DNA of 64,000 nt from Rebecca billardiae RCC1528 (taxonomy: Eukaryota; Protista; Haptophyta), in contig OZ251241.1 in assembly GCA_965240325.2 (NCBI GenBank), positions 682,001 to 746,000 on the forward strand, in the 5' to 3' direction. The notes below the pieces were generated by a model, which searched no databases, was not told the DNA's origin, and worked only from the letters and a program-made list of their open reading frames with translations. A program made the translations under genes and the position numbers. Below are positions 1-64,000 of the stretch, one piece after another; within the stretch, counting starts at the first letter, position 1; each line of letters begins with the position of its first letter.

Positions 1-75
1 CCGGCGCGCGTCGCGCCTTGACGGCCGCCAATGCCCATCCCGCGCCGCTGCCGCCACCCACGCGCCTGCTGGCAG

Positions 76-335
76 GATGGTCGCCCTGATGGAGCCGGAG
101 AAGAGCTGGGTCGGCAGGTGGCAGGGCATCTGTACGCCCGCCGCGCATGCGCGCGCGCGCTGTCGCCGCCGCCGCGGCTCACGCGCGCACTCGGCGCGAC
201 TGCGATGTTGCGCCCGCAGCCAAGCTGCACCCTGGGTGCTACGCGCTCAAGGTGTACGGCAACCTGGCGCCAGAAATGGTCGACATCCTCGAGGAGAACG
301 GCATCGCGTACACGCCCAACGAGGAGGACGACTGA
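76..335 (+). CDS. SPT4: Transcription elongation factor SPT4, last two exons (76-131, 220-335; intron 132-219); 5' part lies upstream of window
   Basis: Spliced translation MVALMEPEKSWVGRWQGISKLHPGCYALKVYGNL matches the SPT4 C-terminal motif; GT..CAG intron joins the frames. Confidence 0.88.
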
Positions 336-985
336 GCGGGGCGGGGGATGCGCTGGGGCTCGCGTCGAACACGGGGTGGGCTGCACAGGCTAGGTGCTGG
401 CGCAGCAACCGCGCCCGTGCACGAGCCGACCCCGGCGGGCGCGGCGTGCGCTGCAGCCAAGTTGTCCGCCACTCCGCCCACTCGTCGGTCATGTCGTCAT
501 CACGGCATGAGCATCATGGTAGTCGCCGGAATCGGACGACGACTGACTCTGTCAAGGCCGTATGTCGGCATGACTACGGCATCAAATGATGCAGTACACG
601 TACGCGCAGCCGGATGGATTCGGTGATGATGAGACAGGATGAGTGCGGATCTGTGCAGTGGATGGATGTCGTGATATTGTTGGATCTAATAACTCAGCAT
701 GTTATGCCGCGCCGACGAGTGACGATGACTATCTGTCATCTGATACTACAGCATGCGACTACTCAGTCAGCGCCAGTCGCCGGGGGCCCGCGCGGAGTCA
801 GGGACTAGCAGCAGGGACAGTCCCGCGCCCGCCGCGCGGGCGCGGCCAGCACGTTGCGTGCAGTCGTTCAGGCACCGCCACCACTACTTCTGGCAGGCAC
901 GGTCTGGCACCGAGCCGTCGGAGCCTAAAAGACTATAAAAGTTTTATATACTGAGTGAGTAAAAGTAAGTTAAAGTAGTAGTAGC

Positions 986-1298
<313 letters not shown>

Positions 1299-1456
1299 CG
1301 ACTACGACAGTCACGGACCGCGGACGCGTGCGCTAAGACTAACTAAGTGCATGCAGCGCTGCTAAGTAGTGCTGATGCTAACCGCGCCGCCATCTTTATT
1401 CTCTGCCCGGCGGCCCATCGGCATCAATCAGATCAGGCCACCAGATGAATTACATA

Positions 1457-1894
1457 GTGGGGTCAGAGCTCCGACCGTTACACTCTCGGGTGCCACAATC
1501 TCCCGAAATCTCTTAGCATGAACTATCACACGGGTATTTACTTGGACGAACTAGTTATAGTATAGCTAGGCGTTAAGGCTTAATTCCAGGGTGTAGAATC
1601 CGCCTGTGCCAATTTCAGACTGATGCCAAAATGTGATCTAGACGGTGCGATTCTGGTGCAAATAGCGAGATCACCTTGGAGATCGTGTATCTCCCCTACT
1701 AATGAGTGCCCGAGATCGCGTCGAGATTGAGGTCGTATATCTCCAGTATGTGACATTTTTTCGCAAAACTTGTCAGCGTGACCCCAGCTCATTTCAGGCC
1801 GAATATTGACATCCCGAAGTTTGAGAGCCTCATCTCAAGACGACAGGAAGTTGGATTTTGGGCCACGCACCCCCCAGTGGGGCTCTGACCCGCC
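1457..1894. mobile_element. Possible MITE with imperfect ~16-bp TIRs flanked by TA
   Basis: GTGGGGTCAGAGCTCC at the left end vs GGGGCTCTGACCCGCC at the right end (13/16 complementary); TA on both sides; lower-GC non-coding interior. Confidence 0.4.
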
Positions 1895-2330
1895 TAGAAA
1901 GTATGAATTACAGGTTGAATACGCCGTACTAGCTAATAATTGGCAGACGGCGGACGCGAATAATCGGCCTGGTATAGTGAGTGCCGCCGGCGCCGCGCCC
2001 GCCGGCGGTCACTGCCGCGGTCAGTGGCGTCACCCGACAGCCGCCCAGTGATGTATAAGTCACCCGCCGGAAGGCGGGAAGGCGGAAGGCGTTGTCGTAG
2101 TCACGCGGCTCACTCTCATTGGCGGAACGCCGGGCACTCGGGCGCAGCGCCAGTGAGGCTCGTCCCGAAGCTCGCACGGTGGCTGCCGGTCGTGTGGCAA
2201 GACATGGGCACTCGCAAGCGTCCATCGCTCCGTGCTCGCGTCGCCTGCGGCCTGCCCGCCGGCCTGATCGTGCTGAAAGTGCCCGCTGCAGTCAGTCACG
2301 GCGGCTGCACTCGCCAGGCGAGCGCGCGCC

Positions 2331-3290
2331 TCACAGCTGCAGAGGCTTCTTCAGATCGATCAGCTCGTTGAGCTCGCGGTAGAACGCGTCGATGTTGCGC
2401 TTGGCCTCCTCGGGCGGCACCCGACCCGACGCGGGCACCTGCATGAGCGTCTGCTCCATCTCGAGCAGCGCGTCCAGCCGCTTGTTCACCTTGTTGGTGA
2501 ACGTCTTGGTGATGAAGTTGCCGCCCTCGTCCTCCTCCTCCGCCTCCGCCTGCCGCTCCGCCTCGATGAGGCCCTGGACGAACTGCAGGGCGGAGTTGCC
2601 CTCGGAGTCCTCGAGCTTCGTGTCCGCGCCGCACTTGAGCAGCACCTCCGCCGTGAACGGCTTGTTGTACCCGATCGCCATCAGCAGTGGCGAGTAGTTC
2701 TGCTTGATCACGTTGATCTCCGCGCCCGCCTTGGCGAGGACGACCACGCCAGGCGCGAGCCCGGTGGCCGCGCAGAGGTGCATCGCGGTGAAGCCCTTGT
2801 CGTCGATCGCGTCGAGGGGCGCACCCTCGTCCACCAGCCGCTTGATCTTGCGCACGTCGCCGTCGCGCGACGCGGCGACCAGCTCCCTGCCAATGTCCTC
2901 CGGCTCGCGTGTTCCCTTCACGCGCTCGCCTGGCGCGCGCACGGTGACCTGCGAGGAGCCGTCGTCCGGCATGACGACATCGATGGGCTCGATCGGCGCC
3001 GACGATTTGCGCACGGTGACCTTCACGCCATCGTCGCTCGCCGCAGGGGGCTGTGCATCCGCGGATGGCCGGCGCACCGTCACCGACACGTCACTCTCGG
3101 TGGACGAAGGCGGCCTGATCGTGACCTCCCCGTCCGACTCGGAGGAGGCGAGGGCGGAGATCGTTCTCACAGCGGGGGCGTGACGCGGACTGGCGCGCGA
3201 GAGCAGCGCGCGCGCCCTAGGCGCCGCGGCTGCCTCGGCGACGCCGAGGAGGACGGCGCAGACGGCGCACGTGGCCAGACGTGGAGCCAT
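2331..3290 (-). CDS. Ankyrin-repeat protein with signal peptide plus transit-like leader (probably plastid-targeted)
   Basis: GFTAMHLCAATG and YSPLLMAIGYN ankyrin repeats; hydrophobic N-terminus MAPRLATCAVCAVLLGVAEA followed by an Ala/Arg/Ser-rich stretch. Confidence 0.8.
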   Translation of the reverse strand: MAPRLATCAVCAVLLGVAEAAAAPRARALLSRASPRHAPAVRTISALASSESDGEVTIRPPSSTESDVSVTVRRPSADAQPPAASDDGVKVTVRKSSAPIEPIDVVMPDDGSSQVTVRAPGERVKGTREPEDIGRELVAASRDGDVRKIKRLVDEGAPLDAIDDKGFTAMHLCAATGLAPGVVVLAKAGAEINVIKQNYSPLLMAIGYNKPFTAEVLLKCGADTKLEDSEGNSALQFVQGLIEAERQAEAEEEDEGGNFITKTFTNKVNKRLDALLEMEQTLMQVPASGRVPPEEAKRNIDAFYRELNELIDLKKPLQL

Positions 3291-3647
3291 GGCCGTACGT
3301 CTGGAAATCGCGATGATTTCCATCAAGCACGACGTGCACTTGATGCGGGTAAATCGTAATTAGGTTCGAATAGTCGCTGTGCAATACATGATTACTTGGC
3401 GGCCGCCCGACTCCCACCCTTGGCGGCTGAGTTGGCGCAGCAGTGCCGCCCCTTGAAGGCCACGTACCTGACGGCCGGCCGGCAGGCGTAGGCGTCTCGG
3501 GACGGAGCGGCACTGCTGGGGCTGAGCAGTATAGTCTTGTGAGCCGGGCAAGGGCGCCTGGTCTGCCATCAGACCGGTAATTAGGCGGTTAGGCCCGTGC
3601 CGCGCGGACTGAGTCGACTCAGTCGAGCAGGCTGCGACGGACTCAGC

Positions 3648-9307
<5,660 letters not shown>

Positions 9308-9833
9308 TAGGCCGCCGCGCCGCAGCCTCTTCGTCCGCCCCATGTCCGTTGGCTTCCGCAGCAAACCGCAGCGACTTGCCCGTGACTTGGCAGACGATCA
9401 CTCGGTCACGAGACACCGACGATGCCAGCAAGCGTCACAGGCACAGCGTCACTCGCGAGTCGCGGTCTGCACGGGCTCGGGCTCGGGCCGGCTCGCGCTG
9501 GCAGCTGACTCAGCAGTCAGCTGCATGAAGGCGGTAGTGCCCATAGGGGCTGAGACTCGCCCCTGGACTAACAGGGCTGGTCCGAACCTTTCAACTAGAC
9601 CGCATCAACGTCGATGACGGCGTCGTACTCGTCGGTTGGCGTTGGCAGCCGATCGCCGAGGGCGAGGGCCATCGAGCGCGGCCGCGCCTGTGCGCCTTGG
9701 TGCGCCCAACTGGACTGCTCCTTTGACTCACGTCCCGGACTCCAAGCTGCTCGAGGAACTCGGGCGGCGGTCGTGTGCTGCGACGACTCACTGGTAGTAC
9801 CTGGCGGGCGCCCACCCTCGAGGGCGGCCGGGC

Positions 9834-12211
9834 ATGTGCGATGCCGCGTGCGCGGACGAGACCCTGGCCTCATGCGTGGTGGAATGCTCGGCGCCTCTGG
9901 AGATAACGGCGACGATGATTCTGTCGCCCGTCGTGCTCATCTGCCTCTCCGCCCTCTTCAGCGGGCTGACGCTCGGGCTGATGTCGCTCGACACGACCGG
10001 GCTCGAGATCATCATCGCGGGCGGCAAGGAGCCGGATAAATCGCGCGCAGAGAAGATCCTGCCGCTGCGGAAGAAAGGCAACCAGCTGCTCTGCACGCTC
10101 CTCCTGTCGAACACCCTCGTGAACGCTCTGCTCGCGATCCTGATGGGCGACATGACGTCAGGCGTGATCGGCGGCCTGCTCGCGACAGGCATCATCGTCG
10201 TCTTCGGTGAGATCATCCCGCAGGCGACGTGCAGCAGGCATGCCCTCCTCGTCGGCTCCATCTGCATCGAGCCCGTCCGCCTGTGCATGCTCATCCTCAC
10301 CCCCGTCACGCTCCCCATGTCGATGGTCCTCGACTACATGCTCGGGCACGAGATCACGGCTGGCCGCACCAAGCGCGAGCTCGAGCACCTGCTGCACATG
10401 CAGGAGACGACGGACCACCACACGGCGCACGACGGTATGGGCGGCTCGCCGTCGCCGCGCAAGGAGTTCATCACCACCACCGAGAAGAAGCTCCTCGGCG
10501 GCGCGCTCAAGCTCTCGGAGAAGGCGGTGCACGACGTGATGACCAGCTTTGACAACATCTTCATGATCGACAACCACGGCTGCCTCGACTTCCGCACGCT
10601 GCGCGAGATCTACCGCTCGGGGTACACGCGCGTCCCCGTGTACGAGGACGCGCGCAACAATCTCATCGGCGTGCTCAACACGAAGGACCTCGTCCTCGTC
10701 GACGCCGACGACGAGCTTCCGGTGCGCCGGCGCGCGCCGTGGCGGCCGCGCGCGGCGCGTTGCTGCGCCGGGCGCGCGCCGCCAGAGCCGGTGTGCGGCG
10801 CGCGTCTGAGCGCGCACACCTGCCGCGCCCGCGTCGCGCCGCCGCCCGCGCGCAGATCTCGGAGATCATGGCCGCGTGCGGCCGGCCCATCTTCACCGTG
10901 CAGCACGACATGCCGCTCGACCAGATGCTCACCAAGTTCAAGGAGAGCCGCACGCACCTCGCGCTCGTGCAGGTCGACCCGAGCTCGCCCGCCAAGGTGC
11001 GGCGCGAGGCGCCCGTGGACGGCGGCGAGGAGGCGGGCGCGGGCCAAGAGGCGGAGGAGGCTGGGCCGGAGAGCGCGGGGTCGGCGCTGCCGGGCGGCGC
11101 AGACCCGCGCGCGGCGGAGCTGCGGCCCGCGCCGCCGGACGCGGCCGAGCCCGCGGGCGTCGAGGCCGTGGGGTACCTGGGCTACCCTGAGGCGATCACC
11201 GTGTCTGCGAACGGCGCGTCCGTGCCGTACATCGTCGGCATCGTCACGCTGGAGGACGTGCTCGAGGAGCTGCTGCAGGCGGAGATCGTGGACGAGAACG
11301 ACCGGGTGGAGGACAACGTGACGCTGCGCAACATCACCGGCCGGCTCAAGGAGCTCGCTGACCGGCGGTTTGCCTTCCTCGACATGCTGCAGCACCAGCC
11401 GCGCTCGCTCATGATGTCGACCTCGGTCGGGCCCAAGCCGGGCGCGCACACGCTGGGCGAGATCAAGATGACGTCGACCGAGCTCGCGGCGGTGTGCTCG
11501 TTCCTCGCGGGCAACGCGCCGCAGTTCTCGCCCGAGGTGATGAGCAGCGACATGCTGCTCACGCTCATCATGCAGTGCCGCGTGTGCGACGTGCTGCCCG
11601 GCACGCCCGCCGCGCTCATCTGCCTGCGCGGCGCGCAGTGCTCCGTCGCCTACCTGGTGCTGCAGGGCCGCGTGCGCGTGGTCGCGGGCTCCGAGGCGTT
11701 CAAGACGGAGCTCGGGCCGTGGACGCTGCTCGCGGGCAAGTCGCTCGACGTGGAGGACTACTGCCCCGACTTCACCGCGACTATCGTCGAGCACGCGCGC
11801 CTGCTGCTCATCAGCGGCGCCTCGTACCGCCAGCTCGCCATCAACGCGACCGACATGAAGCTCGCGAGCCAGATGATCCGGCTGGGGCAGGAGCACAGCG
11901 ACGTGGGCTGGCCGTCGGTCGAGCGCTCCGCGAGCACGAACGCGCCGATGATGAGCACCCCGGGCGACGTCGCGTTGCTCACGCCCGCGGCGGAGATCGC
12001 GACCGCGCGGCGCATCGTCTCGGAGCCGGGCGGGCTCGGGCCGTCGTCCATGTTCAGCGCATTCAGCGCCGGCATGCGGCTGCCGCGCATCTCACATGAC
12101 GCGCCCGCGGAGGAAGAGGCGCGCAGCAGCAGAGACGCCACGCGCAACAGCCGGGAGGGCACGCACCAGCCCACGCGAATATCCCGGAACGGCTCCGGCG
12201 ATCACGTCTGA
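9834..12211 (+). CDS. CNNM: CNNM/DUF21 metal (Mg2+) transporter with CBS pair and CNBH-like domain; intron 10722-10855
   Basis: LSALFSGLTLGLMSLD, NQLLCTLLLSN, FGEIIPQA, SGYTRVPVY, GIVTLEDVLEELLQAEIVDEND. Confidence 0.93.
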
Positions 12212-12294
12212 GCTGAGGATGACTCCGATCGTGATCCGGACGGCGGCCGCGCCCGCGGCCGCGGTCATGATGGTCGGAGGAGCCCGGCGGCGCG

Positions 12295-14906
12295 CCGGCT
12301 CTTGGAAAAGGCGTAACGTCCGTATTTCATACGCAGGCCCCTGAGGGAGGGACCTGCGCAGGTTCCTGATACGGAAGGTCCCTAGTGTGACAGATTGTCG
12401 TCTGTCAGTGTCTGAGTGCACGACGGTCTGAGCGCGCGCGCGCGCGGCGCGCCGCGCGCGCAGCGCGCGCTGGCGCAGTGTCTGGTGAGCTGAGTTGCGT
12501 TGCTGGTGGAGCGGCGCGGCGCGCGCGCCGCAGGCGCGCGCGGCGCGCAGAGCCGCGCGCTACACGCCAAAACGACGCGCGAGGCCCTTACGATGCAAAT
12601 GCTTCAATCCGCACCTCGATCCGAGTTGATGGTGAAGAGTTATGGCTGTTTTCGTGCGCGCTGGCCCGCAGGGGCGGCGGGCGCGGGGCTGCGTGATGTA
12701 GACCTCGATGCCGACATTGGCGCAAGCGACAAGCGCAGGGCGCTCACTGCGCAGGCGTGAGCACGGGGCAGGGGGATGTCAGCACACGCGCGCCGGCGCC
12801 GTGTTGGGCGGCGGGCGCGCCGCGCGCGTGCCACCGTGCACCTTCCAGATGTCAGCGGGCAGCTTGGACCCTCCGCGCCCGTGCTTCTGCACGACCTTGC
12901 TCTGCTCGGCGCGGTTCCGCGTGGCCGCGGAGGTGTGCGTGAAGTGCCACGCCCTGCCCTTGAAGTGGATCGACAGCGCGCGATCGAGGAAGGGGATGCA
13001 CTCGGCGAGGTGCGGCTTGGGCGCGTTCCAGCAGACCACTGCTTCCTTGACGCCCGCCTTGAACGAGAGGTGGCGCCCCGGCGTCGCGCAGCGGTCCCAC
13101 ACGCCTCCAATGCCCTCGACGACCGCCTCAGACGCGCCCTTGAGCGCGCAGTGCTGGAAGAGGTAGAGGTAGCTGGGGCAGCACTCGTAGAACTTGGGAA
13201 GAGAGAAGACGTCCTGCGCGAGCACGGTCGAGCTGGTCGCCCCGAGCCACCGCGCGCGGTGCAGCTCACTCGCGTCGATCAGCAAGCGGCAGAGCGCGTT
13301 GAACTCGCCGACGACCACCTCGTCTCGCGGCAGCGTGATGCCGTGCCACCGGGAAGCAGAGTCGGGCGCGCCGACAAAGTCGGCGACGGTGCGCGCGCCG
13401 CGCGCGGAGCCGGAGGGCGTTCCGGCAGACGGGCGCGCCCAGCCGGCGAGGGTGCGCAGATGCCCAGCAGCAAGAGCGCGGTACTGCTCGCCCTCGACGC
13501 TCAAGCTGGCCATCTTGCGCAGGTCGAGGCAGCCCGCCATCGCCGCGAGCAGATGCTCGGCGCTGCCCTGCTGCCGAAACCTGCGCAGCTCGTAGTTGTC
13601 AGCGATGCGCTTCGCCATCTCGGCGACGCCGTTCAGCGCAAACTTGATCGCGCGCCGCGCCTCCTCCGCTTTGGGCTTCGACTCGATCATCGGGAACTCG
13701 CGGCGGAAAGCTGCGCCGAGCCGCAGCTCCGAGGGCAGCGTCAGCGAGATCGCCTTGTGCTCGCGAATCAGCTGCGGCGTGCAGTTCTCGAGGTCGGCCA
13801 TGTTGGCGCGCAGGAACTCGAGAGCGGGCACGCCAAGCTGCTGCGAGCCGGCCGGCGCGGGCATCACGCGCGACACGTCGCCTCGGCGCAGGTCGCCAGC
13901 GAGTTGACGCCTTGACGGAGGAGCTCGATAAATGCGCGAGGGGCAGCATCGCACTCCCGCAGCAGCGAGTTCACCTCTTGCTTGCTCAGGGAGGGACGCG
14001 TCGACGGCTCATCTGCTCGCTGGTGCGCGCCACCTGCATGAGCAGCGACCCGTGGCTCGAGGGCGGCAGCAGTGCGTGTGACGCGTCATCACCGTTGCCA
14101 TCGCTGTCTGCTTGAGTCAAATCCAGTGCGTCGGCAGCAGCGCAGTCGTCGGCTGCGCTCGCCCGCGGCCCTGGCGGCGTCCAGCTGGGCTGTCTCGCCC
14201 GCGGCTCTGGCGGCGTCCAGCTGGCGGACTGGACGTCGCCGGATTCGTCGATGCGCCGGCGCCTCGGGTCCGCGCGCGCTGCGTCCGCAGCACCTGCATC
14301 GTCATCGTCAGAGTCCGCGTCCTCGATGGGGTCGGACGCGAGCTCAACCGCGCCGCGCTTGAAGCAGTGAAACGCAGCGAAAGCTTGCTGCTGCCTCGAG
14401 AGTAGCGCCTCGTAGGCTGCGCACAACCGCCTGTGCTTCGCCAGGTTCTTCGCGCAGAACTCGTAGTGGCAGCCCTCGCACGTCGCCTTCTCGCTCGCGT
14501 CTCGTCGGGGCATCGTGGGTGCGCCCGCCCGGGCGGCGGGCGCGGCCGGCCGCGGAAGTTCTAAAGTACCGTGTCTCGCCTGCCTGAGCTGTGTGCGTCT
14601 CTTATTCTTATTAGTAAACTGTACGGTCCGTTGGTTCAGTAACGGTAGTGTCTGACGACGTACGCGACTGTCTGTCAATCTGTTATCTATCATGATCGAT
14701 TGTCAATGTAGATCTCAATAAGGCACAACCGCACAAGAGTTGAGAGTGTGTGACTTGTACGCTGCGAGTATGCGACCGTGCGACACAGTTACGGCGTTAC
14801 GCGTAACCCGTTGGCCGTTACGCCCGTTAGGCCGTTACGCTGGCAGGTCCCCTGAGGCTGAGCGCCCACAGTGTACGCAGGTCCCTCAGCAGATTCCAAG
14901 AGCCGG
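12295..14906 (-). mobile_element. hAT-family DNA transposon, probably internally deleted/non-autonomous
   Basis: 13-bp TIR CCGGCTCTTGGAA at both ends; perfect 8-bp TSD GCGGCGCG (12287-12294, 14907-14914); subterminal inverted repeat GAGGGACCTGCG (12347-12358 / 14876-14887). Confidence 0.9.
12779..14513 (-). pseudogene. Disrupted hAT-like transposase
   Basis: N-terminal Zn-finger-like CEGC..H..C from the ATG at 14513; C-terminal ASEAVVEGIG resembles the hAT dimerisation-region motif; frame breaks near 13900-14040. Confidence 0.65.
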
Positions 14907-15559
14907 GCGGCGCGGTCACGGAATGTCATCATCACTCAGACTCCGTCATCATCAGTTCTGGGGATCGATTACGAACAATAGTCATAATATGACTAGGTTC
15001 GTTTATTTAATCGGGGTGACTATGTTAGAATGTCACATAATTCTGACTCAGAGCAGTCCGCCGCGTTCCACTGCCCGTGCTGCCGGTGCCAGACCGCGGA
15101 GACCGCAGACAGTGTGAGTGAGACTGCCAGAGCCCAGAGGGGCGGCAGAGGCCCGGCCGGAGACGCCCGGAGGCCGCGGCGCGCGCCGCCGGCGCGATCC
15201 GATGAGTCAGCCGGGAGTCAGGCAGATCCGACCCGCGCGGGCGGCAGCGCGAGACACCGGTCACCGCCCGATCAGTGGCGGGACACGGCTACCGCGTGAC
15301 CCATACCCGCTGGCGCTGGCGTCTGGTAAGTGACGTCCCGAGAGTCCGCGGCAGCCTGGCAGCACTCTTGCGCCGCGCAGCGCCGGAGCCCCAGCCTCGC
15401 CGCGGCGCGCAGTCGGGTGGCGTCAAAGTAGTCCTGCTTCAACGTCGAGTGGTGCTCTAGACATGAATACCATGGATGGTGTTGGTCTCGCTTGAGGCAC
15501 ACGAGGGGCTCGACCTGCGGTCGGATAAGTCACGACACATAGTAGCACAGGTGGAACGC

Positions 15560-15724
15560 CTATTGAGTCTTGACGCGCACTCGCTCTGCGGCCACCGCCG
15601 GCCTCTCGCCAATGAAGACGGAGATCGCCCAGAATGCGAGCGCTCCAACGTGCAGAAGGAGAAGCCCGCCGATCGCCATCGTCGCGTTCGGCGAGAGCGG
15701 GCTGGTCTCGAGGATCGACGCCAT
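15560..15724 (-). CDS. 54-aa single-pass membrane microprotein MASILETSPLSPNATMAIGGLLLLHVGALAFWAISVFIGERPAVAAERVRVKTQ
   Basis: Clean ATG..TAG ORF below the track cutoff; GC3-rich codons; one TM helix; basic tail; divergent from the 16001 gene. Confidence 0.7.
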   Translation of the reverse strand: MASILETSPLSPNATMAIGGLLLLHVGALAFWAISVFIGERPAVAAERVRVKTQ

Positions 15725-16000
15725 GCCGCCTGGGCGCGAGCTTACGTACGCGCCTTGGTCGCTCAGCGGCTGCGGTTCCTGGGACCGTGTGTCGTGTGAA
15801 GATCAAAGAGGGAAGACGACTCCGCGCGGCGGAACCGCGGAAACTTCCTGGTATCCTTCCGCTGCATCCCGTCGTTCGCCGCTTACCTTCGAGGCCGACG
15901 GCGGTCCAAGGGCTGAGGAGCGCACGACGGCTTGTGACACGGTGAAGGCGACGGCGGGCGCCGCAAGCTGGTCTTCTAACTCGAAAGCACGCCCTTCACA

Positions 16001-16429
16001 ATGGTGGACGGCATGCGCGTCGTGTCGATGCTTGGCGCCGGTGCAGCCCTCACTGTAGGCATCATCCATGTCTGGCTGTCCTTCGCCGAAGCATCCGTGA
16101 GCTTGTCTTGGTCCAACGGCTCATGGATCGAGGAGATCAACGATACGTGGCAGCATGCCTTCGAGCTCACACCAGACGCCATCGTTGAGCATTGGCAGGC
16201 ACTGATCATCGGCATCATCGCCTTTGGGCAGCACTCTGAAGCCATGCGCGTGCGAGCTTTTTACGCGACGTGGTTTCAGATGTGCCTATTCTACGTGTTT
16301 GTGGCATTCTTCGGCTGCTTTGGGTACGCCGGTAACATCGGTATCATCGCAGGGGCGTTATGCCTTGTTTCAGCCGCTATCAGCCTGGGCATGGCTCTTG
16401 GGAGGCCTTCATCCGCGCCCCTCTGGTGA
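16001..16429 (+). CDS. Uncharacterised 142-aa protein with ~4 TM helices
   Basis: Four hydrophobic segments; FGYAGNIGII motif; protein-like composition. Confidence 0.72.
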   Translation: MVDGMRVVSMLGAGAALTVGIIHVWLSFAEASVSLSWSNGSWIEEINDTWQHAFELTPDAIVEHWQALIIGIIAFGQHSEAMRVRAFYATWFQMCLFYVFVAFFGCFGYAGNIGIIAGALCLVSAAISLGMALGRPSSAPLW

Positions 16430-17391
16430 TTGTGAGGCGTCAGCAGGCACGGGCTGCGTGGTCAGCGGCGGGCCGAACCCGAAGCCGCCATGATGATGGA
16501 TCATTCACTCACGTGCGACTGTGACGACAGTCGGGCATCCGCTTACTACGTCGCCCCCCGTTGTGACGACCGGTGCAGTGGCGGTGGCCCCGGAGCCCGC
16601 CGGTCCGAACTCCGCCCGAGCGCGCCACTATCTCGCCAGATCGGGCGGGCCGCGCGGCGACCGTCTAGACGCGCGACATTATAAAAGTAATCATTATTGA
16701 TGAGTCCGCATATGACTGCTGACGCGCCGCCGAGTACTCAACTAGACGGCGATCGATGATGCCCCTGACGTCGACGACGTGACGACATTATATTGAGTCC
16801 GCATATAAGTGATGACTGCTAATGCGCCGAGAGAGTAGTACTCTACTGTGATCTGTCTGCACTACTCAACTGACTCCTGCGCACGGCTCGGGACTTTATG
16901 ACGGAGTGACTACCGCCGGAGTGACTGACTGATGCGTGATGGCCGCGGCCGCGCTCGCGGCTCGGCGGAGCGTTGCGCCAGCTGCCGAGCTGGACAAACG
17001 CGAAGGACCCAAGCTGCAGAAATCATCATGCACCTGTGGTGGGTAGTAAATGGCATACGGATCTATACTACTTTTGTTATGACAAGGAGGTAGAGCGTGG
17101 CGGAACAAAATTCATATATATATATATATGAATATATATATATATGAATATATATATATTCATATATATTTATATATTTAACGACGTGGCAGCATCGGGG
17201 TGCCAAGCGTCAGGCTCAGAGTGCAACAGACACATAGAATGCGTCCGCGCCTTCCGTCCAGGTCAGACAGTGCGCCACCCGCAGCCCTGCCCCCCTACGG
17301 GAGCGGGGCCGGGATGGAGCACCGCCTCGGCCTGGGGCACGCGGCGGCGACGGCAGATGCCGCCGCGGCCGAGCGCCTTCCGGAGCACTTG

Positions 17392-17650
17392 GATGAGGGT
17401 GAGGTCGTAGTCGATGTCGCCGCCCGCCGACCTAGCGGCGAGCAGCTCCGGCAAGCGGCAGCCGCGGCTGTCGCCCCCGTGCGCCCGCGTGGGCGCCTGG
17501 ATGAGGATGAGGTCGTAGTACGCGTCGCCGCGCGCCGGCCAAGCGGCGCGCAGCTGCAGGAGAGGGGCTTGGAGAGTGAGCGCGACGCCTAGCGCGCTCT
17601 GGGCGATGAAGCAGATGAGGTGGTAGTCGATGTCGCAGCCCGGCCCGCCG
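17392..17650. repeat. Three degenerate ~108-113-bp tandem units (core GAGGTCGTAGTCGATGTCGC)
   Basis: Units begin near 17392, 17500 and 17613; AT/TA-rich tracts on both sides of the block. Confidence 0.7.
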
Positions 17651-18184
17651 GCGGGCTGCTGCAGATGCAGTGCTTGATGCTGGGGAACCTGGCCCCTGGG
17701 CTCGTCACACCCCGCAATATTGAAACTAGCGAGATATATCTGCATGAGATCGACGAATAATCGCGAAATCGTGTTTATTTGTCCAGCTGGCGCAACGCCC
17801 CTGTGAGTCAGAGTGGCTGTGAGTGTGAGTGTGACACTGCAACCAGTGACGCGCGCGACTCATATCAGCGCGAGATAAATGCATGGATATATATATATAT
17901 ATATAATTATTATAATTACATTATAATAATAATATAATTATATATATTATTATAATAATGGCATCAGCGTCAACAGCCAGAATCGCGCGGTAGCTACGGT
18001 TAAGAGTAGTGCTGCAGCTGCTGGCAGCATCAATAATAATAATGATGATGACGAGCAGGCGCTGATATAGCGCGACTGAACGAACCCGCTGCCGCTGGCA
18101 ATATGAATAGGTACGCGACCGTCGGTGGATTGGCATTATCGGCCATGCCCGGAAGTGAGCCACACGCCTCTGGCCTCGCCTCAC

Positions 18185-19885
18185 TCACAGGCCCCAGCAC
18201 GCGAGCTCCGACGTGAGCGGCTCCAGCAGCGTACTCAGCTCGTCCCTGTGCTCGCGCCGCTCAGCCGCGAGCGTCTCCGCCAGCTCGCGCGCACCCTCCA
18301 TTGCATGGCTGAGCTCAGCCTCGGCCGTGTGCTCGGCGCGCCACCCTGGGTCGGCGGCATGAGGCTGCCGCTCTGCAGCCAGTGCGTACACGGCAGGTAG
18401 AAGCGGAGCCTCACCGATCAGCACGCGCGCTGTGGACCCCTGCTGCTCGGCCGGTCGCCGTGCGTCCTGCTCGCCCGTCGCCGTGTCGGGCCGCGGCCAG
18501 GTCTCACAGTTGGCGCGCGCCGCCAGGCGCGCGTCGCGCCAGGCTGCCGGCTGCGCGCCTTGCAGCAGCAACGCGACGCGCCGTGCGTCAGCGAGGTCCT
18601 CAACGCTATGCGCACGCGTGCCTGCGGCCGGCGCGTGCCGGGCGAGCTCGAGTGCCGCGGCGCGCTGCTCGTCAGCAAGTGCGGCACACAGCTCAGAGAC
18701 CGTGCGCGGGGGTTCGACTCTGCTAGCCGCTGCGTGCGCCATGCGCGAGTCGGGCACGTCGGTGCCGACACGCGTGCTGAGGGCCCGCGCAGGCTGCGCG
18801 CCTCCCGGGCCCGCGGCCACGGCGAGCGCCCACCGCCAAAACGCACGCTCGTGCCGGCGCGCCTCCGCGCTCGCGCGCAGCGCCTGCAGCGCATGCTTCA
18901 GGGCACCCTTGCCCGCGCGCGCGCCGGCCGACGCTTCCGATTCGCCCGAATCGGCCGGAACCCCATGCGCTGCGCGCGGCGCAGAAGCTGGCGCGACACG
19001 TGGCGCGGGTTCCGCGGCTGCCGTCGCACCGTCCTCGTGCTCCGCACCGCCGAGCGTGCATGCCCACAGCTCGAAGAGCGTCCAGCCGTGCGGGGCGGCA
19101 CCCCCACCACGCGCACCCGCGTCGGCCGCGTCTGTCGCGTGTGCGCGCGGCAGGCGCGCCGCGAGGCCCACCTGCTGCGCGCGGTCGATGAGACGCGCGC
19201 GCCACGCATGCGCGGAGATGAGGCCGCGCAGGGCCAGGTGAAGCATGCCGAGCAGCGCGAGCACCGTGTGCGCCGCGCTCACGATCGCCTCAGCGAGCGT
19301 GGGCTGCTCCTCGCCCGCCTGACTTGGCTTGCCCGCGGCGCGCGCCAGCATATGGAGCACCGATCGGCGGCCGTCATCGACTCGCGCGCGCGCGGCGGCG
19401 GCGGCCTCCTCGGCCCGATGGCGGTTGTGAGGGAGGTCGGCGGTGTCCACAGGCCAGAGTGGCGCTCCCACGCGCCGGAGCTCGCGTTCGCTGGCGATGC
19501 GAAGTGCGTGCGTGTGAGACACGAGCCACGCAAATGCGCACGCAAATGCGCGCGTGCGCGAGCCAACGTTAGGCGTGCCACCGAGCTCACGCGCAGACAC
19601 GAGGTACACGTCTGCACGGCTGTACCCGCACGCGCGCAGGTGATGCTGCGCGAATAGGAGGACGTCGGCATCAGTCGCGGCCACGCGAGCGCGCTCGGCG
19701 TCGCCAACGCCGACATCCACCGGCCAGCCGGCGACGTGCATGAGGGCGAGGTCGTGAAGTGCGTGGAGGAGCGCCGAGTCGGCCTTTCCAAGGCCCTTCG
19801 CGGCCGCCGCGAGATCGGCAGCCGTCACGCGCACGCCCAGTGTGCCGAGCATGGCGCACGCCCCGTCAAGCTGCGCGGCCGCCAT
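18185..19885 (-). CDS. TEDC1: Tubulin epsilon and delta complex protein 1-like
   Basis: GYSRADVY..GSRTRAFACAFAWL and RRHERAFWRW resemble recalled TEDC1 blocks (GYPR..GSRELLLALSWL; SELVFWRW); C-terminal coiled coil. Confidence 0.65.
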   Translation of the reverse strand: MAAAQLDGACAMLGTLGVRVTAADLAAAAKGLGKADSALLHALHDLALMHVAGWPVDVGVGDAERARVAATDADVLLFAQHHLRACGYSRADVYLVSARELGGTPNVGSRTRAFACAFAWLVSHTHALRIASERELRRVGAPLWPVDTADLPHNRHRAEEAAAAARARVDDGRRSVLHMLARAAGKPSQAGEEQPTLAEAIVSAAHTVLALLGMLHLALRGLISAHAWRARLIDRAQQVGLAARLPRAHATDAADAGARGGGAAPHGWTLFELWACTLGGAEHEDGATAAAEPAPRVAPASAPRAAHGVPADSGESEASAGARAGKGALKHALQALRASAEARRHERAFWRWALAVAAGPGGAQPARALSTRVGTDVPDSRMAHAAASRVEPPRTVSELCAALADEQRAAALELARHAPAAGTRAHSVEDLADARRVALLLQGAQPAAWRDARLAARANCETWPRPDTATGEQDARRPAEQQGSTARVLIGEAPLLPAVYALAAERQPHAADPGWRAEHTAEAELSHAMEGARELAETLAAERREHRDELSTLLEPLTSELACWGL

Positions 19886-22808
19886 TGGCTCGGCGGCCGT
19901 TCATCTACAGTTTAATGCTAAGTTAGAGTACAGTACTGGTGACTGGGTGATCAACGACAACAGGTACATACAAGCACGTGTGGCATCGCTGCAAACCCGC
20001 GCGCTAGTACTACAGCTGTGGCCGCGGCGCCGCCTGCGCCGCACTCGGCTCCGCAGGCCACTGGCTGACCGGCGCGGGGCCCCGAGTGCTGGCACTCGAT
20101 AGTCGATGATCCGAGTCGATGCTGGCGAGTCGCGGCGACTCCCGCGTCACACCGCGCCAGGCCCAGACTCAGAGGGCGACAGCCGGGCAGGCGGCGCGCT
20201 TTCCCGGAGGCAGACCGAGCTGACGGGTCTCGGATAAAATGGCGCCGTACTGACACAGACGCGAATATATACTATGATACAGTAGTTGGGCTCTAGCCTC
20301 TAGCTCAGGCGTGTATAGTGAAAGGCCGCGGCATGATGACGGATAGTCGGCCGGCGTGCAGACCGGCTCGGGCGGACGCGGTGTGCCCGAGCCAAGTCGT
20401 GTAGCTCATCAAGAGATATCACAAGTCTTACGTCCGCCTGCTATTCTCCCGATACATACTGGCACTGTAGTGTACACGAGATGCAGGTTCTCTGTCCAGG
20501 TCGGATAAGCAGGTGGGCTTTCACGCAGGATGAACGCGGCCGTCTGCCACACGGATTTGGTTGGGACGGCAGAACCCCGTGTCCAGGGCCGCGACCGTCG
20601 GTGGGCATTGCCATTCATCAGGCCGTGAAGAGTGCAGGCTGCTTATCGTTGTTGGCAGGAAATGTGGCGTCCCGCCAACACAGCGAGCATTCGGTCTCTG
20701 CGTACGTCTCGTTTGCGGTGTACTTCGTGCGCATGCCGAGCGGCAGTCCAGTCATGCATGCGTCGCGGCGTCGAAGCTTCGGCTGGCGGACCGGGGCGGG
20801 CTGAGACGACGCCAATGCCGACATCCATGACGTAGCGGCGGCCCCTGCGCAAAAGGCGAGCGAGAGCAACCTCGATGAGGCGTGCGTGTTCGGCGGCGGC
20901 AATGAGCTCATCATGACGAGCGGGAATGGAGCTTAAACGGGGGGGTCGGCACGAGAAAAGTTCCACAGAGTGGGCGGGAAAGGTTAAACACCCCCCCGGC
21001 ACCAGTCGTTTCGCAAAGTTGGGAGCCCAACCTTGTACTCCGTTCGAGACAGATACGATCTGTCTCGGATGATAGGATCAAGGATGATATGATGCCACGA
21101 AACTTGAGTACTCGAGTAGTCGAGTAGCTGAAGTCTGGTTCTGAACAATATTAGTGACGAGCCAGGCTGTGCACCCCCATTCCAACAATGACCAATCACT
21201 GGAGGTTTCGCCCAGTCGCCGACCATATGATAATCAAGCTTAAACCTGAAAGATTCCTCCAAGAACTCTTTAGGGGGGTTCCCCGCATTGGTCATACCCA
21301 AATTCCTTCCTGCTATCGAAACGGGCTTCCTCCATTTGAAGCGGGTACATTTGAATACGGAAAAAGGCAAAGCCCCGCAGCGGGGGCTTTGCTTTTCAGG
21401 AGCGTGTGGCAGGATCCCTGGAACGCCCTTGACGCGCCCAGGCCGCCGCGACCCTTCGCTGTCGTTGGCGATGATGATGCTTGAAGCGAGGCAGCCGAGC
21501 AGGCGAAGGCGTGCATCTGCTCCGTAAGCGTGTTTTGGGGGGAAACGTTTGCTCGTTCTCGAGCGCTGCATACCGCTGTGTGCAGCTTGCAACCGCTCAG
21601 GCCGGCGCTGGCGGGCTGCTGCCAGCTTCACGCCCTGAACGCGGCTCACCGGCTGTTCTGTTTCGGCCCGAAGCTGTCCGACCATTCAATTGAGCCCTCC
21701 GAATGTTACTCGGCCGCGACAACTGCCCGACAGCGGGCTCGGGCTGCGACCAGCCCGACACACAGTCTGGTCTGACGATGACGCTGAGGCAATAGCCCGG
21801 GCACCTGCGCTAATGCCTTCTGTTGATGACCCGGCCAGCCAGGTCACTGGCATACAATAGCAGCTACTGTTCAGTACTGTCAACCGAACTCAATAAGTCA
21901 GCCCGAGGGATGCTGATGCCCATGTGTGTGAGCTGTCTTTCGTTGCCAGATCGGCGCCATTTCACGAGTGGTGGCGCCGCACTGCTCGGGCCCGTGCCGC
22001 TGTGGCGCCATCCCGATTGATACTATGATAGTCGTAATGAATGGGCACACGTGCACGGCCGTCCACCACTGACGTCGTGACGGCCATCCGAGTAATGCTA
22101 CTCATCACGACAATATTTTCAGAGGCCGTCAAGTTATGACGAAGCACGGACCAGGATGCGCAGTCTCGCCGTCAGCGGTAAGCGGAGTCGTCGCTGCGGG
22201 AGTGCAGCGGGTCGTGTGGAGCTCGGCCGTCCACGTCGGCCGGCCAGGTACCGGGGCGGTAAGCTAAGTGTGGAGGGGCCAAGTTGCTGAACAAATCTCA
22301 ACGGACAACGGTGCAGCTCTGCAATAATGGTCCCTGCGCGGATCTACAATGGTCCTTTCATACGACTCAGTACTGCCGAATAGTCATAGTGAGTAGGAGC
22401 CACCCGAGGGCTGCTGTCCCAACTGCTGTACTATACGGCACAAGGTTCCGCGGGCTGACGCCGCGGCAGTTCTTCAGTGGTGCCACTGACTACCGGGCCA
22501 GGCGGCTGATGGAGTACGGTGCCGCGGCTGCGCATGAGTCCTGGCGTGGCGCCGCGACCATCGTCGTTATTAATTATTATTTCTCCCCACCGCGTCTGCT
22601 GCTCGTCATGTTTAGTTATATAATAATAATAAAATTTATCGCATATATATATAGCGCGTCAGATGATTAGACCTGAGACGACCGCACTACAAGCTAATTG
22701 CCGGTACCCAGCCTGAGCTCAGTATTCATGTAACAACTTAACGGCCAGTCAGATTATTGATCTTTATAGCGCGCAGATTGCTTTACTTACTGTAGCTAGG
22801 TCCATGAC

Positions 22809-23891
22809 TCATGTGGGCTTTGCTTTTCGCGACCCCAACGTCGTTGCCTTCTGCATCTGGCTGTCAGGATCGCAAAGCTTCTCTTCGGAGACGGCGACGC
22901 GGAGTGTGCGCGCAGTGGCCCACCTGGCGACTTGGATATCCACCAAGTACGGGGCCTCTCCCTCTACCATATCGAGAAGGACTTGCACGGTGCTCTCCCG
23001 CACGAGGACTGCTCCCATGCCGTACGCAAATGGCACCCGAGCGGAGTCCACTCGCCGATTTTTGCGCCAGGCGTCCGGATCGGCGCGCAACTCAGCCAGC
23101 TCCTCTGGTGTGTACGCGTTGCGCTTGCGCTGGAGATTGAAATGGTGCATTCGCGGGGAGGAATGGTCAGCATCCACGTCAACTTTCGCGATGTCCCATG
23201 TGTGCGGCGGGTACTTGCGCAGAAAGCGACAGAGGCGCCACCGATAGTCGGGGAGCACCATGGTGTCGTCTTCCATCAGCATGTAGTACCTTTCCAGCTG
23301 TGATGATGGTCGTTGAGTCACATTCTGCTGAGAGGGCAAAGCATCAGCCCCTCCGCTTATGATATCGTTGGTGAGCTTGCGCAGCATGTACATCCAGCCC
23401 ATGTAGTTCGCCAGGAGACGGGCGCAGACCGATGGGCTGAGGCTGGTCGACTCGAGAACGCCAGTCATGTTCGTAGCGTACGCCGTGACGTGGAAGCAGC
23501 CGAGGGGATTGCGAAGGATACTGCTCAAGCAATTCATGAGCGACGCCTTCTGCGACCGCCTGCCACGCCGCTCGCCCCTGGAAACGACCGCCGTGCACCG
23601 CTTTTGCGAGCGCAGCATCCTCACCAGATTCGTTTGCGCGTAGCGCGGGTCCTCGAGGAGCTCGCGCAACTTCGGCACGGCTGGCTCAATGGCTTGCACA
23701 CGCACCGGCTTCACAGCTGCCTTGCGCAGTGTGCGCATCATGAACTCCTGCCGCTCTACGTCACGGTTGCGATTGAGGTAGTACGCTGCCGTGACCTCGG
23801 GCAGCTGACTTCGGTCGACGTCGCAATGGGCATGGAGCTCACCTGCGATGCCCGTAGCCGCGAGCAACCAGTAGATGCAGGGGGGCGCCAT
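22809..23891 (-). CDS. Glycosyltransferase family 25-like protein with signal/anchor
   Basis: YYLNRNRDVERQEFM, PVRVQAI and YYMLMEDD motifs; intronless. Confidence 0.7.
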   Translation of the reverse strand: MAPPCIYWLLAATGIAGELHAHCDVDRSQLPEVTAAYYLNRNRDVERQEFMMRTLRKAAVKPVRVQAIEPAVPKLRELLEDPRYAQTNLVRMLRSQKRCTAVVSRGERRGRRSQKASLMNCLSSILRNPLGCFHVTAYATNMTGVLESTSLSPSVCARLLANYMGWMYMLRKLTNDIISGGADALPSQQNVTQRPSSQLERYYMLMEDDTMVLPDYRWRLCRFLRKYPPHTWDIAKVDVDADHSSPRMHHFNLQRKRNAYTPEELAELRADPDAWRKNRRVDSARVPFAYGMGAVLVRESTVQVLLDMVEGEAPYLVDIQVARWATARTLRVAVSEEKLCDPDSQMQKATTLGSRKAKPT

Positions 23892-25365
23892 CCGAGCCTC
23901 TGGCGATGCCCGCCATCCGCTTGACGAAGCTCATTATTGCGCCATCCGAATAATAATGAGCAGGGCGGAAATTGCGCGCGCTGCGACGCCCCAACGATCC
24001 GCCTGCAGGGGTGCGGTGCCGGTCACCCGGCTTGATCAGTCTGAAGTCTCAAGCTATTTCGATGACGATATTATCGCGGGGCAGGCGGAGCTCTGCTACC
24101 AACGCCGACTTATCGACGCGCGATCGACGAGCAGATAAATCATAGAATTGGTCTGAAGCCGCTGGGAAGGTGAGCCGTGCCTGCCGGCGGCCACAGCGGC
24201 GGGCCCATCAGTGGCATGCGCACTCTGAGTTCTTGCATTATTCCTGTCAATTTCTTGCATCACCGTACTACTATTGTGTCCGGTTATGATACTAATTATT
24301 AATTAATCAATACCGTATGTATGGTGTCTAGTGAGTACTGTCTCAGAGCTAGCCGCCAGCTGTCACTAGGCTGAATTCGGCGGCGGCCGCGGCACGGAGG
24401 AACAGTGAGTCAGGCACTGCTGATGAGCAGGCAGGTTCGGCTCAGGTGCAGACCTGCCCGCACCACCCGACCACCCGTCCCAACCGGGAAGTCGGAAGGC
24501 TCCTGAAGCCCGTCCGCAGTGTAGGGGGCTTGGGACGGGTGGGGCCACCGATGTGCTGGGGATGCTCATGCGGGCCCAGTCAAAAGTATGTCGTCGTATT
24601 GATATGTACAGGTCGATGAGGGCAGAATGAGACAGGGGGCACTTTGAGACAAAGGCGGCGGCCCAGTGGCGGCCCAGTGGCGCCCACTGGGCATGGTGCA
24701 TGGCGCCCGCCTCGCACGCGCTACAGCGCCCGGTGAGGTGGACGCAAGTCTGTCGAGACGCGTCACATGTGTGCCCAAGGTGCATGCCTGGCACCTCCGC
24801 TCGTTTGCCGGCCGCTCCGCTGCCCATGCCTGGCCTGCACGCACCAAACGTAGCCGCCGAACGTGCCCCGCCACTGTGAGACGGCCGCGAACCGCGATGC
24901 ACGGTGCCCTTCAGTGACGTGAGCAAGATAGTCTACTACTGCAAGGGGACGCCAACCTGACGGCTGGCCATGCCATGGGAGGTAGTAGGGACGTCAGACA
25001 CGCGCCAAGAGCCCATGGGAAGCTTGCTCTCCCCAGTTGGTGAGCTCGTCGGGCGTGCGCACGCGGTTTGTCTCAAAGTGCCCTCCCCCCCCCAAAGTGA
25101 GACAAACTTGATGGTGCTCGTGCTCCTCAACGGCATGGAGTTAGCCCACGAGACTCGCAGCTTGAACTCTTGGTCTGATGCCCTCCACGACGACGTGCGC
25201 GAAGGGCGTGAGCGCCATCGTGGTGGAGCGCAAAACACGATCCGGGCGGATTTTGTCTCATTCTGCCCTCACCCACCTGTAGTATCAAAAAGCAGTAGCA
25301 GTATTGTCAAAATAAAGGATGATCATCCGCGGCCGAAACTCGGCGGGAGCGACCACGACCGAACG

Positions 25366-28057
25366 ATGGGGGCCGACAGCGACGAGCTACGGCTCGTCAA
25401 CGAGTACCGGCTGATGCACGGCCTGGCGATGCAGCTCTTCGACAGCCTCAAGTATCTCCCGCACTACGGGGACCACCTCTGGCGCCCCAGCTTTCAGCGC
25501 GCGTTCGAGCTCTTCGCCAAGCTGTGGAAGTACCAGCAGGACCACCGCGCCGTGCTGGCGGACGAGGCGCACTACGGGCTCACGCGCTGGGAGATTGGCG
25601 TGATCGCCGCGAAGATCGGCCAGCTGTACTACTTCTACTACCTGCGCACGGGTGACGTGGGCTACCTCAACGAGTCGTACGTCTTCTACGACGCGGTGCG
25701 CGCACGCCGCTACTTCCACGACGAGCACGGCGGGCCAAGCGACACGGCCGCCAAGCTCGCCGTCAGGCTGCGGTACACGACGCGCTTCGCGGTGGTGTGC
25801 GTGCTCGTCGGCCGGCGCGCCCTCCACGCCGAGCTGAACGACGAGCTCACCGAGCTCGTCCGGCAGTACGCCACGCACGCGCCGCCCGACCTGGGCGAGT
25901 GGCAGCGCGTGCTCGCGGACATGCGCGCCGTGCGTGAGCAGTACGACGCAGTCCGGGTGCTCGGCGTGCCGGCCGCGTCGAGTCCGGGCGCGCGCGGCGC
26001 GGGGATCAGCTCGCCGCTCGCGCTGGACGACGGTATCGCGCTCTCCGACGGCGCGCCCGGCGGGCTCAGCGCAGGCGTGGCGCCCGGGAGCGGATGCGCG
26101 GGCGGGCTGCCGCCTGGGGCGTGTGGCTCGCAGCCGCCGTGCGCGGGCGGCACCGCTGCCTCCTCCCCGCCGGCGATGGCGGCGGCTGACGGCGCGGGGA
26201 TGGCCCTCGGCGGGCTGCTCGCGGACACGCCGTGCGTCGCGACGCGGCCCGCGCCGTGCTCCCTCCCGCACGCCTCCGCGCAGACCCACCACCACCTCGG
26301 CGGCATCGCCTCGGCCGCGGGCGCGGGCGCGGAGCTGCGCGAGGTGCTCCTTGTCGGTACGGACCCCCAGCAGGTGGGCGCGCGCGCTCGCGCGGGGGCC
26401 CGCGCGCGCGGGTGGGCGGCGCGCCCCGGCCGGGCTTGCGCGCGGCTGGGGCTTCCGCGCGCGCGCCCAGCTCACGCGCGCCCGCCGGCCGACGGACTTG
26501 CCGACGCGTCCACACCCGCCGTGCCGCCCGTGCGGGCGCGCGCGCGACATTCACGCTTGCGTCCGCGCGTCCGCGCGTCCGCGCGCCGCGGTGTGGCGGC
26601 AGGCGACTCTGGGCGAGCTCACCATCGACGTGCTGCGCATGCTACGCGCGCTTGAGATGCCCGCGACGGCGGGCTCGCATCGCAGCCCGAAGCGTGGCGC
26701 GGCGAGCGCGATCGACGGCGGCGCCGCACTCGACGGCGGCGGCGGCGCCGCGCGCGCGCCGCACAAACTCCTGCTGCACCGGCCGAGCTGCAGCCGCCTG
26801 CTCGGCGCGCTCGCGGCGGCGTGCTCGCAGGCGGCGGCGGGCGGCGGCGCGGTGCTGCTGTACCTCTCGGCGCAGCGCGGCGCGGACCTGCGCTCGGCGC
26901 CCGGCGGCCGCGCCGCGCAGCCCACGCTGCAGCTCACGCCCCGCCCGACCCTCAGCCACACCCTCTCCGAGGCACAGCTGGCCACGCTGCCCGCGCCCGC
27001 TGACGGGCTGCTCTGCGCGGCCGATCTGCTGCCGTTCCAGCGGGGCCCGCTGCTCGTCGTGGCGGACGGGCACGGCTGCGGCGCGTTCGAGCTGGCGCTC
27101 TCGCCCTTCGGCAGCGCCGTCGCCATCCTCCGCTCCGGCGCGGACGAGCTGGGCCTGCACGCCGCCGCGGCGGGCGCGGCCGCGCAGGCCTCCCAGCCAG
27201 CGGCCGGCGGCGGCGCGGACGGCGCGGCGGCGCGGACGGCCGGGCGGCACACTCCCGGCCGCATCCTCACGCACTTCCTCACGGATCCGGTGCTAGCGTT
27301 CTGCCAGCTCGCGCGGCGGCGGACGGTGCGCGCCGACGTGCTCGAGGAGGCGCGCGCGCGCACCGCCACCGCGCTCACCGCGGCAGCCATCGCCTTTGTC
27401 GAGCTCGAGGCGCGGCGCGCGGACGAGGCCTCGGCCTGGCGGCTGCTGCTGAGCGACCGCACGCTGTGCGCACTCGTGACGCGCTTCCTGCTGTGCCGCG
27501 CCGCGCTCAAGCGCTTCACGGTGGGCGCGGCCGCCGCGCCGCCTACGCTGCCCACCGCCTCCCCGCCCATCCCACCGGACATCCTCGACCACCCGACGCT
27601 CAAGCTGCTCGTCGATGAGCTTGACACGCTCACGGCGCGCGGCGGCGGCGCCGCGCCGCTGCCCGCCGACGCGCTGAGTGCGCCGCCAACGTCGTACGCG
27701 GCCGCGGCCTCGGGCGCAGGTACGGCGGCGTCCGCCGGGGGGATGCCCCCTCGGCGCGGGGCCGGCGCAGCGCCGACCGCCCCGCCGAACGCGGCCGGGC
27801 AGAGGGTCGAGAGCACGAGCACGGAGGCTCGGACGTCCGCGGCGGCACCCGTCGACGCTGCCGACAGCGTGCCGCCGCCACCACCGACGTCATCAGCGTC
27901 TCTACCATCCACCGCGGCGCCCGCGTCGGCAGCGGCGGCAGCGTCAGCCGACGACAGGAGCAGCAGGCAGCAGCGCCGCCAACAGCAGACGACGAGAAAG
28001 CAGCAGCAGCAGCCGTCATCATCGTCGTCATCTCAGCGTCAGCAGCAGCGCCAGTGA
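25366..28057 (+). CDS. SCAI: SCAI homolog; intron 26374-26602
   Basis: KLWKYQQDHR, GLTRWEIGVIAAKIGQLYYFYYLRT, ELTIDVLRMLRALE, PHKLLLHRPS. Confidence 0.92.
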
Positions 28058-28397
28058 TGACGGCGCGCGGCTCCGGCCGACGCGCCGCGCCGCGCGCCAA
28101 CCGCCGTCATGTCTCGTCATGAGCGCAGTCAGTGATGGTGTCCTATCAGCGGCGCAGCAGCTAGAATCGTCGCGATGACGACGATCGATGATGCTGATAT
28201 GATCGACTACTACGACTACGCGCGACAAGGATATGCCGAAATGAGTGCGACGAGTCAGCTATATGATTATGATGGATATATTGTATATATCATGTACACT
28301 ACACAGCATGTGCATGCATGGAGCAGTCGTCGGACTCGGATCGTCAGACGAGAGACGGGACGGCGCGTGCGCTCGGGCGGCGGGCTGGCGCAGCAGC

Positions 28398-31300
28398 TCA
28401 GCCCACGCGCCACCTGTCGGCAGTCGAGCTGGCGGCTCCGCCCGCTCCGGCGGTGGAGGCGGTCGCCTCAGACGGGCGCGCGGGCGAGCGGGCGTTCTCC
28501 ATCGACGAGGGCGCGCGCTGGAAAGGAGGGCGGCCGTCGCCCGCTGGGGCGTCGCCTCCCGCGCTGCCAGCCGCGTTCGAGCTCTCATTCGGTGTGCGGA
28601 GGGCGCCCGGCGCCGCGGCGGAGGCGGTGGTGGCCTCCTCGCCGTGCGGGCCGGGCGCGGTGCGGTCGGCGGCGGAGCCGGCGGGTGTCGTGGGCTTCGC
28701 CGGCTCGGCCGTCACCTGGTAGAGCGTGCGCTTGCGCGCCATCGCGTACCGTACGGCGGCGATCACGCACACGCAGACGAGCAGCAGGCCGGCGATGGGC
28801 ACAACGTACATCATCGCGACGAGCGCGTCCGTCATGCGCGCCGTGCGCGTGCGCTCGCGGCCGGCGGCGGCGTCGTCGTCGCCGTCGACCGTGCCGGCGG
28901 TGGTGTGGGCGTCGTCGTCGACGTCGGCGTTGTTCGAGGCGGAGGGCGAGGAGAAGCTCGACTCGATCGACTCGATCCGGATCCCCACGCCGAGCACCGC
29001 GCTGAAGTTGCCGCTCACGACCGCGTCCTCGAAGGTCTGCGCGAGCGCGCCGAGCGCGTCGATCTCCGCCGCGGAGAATTCGGCCGCGTCTCCGACGCCG
29101 GCCGTCTCGTTGGCCGCGGCCTCCTCGTCGCTGAGCAGCGCGAGGTCCTCGTCGGCGGCGGGCTTGGGCTCGGAGACCTGCAGCACCACGGCCGTCTCGT
29201 TCGCCGCGCCGTCCTGCAGCGCGCGCCGGCTCAGCCGGCCGCGCCCCGCCGCGACGTCCGCGGAGGACTGCACGCTCACAACCTTGATGCGCTCTGGTGG
29301 GATCTGCAGGAGCGTGGCCACGTTGAAGACGAGGTTGGCGCCGTCGAAGTCGGCGGCGGGGACGGAGAGGGTGAGCGAGAGCTGCACGACGGCGAGGAGG
29401 CGGAGCAGCACCACCCCGCCGCCCGTCAGCCGGTCGGGCCCGCCGCGCATCGTGAGGAAGAAGCGGCGCTGGTGCGGGTCGAACGCGTGCGTGCCGTGCG
29501 CGTCCGACTGGCGCGGGTAGCGCGGCGCGCCCGCGCCCGCAAAGCCCCACACGTCAGACGAGTCGAACGCGTCGCCGAGCTCGACGCCGTCGACCCAGAC
29601 GGAGAGCGCGAAGGGCTGCGTGAGGAAGAGCGCGAGGCGGAGCGCGCTCGACGGGTCCTCGTCGAAGAAGAAGAGCCGGTGGTGCTTGGGCGGCGAGACG
29701 AAGAAGGTGAGGTTGTAGTTGTTGTTGGGCTGCACCGCCCAGCCGCGGTCCTGCTCGGGCGTAGCCATCAGGCACGTGTCACCGTACGGGCCGCGGGAGA
29801 AGGTGCCCGCGTCGAGGGACTCGCGCCACGCCTTGAAGCGGCCGAGCGCGCGCCCCGTCTGCACCGTCAGGATCCCCGGCGCCTCCCACCACAGCCGGCG
29901 CAGCCGCAGCTGCGGGCAGCGCAGGTGGCCGTCTGCGCTCGAGCACGACTCGATCGCGTTTGCGGGAAAGCCGATCGGGAGGGCGAGCCCGCCCGCGACG
30001 CCGGTCTCGAGGAGCGAGCCGTCCTCGTCGATGACGAACATGTGCGCCAGCGCGTCGCACTCGCGGCCCGGCCCGCAGCTCGAGACGCGGTTCGTGCGCG
30101 AGCCCGCGTTGCGCTCGAGCCAGAGCCGCGTGCCCGCGCCGCCGCCCGCGCCGCCGCCGCCGTCGTCGTCGTCGTCGCCATCGTCGACGACGACCGACGA
30201 TGGCGGCGGCGGCGCGGGCGGCGGCGGCGACGGCGCGGGCGGCGGCGGCGCGTCGTCGCCCTGCAGGCGGCGGCTCGTGCCCCCGGCGGAGGCGCGGCCG
30301 GCGCGCAGCCAGCGCACGTCCGAGAAGCGCTGCGGGTGGTCCACGTCGATCGCCGTCGGGTTGTACGTGTACGCGGCGAGCCGCTTGCCGTGCGCGGCGC
30401 TGCCGGCCACGCACTCGGCGCGCGGCGCAAAGTCGCCGAGCGTCACGGCCGACCAGTGCGCCTCGGAGTAGCGCGAGCCGACGGTGCCGATGCGGTGCTC
30501 CCACGGCATCACGCACTCCTTCACCGGCGTGTTCGGCGGGAAGCACATCCCCGGCAGCTTCGAGCTCGTCTCGCACAGCTTGCCGAGTGAGTTGACCATG
30601 TGAGCGAGCACGCCCACGCGCCACACGGCCGCGCCCATCACGGAGTGGCACTGCGCGCCGACGGTCGCCGCGACGCTCGAGCCGAACTGGCCGATGGCGC
30701 GGCACTCGACGGAGGCGTCGCACGTCGAGGCGCGCGTCGCGCCGAGCACCGTCACGTTGTGGTAGTACACGCGGTGGCGCATGTCCCACGACGGGCGCAC
30801 AAAGTTGAGCGAGAGGCCGATGTGGTTGTCCGAGATTGCAATCTGCTCGAGCCGCGCGTTGGCATTCTGGTCGACGCTGAGCACGCCGACGTGGCCGTTC
30901 TTCCACGCGAGCGCGCCGCGCAGCCGCGCGCACGCGGCGCACGCCCCGCTCGCCGCGCACCCCTTGAGCATGAAGAACCCCGTGAGGCAGCCCACCGCCT
31001 CGTTGAGCGTGCCCACCGGAGCCGAGCCGGGGTCGGGCCCGCGCGCGCACTCCGCCATCAGCTCGGGCCGGAAGACAAAGCCCGAGTCAGCCGAGCCCGC
31101 GGCGACGTTGGCGGCGAGCTCGGCGACGCGCACCTCGAGGAGGAACGCGGCGAACGGGCGGACCCACGCGATCGGCTCGCTCGGGTGGCGCAGCGTCTCC
31201 ATCGCCACGTTGCCGACCACGCGGATCGCGTCGTCCGAGCAGCGGCGCGTGAGCCATACGGCGCTCGCGTACGTGCGGTGGAATACGGAGTGGCGAATTG

Positions 31301-34300
31301 AGAGCAGACCGGCGCCGTCCGCCTGGATCGCGCCGGCGAGCGAGCGCGAGAAGACGCAGCGCTCGATGCGCGAGGCGCGCGCGGGGCGGCGCGCCCCCGC
31401 CGTCGAGAGCCCGAGGTACTTGAACCACAGCGCCGGGTGCTCAAAGTCGAACTTGCCCATGCGCGCAAATTCCACGTCGGTAAGGTTGGCCGCGCCCACC
31501 CACGTGCCGTCTGCCGAGCCGCCGACGACGACCACGCCGCCGTACGCCGTGTCCTCCTCGACGTTGCGGAACTGCACGTTGGACCAGTTGCCCACGAGCG
31601 CCACCGTCGCCGCGAGCTCGAGCCGCGGGTAGTGCGCGCCGTCCGCCTCGTCGAGCACCGTGCCGGCGAAGTGGCGGTGCGCGAGCGGCGAGCTGAGGGT
31701 CAGCTCGGTCTCGTCGGCATCCGCGTCGTATGTGGGCGGCGCGACGAGGCTGAAGGTCTCGGCCTCGGTGGTCGCGGGGGGCTGCGGGTACTCGGTGGGG
31801 CCGACGGCGACGAGGGCGTGCGCGGGCCACGCCGACACGTCGCCGCGCACGCGCAGCGTCGTCGCACCCGCCGTCGCCGTCTCGCTCAGCTTGGCGTACG
31901 GCGGCGCGCGCAGCGGCTCGCCCGCCGCTGAGAGCGATCCCAGGACTCCCATCACCTTGGTCCGGAGGAAGAGGCCCTCGACCATGAGCTCGGTGTGGTC
32001 GTCCTCCTCGCCGAAGAGGGAGACCGCCGCGCTCACGTTGCGCGGGATCGGCTCCTCCGCCGTGCCGAGCACCAGCCGGCCCCACACGTGCACCGCGCGC
32101 GCCGTGATCTCCGTGTCCACCTCGCGCGACGCCTCGAGCCAGCCGGCGACTGTGAGCCGGTTGAGTGCGGGCGTGCGCACGTCGAGCAGCACGTAGTCGG
32201 CGGAGGAGAGCACCACGTTGTCGCCGTCGGCGGGCGGGCGGAACTCGATGTCCGGCGGCTCGAGCTGCAGCCGCCGCCGCCGCCGCCGCTCGCGCCACAG
32301 CGGCTCGGCGCGCTCGGCCGCGCCGTCCGCCGCGCGCGCGGCGAGCCGGCGGCCGCCCGCGGCGCGCAGCACACGGTGTGCGCGCTCCGCGAGCGCGCGC
32401 CGGCGCTCCGCGGGCGGGATGGGCGAGCACCAGCGCAGCGACGCGCCCTCGGTCATCTTCTCGCACTGCCAGATCGACGCGTCCGACCAGCGGCGCAGCC
32501 CGCGCAGCGCCGCCTCGTCCAGCGCGGGCGGGCGCGGGCAGCCGTGCACAGGGCATTCGCGCGCGTACAGCTTCTGCGAGAGAGAGCCGCGCGGCGCCGC
32601 CTCGTCGCTCAGCACGGTGGTGAGCCGGCCGGGGACCCACGGGAGCTCGGGCTGGTCGTTGAGCTCGAACTTGGTGCGCAGGCTCGTCTGGTTGAGGTAG
32701 GCGCCCGAGCACTCGCGCAGCGCCGCCGCCGAGAGGTTGCGGTACGGCTCGCACAGCTCGGGCCACAGCCGGTGCGCGAACGAGCCGAAATCATCCTCAA
32801 ACATGTCAGGCTGGCGACGCAGCCGCGGGCCGACCGTCGCGTCGAAGTGGTGGCGCCAGTCGGTGTAGTTGAGGTGGAGCGTGAGCAGCTCGGGCGTCGG
32901 GCGCACCACCGTGCCGCCGCCCGCCGCCCAGCCGTGCGCCTGCCACACGTAGTTGCGCGCCGAGTAGCGCAGCCGGATCTCCTGCCAGTCGTTGGGGTCG
33001 TCGATGCGCACGTCGTATGTGCGGTTGGCGAGCACAGGCACGCCCCAGCCCGCGAGCTTCTTCCAGTTGTACCGCACGCGGTCCTCGCCCGCGTCGGTGC
33101 GCACGACGAGCTCCTCGCCGTCGAAGTGGTGGTACGGCACAAAGTCGTCGAGCTCGAGCAGCCGCAGCCGCACCGAGCCGTCGGGCGCGCCGCACACGAT
33201 CCCGTTGGCAAAGCGGCTGTCGCCCCACGCGCACACGCCGTCGTCCCAGTGGTTGAAGCCGGCGTCCCACGTGACCCAGCCGTTGGGGAAGCCGGTGAGC
33301 GAGCCGTCGAGGTCGTGGAAGATGCCGGCAGTGCCGTCGCGCACCGCCGAGCTCGTGCGCACGTCCGAGTTGACCCACGCCGTGCGCTCGTACCGCATGG
33401 TGCAGCCGTTCTGGTAGCAGCCGTCCAGCACGGGCGTGTCAAAGTAGTTGGTGACGTGCAGCCCCGAGACGAGCCAGTACTCGTTGTCCTTGGGCGAGTG
33501 GATGCCGAGCCCGGCGTTCGCGCGGCCCGCGCTCGCGTCGAGGTTGCCCACCAGCACGAGCTCGTCGAAGAACGGCTCGGCGTGCAGCCCGTTCATGTAG
33601 TGGTTGAGGTGGACCGCGCGGCCGCACTCGAGGAAGCGGTGGTCCTCGTGCCGGATGTTGCCAGATGAGTAATAAAACATGCACGTGCCGCAGCGGAAGG
33701 CGGTGAACGTCTGGAAGTGGTTGGGCGTGGGCGGCTGGTGCGGCGGGAAGAGCCGCCAGCCAAAGCCGCACACGTGCGCCGAGTTGTTGAAGAAGGTGAA
33801 GTCCGTCTGCGCCGCGCCCGCGCCCGCCTGCACGTTGAGCTTCCATCCGCGGTGGCAGCGCGACGCGAGGTTAGAGTGGTGCCAGCCGGTGAAGCCGGGG
33901 AGCCAGAAGCCGGCGGGCGTCTTGTCGTCGCCGAGCAGCAGCGGGTGCGACACCGTCGCCACCGCGAGGTTGTGCTCGAACCGCGCGTACTTCTCCGGCC
34001 CCTCCTCGGTGAAGAAGTTGTGGCCCTTGCCCTTGTACGCGACGTTGTCGCGCACCATCGCCCAGTGCGTGCCGTGCACGACGCACACGCGCTGGAACGT
34101 GTGGTGCACCGAGTTGTTGCGGAAGTAGGCGGTGTCGAGCACGTCCACGCCCGAGCGGCTGAAGCCGAGGTGGTGCCTGCGCGCGCGCGCGCGGGGAGCG
34201 AGGGGGGGGGGGACGGGCGCGAGGGGGCGAGCGGGCTGCTGAGCGCGGGCGGCCCCGGCCGGGCGCGCTTCTGCGCGTGCGCCCGCCCGCGGCGCGCGCG

Positions 34301-37300
34301 GCGCGCGGCGCGCGCCGCGCACCAGTGGAAGTTGTACCGGCCGAGGTTGGCGGCCTGGCCCGTGCGCGTCATCTCGACGTGCTCAAAGCGCAGCACGCCG
34401 CCGTGGAACGCGCCCACGTGCGCGCCGAACTGGTACGCGTTGCCGAGCGAGAGCGAGCGCTCGTCGCCCTGCACACGCACGTTGCGCTCGAGCAGACCGA
34501 CGGCGGCGCGCAGGTCGGACGGGGCGGCGCCCTCGGCGTGCCAGTGCCAGATGCCGAGGTGCTCGTGGCGCAGGGGCTCGTCGAGCACGAGCGTGAGGCC
34601 GCCGTCCTCCACGCCCGCCACGCGGCGCAGCTCCTCCGCATGCCCACGGCTGGTGGGCGTGACGACGACGCGCGCGCCCACCGCCCAGTTGACGGGCTCG
34701 GCGAGTGAGAGCCGCGTGTCGCCGGGGTCCGCGGTGCGCACGATGCGCGTCCACGCCGCGCGGTGCGCGCCGTGCAGGTCGATCGAGCCGACCGAGCGCA
34801 CGGGGCACACGTCGCCGCCGTACGCGCCCGCGCTGCCGTGGCCCATCCCGCCGCCGCCGTGCGCGTGGCACCCGCCGTCGAAGCCGCCCAGGTTGGTCAC
34901 GGCGAGCATCTTGGAGCCGATGAACGGCAGCTCGATCGTAAACCAACGGTCGCCGTGCAGCGTGATCGTCGCGCGCTGCTCGAACGGCTCGTCCTCCGTG
35001 CCCACGCGCAGCGCGCCGCCCGCCACCCAGATGTACGTCGCGTTGAGCGCGAGGTCGCGCCGGTCGAACTCGAGCTCGCCCGAGATGAGCAGCAGGAAGA
35101 GCTTCGGCGAGTCCTCGTCCAGCAGGATCGCCTGCCCGTGCGGCACAATCACCGAGTCACCGTCGACAGGCGGCTCGGAGTGGAGCCAGGAGCGCGGGTC
35201 GCTCCAGAGGTCGATGTAGGAGAAGCGCGCGGCCACGGCGTCCGTGAGCAGCGCGTACCCCTTGCCCTGCACCCACACCGACGTGCGGGGGTCGCGGATG
35301 CCGTCCGCGCGCTCGGCGCTCACGCACGAGAGCGCGGACGCGCCGGATGCGCTCGGCTCGCATCCGTACCCGTTGAGCTGCGCGCGCAGGCCGTCGAGCG
35401 CGGCCGCGCCGGCAAGTGGCACGCCGTCCGCGCCGAGCGGCGCGAGCCGCGCGCCGCTCGCCGTGACGAGCGTGCCGCCGCGCGCGCTGCCGCTCCGAGG
35501 CGCGAGCGCGTGCAGCAGCGGCGTGCGCTCGAGCGAGTACTGCACGCTCACGCCCGACTGCGCGGCCGGCGCGGCCGCGTCCGCGCGCGCGTGGCGCACT
35601 GACTCGACGACGAGCGGGCACTGCCCGGACTCGTCCGCCGCGAGCGCGTGGCCGTCGAAGCGCGCGCCGCGCAGCAGGTCGCCGCGCGAGCGGCACGCCT
35701 GTGCGGGCAGCCGCACGCGGAAGGCGCGCGCCTCGACGGGCGGCGAGAGGACGAAGGCGTTCCATCCCTGCGCGACGGTGGCGCCCGTGTCGACCGCGTC
35801 GGCGAGGTCGGCGACGACGTGCCACGCGGCCTCCTCGTCCGCGCCCTCCGCGCGCAGCTCCGCCAAGGTCCGGTTGCGCACCTCGAGCGTCGCGCTCGCC
35901 ATCAGCGCGCGCCGGCCCGGCTCGACGGGCGGGTAGATCTTGGCGGAGGTGACGAGCGCGCGCTTGCTCGGCGGCAGCTCAAAGCCAAAGGTGCACTCGG
36001 CGTTGCGGTTGCGCCAGCGCCCGTCGCCGTCCTGCAGCGTGAGCGCGCTGTCCGCGCGCCCCGTGAACACCTGCCGCGCCCACGCGTCCTCGCTGCTGTC
36101 GTGCGGCCGGTCGGTGAAGAAGGCCGCGGCGTGCGAGGCGAGGTCCTCCGGCGGGAACGTGCCGGGCAGCGCGTCGAGCAGCGCCCGCGTCGTGTACGGA
36201 GGCGTGGCGCACGTCGCCGAGTCGCCGTGTGCGGAGAGCGGCGCGCACGGCAGGCCGCACACGGTGATCGCCAGGTCGGACGGCTCGTGGCCGAGCCCAA
36301 AGCCGCGCAGCGTGAGCTCGACGCCGCCGCCGTGGCCCGAGCCGGGCGCGCCGACCGCGACGGCGCTCTCGACCGAGCTCACGACCGCGGCCAGGCTGAG
36401 CGGCAGCGCCGAGCTCCAACCGTTCAGCGCGGCCGACCACACGCGCACCGACCACGTGCCGCCGGGCGTGTGCGCCGCCGGCCGCGCGCACTCGACGACG
36501 CTCTGGTTCCACGCGGACAGCTCGCACGCCAAGTTGTGCGCGGGCGTGGGCGCGTTGCCCAGCGCGACGACGCCGCCCGCCGCCGCCGCGCCGCCGAGCG
36601 CGCCGTCGATGGCGATGGCGAGCGAGAGCGCGCCGCCGCTGGTCTCAAAGGTCGCGCCCTCCGGCCTCTGCGAGAGCGCCAGCAGCTGCGGCGACGCGTC
36701 GGCCGCGTCGTGCGCAAACGCCGTGCCCGCGCCGCCGGGCTCCTCGAGGCTGCCCACGCGCACGGCCGTGGGCGCGCTCGGCTGCGGCAGCGAGGTGAAG
36801 ACGAGCCACTCGTAGTCGCCGCCGATCGAGCAGTCGTTGGGCGCGCACGCGGAGCACGCGCGCAGCTGGCACGCGCGCGTGTAGTTGCGGAAGGCGGCGG
36901 TGTTGCACGAGGCGTGCGCCGCGCACGAGGCGACGCACGCCTCGAGCGACGACGCGTCGCCGTTACCGCGGCTGCTGCACCCGCTCGGCCGCTGCCCCGG
37001 CCAGCGGTGGATCGGGCGGAAGTCCGGGAGCGCGTCCGTGAAGCAGACAATCTGCGAGTGTGTCTCGGTCTCGATGGCGCACGGCAGCCCGCCGACCATC
37101 GCCATCGACGCGGTGCGCGCCAGCGGGCCGCCGTCGTGCATCCCCGCGTGCGCGCCGCCCTCCTCGTCCTCCTCCTCCTCCTCGTGCCCGTGCATGCCGC
37201 CGTGGCCCATCGCCGGCCCGCCGCCAAACCCGGAGCCGTCGATGGTCACGCGCGTGCCGCCGTAGTGACTGCCGCGCGTCGGCTCGATGGCGTGCACGCG

Positions 37301-37938
37301 CAGCAGCTGGCGGAAGTAGAGCCTCGAGTGCGGCGTGCCGTCCGCGCCCTCGCCCGGCGCGGCGCCAAGCGCCCAGCCCAGCGACGGGATCAGCACGGTC
37401 ACGCGCACCGTCGACGCGGCAAACGCGCACAGCGGCACGAGCAGGCGCACGCCTGCGCTGCCGTCCGTGCGCGGCTCGGCGGCGGAGAGCGCGCACTCCG
37501 TCTGCCCGAACCACACGCGCGCGTCCGCGCCGCCCTGCGCGCCCGTCGCGCCGCTCAGCAGGATCTCGACCTCCGTGCCTTCCGCGTGCGCGCCCTCGGT
37601 CGGGCTCATCGCGTCGACGACCGGCGTGGCGGCGGTGTCGAGCGTGAAGCCGCACGCATCGGCGGACGCGCAGCGCGCGCGCACGCCGTTCAGTGTGAGC
37701 GCAAGAAGGGCTGGCGTGGGCGGCGCGAGCGCGGGCGGCGGCGGCGGCGGCGGCGCGGCGGGCGACTCGGCGGGCGGCGCGGACGGCGGCGGCGACGACG
37801 GCGGCGCGGCGGGCGGCGGCGCGTCAGCTGCGTCGGTGCCGTTGCCCGCGGCAAGCTGAAGCCCCCGGCGGCGCGGCGCGGCCGTGGGCACAGGGCTGGT
37901 GTCGTCGTCGGCGTCGTCGTCGGTGTCGTCGGCGTCGT

Positions 37939-37975
<37 letters not shown>

Positions 37976-40900
37976 GGCGGCGGCGGCGTCGTCGGCGGCG
38001 GCGTCCGCGTCGGCGTCGGCGCCGTCGGCGTCGTCTTCGGCGGGCTCGCGCTCGGCGAGCGCGCGCCGGTGCACGCGCTCCGTGCGCGCCGGCGGCGCGG
38101 CGCGCGCCTTGTGCGGCGGCGCCTTGCGCATCTGCGCCAGCGCGCGGTGCGCGCGGTGCGAGGCCGCGGCCGCGTGCCCGCGCAGCCGACCGGCTCGTAG
38201 CAGCGCGCGCGCGAAGCGGTGCTGGTCCTCGTCCTCCTCGGCGTCGTCGTGCGCGGTGGCGGCGGAGGTGTGCCGCGCGGCGGCGCGGCCGCTCGCCAGG
38301 CCGACCCCGCCGAGCGCGCTGCCCGCCGCGCCGCGGCCGCGCGGCATGCGCGGCACGCCCGCGTCGGCGTGTGCGTCCGCCGCGCCGTCGGCCGCCGCGC
38401 CGGCGCTCGCGAGCGGCACGGTTGCGTGCTCGTGCAGCAGCCGGCGGCGCGCGCCGGGCGCGCCGAGCGCGCGCAGGTCCGACGCGGCGCCGCCCACCTG
38501 GCACACCACGTGCGAGCCGTCGCCATGCCGCACCTCGCACGGCACCGTCTCCAGCCGGTGCCCAGCGCCGATCTCGAGCCAAATCTCGTGTGCCTCCGCG
38601 GCGGCGCCGTCGAGCCCGGCGCCGCGGATGGTGAGCATTGTGCCGCCCGCGCGCGAGCCGAGGGCGGGCTCGATGGAGTGCACCTCGAAGCGCGAGTCGA
38701 GCGAGGCGGCCGAGCCGTTCACCACCGCCGAGCCCACCGACGAGCGCCACACCGCCGGCGCGCCGCCCGTGTGCGCGTCTGGCGTGGGCGCGGCGCGCGG
38801 CAGCCAGCACTCGACGGCCGCGTCCAAGCGCGAGCGCACGGCGCACGGCCGCGCGCCGAAGCGCACGTGCAGCTCGTCCGGCGCGGCGGCGTCGCCGAAC
38901 CCCGAGCCGTGCAGCGTGACCATGCTCGAGACCGCCGCGGACACCGCCTCGGGCTCGACGCGGCCGACCAGCGGCGTGCTCGCAGGCTCGTGCGACCACC
39001 GCCCGCGCTCGACGCCACTCGCCGACGGCGGCTGCAACGAGCGGAGCTCGGCGGCGGCGGCGGCGGCGGGGGCGTGCGCGAGCTGGAGTGCCGTGCCATC
39101 CCACGCGGAGGCACCCGCGCCGGCGAGGAGCGCCGCGGTGGGCGGCGTGACGCAGCGCAGGCCCGCCGCGCCCGACTCGCCCACCGCCGCGCCCGCCGCG
39201 CGGCCGAGCGCGGCAGCCACCGCGCCCGCGCCGCTCAGCGGCGCGCCCCCAATCGTGAGCTGCGAGCACTCGAGTCCGAGCAGCCCGTCGCCGGTGAGCA
39301 GGACGGGGGTGCCGCCGGCGGCGGAGCCGAGGGCGGGCTCGAAGCTGTCGAGGTGCAGCTCGAGCTCCATCGTCGGCGCGGCCGCCGGCGCCGCGCGCCC
39401 GTGCCGCGCGCTCTGCAGGTGCACCGCGTGCGCGCCCGCCGCGCCGTCGCCGAGCGTGCACGTGAGCTCTTGCGATGCGGCCGCGTCGGCGGCCGCGGCC
39501 GCGTTGGCCGCGGCGAGGCCGGCGGGCGTGTCGTCGACGAGGGGCGCGCAGACGGCGGCGTCGTCGCCGAGGACCACGCTGAGCTGCGCGAGCGCCGCCT
39601 CGCGCAGCGCCTCGTCCGCCGCCTCGGCCGCGCGCATCGCGCCTTGCACACTCAGCCGCACCGTGTCGCCCGCTCCGGCGCTCACGCGGTCGACCGACTG
39701 CAGCGAGGGCGTCAGGGCAGCGTCGCGCGTGTACGTGGGGCGCGCGGCGTCGGGCGCGTCGGCGACGCAGCCGAGCACGCCGAGCGTGCTCACCACCACC
39801 GACGCCTCGCCCTCCGCCCCGCCGCCCGCCTCCGAGTCCGGCTCGGGCATCCGGAACCAGTCGGCCGGGATCCGCTCCAGCTGCGCCGCGTCCGCGTCCG
39901 CGGCCTCGAGCTGGCGCACTCGCATGGAAAGTCCGGGCGCGGCGAGTCCGGTGGTGTCGAGGGCGAGGCGCGGGGCGTGGTGCGCCGCGCGCACGCGCAC
40001 GAGCAGCTCGAACGCCTCGAACGGCCGCCACTGCCGCCACCGGTCGCTCGGCCACGCCTCGAGCTCCGCCGCGTCCGGCGCCGCCCACGACGCGCCGTCT
40101 GCGACGAGCGGCGCCGCCGAGATCGCCTCCGAGATTGCCTTCCACGCGTAGTCGCCGTCGGGCTGCCACGCGGCGCGCGGGTCGATGGGCGGGGTCCACT
40201 CGTCGCCCACGCCGAGGCGGAACGTCCCGCCCAGCGCCGCGCTCCCCGCCCGCGTGCGCGCCACCTCGGGCCCGATCTCGCCGACGTGCGCGCCGCCCGC
40301 CGGCTGCGACAGCGGCGCTGCCACATAGATGTCAGCGTGTGTCGGCTGTGCTGGGCGGAGCGCGCAGTTGAAGTCGATGGTGAAGGTGGCGCCGCCGGCG
40401 GGCGTGGGCGTGCGCGTGACGGCGAGGTCGCGGCAGCTGAGCGCGTCCACGTACACCAGCCTGCCCCGCTTCCCGTCGTACTGCAGCGCCTGCGCGCCCG
40501 CCACCGCCTCCCGCACCTCCTCCGCGCCCGCGGCCGCGCGCAGCTCGACGTCCGCAAACGCAGACGAGGGCGATGCGACGCGCAGCAGGTACGAACCTGG
40601 GTGGCTCGCGTTGGCGAGGGTGAGCGTGTGCCGCTCGCGCACGAGCGCGGCGGTGGCGCGCAGCTGCACGGCGTACAGCGCGAGCGCGGGCGCGGCGTGC
40701 GCGCTCGCCGCCGCCGCCTCCGCGCCGAGCAAGCTCCCGTCGGCGCGCGCCGCGCGGCCGAGGCCCGCGACGCGCGCGCCCAGCCGCACCCACTGGTCAG
40801 TCGAGCCGCCGCGCAGCGCGTGCACGTAGCGGAAGGCGTAGCGCGCGCCGGCGAGCAGCGGGATCGGGCGGGAGACCTGCGCGCCCGGCCCGGCGAGCTC

Positions 40901-42313
40901 CGCGCCCTCGCCCACCTGCGCCGACGGGTAGTAGAACGCGGCGGGCGAGTGACGAGACTCGTCGACGGCCGTGCGCGCCGCGCGCGCGATCGCGCCGAGC
41001 GAGCCGAACGATTCGTCCGCGCCGAGCTCGAGGGTGGCGCCGCCGTCGGCGGCGAGGTAGAAGGTGTAGTTGGCGCTGAGCGGGGGCACGAGGTACCCCA
41101 CCACCTCGCGCGTCGCGCCCGACGACGGGCTCCACGCGCGCAGCGAGGGCGAGCCGTCGTCCTCGTCGCCCACGTAGTCGGCGCGCGCGCACAGCGCGCG
41201 CGTCGACGACGGCGCGGCCGCGCGCGTCGCCCACGGCTCGAGCTCGTCGGGCGCGAGGTCGTAGGTGCGCGCGAGCAGGCCGCGCGGCGTGGGCGAGCCG
41301 AGCGCGGGGTCCAGCTCGCCCAGCGTGCACACCAGCTCGTCCGCCGCCGCCGACGTCACCGCGCACGGCGCGCCGCCGACCGTGACGACGTTGGCGGCCG
41401 CGTCGTCGGAGAAGGAGGAGCCGTGCAGTGTGAGCGCGTGTCCGCCGTGCAGCCCGCCGCGCGCGGGCGTGACCGAGTCGACGCGCGGGTAGACGTCGAA
41501 GTGGTAGGGCACGCCGCTCGCAAGGTCGACGGTGCCCGCCCACACGCCGCGCCGCGCCTCGGGGTACGCGCTCTGCGAGTGCCCGCGGATGAGCGCGGCC
41601 GCGCCCAGCCCGTGCACAGTCGCGCTCGAGTCGTCGTCCTCGAGCGCAAAGCACGCGGCGTTCGGGCACTCGCCGAGGTCGGGGCGGAGGGGCATGACGC
41701 GCAGCGAGATGTTGTACGTGCCGGGGAGCAGCTCTGCCGGCAGCTCGCACCCGAACTTGGAGTACGACAGCGCCCAGCCCTCCACCTCCGAGTCGGTGCT
41801 GCACGCGACGTCGCCGATGCGCACGTCAATCTGCTCAGCGGCGTACGCGCGCATGCGGCCGTCAAAGTAGAGCACGTCGCCCGCGGCGGCGCCCCAGCGC
41901 GAGGCCCACGTGACGTACGGCGTGTTCGAGTCGTCGTACTTGAACGCCTCGAGCAGCGTCGCCGACGCCGCCTGGCCGAGCCCGCCGAACGTGTTGACGG
42001 TGACGGCGAGCGGCGCCGAGTCGACGAGCGGCGCGCCCGGCGACGGGCGCGTGACGCAGACGATGCGGCGCGAGTTGGTGTAGTGGGCGACGATGTCGCA
42101 CCGCCGAGCACCCACGTACACCGCCTGCGAGTCCCACGGGTTCGCCTCCGTCGGCAGGTGGAAGCCGGTGCCCTCGACGACGACGTACGTGCCGCCCTCG
42201 GTCGAGCCGCGCGTCGGGAAGACGTGCGTGACCTCGAGCGCGGCGGCGGCGGCGGCGGCGGCGAGGAGCGCGCCGAGCGCGAGCGCGGGTGCGTGCTGCG
42301 TCGCACGCGTCAT
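28398..42313 (-). CDS. PKHD1L1: Fibrocystin-L (PKHD1L1)-like type I membrane protein, ~4590 aa (IPT/TIG repeats, PA14, two G8 domains, beta-helix repeats, C-terminal TM); intron 34177-34322
   Basis: Signal peptide; repeated PxxGSxxGGT IPT starts; GYLVPPLSANYTFY (PA14); YIDLWSD..PPVDGDSVIVP (G8); LGRYNFHWHH formed across the intron; FQRVCVVHGTH; TM near 28770-28835. Confidence 0.9.
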
Positions 42314-42693
42314 CGGAGCGCGGTGTTGTGCGGCCCGTGTGCGGGGCGCGCGAGCGCGGCAAGGCGCAGGGGCAGCAAGAGGCGGGGCTCGAGGGGTCCC
42401 TCGGCAGCCCTCTTGGCGCCCTCCGTGGATGTGTGGGAGGCGGGTGGGCTGCAAAGGGTCCAGAAATAGGCCTCCTCTATTGCCGCCATGCGCACACTTG
42501 CACGATGCCGTATCTATGTGAGTACCGTTCACGAGCGTAACGTGCCGTTGACAAGGACGAAAGTTCATCATCGTCGAGCTGCATATTCCGCCGCCATCGT
42601 GGATATTGATTTTCCTTGATTGGGCGCCCGTTTTATTGTCCACGCCCGCGGGCCGGGTGGGGCCAGCCAGCAGCTCGCGCCCGCGCCGCGGCG

Positions 42694-44466
42694 ATGGCGA
42701 GCTCGTGGCCGCTCGAGTGGTTCCAGGCGTCGCACGGCGCGGAGACGACGGCCGAGTCCGCCGCCACCCGCCCGATCCACTTCAAGACCTTCAAGCCCCT
42801 CGACGTCGGCTTCACGCGCGACGACCCTCGGCTCGCCAAGGGGTGGGCGTCGTGGGAGGGCGCGGCCAACGTGCGCGTGGAGGAGACGCTCGACGCGTAC
42901 CGCCCGCGCAACCGGCTGCAGGCGCGCGCGAAGCTCGCCGCCACCTTCCGGCTCGGCAACCTCGCGCGCGCCACCGCCGCCGACGACGCGCCGAGCGAGG
43001 CGACGTCTGCGGTGGGCGCGACGGAGGCGTCCGACGTTGCTTCCGCGCTCGGCGCGCTCGTCAGCCTGCCGCCGGCGCTGATCAGCGAGGGCACGAGCGG
43101 CGGCGGCGGCGGCAGCGGCGGCGGCGTGCACGAGTTCACCGACGCGCGCCGCGCGCGCGCCGATCAGCTCGTCCGCGCGCGCGCCGCGGCCGCGCAGGCC
43201 GCGCACCGCAAGCGCATCGAGCTGCGCGCGCGCAACGAGGTAGCGCGCGCCGCGCGCGCGGAGGAGTCGGCGGCGTCGTGGCGCGAGCACAAGGAGGCGA
43301 GCCGCGCGATCTCGGAGGCGTTCGAGGAGGAGCGCCGCGTCGCGAAGGCGCGCGCCGACGCCGAGAGCGCGCGCATCCGCAAGTTCATCCTGAACGCGCG
43401 CGCGGGCACAGAGGAGCGCGCGGCGCGCGAGGCGTCAGCGGCGGCGAGCTCGCCGCCACCGCCGCTCGAGGCGAACGCGGCGCGCGCGGAGGAGCTGCGC
43501 CGCGCGGGCGAGCGGCGCGCGCGGGCGCAGCTCGAGCTCTCCCGCCGCGCGAGCGCCACCGGCGTCGCCGCCTTCCGCGAGGCCTCCGCCGCCGCCATCC
43601 CGCTGCGTGACGACTACGAGCGGCTCTGGGCCATGGAGTCCCCTCGAGAGGTCGAGCAGGAGCTTAGGGCGCAGGGCGAGCTGGCGACGATGAAGCGCAC
43701 GCTGCAGACGCAGCGGTTCCGCGCGCGGTTCGAGGAGCCGGACGCCGAGGCGGTCGGCGAGCAGGCCGTCGAGCGCTGGCGCGAGACGCGCCGCGAGGGC
43801 GCCGCGCTCGAGCGCGCGGCGCGCGAGCGCGCGGCCGCGGCCGCGAGCGCGACAGCGCACGATTTTGAGCTGCGCCGGCTGCGCGCGCGCGCCGAGAAGA
43901 GGCTGCTGCACGAGAACGTGGCGCGCGCGCGGCAGGGGAAGCCGCGGCTGCGCGTGGCGATCGACGACGCGCCCGGCCTCGGCGCCGCCTCCGCGCGCGC
44001 GCGCACCCTCGTCGTCCTCGAGGAGACGGCGGCCGAGCGCGAGGCGGCGAGACGCGACGCGGAGGCGCGCGCCGACGCGCTGCAGAGCGCGCGCCGCCGC
44101 GCGCGCCCGTCGAGCGAGGGGCGGCGCGGCGGGAGCCGCGGCAGCGAGGGCGGCGGCGCGGCGCGGGGTGGCATGCGCGGCGGCCGCGCGCGCTCCCAGC
44201 CCGAGAGCCCCGGCCGGCCGAGACGCTCGCTCACGGGCTTTGGCGGCGCCGCGCACCGCACCGCCACGGGGCCGGGCGGACCGGCGCCGCCGGCCGACGC
44301 GGCGGACGGCGCCGCCGGTGGCGGCGGCGGCCCGAAGGGCAGCCGGCCGGCGGGGCGTCGCACGGTGACGGGGTTCAAGCCGCGCCGCGTGATCACGGGC
44401 TACCTCCCGCCCTCCGTCGTCGCCGCGGACGACGCCGCGCGCTCGCCGCAGCGGCGGCGCGACTGA
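42694..44466 (+). CDS. Uncharacterised coiled-coil protein
   Basis: Long ORF with coding-type codon use and E/R/A-rich helical segments; head-to-head with the fibrocystin gene. Confidence 0.7.
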   Translation: MASSWPLEWFQASHGAETTAESAATRPIHFKTFKPLDVGFTRDDPRLAKGWASWEGAANVRVEETLDAYRPRNRLQARAKLAATFRLGNLARATAADDAPSEATSAVGATEASDVASALGALVSLPPALISEGTSGGGGGSGGGVHEFTDARRARADQLVRARAAAAQAAHRKRIELRARNEVARAARAEESAASWREHKEASRAISEAFEEERRVAKARADAESARIRKFILNARAGTEERAAREASAAASSPPPPLEANAARAEELRRAGERRARAQLELSRRASATGVAAFREASAAAIPLRDDYERLWAMESPREVEQELRAQGELATMKRTLQTQRFRARFEEPDAEAVGEQAVERWRETRREGAALERAARERAAAAASATAHDFELRRLRARAEKRLLHENVARARQGKPRLRVAIDDAPGLGAASARARTLVVLEETAAEREAARRDAEARADALQSARRRARPSSEGRRGGSRGSEGGGAARGGMRGGRARSQPESPGRPRRSLTGFGGAAHRTATGPGGPAPPADAADGAAGGGGGPKGSRPAGRRTVTGFKPRRVITGYLPPSVVAADDAARSPQRRRD

Positions 44467-44694
44467 CATGTAGTACTGACGCGTGGGCTTCTGCCGGAAC
44501 ATTCTTCATAGTCAGGCCGAGGCCGAGGTTTGTAGCGGCCAGGGGAGAGAGGGAGTAACAGCCTTGGGAAACAGGCAAACAGGGCTGGCGCTCGGCAGCG
44601 CTCCGCGCCACGCGGCCCAGGCCGGCCGAAAACCTGCCGAGGCCGCTCGACGCCTCGCCCCGCTTCATCAGCCGCCGCGCCGCCCGGCCCCGCC

Positions 44695-47600
44695 ATGGAC
44701 ACCATCGACCGCCGGCTCGGCGCGCTCGTGCGCGAGAAGCGCATCCTGCTGCGCGAGTTCCTCGTCGACTACGACCGCCAGCGCACCGGCTCGATCTCGA
44801 CCGAGCACCTGATGCGCGGGCTGCGGCTCGCACTCGACAAGGAGTGGTCACGGCTCGGCATGAGCGCGGTCGAGTTCGACGCGCTGGCCGCGGCGTTCGC
44901 CGACGCGCGCCAGCCGGGCGCGGTGCGCTGGCGTGACCTCTGCCGCGCGATCGACGCCGCCGCCGCGCACGCCGCCGCCGCCGCGCCGTCGACGCCGACC
45001 TCGCTCGTCGGTCTCAGCGCGGACTGGGACCCGACCGCGGGCGTCGACGCAGGCTCGGAGCTCGGCGGCGCGCTGGGGAGCGACGCGGCGCGCGCGGTGC
45101 GCCGCGCGCGCGATGCGGCGCGCGCCGCCGAGCTCGGCGCGCACGTCGGCCGCCGCGCCGGCGTCGCCGCCTCCTCCGCCACCGACGAAGGGCACGCGTC
45201 TGTCGAGCGCGCGCTCGACGCCTCGATCGCCGACTACCAGGTGGAGGTGGCGCGGTGCGAGCGCGCGCTGGCGGAGGGCGCGCGCGGGTTCGAGGCGCTC
45301 GACGCGGCGCGCGCGCTCTGCGCCGACGCGCGCGCGCGGCTCGACGCGCGCCTCGCCGCCGTCGAGGCGCGGCTGCGCGCGATCGGCGCGCACGGCGCGG
45401 GCGGCGGCGGCGAGGGCGGTCATTCCTTCTCTCCGCGCGGCGCGGCGCTGCCGGGCACGCCGGCGCGCGAGCTGGCGCGCTCGCTGGCCGCGGAGGCGGA
45501 CGCGGCGCGCGGCGGGCGCGCGGACGTGGACGCGTGCGCCGCCGCCGCCGTCGCCATCGAGCGCGAGCTCTCCGACGGCACTCGGCTCGTGGACGCGGCG
45601 CGCGCGCACGCGTCACACGCGCTCGCAGTCGAGCGCGCTGTGCGCTCGCTGCAAGACGGCGCGGCGGGCTCGACGGTGGCGTCGGCGGGCGCGCGGCCGG
45701 GCTCGCCGTTCTCGGCGCGGTCGCGCCGCGCGCACCCGCCGCCGCCCACGCCCGCGCCGCCCGCGCCGCCCAGGCCCGCCGGCGAGCTCACCCTCAGCCC
45801 CGTGCGCAGCAGCGCGCGCGCACAGGAGTGCCTCGCAGCGGCGCGCGGCGCGGCGGGCGCGGCCGCGGACGCAGCGGACACGCTCGAGCACGAGGCGGCG
45901 GAGGCGCTGGCGGCGCGCGCGGCGGCGACGCGCTCGGTGGTGGCCGAGCTGCGCGCCACGCGCGAGGCGCACGCGCGCGAGGTGCGCGCGCTCAGGGCCA
46001 CGGCCGCCGAGCTCGCCGACAGACGGTGCGCGCGGCGCGGCGCGGCGCGGCGCGCGCGGCGCGGCGCGCGCGGCGCGGCGCGGCGCGCGGCGCGCGGCGC
46101 GGCGCGCGTGACGCGGCGCGCGTGACGCGGCGCGCGGCCTCCTTCGCAAGCCGCGCCGCCGCCGTGCACCGCCTCAGCGTGGGCCGCGTGCGCGCGTCTC
46201 CCGCCGTCTCACCGCCACGCTGGCGCGCCCCCGCCCCGCGCCCCCTGCCCACGCAGCGATGAGCTGGACCGCGCCGCAGCCCTCGCCAGCCGCCGCCGCG
46301 AGCTGCACGCGACGCGCGAGCGCCTGCCGGCGATGCCGCGCGGCGGCGGCGGCGGGCGGCGCGCGGAGGGCGGCGGCGCGCCGGACGACGTGGACGCCGC
46401 GCTCGTGGCCGAGCTCGACGCGATCGCGCGCGCGCGCGAGGAGCTCGACGGCGCGTCCGAGCGGCTCGCCGCGCGCGGCGCCGAGCTGGATGAAGCAGAC
46501 CGAGCGCTCGGCGCCGAGCTGAGCGCGACCGAGGCGGACTTGCAGGTGCAGAGCCGGCTGCTGAGCGCGCCGCTCGGCGGCGGCGGCGGCGGCGGCGGCG
46601 GGCGTGAGTGGCGCTCGCCGGGCGAGCCGGTCGACGGCGCGGCGGGCAGGCGCTCGCACGCGTACGGTCCGGGCGGTGGCATGGACGGTGGCGTGGACAG
46701 CGCGCGCTCAGTCGGCGTGAGCGCCGGCCTCGCGCGCAGCGCCGGCGAGCGTGGCGCGGACGACGACGGCGGCGGCGGGTACGGCCGCGGCGGCGGCGGC
46801 GGGATGGTCGACTCGATGGGGCGGCTGCAGCTCGCCGATGGCGGCGGCGGGGAGGCAGGCGGAGACGTGCGCGCGCGGCTCGACGCAGCGGCACCGGCCG
46901 GCTCCGGCGCGCGCGCCACGGCCGCAGCCGCCGAGCAGAGTCAAAGCCCCCTGCGCGCGCGCGAGCTCACCTACTCGCGCGCGGAGGCGGAGGGCGCGGC
47001 GGCGCGCGCGGGCGACGAGCGCTCGGCGCAGCGGCAGCAGCCGCAGCCGCAGCAGCAGCAGCACCCGTCGAGCGGCGGCCGCGCCGCGCCGCCGGGCTGG
47101 GCGCCTGGCTCGGCGGCGCGCGGCGGCGCCTCCGCCTCACTCCCTTACTCACAATACCCGCGCAGCGCAACGCCGCCGTTCGCGACGGCCGACGGCGCGC
47201 ACGAGCCGCCGCCGCCGAGCGCGCACACGCGCGCCGCCGCCTCGACCGGCCTGGCGTACACGCAGCACCCCACCTCGGCCGTGCCGCCGTACGCGGTCGC
47301 CGAGGGCGCGCGCGGCAGCGGCGGCAGCGGCGGCGCCACCCCGCGCGCAGGCGCGATCGGCGCCGGCCTCGACGACTCGGAGCTGGCCGAGCTTGTGTCC
47401 GCCCTGGACGCGCTGGGCGCGGCGGCGCGCGTGTCGCGCGTCGACGTGCGCGACGAGCTGCGCGGCTACGACCGGCACCGGTGCGCGCGCTTGCTGGAGA
47501 GCTGGGAGGGCGGTGCGCGGGCGGAGGGGCGTGGCGCGGCGCGCTCGCCCTCCTCGCGCGCTCACCTGCCGCGCCGGCCTGCTGCGCGTCGCCCCGACCC

Positions 47601-47835
47601 GCCCGCGCGGCCCCTCTGCGCGGCGCGGCGCGCCCGCAGCCACGGCACGATCAGCGCCGAGCACTTCGACGCAGCCATGCACGCCCTCTTCAGGGGCCGG
47701 GTGGCGGGCGGCGCACGCGGGCTGGCGCTCGCGCGCCGCGCGTTCAGCACGCCTGCGGGGCTCGTCAAGTGGCGCGTGTTTGCGGACGAGGTGATGGCGC
47801 GCGCGCAGCAGCTGCCTCACACGCCGCGGCAGTGA
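44695..47835 (+). CDS. Protein with N- and C-terminal EF-hand-like domains and central coiled coil; introns 46026-46256 and 47481-47639
   Basis: YDRQRTGSISTEHL and spliced YDRHRHGTISAEHF loops, each followed by VxWR; GT-AG introns join the ORFs in frame. Confidence 0.75.
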
Positions 47836-48271
47836 ATGAACGGAAGAAGCTGCTGCCACCGAGTGCGCCGCCGGGCCCAGCCCCAGGCTGCAGCCTCCTG
47901 CTGGCCTGTCTCCCGCGACGAGCGGTCGGCCCGGTCCCGGCCCCGCCGCTTTATTGATAATATATATATATATATTATAAGATATGGCGGGCCGTTATAT
48001 TATTATTCAGGAATATTCAGCTAGCAGTAGGGCAGTCCGTCAAGTGTCTTTTAAAAATCATAGAATTAGTATGTGGCCCCTCGATGATGAATAAGAATAA
48101 TAATATATATAAGCTATATATATATATATATTAATATATATATATAGTCAGTAGAGATCAGTCTGACCATCACGGCTACCACTACCAGTAGTCTCCGGCC
48201 GAGTTCTTAGCCGTTCGGTATAGCCCGAGAGTGCCTACGCGCGCGGAGTCTCAGTTTATTCTGCGCGCTTC

Positions 48272-48789
48272 AAATATATAAATATATAAATATATAAATA
48301 TATAAATATATAAATATATAAATATATAAATATATAAATATATAAATATATAAATATATAAATATATAAATATATAAATATATAAATATATAAATATATA
48401 AATATATAAATATATAAATATATAAATATATAAATATATAAATATATAAATATATAAATATATAAATATATTTATATAAATATATAAATATATAAATATA
48501 TAAATATATAAATATATTTATATATAAATATATAAATATATAAATATATAAATATATAAATATATAAATATATAAATATATAAATATATAAATATATAAA
48601 TATATAAATATATAAATATATAACTATATAAATATATAAATATATAAATATATAAATATATATAAATAAATATATAAATAAATATATAAATAAATATATA
48701 AATAAATATATAAATATATATATATAAATATATAAATATATAAATATATAAATATATAAATGTATAAATATATATAAATATATATATAA

Positions 48790-48867
<78 letters not shown>

Positions 48868-48923
48868 TTATATATTTATATATATTTATATATTTATATA
48901 TTTATATATTTATATATATATAT
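48272..48923. repeat. (ATATATAA)n satellite, then (TA)n, then reverse-complement units
   Basis: Direct reading. Confidence 0.97.
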
Positions 48924-51563
48924 AAGCAGGCGCGGTATACCGGACTGGCGGTAGTACGCCCGCTGCGCCGCGCAGGCTCTGCAGCGTGGAGCATCATGAT
49001 CGCAGAGGGGGCAGGCATCGCTGAATGCAGCCCCCGACTGGAATCGCACACGGAGAACAAGGTCGCCAACCGGCGGAGCCGCGATCAGATGACAGCACTC
49101 AATAAGGCACGACAGCTCAAGGGGCATTCGCACCGGCGCGGCACCGCGGTACAACGACGTGCCTCCTCGCGCCCAACCGCGAGGCGCGGTTGTTCACCAG
49201 AAAAATTATTATCATCGTCAGATTATTACATGAGATGATGGGCAGCTTGACGAATCTTCGCGATCGCGTCGAAAATGTGGATTCGTCGCGCGATGCCGCG
49301 ATCGATTGTCTGATGACTCATCATGATTCTGTGCATCTGCTATTAATTAACGACACAGATAGGACGACGCAGGTCTCCTGATTCGTCGGCGGCAGTGCTG
49401 CTTCAACAAGAGCAGCGTCGCCGGCGACCGGCACCGCGAAAAAAAAGCCTAGGCCGATTTAAGCCAGTGCTTATTACAGTTTACTAAGAATCAGAGACGT
49501 CGCACACAGCTCAGGCAGGCGAGATTGACGCCCGCCAACTGTCACCGCCCATGAAGCCGTCGCCGATGGTAGCGCCACAGTCATCGGCCTGATCGGCCTG
49601 GGCTGCGATAAGCCCCGCGCGAGCTTATCGCAGCCTGGGCTGGGATAAGCGCTTATCGCAGCCTGGGGCTCGCAAGCGCACGTTGCGCGCCCGCCCGCCC
49701 GCTCCATGGCTGCACGGCGTGCTGTGTCTTCGGCGCCCACGCGAGAAGTGAAGTGCGCAAAGCCTGGTGATGCACGCCGCTCTCCACCCAGCCTTTCCTC
49801 CCGGCCCGGCCCGCCCGCCCTCGCCTGCATCGGATGCCTTGCTCGCGCATGCAACCGCCTCAGCCAACACCGTTGTTCCACCATCGACGGTCGCTGGTAG
49901 GTCGTGTACTGCGTTATCGCACGCAGGTGGCCACGGCCCGTGCGCAACGTCCACCGCGTGCCGATTTCATTGCACCGCGTTCAAACTGCCTGTCTGCAGG
50001 CGGCGAGATGCCACTACAGCCGTGCGCGCGCGCCCGGCTTGGCTTTCTAATATCCTTATTGGCGGTATCGCTCGATGTTGGATCAGCCAATCGCCGCGAT
50101 CCCGTCAGATCGGAGCGATCCTGGCGCGCGGCGCACTGCTCTGTGCGGAGCAGGTCGCTAGTGAAGTCCTCCCTTGGCGGCTGGTGCACGACCGAGCCCG
50201 GACCATCGGCTGACGGCCGCGGAGTGCGGCTCTCGGCGTCTGAAGTGTGGCACTTTGGCAGAGGAAGTGTCGACGGTCGTGGCACCGCGGCTGGTGTGCC
50301 CGCCAGCGCCGGCGCGCCCGCAGTTGTCGGCGCGTACGGCAAGCACGCCAAGGCTGCTACGGGGCCCGGCCGCGGCTGGCGCGCTCGGCGAGCACGCCAA
50401 GGTCGCCGCGCCGCGCGCGCGGTGGTCCGCGCGCACGCAGCGGCTGGCGCGCGCGCAGCGGCCCGGCGCGCGCGCCGCGGCCGGCGCGCGCGTCGCGGCC
50501 AACAAGCGTGCCACTGCCGACCAGCGTGCCGCAGTCGATCACGCGCCGCGGCCGACTAGCGGTCGGCGCCAGGAGGGCCAGGGGCATGTCAGACTCGACT
50601 CCGCCGCGTCGCGCGCGGCCAAGCGCGCGCTCTGCGCTAGGGACGCGCGACGCGAGGCGGGCGCTCGCGCACGCACGCGGCCATCCCGACCAGCGCCAAA
50701 CGGGCGACGCCAGCGAGGGAGGCGATATCGTCAGACGAGAGCACCTCCCTCCGAACGAGAGCACCTCCCAGTGGGAGGGGCGTGATCACGAGTACGAGTT
50801 CGGCCGTGCTCACTCTGTCCGCGCCGGCCGGCGGCGCACGGACAGATACACGGATCACGTCGGCTGGCAGCCAGCCGCTCTCTGACCAGGTCAGAAGAGA
50901 TGTCAGCAGTCAGCTGTATCTGCCACTCATTGCCAGCGCCAGAAACAGCCCCTGCGGCGCTCCCTCGCCCCGCGCGCGCGTCGCGCGCGCGCGTGGGGCT
51001 GCGGGGCGCCGTTCTGAGCACGCGCGTGTCTGGCCGTTGCGCAAATCGCAACGCGGCCGTATCCGGGTCGGTGGCCCGGGCGCGCGCGATGGCTCTTGGG
51101 GTTCTGCGCACGCCCCCACGCGCGGCGCCCGCCTGGCCGCCCTCGGCCGTGCCATGCGCGCGCACCCCCGCGAGGGTGCGCGGCCGCCCCGCGCGCGCAC
51201 GCCACACGCGCGAGCGGGCGGGCGGGCGAGGGAGTGCAGCTGCTTGGCCGCGGAGGCGCGGAGCAGGGCCACACGTGACCGGTGCGTGCAGGCGCGCACC
51301 TCGCCGCCGCCTCCTCGCACGCGCCGGGGCGCTGCGCCGCCCTCCGCCGAGGGACGTCGGCTGCGGGGCCGCATCCCGGCCGACGCCATCGCGAGGCTCA
51401 GATCTCGCGAAGCGTTCACTTGACCCGGAAGCACTGGTCAGGACTCAGTCCACCCGACCGGGACGGCCAGATCCGCGGCCAGCCTGGCGGGTCGCTCGGC
51501 CGCACCCCCGTGCAGCCCGAGGCCGTCTCTGCGCGCCGCGCTGCGTCATTCTCCGCGGCCGCC

Positions 51564-52831
51564 ATGGCGATGGCCGTCGCCGATAGCCGGGCTGCGCCGC
51601 CTGATTCGGACGCGGCTGCCGCGCCGAAGAACGCTGCTGACGCGGCAACGAAGCTGCCGGCGCGTGGCCCGCTCGTCATCAGCGGGTACTACATGGCGAA
51701 GGACGGGCGAACTGGTGAGGGGGCCGTGTACGACGTCATCGCCCGCCTGCCCGAGCTCGCCAGCCATCTGCGGCAACACCGTTACTGCGGTGTGCTCGAG
51801 CCCGTGCCGGGCGCGGCGGCCGGCACGTGCGTGTTTGCGCTCGTCGCAGAGGACGGCTCGACGCCGCGCCGGGCGTTCGTGCTCGCGCGTGGCAGCCGCG
51901 TGGACTTCTTCAAGTGCGCGCGCGCCGCCCTCGACGCCTCGGCCCACGAGCCCGAACTCGACGGCCGCGCGCCCGGCATGCACGCTCATGGCAAGGAGAC
52001 GAAGCGACGGCGGCTGGAGGCCGTGGCTGAGTTCAGCGAGGCGGTGTGCGTGGACACGCCGCTGCAGGTGGGGATGGAGGTGGCCTTCGCGTCCATTCCG
52101 GGCGGGCAGATCACTTGCACCGGCAAAGTGGTCAAGGTGCCACCAGCCACTGCAGGGCCACGGGCCGCGAGCGGCGGCGGCGGCAGCAGCGGTGGTGGCG
52201 GTGGCGAGCGACGCGGCACGACACGACAGCAGCGCGGTGGCGGCGTGGCTGCTGCGACGCGCGAGGTCGTAGTGAGGTCCGCGCGCGACCACGTGGTGTA
52301 CGTGTTCGATGTCTCAGCGCTGCGCATGCGCCCTGCCGGCGCTACCGAGGGCGCGCCTGCTGCAGCAGAGAACGCTCCAGCCTCTCCCTCCGCAGCGCCG
52401 TTGCCAGCCGCTTCGGATGTGGCGCTGCCACCGACGAACGCGGGCACTGTGGCGCCCTTGGGCGTGGAGCTGATCGACTTGTGTTCTGTCTCACGCAGCC
52501 GAGCTGGTGACGACGACGACGAGGCTTGCGAGCAGGGCGCCGCGCACGACAGCGCTGATGCGCCCGAGTCCTTTCAGCAGCAGCAGCCGCAGCCGCAGCA
52601 GCCGCAGCAGACGCAGCAGACGCAGACGCAGACACCGCAGACACCACAGACACCGCAGACACCACAGACACCGCAGACACCGCAGACACCGCCACCGCAG
52701 CCACAGCCGCAGCAGCAGCGGCAGCAGCAGCCACAACCGCAGCAGCAGCCGCCGCAGCCACAGTCGCCGTCGCCGCTGCAGCCACCGCAGCCGCAGCCGC
52801 AGCCGCCGCAGCCACAGCCGCGGCCACAGCA

Positions 52832-52862
<31 letters not shown>

Positions 52863-55070
52863 CCGCCGCCGCAGCCACAGCCGCAGCCGCAGCCGCAGCA
52901 ACCGCCGCCGCCGCCGCAGCAGCAGCTGCATCAACCCTCTCATGGCGCGTTCGCCCTCGACAGCCCCTCGCGCGAGCTGATCGATTGCATGCAGCGCTGG
53001 CTTGTGGACGTGCGCACGTGCGCCAACGCCGCGCTGCTGCTGCCCGCCGTGTGCGCCGTGTCTGGCTGCTGTCTAGAGGCCCTCGACGCGTTCGGTCGCT
53101 CTGCGCTGCCGGCGGCGCAAACGCTCGAGATCGCGCAGCGGCTGTGCTCGCGCTGCGTCACCGAGGTGTTAGTACCAGTGCCAGAGCTGACGGCAGCAGT
53201 GCTGGGCACACCGCAGCCGCCGCAGCCGCCGCCGCAGCCGCCGCAGCCGCAGCAGCCGCAGCCGCAGCCGCCGCAGCCGCAGCCGCCGCAGCCGCAGCAG
53301 CCGCAGCAGCCGCAGCCGCAGCAGCCGCAGCCGCCGCAGCCGCAGCCGCAGCCGCAGCAGCCGCAGCCGCAGCAGCCGCAGCCGCAGCCGCACGTCGCAG
53401 CTCGCGGGGCCGGCGCTGGCGCGGCGGAGGCGACGGCTGGTGGCGTGTCAGACGGGGCGGCGAATGTGGCGGCCGCAGCCTGCATGGCAGAACGGGGGCA
53501 GGCGCCGCCGCCGTCCTTGGGCAATGGGGTGCAGCCGGATGCGAGCGCGCGGCAGGCATCGGCTGCCGCCGCCGCCGTCGCGGTTGGAGCGCAGCGTACT
53601 CCCGCAGACGCGCTCATCCCCGCCACTGCGGCTGAAGCTACGCCTCGCGGCCGCCACCGAGCTCTTGGCGCCCCGGCGATGGGGGCCGCCCCATACGGCT
53701 CTGGCGACGGCCGCTCGCAGCGCAGGCAGCCGCGCTACAACGTCGTGCTCGACGAAGACAGCAGCAGCGAGGGCAGCGGCGCAGAGGGGTGGCGCTTTGC
53801 AGCAGGCGGCGCGGCCGCCCGCCGCTGTCCAGGGCGTGTGCGCGGCGCTGTCTTGTGCTCAGACTTGTGTGATGGTGACGCGATGGAGGTGGCGGATGCA
53901 GGCGGAGGCTCAGAGCGGGACGCGCTGGAGGCGGAGGCAGAGGTCGCTGGCGCAGAGCTTGCCGAAGGCCCCGGCCCGCTCGCGGAGGCGCCCCCCGCAC
54001 CGGCAGCGGCTGAGAGCGCGCGGCTCCCCTGCGAGCTGACACCCATCTGGCCTGCGGGGCCGGGGTGCGCGGCAGCACCGCCGCGCCCTGTGGCCGCGCC
54101 GCTCCCCGTGGCAGCGCTCTGGGCCGGGGCCGCCCCGTCTGCCGCGGACCAGGGCGCGCCCCGGCTGCCTCCGAGTGGCGCGCCATCGCCACCGACTGCA
54201 GGCCAGCCCCAGCCGGGCACCGCCCAGCCGAGAGAGCCTCAGCTGCCTCAGCTGCCTCGGCTGCCAGCAGGCGCGGCGGTGCCCGCCGGGGAGCTCGGCA
54301 CGGCTGCCGAGCCCGCTGCCGCCCCAGCCGCGACGGCTGGCGCCCCCGCTGGCACGGAGGGCACGGAAGCGGCGCAGAGCGCCACGTGGGCCCCCGCGCA
54401 CGAAGGCACCGCCGAGCCAGAGCGCGCGCCGGATGAGGCTGAGTCGGAGCTGCGGCGGGAGAGCGCTACTCGGCAGGAGCAGGAGCGCAGGGCGGCGGCT
54501 GCTGAGTCGCGGGCCGACGAGCTGGAGCGGCGCTGCGCCGAGCTCGAGCACAGGCTCCGGCGCGCGGAGGAGGCGGAGATGCGCACAGCCGACGAGCTGG
54601 CGAGCGAGCGCGCGACGCGAGAGATTGCAATCGCCGAGCATCAGCAGGCGCTTGCGGAGGCGGCGCAAGCGCGAGCCCGCGCGAGCGAGGTGTACGAGCG
54701 CACGCTGCACGAGCTGCGCGACCAGCTCGAGGCGGAGCAGCAGAAGTGCCGCCAGCTCACCGAGGTGCTGGGCGCGCGAGAGGAAGCGCAGGTGCGGGCG
54801 CAGCCAACGGGCGGTGTGGGCTGGGGCGACTACTTGCACTTGCAGCAGCAGCTGCCGGCGCCGCAGCTGCAGCAGTCGCAGCCGCCGTTGCAGCAGGCGC
54901 CGCAGCCATCGTTGCTGCAGCAGACACCGACGCCGCCTGCACAGCCGCACCTGCTGCCCCATCAGCGGCAAGCTGCACAGCAGCCACTGGCCCAGTCAGC
55001 CCAGCAGCCGCCGCAGCCGCCACTCCCACAGCAGCCGGTGCCTCGGCAGCAGCACCGGCTGACGCTGTGA
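51564..55070 (+). CDS. Uncharacterised Gln/Pro-rich protein with globular N-terminus and C-terminal coiled coil
   Basis: Open frame >1100 aa; complex N-terminal domain; CAG/CCG tracts; heptad-rich C-terminal region; start uncertain. Confidence 0.7.
52576..53390 (+). repeat. Coding CAG/CCG/ACA triplet arrays (52576-52926, 53211-53390)
   Basis: Direct reading; encode Q/P/T repeats. Confidence 0.9.
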
Positions 55071-55462
55071 TTCAGCAGCCGTCTGATCCGTTTATCAGAT
55101 TCAGAAATATAATATCGCGACGAATTCATCAGTACTACTATGAGTGATACATGACGACGAATAAGTCCGGGCGGCTTAAGTTGAAGCGCGCTGCTTCAAC
55201 TTAAAAGGCGGCTTAAGTTGAAGCGCGCTGCCTCCTGAATCCTGATAATGCCCGCCGGGCCCGCCGCCCGGTCGTCGTCGACGCCCGGCGGTGGCCGCCC
55301 GCGGCGAATCCGAGAACGGCAGCCCGGCTTCTTCGTTCTTGTAAAACACACTGTGCACGTTGTGGCTGTATATATATGTACACCACCGGCTGGCGCGCTG
55401 ACGACAAATTCCAGAACCGGCGCGCAGAGCGTCGGCGACATGGGCGGGCCAAGGTCGGCCGG

Positions 55463-55852
55463 TCACGCGAAGACGGGGGGCTCAGCGGTCGGGTCGAGCT
55501 CGCCCACCGCGACGCGCAGCGCGGCTGCTTCGCGCCGCAGCTCCTTCACGACGGCGGCGAGTGCCTCCGGGTTGACGCCCTGCTCGCAGAGGGCGACGAG
55601 GATGGCGAGCGTCTCCTTGTCCAGGCCGGTCTCGAGCAGCTGCGAGATCTCGAAGAGGGCTGCGAGCGCGGCACGGGCCGGCGGGCCGCGCCGAGGCGCG
55701 CGCACGACGCGTCTCGTGAGCGCGCATGCGCCGCTCGCGGCGCGCGGCGATGGCACAGACGGTACGCGCGATGACATGACGCGGGTCGCGCTGCGCGCAC
55801 TGTCCAGCGTGTCCCCGCTCCCCTCGTCTGTGTCCGCCGCGACGTGCGCCAT
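55463..55852 (-). CDS. MZT1: Mitotic-spindle organizing protein 1 (MOZART1/GIP); intron 55660-55800
   Basis: [48 protein letters not shown]. Confidence 0.95.
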
Positions 55853-56004
55853 CGCGGCTTGAGGGCAAGGCGCGCTTGCCCAAGGCCGAGGCCACCGCCC
55901 ACCGGTCGCTCGTGTCGCCCGGACTCGACAGCGCCCCATCAGCAGGAGTGGCTCGGCACTCTCTCATCAGTGTTTTTCGTCAGGTTCGCGAGTAGCCGCC
56001 TGAT

Positions 56005-59000
56005 GAGTCCACTCCACCGAAATCGCGGGTTGGCCCGGCCTCCTCGCTCTCCTACGGCCCGGGGGCTTGTCAGACAAACCCACGGGGGCGGCGGAATGTC
56101 CGGAAAGCGCAGATCACCAACCGGACGGCCGGCTCCCCACGGGGAGCCGGCCGTCCGGTGCGCAGCAAATAGGCGTCGCGCGTGCGCGGACGCCGGACGC
56201 CAGCCCTAACGGCGGGATGGTGTTCACCGGGCGACGCCCTTGGCGACGCGAGGGCCCGCCTGCGCCACGCGCCCAGGGCCGCATACGAGCTTGACAGCCG
56301 TGCGCGGGCGCCTCGTGGTGGCGAGAAGACCCGATGGCAGCATTTGCGCCGTCTTGTCCACGCCCTCGTCACCCTTTATGCGCGCAAAGACCTGCTAACT
56401 GGCACGCGCAGCTCTAGAATTGAAGGCCTGCCCGACGAGCATGATGGTCGGCACGCGTGCGCCCCTGAGGTATTCAATGGTCGGGTACTTTCACTTCTGT
56501 GCGAGGGGCCTGAGAGTACTGAGCATGAACGCTGCGCCTTGAGCCATGCTGGCATCAGTCAGACCGCACGCATGTATGTGAGACGGGCCAGTCGGAGAAT
56601 CGTCATCGGGCCGCCGCCGCCAGTTAGTCAGCCTTGCTTCTTCTCCACGCATAGCCTCGAGCAACAACTAGGCTAGCACATCTGTTGCGTCGACTTCCGA
56701 CACCTTGCGGTCTGCTTCGTCGCTCATGCCTCTATACCTCCCTACGAATGGCGGCATGCCCGGCTGGCGCGAGCCCCGGCCCGCCGTGAACGGTGCGCAC
56801 GCCGTCGCGGCGACCGGCCGACTCACAGCTGACCGGCTCCAGATCGGACCACACCGCGCCATGAGCGTGGGTGCACACGATTGTGCAGGCGATCGCACAC
56901 ATGTCGAGCGCACTGTCTACGGCCAGCAGGTGCCCAAGAACGCACTGTGCTGCAACATGTGCATTTGAGTTCGAACAATCTGCTCACCAAGCAACAAAAC
57001 CGCTCATCTCCGCTGAGTACGCGAGGGCATCGTCGCGCGCTGGGGCTCGTCGATGCGCCAACACCTAGGCCCATCGGGCAGAGGCCGTGGCTCGTCTTAA
57101 TTGGGCCTCTGGCACACGCGCGCGCGCGCTCTCGCGCGGCGGGCCGCCTCCTGGACGCGTCGCGCGGAAAGTAGCCGGGCCCTGCGCGCGGCGAGGGCGG
57201 CGAGGGCGGGCGGGAGCGCGCGCGATTGAGCCCCATAGGTGTCTTGAGCCGCGCCGACCTCGCGCGCGCACCCGCAGCGGCCGTGGGTGCGCGTCCGAGC
57301 GCGCCGCGTGAGGCCGCCATCGCGCCGTGCGCGCGCGGGGCCGTCCCCCGTGGGTTTGTCTGACAAGCCGGGGGGGGGCCGGGCCGCTTGCGCGGCGGCC
57401 CGGCCTCCGTGCATGCACGCGGCGTGTGCGGAGATCATACGGCGATCGCCCGAGATCATAAGTCGCGTGCGCGGGCCGCCCTACCGCGGGGTGCGCGCGC
57501 GTGTTCGCACCCTGGCCGCCCGCATCGCCCGCGGCAGGCCGTCGCGCGCGCTCGCGGGCGGGCGCCAGGGTGCCCGGAACCCGGTCTCGCCGTCGGTTCG
57601 CGCCCGCGCGCCTTCCGCCGCCGCCGCGGCCCGCCGGAACGCCCGCAACGCGCTGCCTGTATGGCCCGGTGAAAGCGCGGCCGCGTGGCGAGGCGAGGAC
57701 GGCGATGTCAGGGCGGCGCGCGTGCGTGTGACGTGTCTCGTGCGGTACTCTCGTCGACCGACCAGCGTCACGCGCGCCGCGGCTCCCGTTGCAACCACGC
57801 GCCGCGCGCGTGCCGCTCGGCGCGGCTGAGCCACTGCTCTGACGGCTCGTCGGTCAGCGCGGCCAAGTCGCACCCGCGACGGGCAGACGAGGCCGCGCGC
57901 CGGCTCCACGGGCGCAGGACTACACGCGCTATCCTCCCTCCGCGAGGGGTAGGCGGCTGCGCCTCGAGACTGCCGCCGCGGCCGTGCCGCGCCCGAGCGT
58001 GTGATCGGACGGCACTGACCGCGGGCACGTGCCAGCGGTGGGGCGCGGCGCGCGGCGCGGCGCGTCGAGCGCAGTCACGCGGACGGCACGGCGACGATCC
58101 GACGCACTCCTCGGGTAAGAGTTCGGCCCGTAGCGCTTGCTCCGCGTTGCGTGTCCCTGCAGCACGAAGTCAGTTACGCACGCGTCGCAAATGACTTGCT
58201 CTCTTGACTCCAGCCTGCAGCCCAGCACCTGTAAGGCGCGCGGGCTTGCTGTGACACAGACTGGCAGCCAACCAGCTCACGGGCCAACACGACTTTCAGC
58301 CTAGCGATGCGTGGAATCGCGTGCTCATCTGTAGAGCTACCAACACTCGAGAGACGATGCATGTTGTTAGTCGCTGTGCCGTCCTAATGACTCCACTCGA
58401 CGAGCAGCGCCGCGCGCCGCGGCCCACTGGCACTGCGCTGGCATCTATTGTTCAGTACGTGGGTCCAGATGAAGTTTGAAGGGAAGCCATGGTGGGCGTG
58501 AAAGCCCGTCCCACCGCGCGCCACAGCCGGGTCACCGGGGCGTGGCGTAGGCAGGTCGGCGTGACCATACGAGCGCGTGGGCATGAGTGACAACTTCCCT
58601 TCTTCAAACTTTTCGACCACTCTCACGTCCACGTCCACGTCCTCGGGCTCGTGCGACCGGCGCGCGTGAAGCTGAGCAGCATGGGAAGGATGGGCAAGTA
58701 GGGGCCAGGGTCACCCTTCTGAATGCTGAACTCTCGGGCATGTCGTGCGAGGATGCCGAACTGTCGCTGTTCCGTCTCACTCCACACGCCTTGCGTCTGA
58801 CGGGCAAGGTTGGCTGCGCAGTAGTCGTGCGACTGCGTCAGACAGCTGCCGCTGAGCGATGCTGCGACTACGTGTGTCGCGCCTGACATTTGACAACAGC
58901 GCGGCCATCATCGACGAACATGCTGGCTAGCGCTGGGCTGATCAGGGCTGATAGCAACCTGCTCTGGGACTACGCCACGCGGTTCGGCGACCACGCCACC

Positions 59001-60011
59001 GCTCGATGCCCATCCGGAGGCATGGACGTGCCGCACTACCTGGCCAGCCATCGCCATGAGGTGGCCGTAGTGCTAAGTGTGTAGCCCGCTGTGCCGTCCG
59101 ATCACACGCCCGGGCGCGGCACGGCCGCGGCGGCAGTCTCGAGGCGCAGCCGCCTACCCCTCGCAGAAGGAGGCTAGCGCGTGCAGGCATGCGCCCGAAG
59201 AACGCGGCCTCGTCTGCCCGTCACGGGTCGTCGCCGTGCCGTCCGCGTGACTGCGCTCGACGCGCCGCGCCGCGCGCCGCGCCCCACCGCTGGCACGTGC
59301 CCGCGGTCAGTGCCGTCCGATCACACGCTCGGGCGCGGCACGGCCGCGGCGGCAGTCTCGAGGCGCAGCCGCCTACCCCTCGCGGAGGGAGGATAGCGCG
59401 TGTAGTCCTGCGCCCGTGGAGCCGGCGCGCGGCCTCGTCTGCCCGTCGCGGGTGCGACTTGGCCGCGCTGACCGACGAGCCGTCAGAGCAGTGGCTCAGC
59501 CGCGCCGAGCGGCACGCGCGCGGCGCGTGGTTGCAACGGGAGCCGCGGCGCGCGTGACGCTGGTCGGTCGACGAGAGTACCGCACGAGACACGTCACACG
59601 CACGCGCGCCGCCCTGACATCGCCGTCCTCGCCTCGCCACGCGGCCGCGCTTTCACCGGGCCATACAGGCAGCGCGTTGCGGGCGTTCCGGCGGGCCGCG
59701 GCGGCGGCGGAAGGCGCGCGGGCGCGAACCGACGGCGAGACCGGGTTCCGGGCACCCTGGCGCCCGCCCGCGAGCGCGCGCGACGGCCTGCCGCGGGCGA
59801 TGCGGGCGGCCAGGGTGCGAACACGCGCGCGCACCCCGCGGTAGGGCGGCCCGCGCACGCGACTTATGATCTCGGGCGATCGCCGTATGATCTCCGCACA
59901 CGCCGCGTGCATGCACGGAGGCCGGGCCGCCGCGCAAGCGGCCCGGCCCCCCCCCGGGCCGTAGGAGAGCGAGGAGGCCGGGCCAACCCGCGATTTCGGT
60001 GGAGTGGACTC
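56005..60011. mobile_element. Foldback/MULE-like element with ~788-bp TIRs (left arm 56005-56060 + 57370-58101; right arm 59224-60011)
   Basis: Arms are reverse complements without indels (mirror ORFs in track); termini GAGTCCACTCC; imperfect flanking duplication CGCCTGAT / CGCCTGTA. Confidence 0.85.
56064..57369. mobile_element. Nested non-autonomous TIR element (PIF/Harbinger-like by 3-bp TSD)
   Basis: Perfect 25-bp TIR GGCTTGTCAGACAAACCCACGGGGG; comparison with the empty site in the right arm shows 3 extra G (TSD GGG). Confidence 0.85.
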
Positions 60012-60129
60012 CGCCTGTAAAGCGTCGGAAACACGCGGTGCCTGCACAGCCGTCTTCTCCGGTCATGAGTCTGTCGCGAGTGTGGCCGCCAACCTGCCCG
60101 GCTTTCACCGCGCGCCCGATTCTCATCTC

Positions 60130-63100
60130 ATGGGCGGCGTGTGCGCGTCGCGCCCGGCGGAGGCCGCGGCGGATGAGGCCGCTGCGCAGCCCGCACCGGG
60201 CACTCCGCCGCCTATCTCGACGCCGCCGTCGCACACCAACCTCGCGCCCGTCCCCGTCGAGGTCACCTCGCCCTCGCCGGGCGCGAAGACGGTGGTGACG
60301 CCGGGTGCGCCCGTCATCACCATCACCACGGCGGACGAGGAGCAGGACGCGCCGGCGCAGTCTGCGGCGGCGACGAACATGGCGGCGCTCGCGCTCATGG
60401 GCGCCGCGCCCCCTCTCGGCGCGCCCTCGCGCTCGCCGCCGCCCGCCGAGAAGAAGGCGCCTCCGCCGGTGGCCGCGAGCTCGGCGCCGCCGGCCGGCGC
60501 TCAGCCTCCTCAGCCCAAGGGCCCGTTCGGCTTCTCGCTCACGCCGCTCACCTCGCCCAACCGGCCCGTCGCCTCGCACGCCGGCAAGCGCGGCTCCTCC
60601 GCCTTCTCCGGCGCGGGCACGCACGCCGGCCTCGAGGTGTGGAAGGTGTCGGCGCTCGCGTCCGCCGTGCCGGTGCGCGGCTCTGAGCGCGGCACCTTCG
60701 ACCCGGCGGGCGTGTACATGTGCCTGCGCACGACGGCGCGCGCGCACGGCGCGGGGCCGGGCGCGCCGCCGGGCGTCGACCGCGCGTGGGAGGCCTTCGT
60801 CTGGGTCGGCGCGTCCGCGCACATCTCGGACGTCGGCACGGCGCTCAGCCTGAGCACGGAGCTCTGGGAATCGCTGGGCGAGATGGCGGCGAGATCGATC
60901 GAGGCGCAGGGCGCCGAGTCGGCGCGGTTCCTCTCGCTGTTCCGCGTGGTGGAGTACGCGCCGCCCGCGCCCGCGCAGACCGCCGCCGCCGAGCCCGCGC
61001 CGCCCAGCCGCGCGCGGCTGCTGCGGTGCGAGGGCGAGCGCACCGCCGTTCTCTCCGAGGTGCCGACGGCGGCGGCCTCGCTCGAGCGCTCGCAGTGCTT
61101 CGTGCTCGAGGTGCCGCCGCCGGGCGGCACGGCGGCGACCGCGGCGCAGACGCCGTCGCCCTCGCCCACCGGCACGCCGAGCGCGAGCGCCGCCGCCGCC
61201 GCCGCCGCCGGCGGCGCGCGTAACGGCGGCGGCGGCGGCGGCGGCGGCGGCGCGTCGTCCGCCGCCGAGGGCCCTCTGCTGCCGAGCGCGGCCATCTTCG
61301 TGTGGAACGGGCGGCACGCGAGCGCGCGCGCGAAGGCGGGCGCGGTGGACGCGGCGCTGCGCGCGCGCGCGATGCCGCGGTACAAGACGGGCGCGCTCGT
61401 CGAGGTGCTCGACGACGGCATCACGGACGGCGAGGGCATCGCCGAGGCGTTCTGGCGGGCCCTCGGCGCCAAGTCAGCAGCGGACGCGTCCGGCGGCGGC
61501 GGCATGCGCGCTCGGCCGAGCAGGCCGAGCCGGCCCGAGCCGCCGACGGGCGCGTGGGCGGTGACTCGGCTGTACCGCCTCAAGATGCTGCACGGCGAGG
61601 AGCGGGGCACGCTCGAGCCGCCCCCCGCCTCGGGCTCGTCGGGCGGCGGCGGGTCGAAGCCGGACGCCGAGCGCGCGGCGGTGACCATCCAGCGCGTTGT
61701 GCGCCGCCGCTCCTCCGGCCGGCTGCTGCTCGAGGGCGAGGCGGTGGCGGCGGCGCCCGGCCCGGCGTCGAGCGCGCGCGGCGCGCGCGTGCCGGCCAAG
61801 ACCGTCGCGGGCGCGAGCGAGGTGCTCTCGCGCCCGCTCACGCGCGCCATGCTGTACGACGCACCGCCGGGCGCCGCGGGGGGCTCCGACTGGGCAGGCG
61901 CCGGGCGTGACCTGTTCCTACTGAGCACGGCGGAGGGCGTGGCGGTGTGGGCGCCGCGCGGCGCGTCCGAGGTGGCGCGGCGCGGCGCGCTCGAGCGCGC
62001 GCGCATCTTCGTCAAGGCCTCCGGCCGCGCGCCCAGCACGCCGTGCACCGCCGTGAGCGAGGGCAGCGAGACGGCACACTTCCGATCGCACCTGGCCGGC
62101 TTTGCGACCGCGGAGGTGCTCGAGGCCGCCGCGGGCCGGCTGAGCGCGGGCGCGGGCGGCGAGAAGGGCGGCGGCGGCGCGGCGTCGTTCGTGCCGCGCT
62201 CGCTGGCCTTCGTCGAGCGCGCAGCCGGCGCGACGTTCAGCGGCGGGAGCAAGTCGCCGTCGAGCGCGCGGCGCGGCGCGGCGGGCGGCGCCGAGGCGGG
62301 CAGCTCTGCGCTGCGCGTGTGGCGCGTTGCCGCGCGCACGCGCGTGCAGCTCCCGCCTCAGGAGGTCGGCCTGCTGTTCGACCGAGATGCGTATCTCGTG
62401 CTCGCGCCGCAGCAGCCGCAGCAGCAGCAGCCCGCTGCGGCGCAGCACGCGGCCGCGACGCAGAGCAGCCGGCAGTCGGCGGGCAGCGCGCGCGGCGGCG
62501 GCGCGGTGAGCGGCAAGCCTGCTGCCGCGCCGCCGCAGCCGCCGCCGCGAGCCGCCGCCGCCGCCGCCGCCGCCGGCGGCGCGCGCCACGTCGCCTACCT
62601 CTGGCTGGGCGGGAGCGCGCCCGTGGCGACGGCGGTCGCGGCGCGCGCGCACCTCGCCGAGCTCGAGTCGGAGCTCGCCGCGTCGGGCAGCGCGCCGATC
62701 TGCGTGCAGGAGGTGCGGCAGGGGTTCGAGCCTTACCACTTTTTGGCGCGGTTTGGCGGCAGGCTCGTCATCCGGAAGGGAGCGCACGCGAACGACGTGC
62801 GCGACGCCGCGACCGCCGCCGAGCCGGCCGGCGGCGGCGGTGGCGGCGGCGTCGGCGGGCGCACGGGTAGCGGGGCTGCGCCGAGCGCGCCGGCCGCGCC
62901 GACGACCGATCAGCATGGCGGCGCGGCGGAGTCGAAGAAAAAAGGCGGCGGCAGCAACAGCTGGTGGCCGTTCGGCGGCGGAGGCGGCGGCGGACGCGGC
63001 GGCGGCGTGCAGGAGACGGCCATCGTGCCGCCGTTCCTCTCACCGTCTGAGGGCGCAGCCCCGCAGGCGGGCGGCGGCGCGGCGGCGGACGGCGTGGCCG

Positions 63101-64000
63101 CCGCGCCGCGCGGCGGCGGGCTCTTTGGCGGCGCCGGCCGGAAGGGTGCCGCGCGCGAGGGCGGCGCGGCCGGCGCGCCGCCGTCGGCTGAGCTGGCGAG
63201 CGCGCAAGTCGCCGTGCCGCAGACGCCCGTGCTGCTGCGCGTGCGCGGCGCGTCGGAGCTCGACGCGTGGGCGGAGGAGGTGGCGTGCGAGCGCGGCGCG
63301 CTCCGCTCGGACGGCTCGTTCATCGTGCGCCCGGGCGGCGGCTTTGGCGAGGCGCCGCCCGCGCGCACGCGCGCCGGCACGCGCGTGCACTCCGCCCACA
63401 CGTGGCTGTGGCACGGCGCGCACGCGCCCTCGCTCGCGCGCGAGGCCGCGCTCGCGCTCGCGAAGGGCGTGCACGCCGCCGCGGCGGAGGAGACGGCGAG
63501 CGGCGGGCGGGTGCAGGAGGTGGAGCAGGGGAGGGAGCCCGATGAGATCTGGGCGCTGCTCGGTGGGCTGAGCACCGGCGGCTCGGCGGCCGAGGCGGGC
63601 GGCGGCGCGGCGGCCGGCGCGCCCTCCGCGGCGTCGTTGCCGCCGCTCTCGCCGCGCCTTTTCGTGCTAGAGCAGTCTGTGCCCGGCGCGGTGGGCGCGG
63701 TGGGCGCCGCGGTCTCCCGAGCGATCGGCGGCGCGACGCCCACCGCGGAGCAGCCCCACCTCAGCGCCAGCCTCGGCCACGCGCACGTCCGCTTCGCCGA
63801 GCTCGCCGAGTTCTCCCGCGCGGACCTCCAGTACGACCAGTGCTACGCACTCGACACGGGCGCGGAGGTGCTCGGCTGGGTCGGGCCGGACGCGAGGTTG
63901 GACGCGCCGCCCGCCGCGCCGCTGCACGCGGGCACCGAGTACGCGCCGCCGCCGAGCACCGCGGGCACGCCGCCCGACGGCCTGGAGGTCGCGATGGCGT
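60130..64000 (+). CDS. Villin/gelsolin-family actin-binding protein, 3'-truncated by window end
   Basis: Open frame from MGGVCAS with AFSGAGTHAGLEVWKV, SLERSQCFVLE, IFVWNG, VSEGSETAHF, EVRQGFEPYHFLARF, EVEQGREPDEIW; absent from the track because there is no stop in the window. Confidence 0.88.
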   Translation, partial: MGGVCASRPAEAAADEAAAQPAPGTPPPISTPPSHTNLAPVPVEVTSPSPGAKTVVTPGAPVITITTADEEQDAPAQSAAATNMAALALMGAAPPLGAPSRSPPPAEKKAPPPVAASSAPPAGAQPPQPKGPFGFSLTPLTSPNRPVASHAGKRGSSAFSGAGTHAGLEVWKVSALASAVPVRGSERGTFDPAGVYMCLRTTARAHGAGPGAPPGVDRAWEAFVWVGASAHISDVGTALSLSTELWESLGEMAARSIEAQGAESARFLSLFRVVEYAPPAPAQTAAAEPAPPSRARLLRCEGERTAVLSEVPTAAASLERSQCFVLEVPPPGGTAATAAQTPSPSPTGTPSASAAAAAAAGGARNGGGGGGGGGASSAAEGPLLPSAAIFVWNGRHASARAKAGAVDAALRARAMPRYKTGALVEVLDDGITDGEGIAEAFWRALGAKSAADASGGGGMRARPSRPSRPEPPTGAWAVTRLYRLKMLHGEERGTLEPPPASGSSGGGGSKPDAERAAVTIQRVVRRRSSGRLLLEGEAVAAAPGPASSARGARVPAKTVAGASEVLSRPLTRAMLYDAPPGAAGGSDWAGAGRDLFLLSTAEGVAVWAPRGASEVARRGALERARIFVKASGRAPSTPCTAVSEGSETAHFRSHLAGFATAEVLEAAAGRLSAGAGGEKGGGGAASFVPRSLAFVERAAGATFSGGSKSPSSARRGAAGGAEAGSSALRVWRVAARTRVQLPPQEVGLLFDRDAYLVLAPQQPQQQQPAAAQHAAATQSSRQSAGSARGGGAVSGKPAAAPPQPPPRAAAAAAAAGGARHVAYLWLGGSAPVATAVAARAHLAELESELAASGSAPICVQEVRQGFEPYHFLARFGGRLVIRKGAHANDVRDAATAAEPAGGGGGGGVGGRTGSGAAPSAPAAPTTDQHGGAAESKKKGGGSNSWWPFGGGGGGGRGGGVQETAIVPPFLSPSEGAAPQAGGGAAADGVAAAPRGGGLFGGAGRKGAAREGGAAGAPPSAELASAQVAVPQTPVLLRVRGASELDAWAEEVACERGALRSDGSFIVRPGGGFGEAPPARTRAGTRVHSAHTWLWHGAHAPSLAREAALALAKGVHAAAAEETASGGRVQEVEQGREPDEIWALLGGLSTGGSAAEAGGGAAAGAPSAASLPPLSPRLFVLEQSVPGAVGAVGAAVSRAIGGATPTAEQPHLSASLGHAHVRFAELAEFSRADLQYDQCYALDTGAEVLGWVGPDARLDAPPAAPLHAGTEYAPPPSTAGTPPDGLEVAMA

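Follow-up and report, generated by a model that had tools for sequence, protein, structure and literature searches.

Nested non-autonomous TIR transposons upstream of a MOZART1 gene: a foldback element with concerted arms and a later 1.3-kb insertion

Closest described systems

Drosophila FB elements are flanked by 9-bp target site duplications (TSDs), Polinton/Maverick elements combine long terminal inverted repeats (TIRs) and 5-6-bp TSDs with polymerase and integrase genes, and the ends of plant-type hAT and CACTA elements typically carry repeated subterminal motifs in both orientations, YARNG being the usual hAT tip pentamer. In FB and Galileo, long inverted arms constitute most of the element and contain an inner tandem subrepeat of variable copy number, most copies being non-coding and arm length varying by copy and family; Galileo, a member of the P superfamily, has 7-bp TSDs (PMC3573991). 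Transib families show 5-bp TSDs at targets such as cCASTGg and ends made of a CAC-led heptamer and a 12/23-spaced, A-rich nonamer, and hAT tips have A at position 2 and an invariant G at position 3 (PMC1131882). A 5-bp TSD is also described for hAT5, an animal lineage (PMC12730594), and Ginger2/TDD tips read TGTNR (PMC2836005).

The foldback here described lies in a window of 64,000 nt (the whole stretch of DNA analysed), and the host genome is that of a very GC-rich eukaryote, its eukaryotic nature being deduced from genome size and from the presence of the MOZART1 gene. The element resembles FB and Galileo in the predominance of its arms, in its tandem subrepeat, in the mostly non-coding nature of its copies and in the variation of arm length by copy and family. 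On the contrary, it shows a 5-bp TSD instead of the 9 or 7 bp of those elements, its tips are unrelated to theirs, it has no known transposase, and its host is a GC-rich protist or alga rather than an insect. The second element, nested in the first, is close to an ordinary non-autonomous TIR transposon (MITE-like or a deletion derivative), with short perfect TIRs, a fixed TSD, many copies of uniform length and no coding content, although at 1.3 kb it is longer than typical MITEs. Its 7-bp TSD at CYNNNGG recalls the P superfamily, as in Galileo (7 bp; PMC3573991), but neither a transposase nor a sequence link was found.

The reading favoured here, with a probability of roughly 0.72, is that two nested non-autonomous class II (TIR) transposons lie upstream of a MOZART1 gene, namely a foldback with concerted arms and, inserted into it later, a 1302-bp element. 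The outer element, of 2698 bp, would be a member of a group of ~80 long-armed elements characterised by a 21-nt GAG...CTC tip, a conserved palindrome situated 52-74 nt in from either end and a 5-bp duplication, and would be moved by cut-and-paste with a transposase supplied in trans, one arm being repeatedly copied onto the other. In a later step, the 1302-bp non-coding element, belonging to a different family (7-bp duplication, CYNNNGG), would have entered the palindrome of the left arm.

Architecture of the locus and order of the insertions

Table 1. Features of the composite element and its surroundings, in positions of the window.
Feature	Position	Strand	Remarks
MOZART1-domain open frame	55463..55939	-	domain at residues 90-135; PF12554, E 2.4e-23, above curated cut-off
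Left junction	55997..56004	.	CGCCT (equal to the 5 nt past the right tip), then extra GAT before the element
Whole composite	56005..60011	.	foldback, 2698 bp once the insert is taken out, with the nested element
Left arm, outer 61 nt	56005..56065	+	21-nt family tip motif at 56005-56025; 100% to 59951-60011
Left 7-bp TSD of the nested element	56059..56065	.	CCGGGGG, arm nt 55-61
Nested non-coding TIR element	56066..57367	+	1302 bp, 23-nt perfect TIRs
Palindrome inside the nested element	56122-56159		17-bp stem
Right 7-bp TSD of the nested element	57368..57374	.	
Left arm, inner 734 nt	57368..58101	+	arm nt 55-788; 100% to 59224-59957
Spacer (loop)	58102..59223	.	1122 bp, non-coding
Degenerate extra part-copy of the arm subrepeat	59091-59228		subrepeat of ~221 bp
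Right arm	59224..60011	-	788 nt, uninterrupted; retains the empty insertion site
Tip-proximal palindrome, right arm	59938..59960	.	arm nt 52-74
Right junction	60012..60016	.	CGCCT immediately against the tip

Two inverted repeats of 734 and 61 nt, both 100% identical and with 7 nt of the right arm in common, delimit the arms of 788 nt (Table 1). Once re-aligned with the insert removed, they matched at 788 of 788 positions with no mismatch and no gap, so the near-perfect and indel-free reverse complementarity reported in the initial annotation is in fact exact, and the spacer, there given as 1.1 kb, measures 1122 bp. Arms account for 2 x 788 of the 2698 nt and contain tandem subrepeats, as is the case for the foldback class, the ~221-bp subrepeat being present in variable copy number (about 1.6 in the window copy, 3.0 in L022). 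The long hairpin may, as put forward in the initial annotation, yield dsRNA/siRNA or cruciform instability. GC content is 63.6% in the spacer versus 77.7% in the arms, and spacer sequence is kept among copies of the same family and differs between families.

Five full copies and a truncated one were located on other contigs, with flanks different from those in the window. Without its insert, the window foldback aligned end to end with the five full copies at 93.7-96.5% identity, and the 26-nt tip was exact at both ends in six copies. Finding the same 2698-bp structure on five other contigs excludes a chance origin and, together with the exactness of the structure, supports the earlier assignment to a foldback-type mobile element. 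An origin of the palindrome in the assembler is conceivable in principle, perfect long palindromes being a recognised type of assembly error, and would nonetheless be exceedingly improbable here considering that (i) more than 20 sampled loci, differing in their flanks and TSDs, show this architecture, (ii) arms in related families measure 440-910 nt, and (iii) an insertion in one arm only is unlike the product of a fold-back chimera. An artefact of this kind was therefore discarded.

Mobility of the foldback would follow from these copies and from their target duplications. The 5-bp TSD was perfect in 20 of 21 sampled elements at other loci, the target being weakly palindromic (c|nGnCg|g), and in four of the other five full copies of the window family, one member of which (L025) showed no TSD at all. 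For the window foldback itself all five duplication bases match, but three extra bases (GAT, 56002-56004) are present at the left junction, which may thus correspond to a 5-bp TSD plus 3 nt of filler. A 6-bp TSD with Polinton-like AG...CT ends was also considered and rejected, the flanks not permitting that register.

As for the insert, its inverted ends were detected by the repeat finder as perfect over 25 nt (56064-56088 and 57345-57369). Two bases on each side belong, however, to the 7-bp target duplication, and the element is consequently 1302 bp long with 23-nt TIRs: the initial description of a TIR element splitting the left arm holds, but not its size of 1306 bp with 25-bp TIRs. The duplicated CCGGGGG occurs once in the right arm, where the site is uninterrupted, as it also is in all five other full copies. 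The right arm indeed preserves the empty target site, fixing the order of events with the foldback inserted first, as had been proposed.

The nested family comprises at least 21 copies with 76-99% identity (22 long matches), and its tips were found 42 times in the genome, against 0 for the control, pairing at about 1.3 kb. Perfect 7-bp TSDs flank eight of nine full copies, with the consensus CYNNNGG, and the single 3.7-kb copy contains another foldback and not a gene. With its perfect TSD and TIRs and only 9 substitutions in 1302 nt relative to its nearest copy, the nested element does look recent, in agreement with the initial proposal.

The locus provides in this way a clean relative timing for two transposon families upstream of a MOZART1 gene, a spindle gene of essential-looking nature, the foldback tip being placed ~300 nt upstream of the segment that encodes the domain. 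Both families are multi-copy and no description of either was found in the literature searched, consistent with the earlier suggestion that they are probably uncatalogued.

Arm identity and the age of the foldback

Variation among the six copies was then compared between arms. Of the 38 variable sites in the arms, 35 are symmetric, the two arms agreeing within each copy; 21 of these symmetric sites are common to two or more copies, and arms cluster by copy and never by side. Identity between the arms of a copy is 98.4-100%, copies differ from each other by 0.4-4%, and the window foldback by 1.8-4% from each of the others. Comparison of these copies shows that the arms of the window foldback family change in concert, and repeated copying from one arm to the other would keep them identical. 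The copying probably proceeds in place, by arm-to-arm gene conversion or templated repair, regeneration of an arm at each transposition appearing the less likely route.

Since the arms evolve in concert, their identity cannot date the insertion and, unlike LTR identity, is no clock. The qualification of the foldback as young, which had been derived from arm identity, is for this reason not sustained, the window copy moreover being 1.8-4% away from every other copy and devoid of a clean TSD. The opposite case would be that of a very young copy, in which each transposition builds the second arm from the first by snap-back or hairpin-templated synthesis and arm identity does measure the time since insertion. 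Such a mechanism would equally predict that every change on an internal branch is symmetric, as observed, and copies of unequal age would be expected to show the 98.4-100% spread in arm identity; some family members are, in addition, almost identical between contigs. Even so, we consider it unlikely, since the window copy combines perfect arms with an imperfect junction and with its distance from all others, and the 1.3-kb element had time to insert. Furthermore, the copy L049 shows 10 arm mismatches next to a perfect TSD, suggesting, within a small sample, that arm and TSD decay are not in step, and we know of no cut-and-paste enzyme that rebuilds an arm. Concerted change by copying in place is thus the preferred explanation for the identity of the arms.

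Recent activity of the wider foldback group is a separate matter: near-identical copies of one of its families (family C), spread across three contigs, show that the group was active very recently.

End signature, coding content and candidate superfamilies

The 21-nt tip motif was detected at 161 sites in the genome versus 0 for the control, ~80 elements carrying it. Paired GAG tips are separated by 1.0-3.3 kb, except for one 7.6-kb composite pair (L041), which consists of two adjacent foldbacks. Arm lengths in the related families are those given above, and two elements with short TIRs (L047 and L048) are one-arm deletion derivatives.

Open reading frames of the spacer, of the nested element and of a 1-kb relative gave no match in Pfam, no Rfam family was detected within the window, and no coherent 3-nt periodicity was observed in arms across families or in the spacer among copies. 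A 140-nt segment with a periodicity p value of 4e-4 was discounted, as it relies on non-independent pairs inside the subrepeat. Both elements are thus non-coding, and a foldback that encodes nothing would have to be moved by a transposase made elsewhere. No transposase or longer partner with foldback tips was found in the 72-Mb assembly, the search covering the paired tips and five unpaired tips of family C, which correspond to truncated arms or to an element with one mismatched tip. Searches of the genome with the exact or near-exact 26-nt tip and with the degenerate 21-nt motif returned short elements only, and viral contigs gave 0 matches to the tip motif. Four matches in metagenome contigs were taken as chance, considering that they lack similarity past 20 nt and an inverted partner. 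Likewise, none of the 42 tips of the nested element is linked to a P-type (THAP-bearing) transposase, and the check for an autonomous partner was in consequence negative for both elements.

Regarding the enzyme that could act on the outer family, one candidate is a RAG1-fold transposase, in which case the family would be a non-autonomous offshoot of the Transib or RAG1-like (CMCT) group. This would agree with the 5-bp TSD and with a target that is GC-rich, palindromic over 7 nt and flanked by c...g, features shared with Transib (PMC1131882). Nonetheless, the foldback tips read GAG...CTC (GAGNCC...) and present neither a CAC-led heptamer nor a 12/23-spaced nonamer, the arms of 440-910 nt contrast with Transib TIRs of tens of bases, and no such transposase was found between or beside the tips covered, all of which renders this origin improbable.

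A divergent hAT-like transposase moving a 5-bp-TSD branch of hAT (hAT5-like) is similarly improbable. The TSD length, A2 and G3 at the tip, and arrays of short subterminal motifs repeated in both orientations are in line with it, but the GAGNC tip agrees with the hAT type at positions 2 and 3 only, bases 1 and 5 being off the usual pattern, and hAT TIRs fall far short of the length of the foldback arms. hAT5 is, besides, reported as an animal lineage, and no hAT transposase linked to the foldback was found: the genome scan with PF05699 gave one single 31-bit match, on contig 17, a short relic with a stop situated away from the tips and with no GAG tip at its locus.

Two further groups were discarded. 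Ginger2/TDD needs TGTNR tips (PMC2836005), while those of the foldback are GAG. A Polinton/Maverick derivative would fit in its long TIRs and 5-bp TSD, but the foldback lacks coding content and its arms were not found in any larger element.

Altogether, the end signature (GAG tips, 5-bp duplication, covarying palindrome and arms of 440-910 nt) appears to fit none of the described superfamilies on all counts, and no description of GAG...CTC ends, or of transposons in Pavlovales, was found in the literature searched. As a tentative proposal, which we regard as unlikely, the long-armed elements with GAG...CTC ends and 5-bp duplications could be the non-autonomous part of an undescribed cut-and-paste superfamily, whose ends would be read through the 21-nt tip and a family-specific palindrome of conserved structure, with arm copying intrinsic to the element and the palindrome offering other transposons a landing pad; the transposase would then lie outside the assembly or on an element whose ends differ beyond recognition. 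Identification of the enzyme would bring Transib or hAT into haptophyte-type algae, or else establish a new group.

The tip-proximal palindrome is a new feature, conserved between families through compensatory changes: among nine family representatives, 8 of its 10 pairs are changed on both sides, a level of covariation reached in 0 of 500 shuffles. Its left-arm copy is the site struck by the nested element, and all four nested insertions seen (4/4) are located at this palindrome. Such a hotspot makes two ideas testable, namely that structure directs the choice of target or that arm-to-arm repair produces a survivorship effect.

Among minor features, contig 11 holds three family C copies of 3011 bp (starts 1119643, 1132593 and 1145543), which a segmental duplication of 12,950 bp multiplied, the lone tip on contig 10 belongs to a degenerate 129-bp mini-element with no clean TSD, and the match on contig 7 is a solo fragment of 134 nt.

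Structure of the foldback and its nested insertion

When the outer element was re-aligned with its insert excised, its arms were complementary at 788 of 788 positions with no gap, around a spacer of 1122 nt, bearing out the near-perfect, indel-free arms and ~1.1-kb spacer described in the initial annotation. The repeat finder returned two perfect inverted pairs (see table), overlapping by 7 nt in the right arm, as well as perfect inverted ends in the DNA splitting the left arm. The heptamer CCGGGGG is directly duplicated at 56059-56065 and 57368-57374 and single in the right arm, confirming that the foldback preceded the nested element. Since this duplication marks the junctions, the nested element spans 56066-57367, with 1302 bp and 23-nt TIRs; a TIR element nested in the left arm had been correctly recognized, the proposed 1306 bp and 25-bp TIRs having included two bases of the duplication at either end.

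The nested-element tip occurs 42 times in the genome versus none in the control, and 22 long genomic matches of uniform length (76-100% identity) were retrieved, with a perfect 7-bp TSD of consensus CYNNNGG in eight of nine full copies. The nested insertion is probably recent, because 9 substitutions in 1302 nt separate it from its closest relative, a copy on contig 5. The one copy of greater length, 3.7 kb on contig 17, is enlarged by another foldback nested inside it, and no autonomous partner was found among the genomic copies. At locus L036, another copy of this 1.3-kb family harbours a 1.09-kb foldback (L036:2080-3164) with ~370-400-nt arms and CAAGGG... tips. Nucleotides 167-509 of the nested element (56232-56574) are ~79% identical to part of a ~640-bp dispersed repeat, present in at least 18 copies with no obvious TIRs (for example L037:4697-5336 and L038:4696-5338). 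A perfect 17-bp-stem palindrome is found at 56122-56159, ~57-96 nt from the left tip of the nested element; tip-proximal palindromes recur among unrelated TIR families in the genome.

No Pfam match was obtained for ORFs of the spacer, the nested element or a 1-kb relative, nor any Rfam match anywhere in the 64-kb window, and neither the arms across families nor the spacer among copies of the outer family displayed coherent three-base periodicity.

Copies, families and classification

Searches for copies covered a genome of 72 Mb in 41 contigs, which by this size and by the MOZART1 gene in the window belongs to a eukaryote. The further copies for which a search had been suggested do exist: five end-to-end ones of the 2698-bp element, spacer included, on contigs 26, 1, 3, 15 and 13 (93.7-96.5% identity), and a truncated one on contig 7. 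The 26-nt tip is exact at both ends in the six full copies, window copy included. Because end-to-end copies lie on other contigs, the outer element is not an assembly artefact.

A second family, with 810-nt arms, shares the 21-nt tip motif GAGNCCNCTNCANNGAAATCG, which at no more than one mismatch is present at 161 sites genome-wide versus 0 for the motif read backwards as a control. Paired tips of these long-armed elements, here the GAG...CTC group, stand 1.0-3.3 kb apart, with no mobilising enzyme found for the group, and unpaired tips were judged from coordinates alone. The arms of 14 further sampled elements measure 440-912 nt and are 98.4-100% identical, except in two one-arm deletion derivatives. 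Among 21 elements sampled at other loci, 20 are flanked by a perfect 5-bp TSD, and reconstruction of the target shows a weak palindrome (c|nGnCg|g). Spacers are kept within each family and unrelated between families, between-family similarity being significant only at the tip and at ~arm nt 117-315 (to 594 in the closest family). Family C is represented on three contigs by copies that are ~100% identical along 3013 nt, indicating that the group was moving very recently.

On contig 11 of the assembly (G000, 1119643-1148553), a tandem segmental duplication has multiplied a family C foldback, of which three 3011-bp copies recur at an exact spacing of 12,950 bp. A 129-bp mini-element on contig 10 (L034:9863-9991) consists solely of two degenerate family A tips, with no clean TSD.

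TSDs of 5 bp are described for Transib (PMC1131882), the hAT5 branch of hAT (PMC12730594) and TDD-4/5 of Ginger2 (PMC2836005). Transib, with its c|NNNNN|g palindromic targets (PMC1131882), matches the outer group in both TSD and target, but its CAC-led heptamer is absent from the ends; Ginger matches in TSD (TDD-4/5), but its ends read TGTNR, unlike the GAG tips; and hAT agrees at A2 and G3 of the tip but not in the remaining pentamer, a hAT dimerisation-domain profile giving a single match in the whole genome, an isolated relic. Long arms and a 5-bp TSD also recall Polinton/Maverick ends, a link discarded since nothing larger in the genome shares the arms and the flanks exclude a 6-bp, AG...CT register. 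Structurally closest are Drosophila FB and Galileo (PMC3573991), although TSD lengths and hosts differ. As no described superfamily fits fully, the outer element is filed as a foldback-type non-autonomous TIR transposon, its superfamily left unassigned.

Concerted evolution of the arms

Within single copies of the outer family the arms differ by 0-2 substitutions, and between copies arms diverge by 0.4-4.1% and spacers by 1.3-3.9%. Alignment of 12 arms yielded 38 gap-free sites that vary, and in 35 cases the two arms match in every copy; at 21 of these 35, each of two states is carried by at least two copies, so that the changes predate copy separation and yet occupied both arms. In addition, the arm tree groups arms by copy or lineage, never by side. 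Thus, a change arising in one arm regularly spreads to its partner. The favoured explanation, also the conventional one, is that the arms correct each other in place, by gene conversion or templated repair; a model in which each transposition regenerates one arm from its partner predicts an identical site pattern, so that the pattern shows the transfer and not its route.

The window copy carries ~nine private changes per arm, symmetric between arms, and is at least 1.8% different from every other copy. Because arms change in concert, their perfection gives no firm age, and the youth of the foldback is not sustained on that ground. In the contig 1 copy (L022:2559-3220), a ~221-bp inner-arm subrepeat has grown to 3.0 copies in one arm, and therefore arm length alters by unequal exchange.

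Tip-proximal palindrome and insertion sites

A palindrome with a 10-bp stem lies ~52-74 nt from each tip of GAG...CTC elements, one 10-12-nt motif being directly repeated to its left and right; the motif varies between families and the arrangement is constant. In a set of nine representatives, 83% of the cells are paired and compensatory changes affect both sides of 8 of the 10 pairs. None of 500 shuffles equalled this covariation, and pairing falls to 28-48% when the partner is slid by 1-3 columns. The palindrome is interpreted as a putative binding site or a structure required for mobility.

Features and coordinates (window positions unless a locus is named)
Feature	Position	Strand	Description
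Inverted pair	57368-58101 / 59224-59957		perfect, 734 nt
Inverted pair	56005-56065 / 59951-60011		perfect, 61 nt
Palindrome, right arm	59938-59960
Palindrome, left arm	around 56056-56065 / 57368-57381		split by nested element
Palindrome, sampled relatives L039-L052	nt 152-174 of each locus
L051 insertion	L051:175-1279		1.1-kb foldback, 409-nt arms, 7-bp TSD; 3' half of palindrome
L042 insertion	~70 nt from right tip		1.0-kb TIR element; 3' half of palindrome
L050 insertion	L050:149-719		0.57-kb TIR element; at nt 48/49
MOZART1-domain gene	55463-55939	-	profile match; upstream region holds 4-kb composite insertion

The nested element of the window copy sits inside the left-arm palindrome, its TSD being arm nt 55-61. 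Every foreign insertion found in sampled GAG-family elements (4/4) maps to the palindrome or its immediate surroundings, 48-75 nt from a tip; four different elements have landed in a stretch of ~28 nt, in hosts 1-3 kb long. The tips of the L051 insert resemble those of the CAAGGG... foldback of L036. This clustering may mark a hotspot for insertion or arise from survivorship: possibly (i) the inserting elements prefer GC-rich palindromes, (ii) an extruded structure is targeted, or (iii) inserts survive only where the outer homology is too short for arm-to-arm repair to erase them.

A clean 5-bp TSD, present in four of the five other full copies of the outer family, is absent in the window copy, whose right tip is abutted by CGCCT (60012-60016) and whose left flank reads CGCCT (55997-56001), then GAT (56002-56004), then the tip; the junction would correspond to a 5-bp TSD, with GAT as a 3-nt filler or a subsequent change. 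The left tip stands ~300 nt upstream of the MOZART1-domain-coding part of the minus-strand frame. Elsewhere in the window, a 2-kb block (48001-50000) has 39% GC, the remainder ranging from 53 to 80%.
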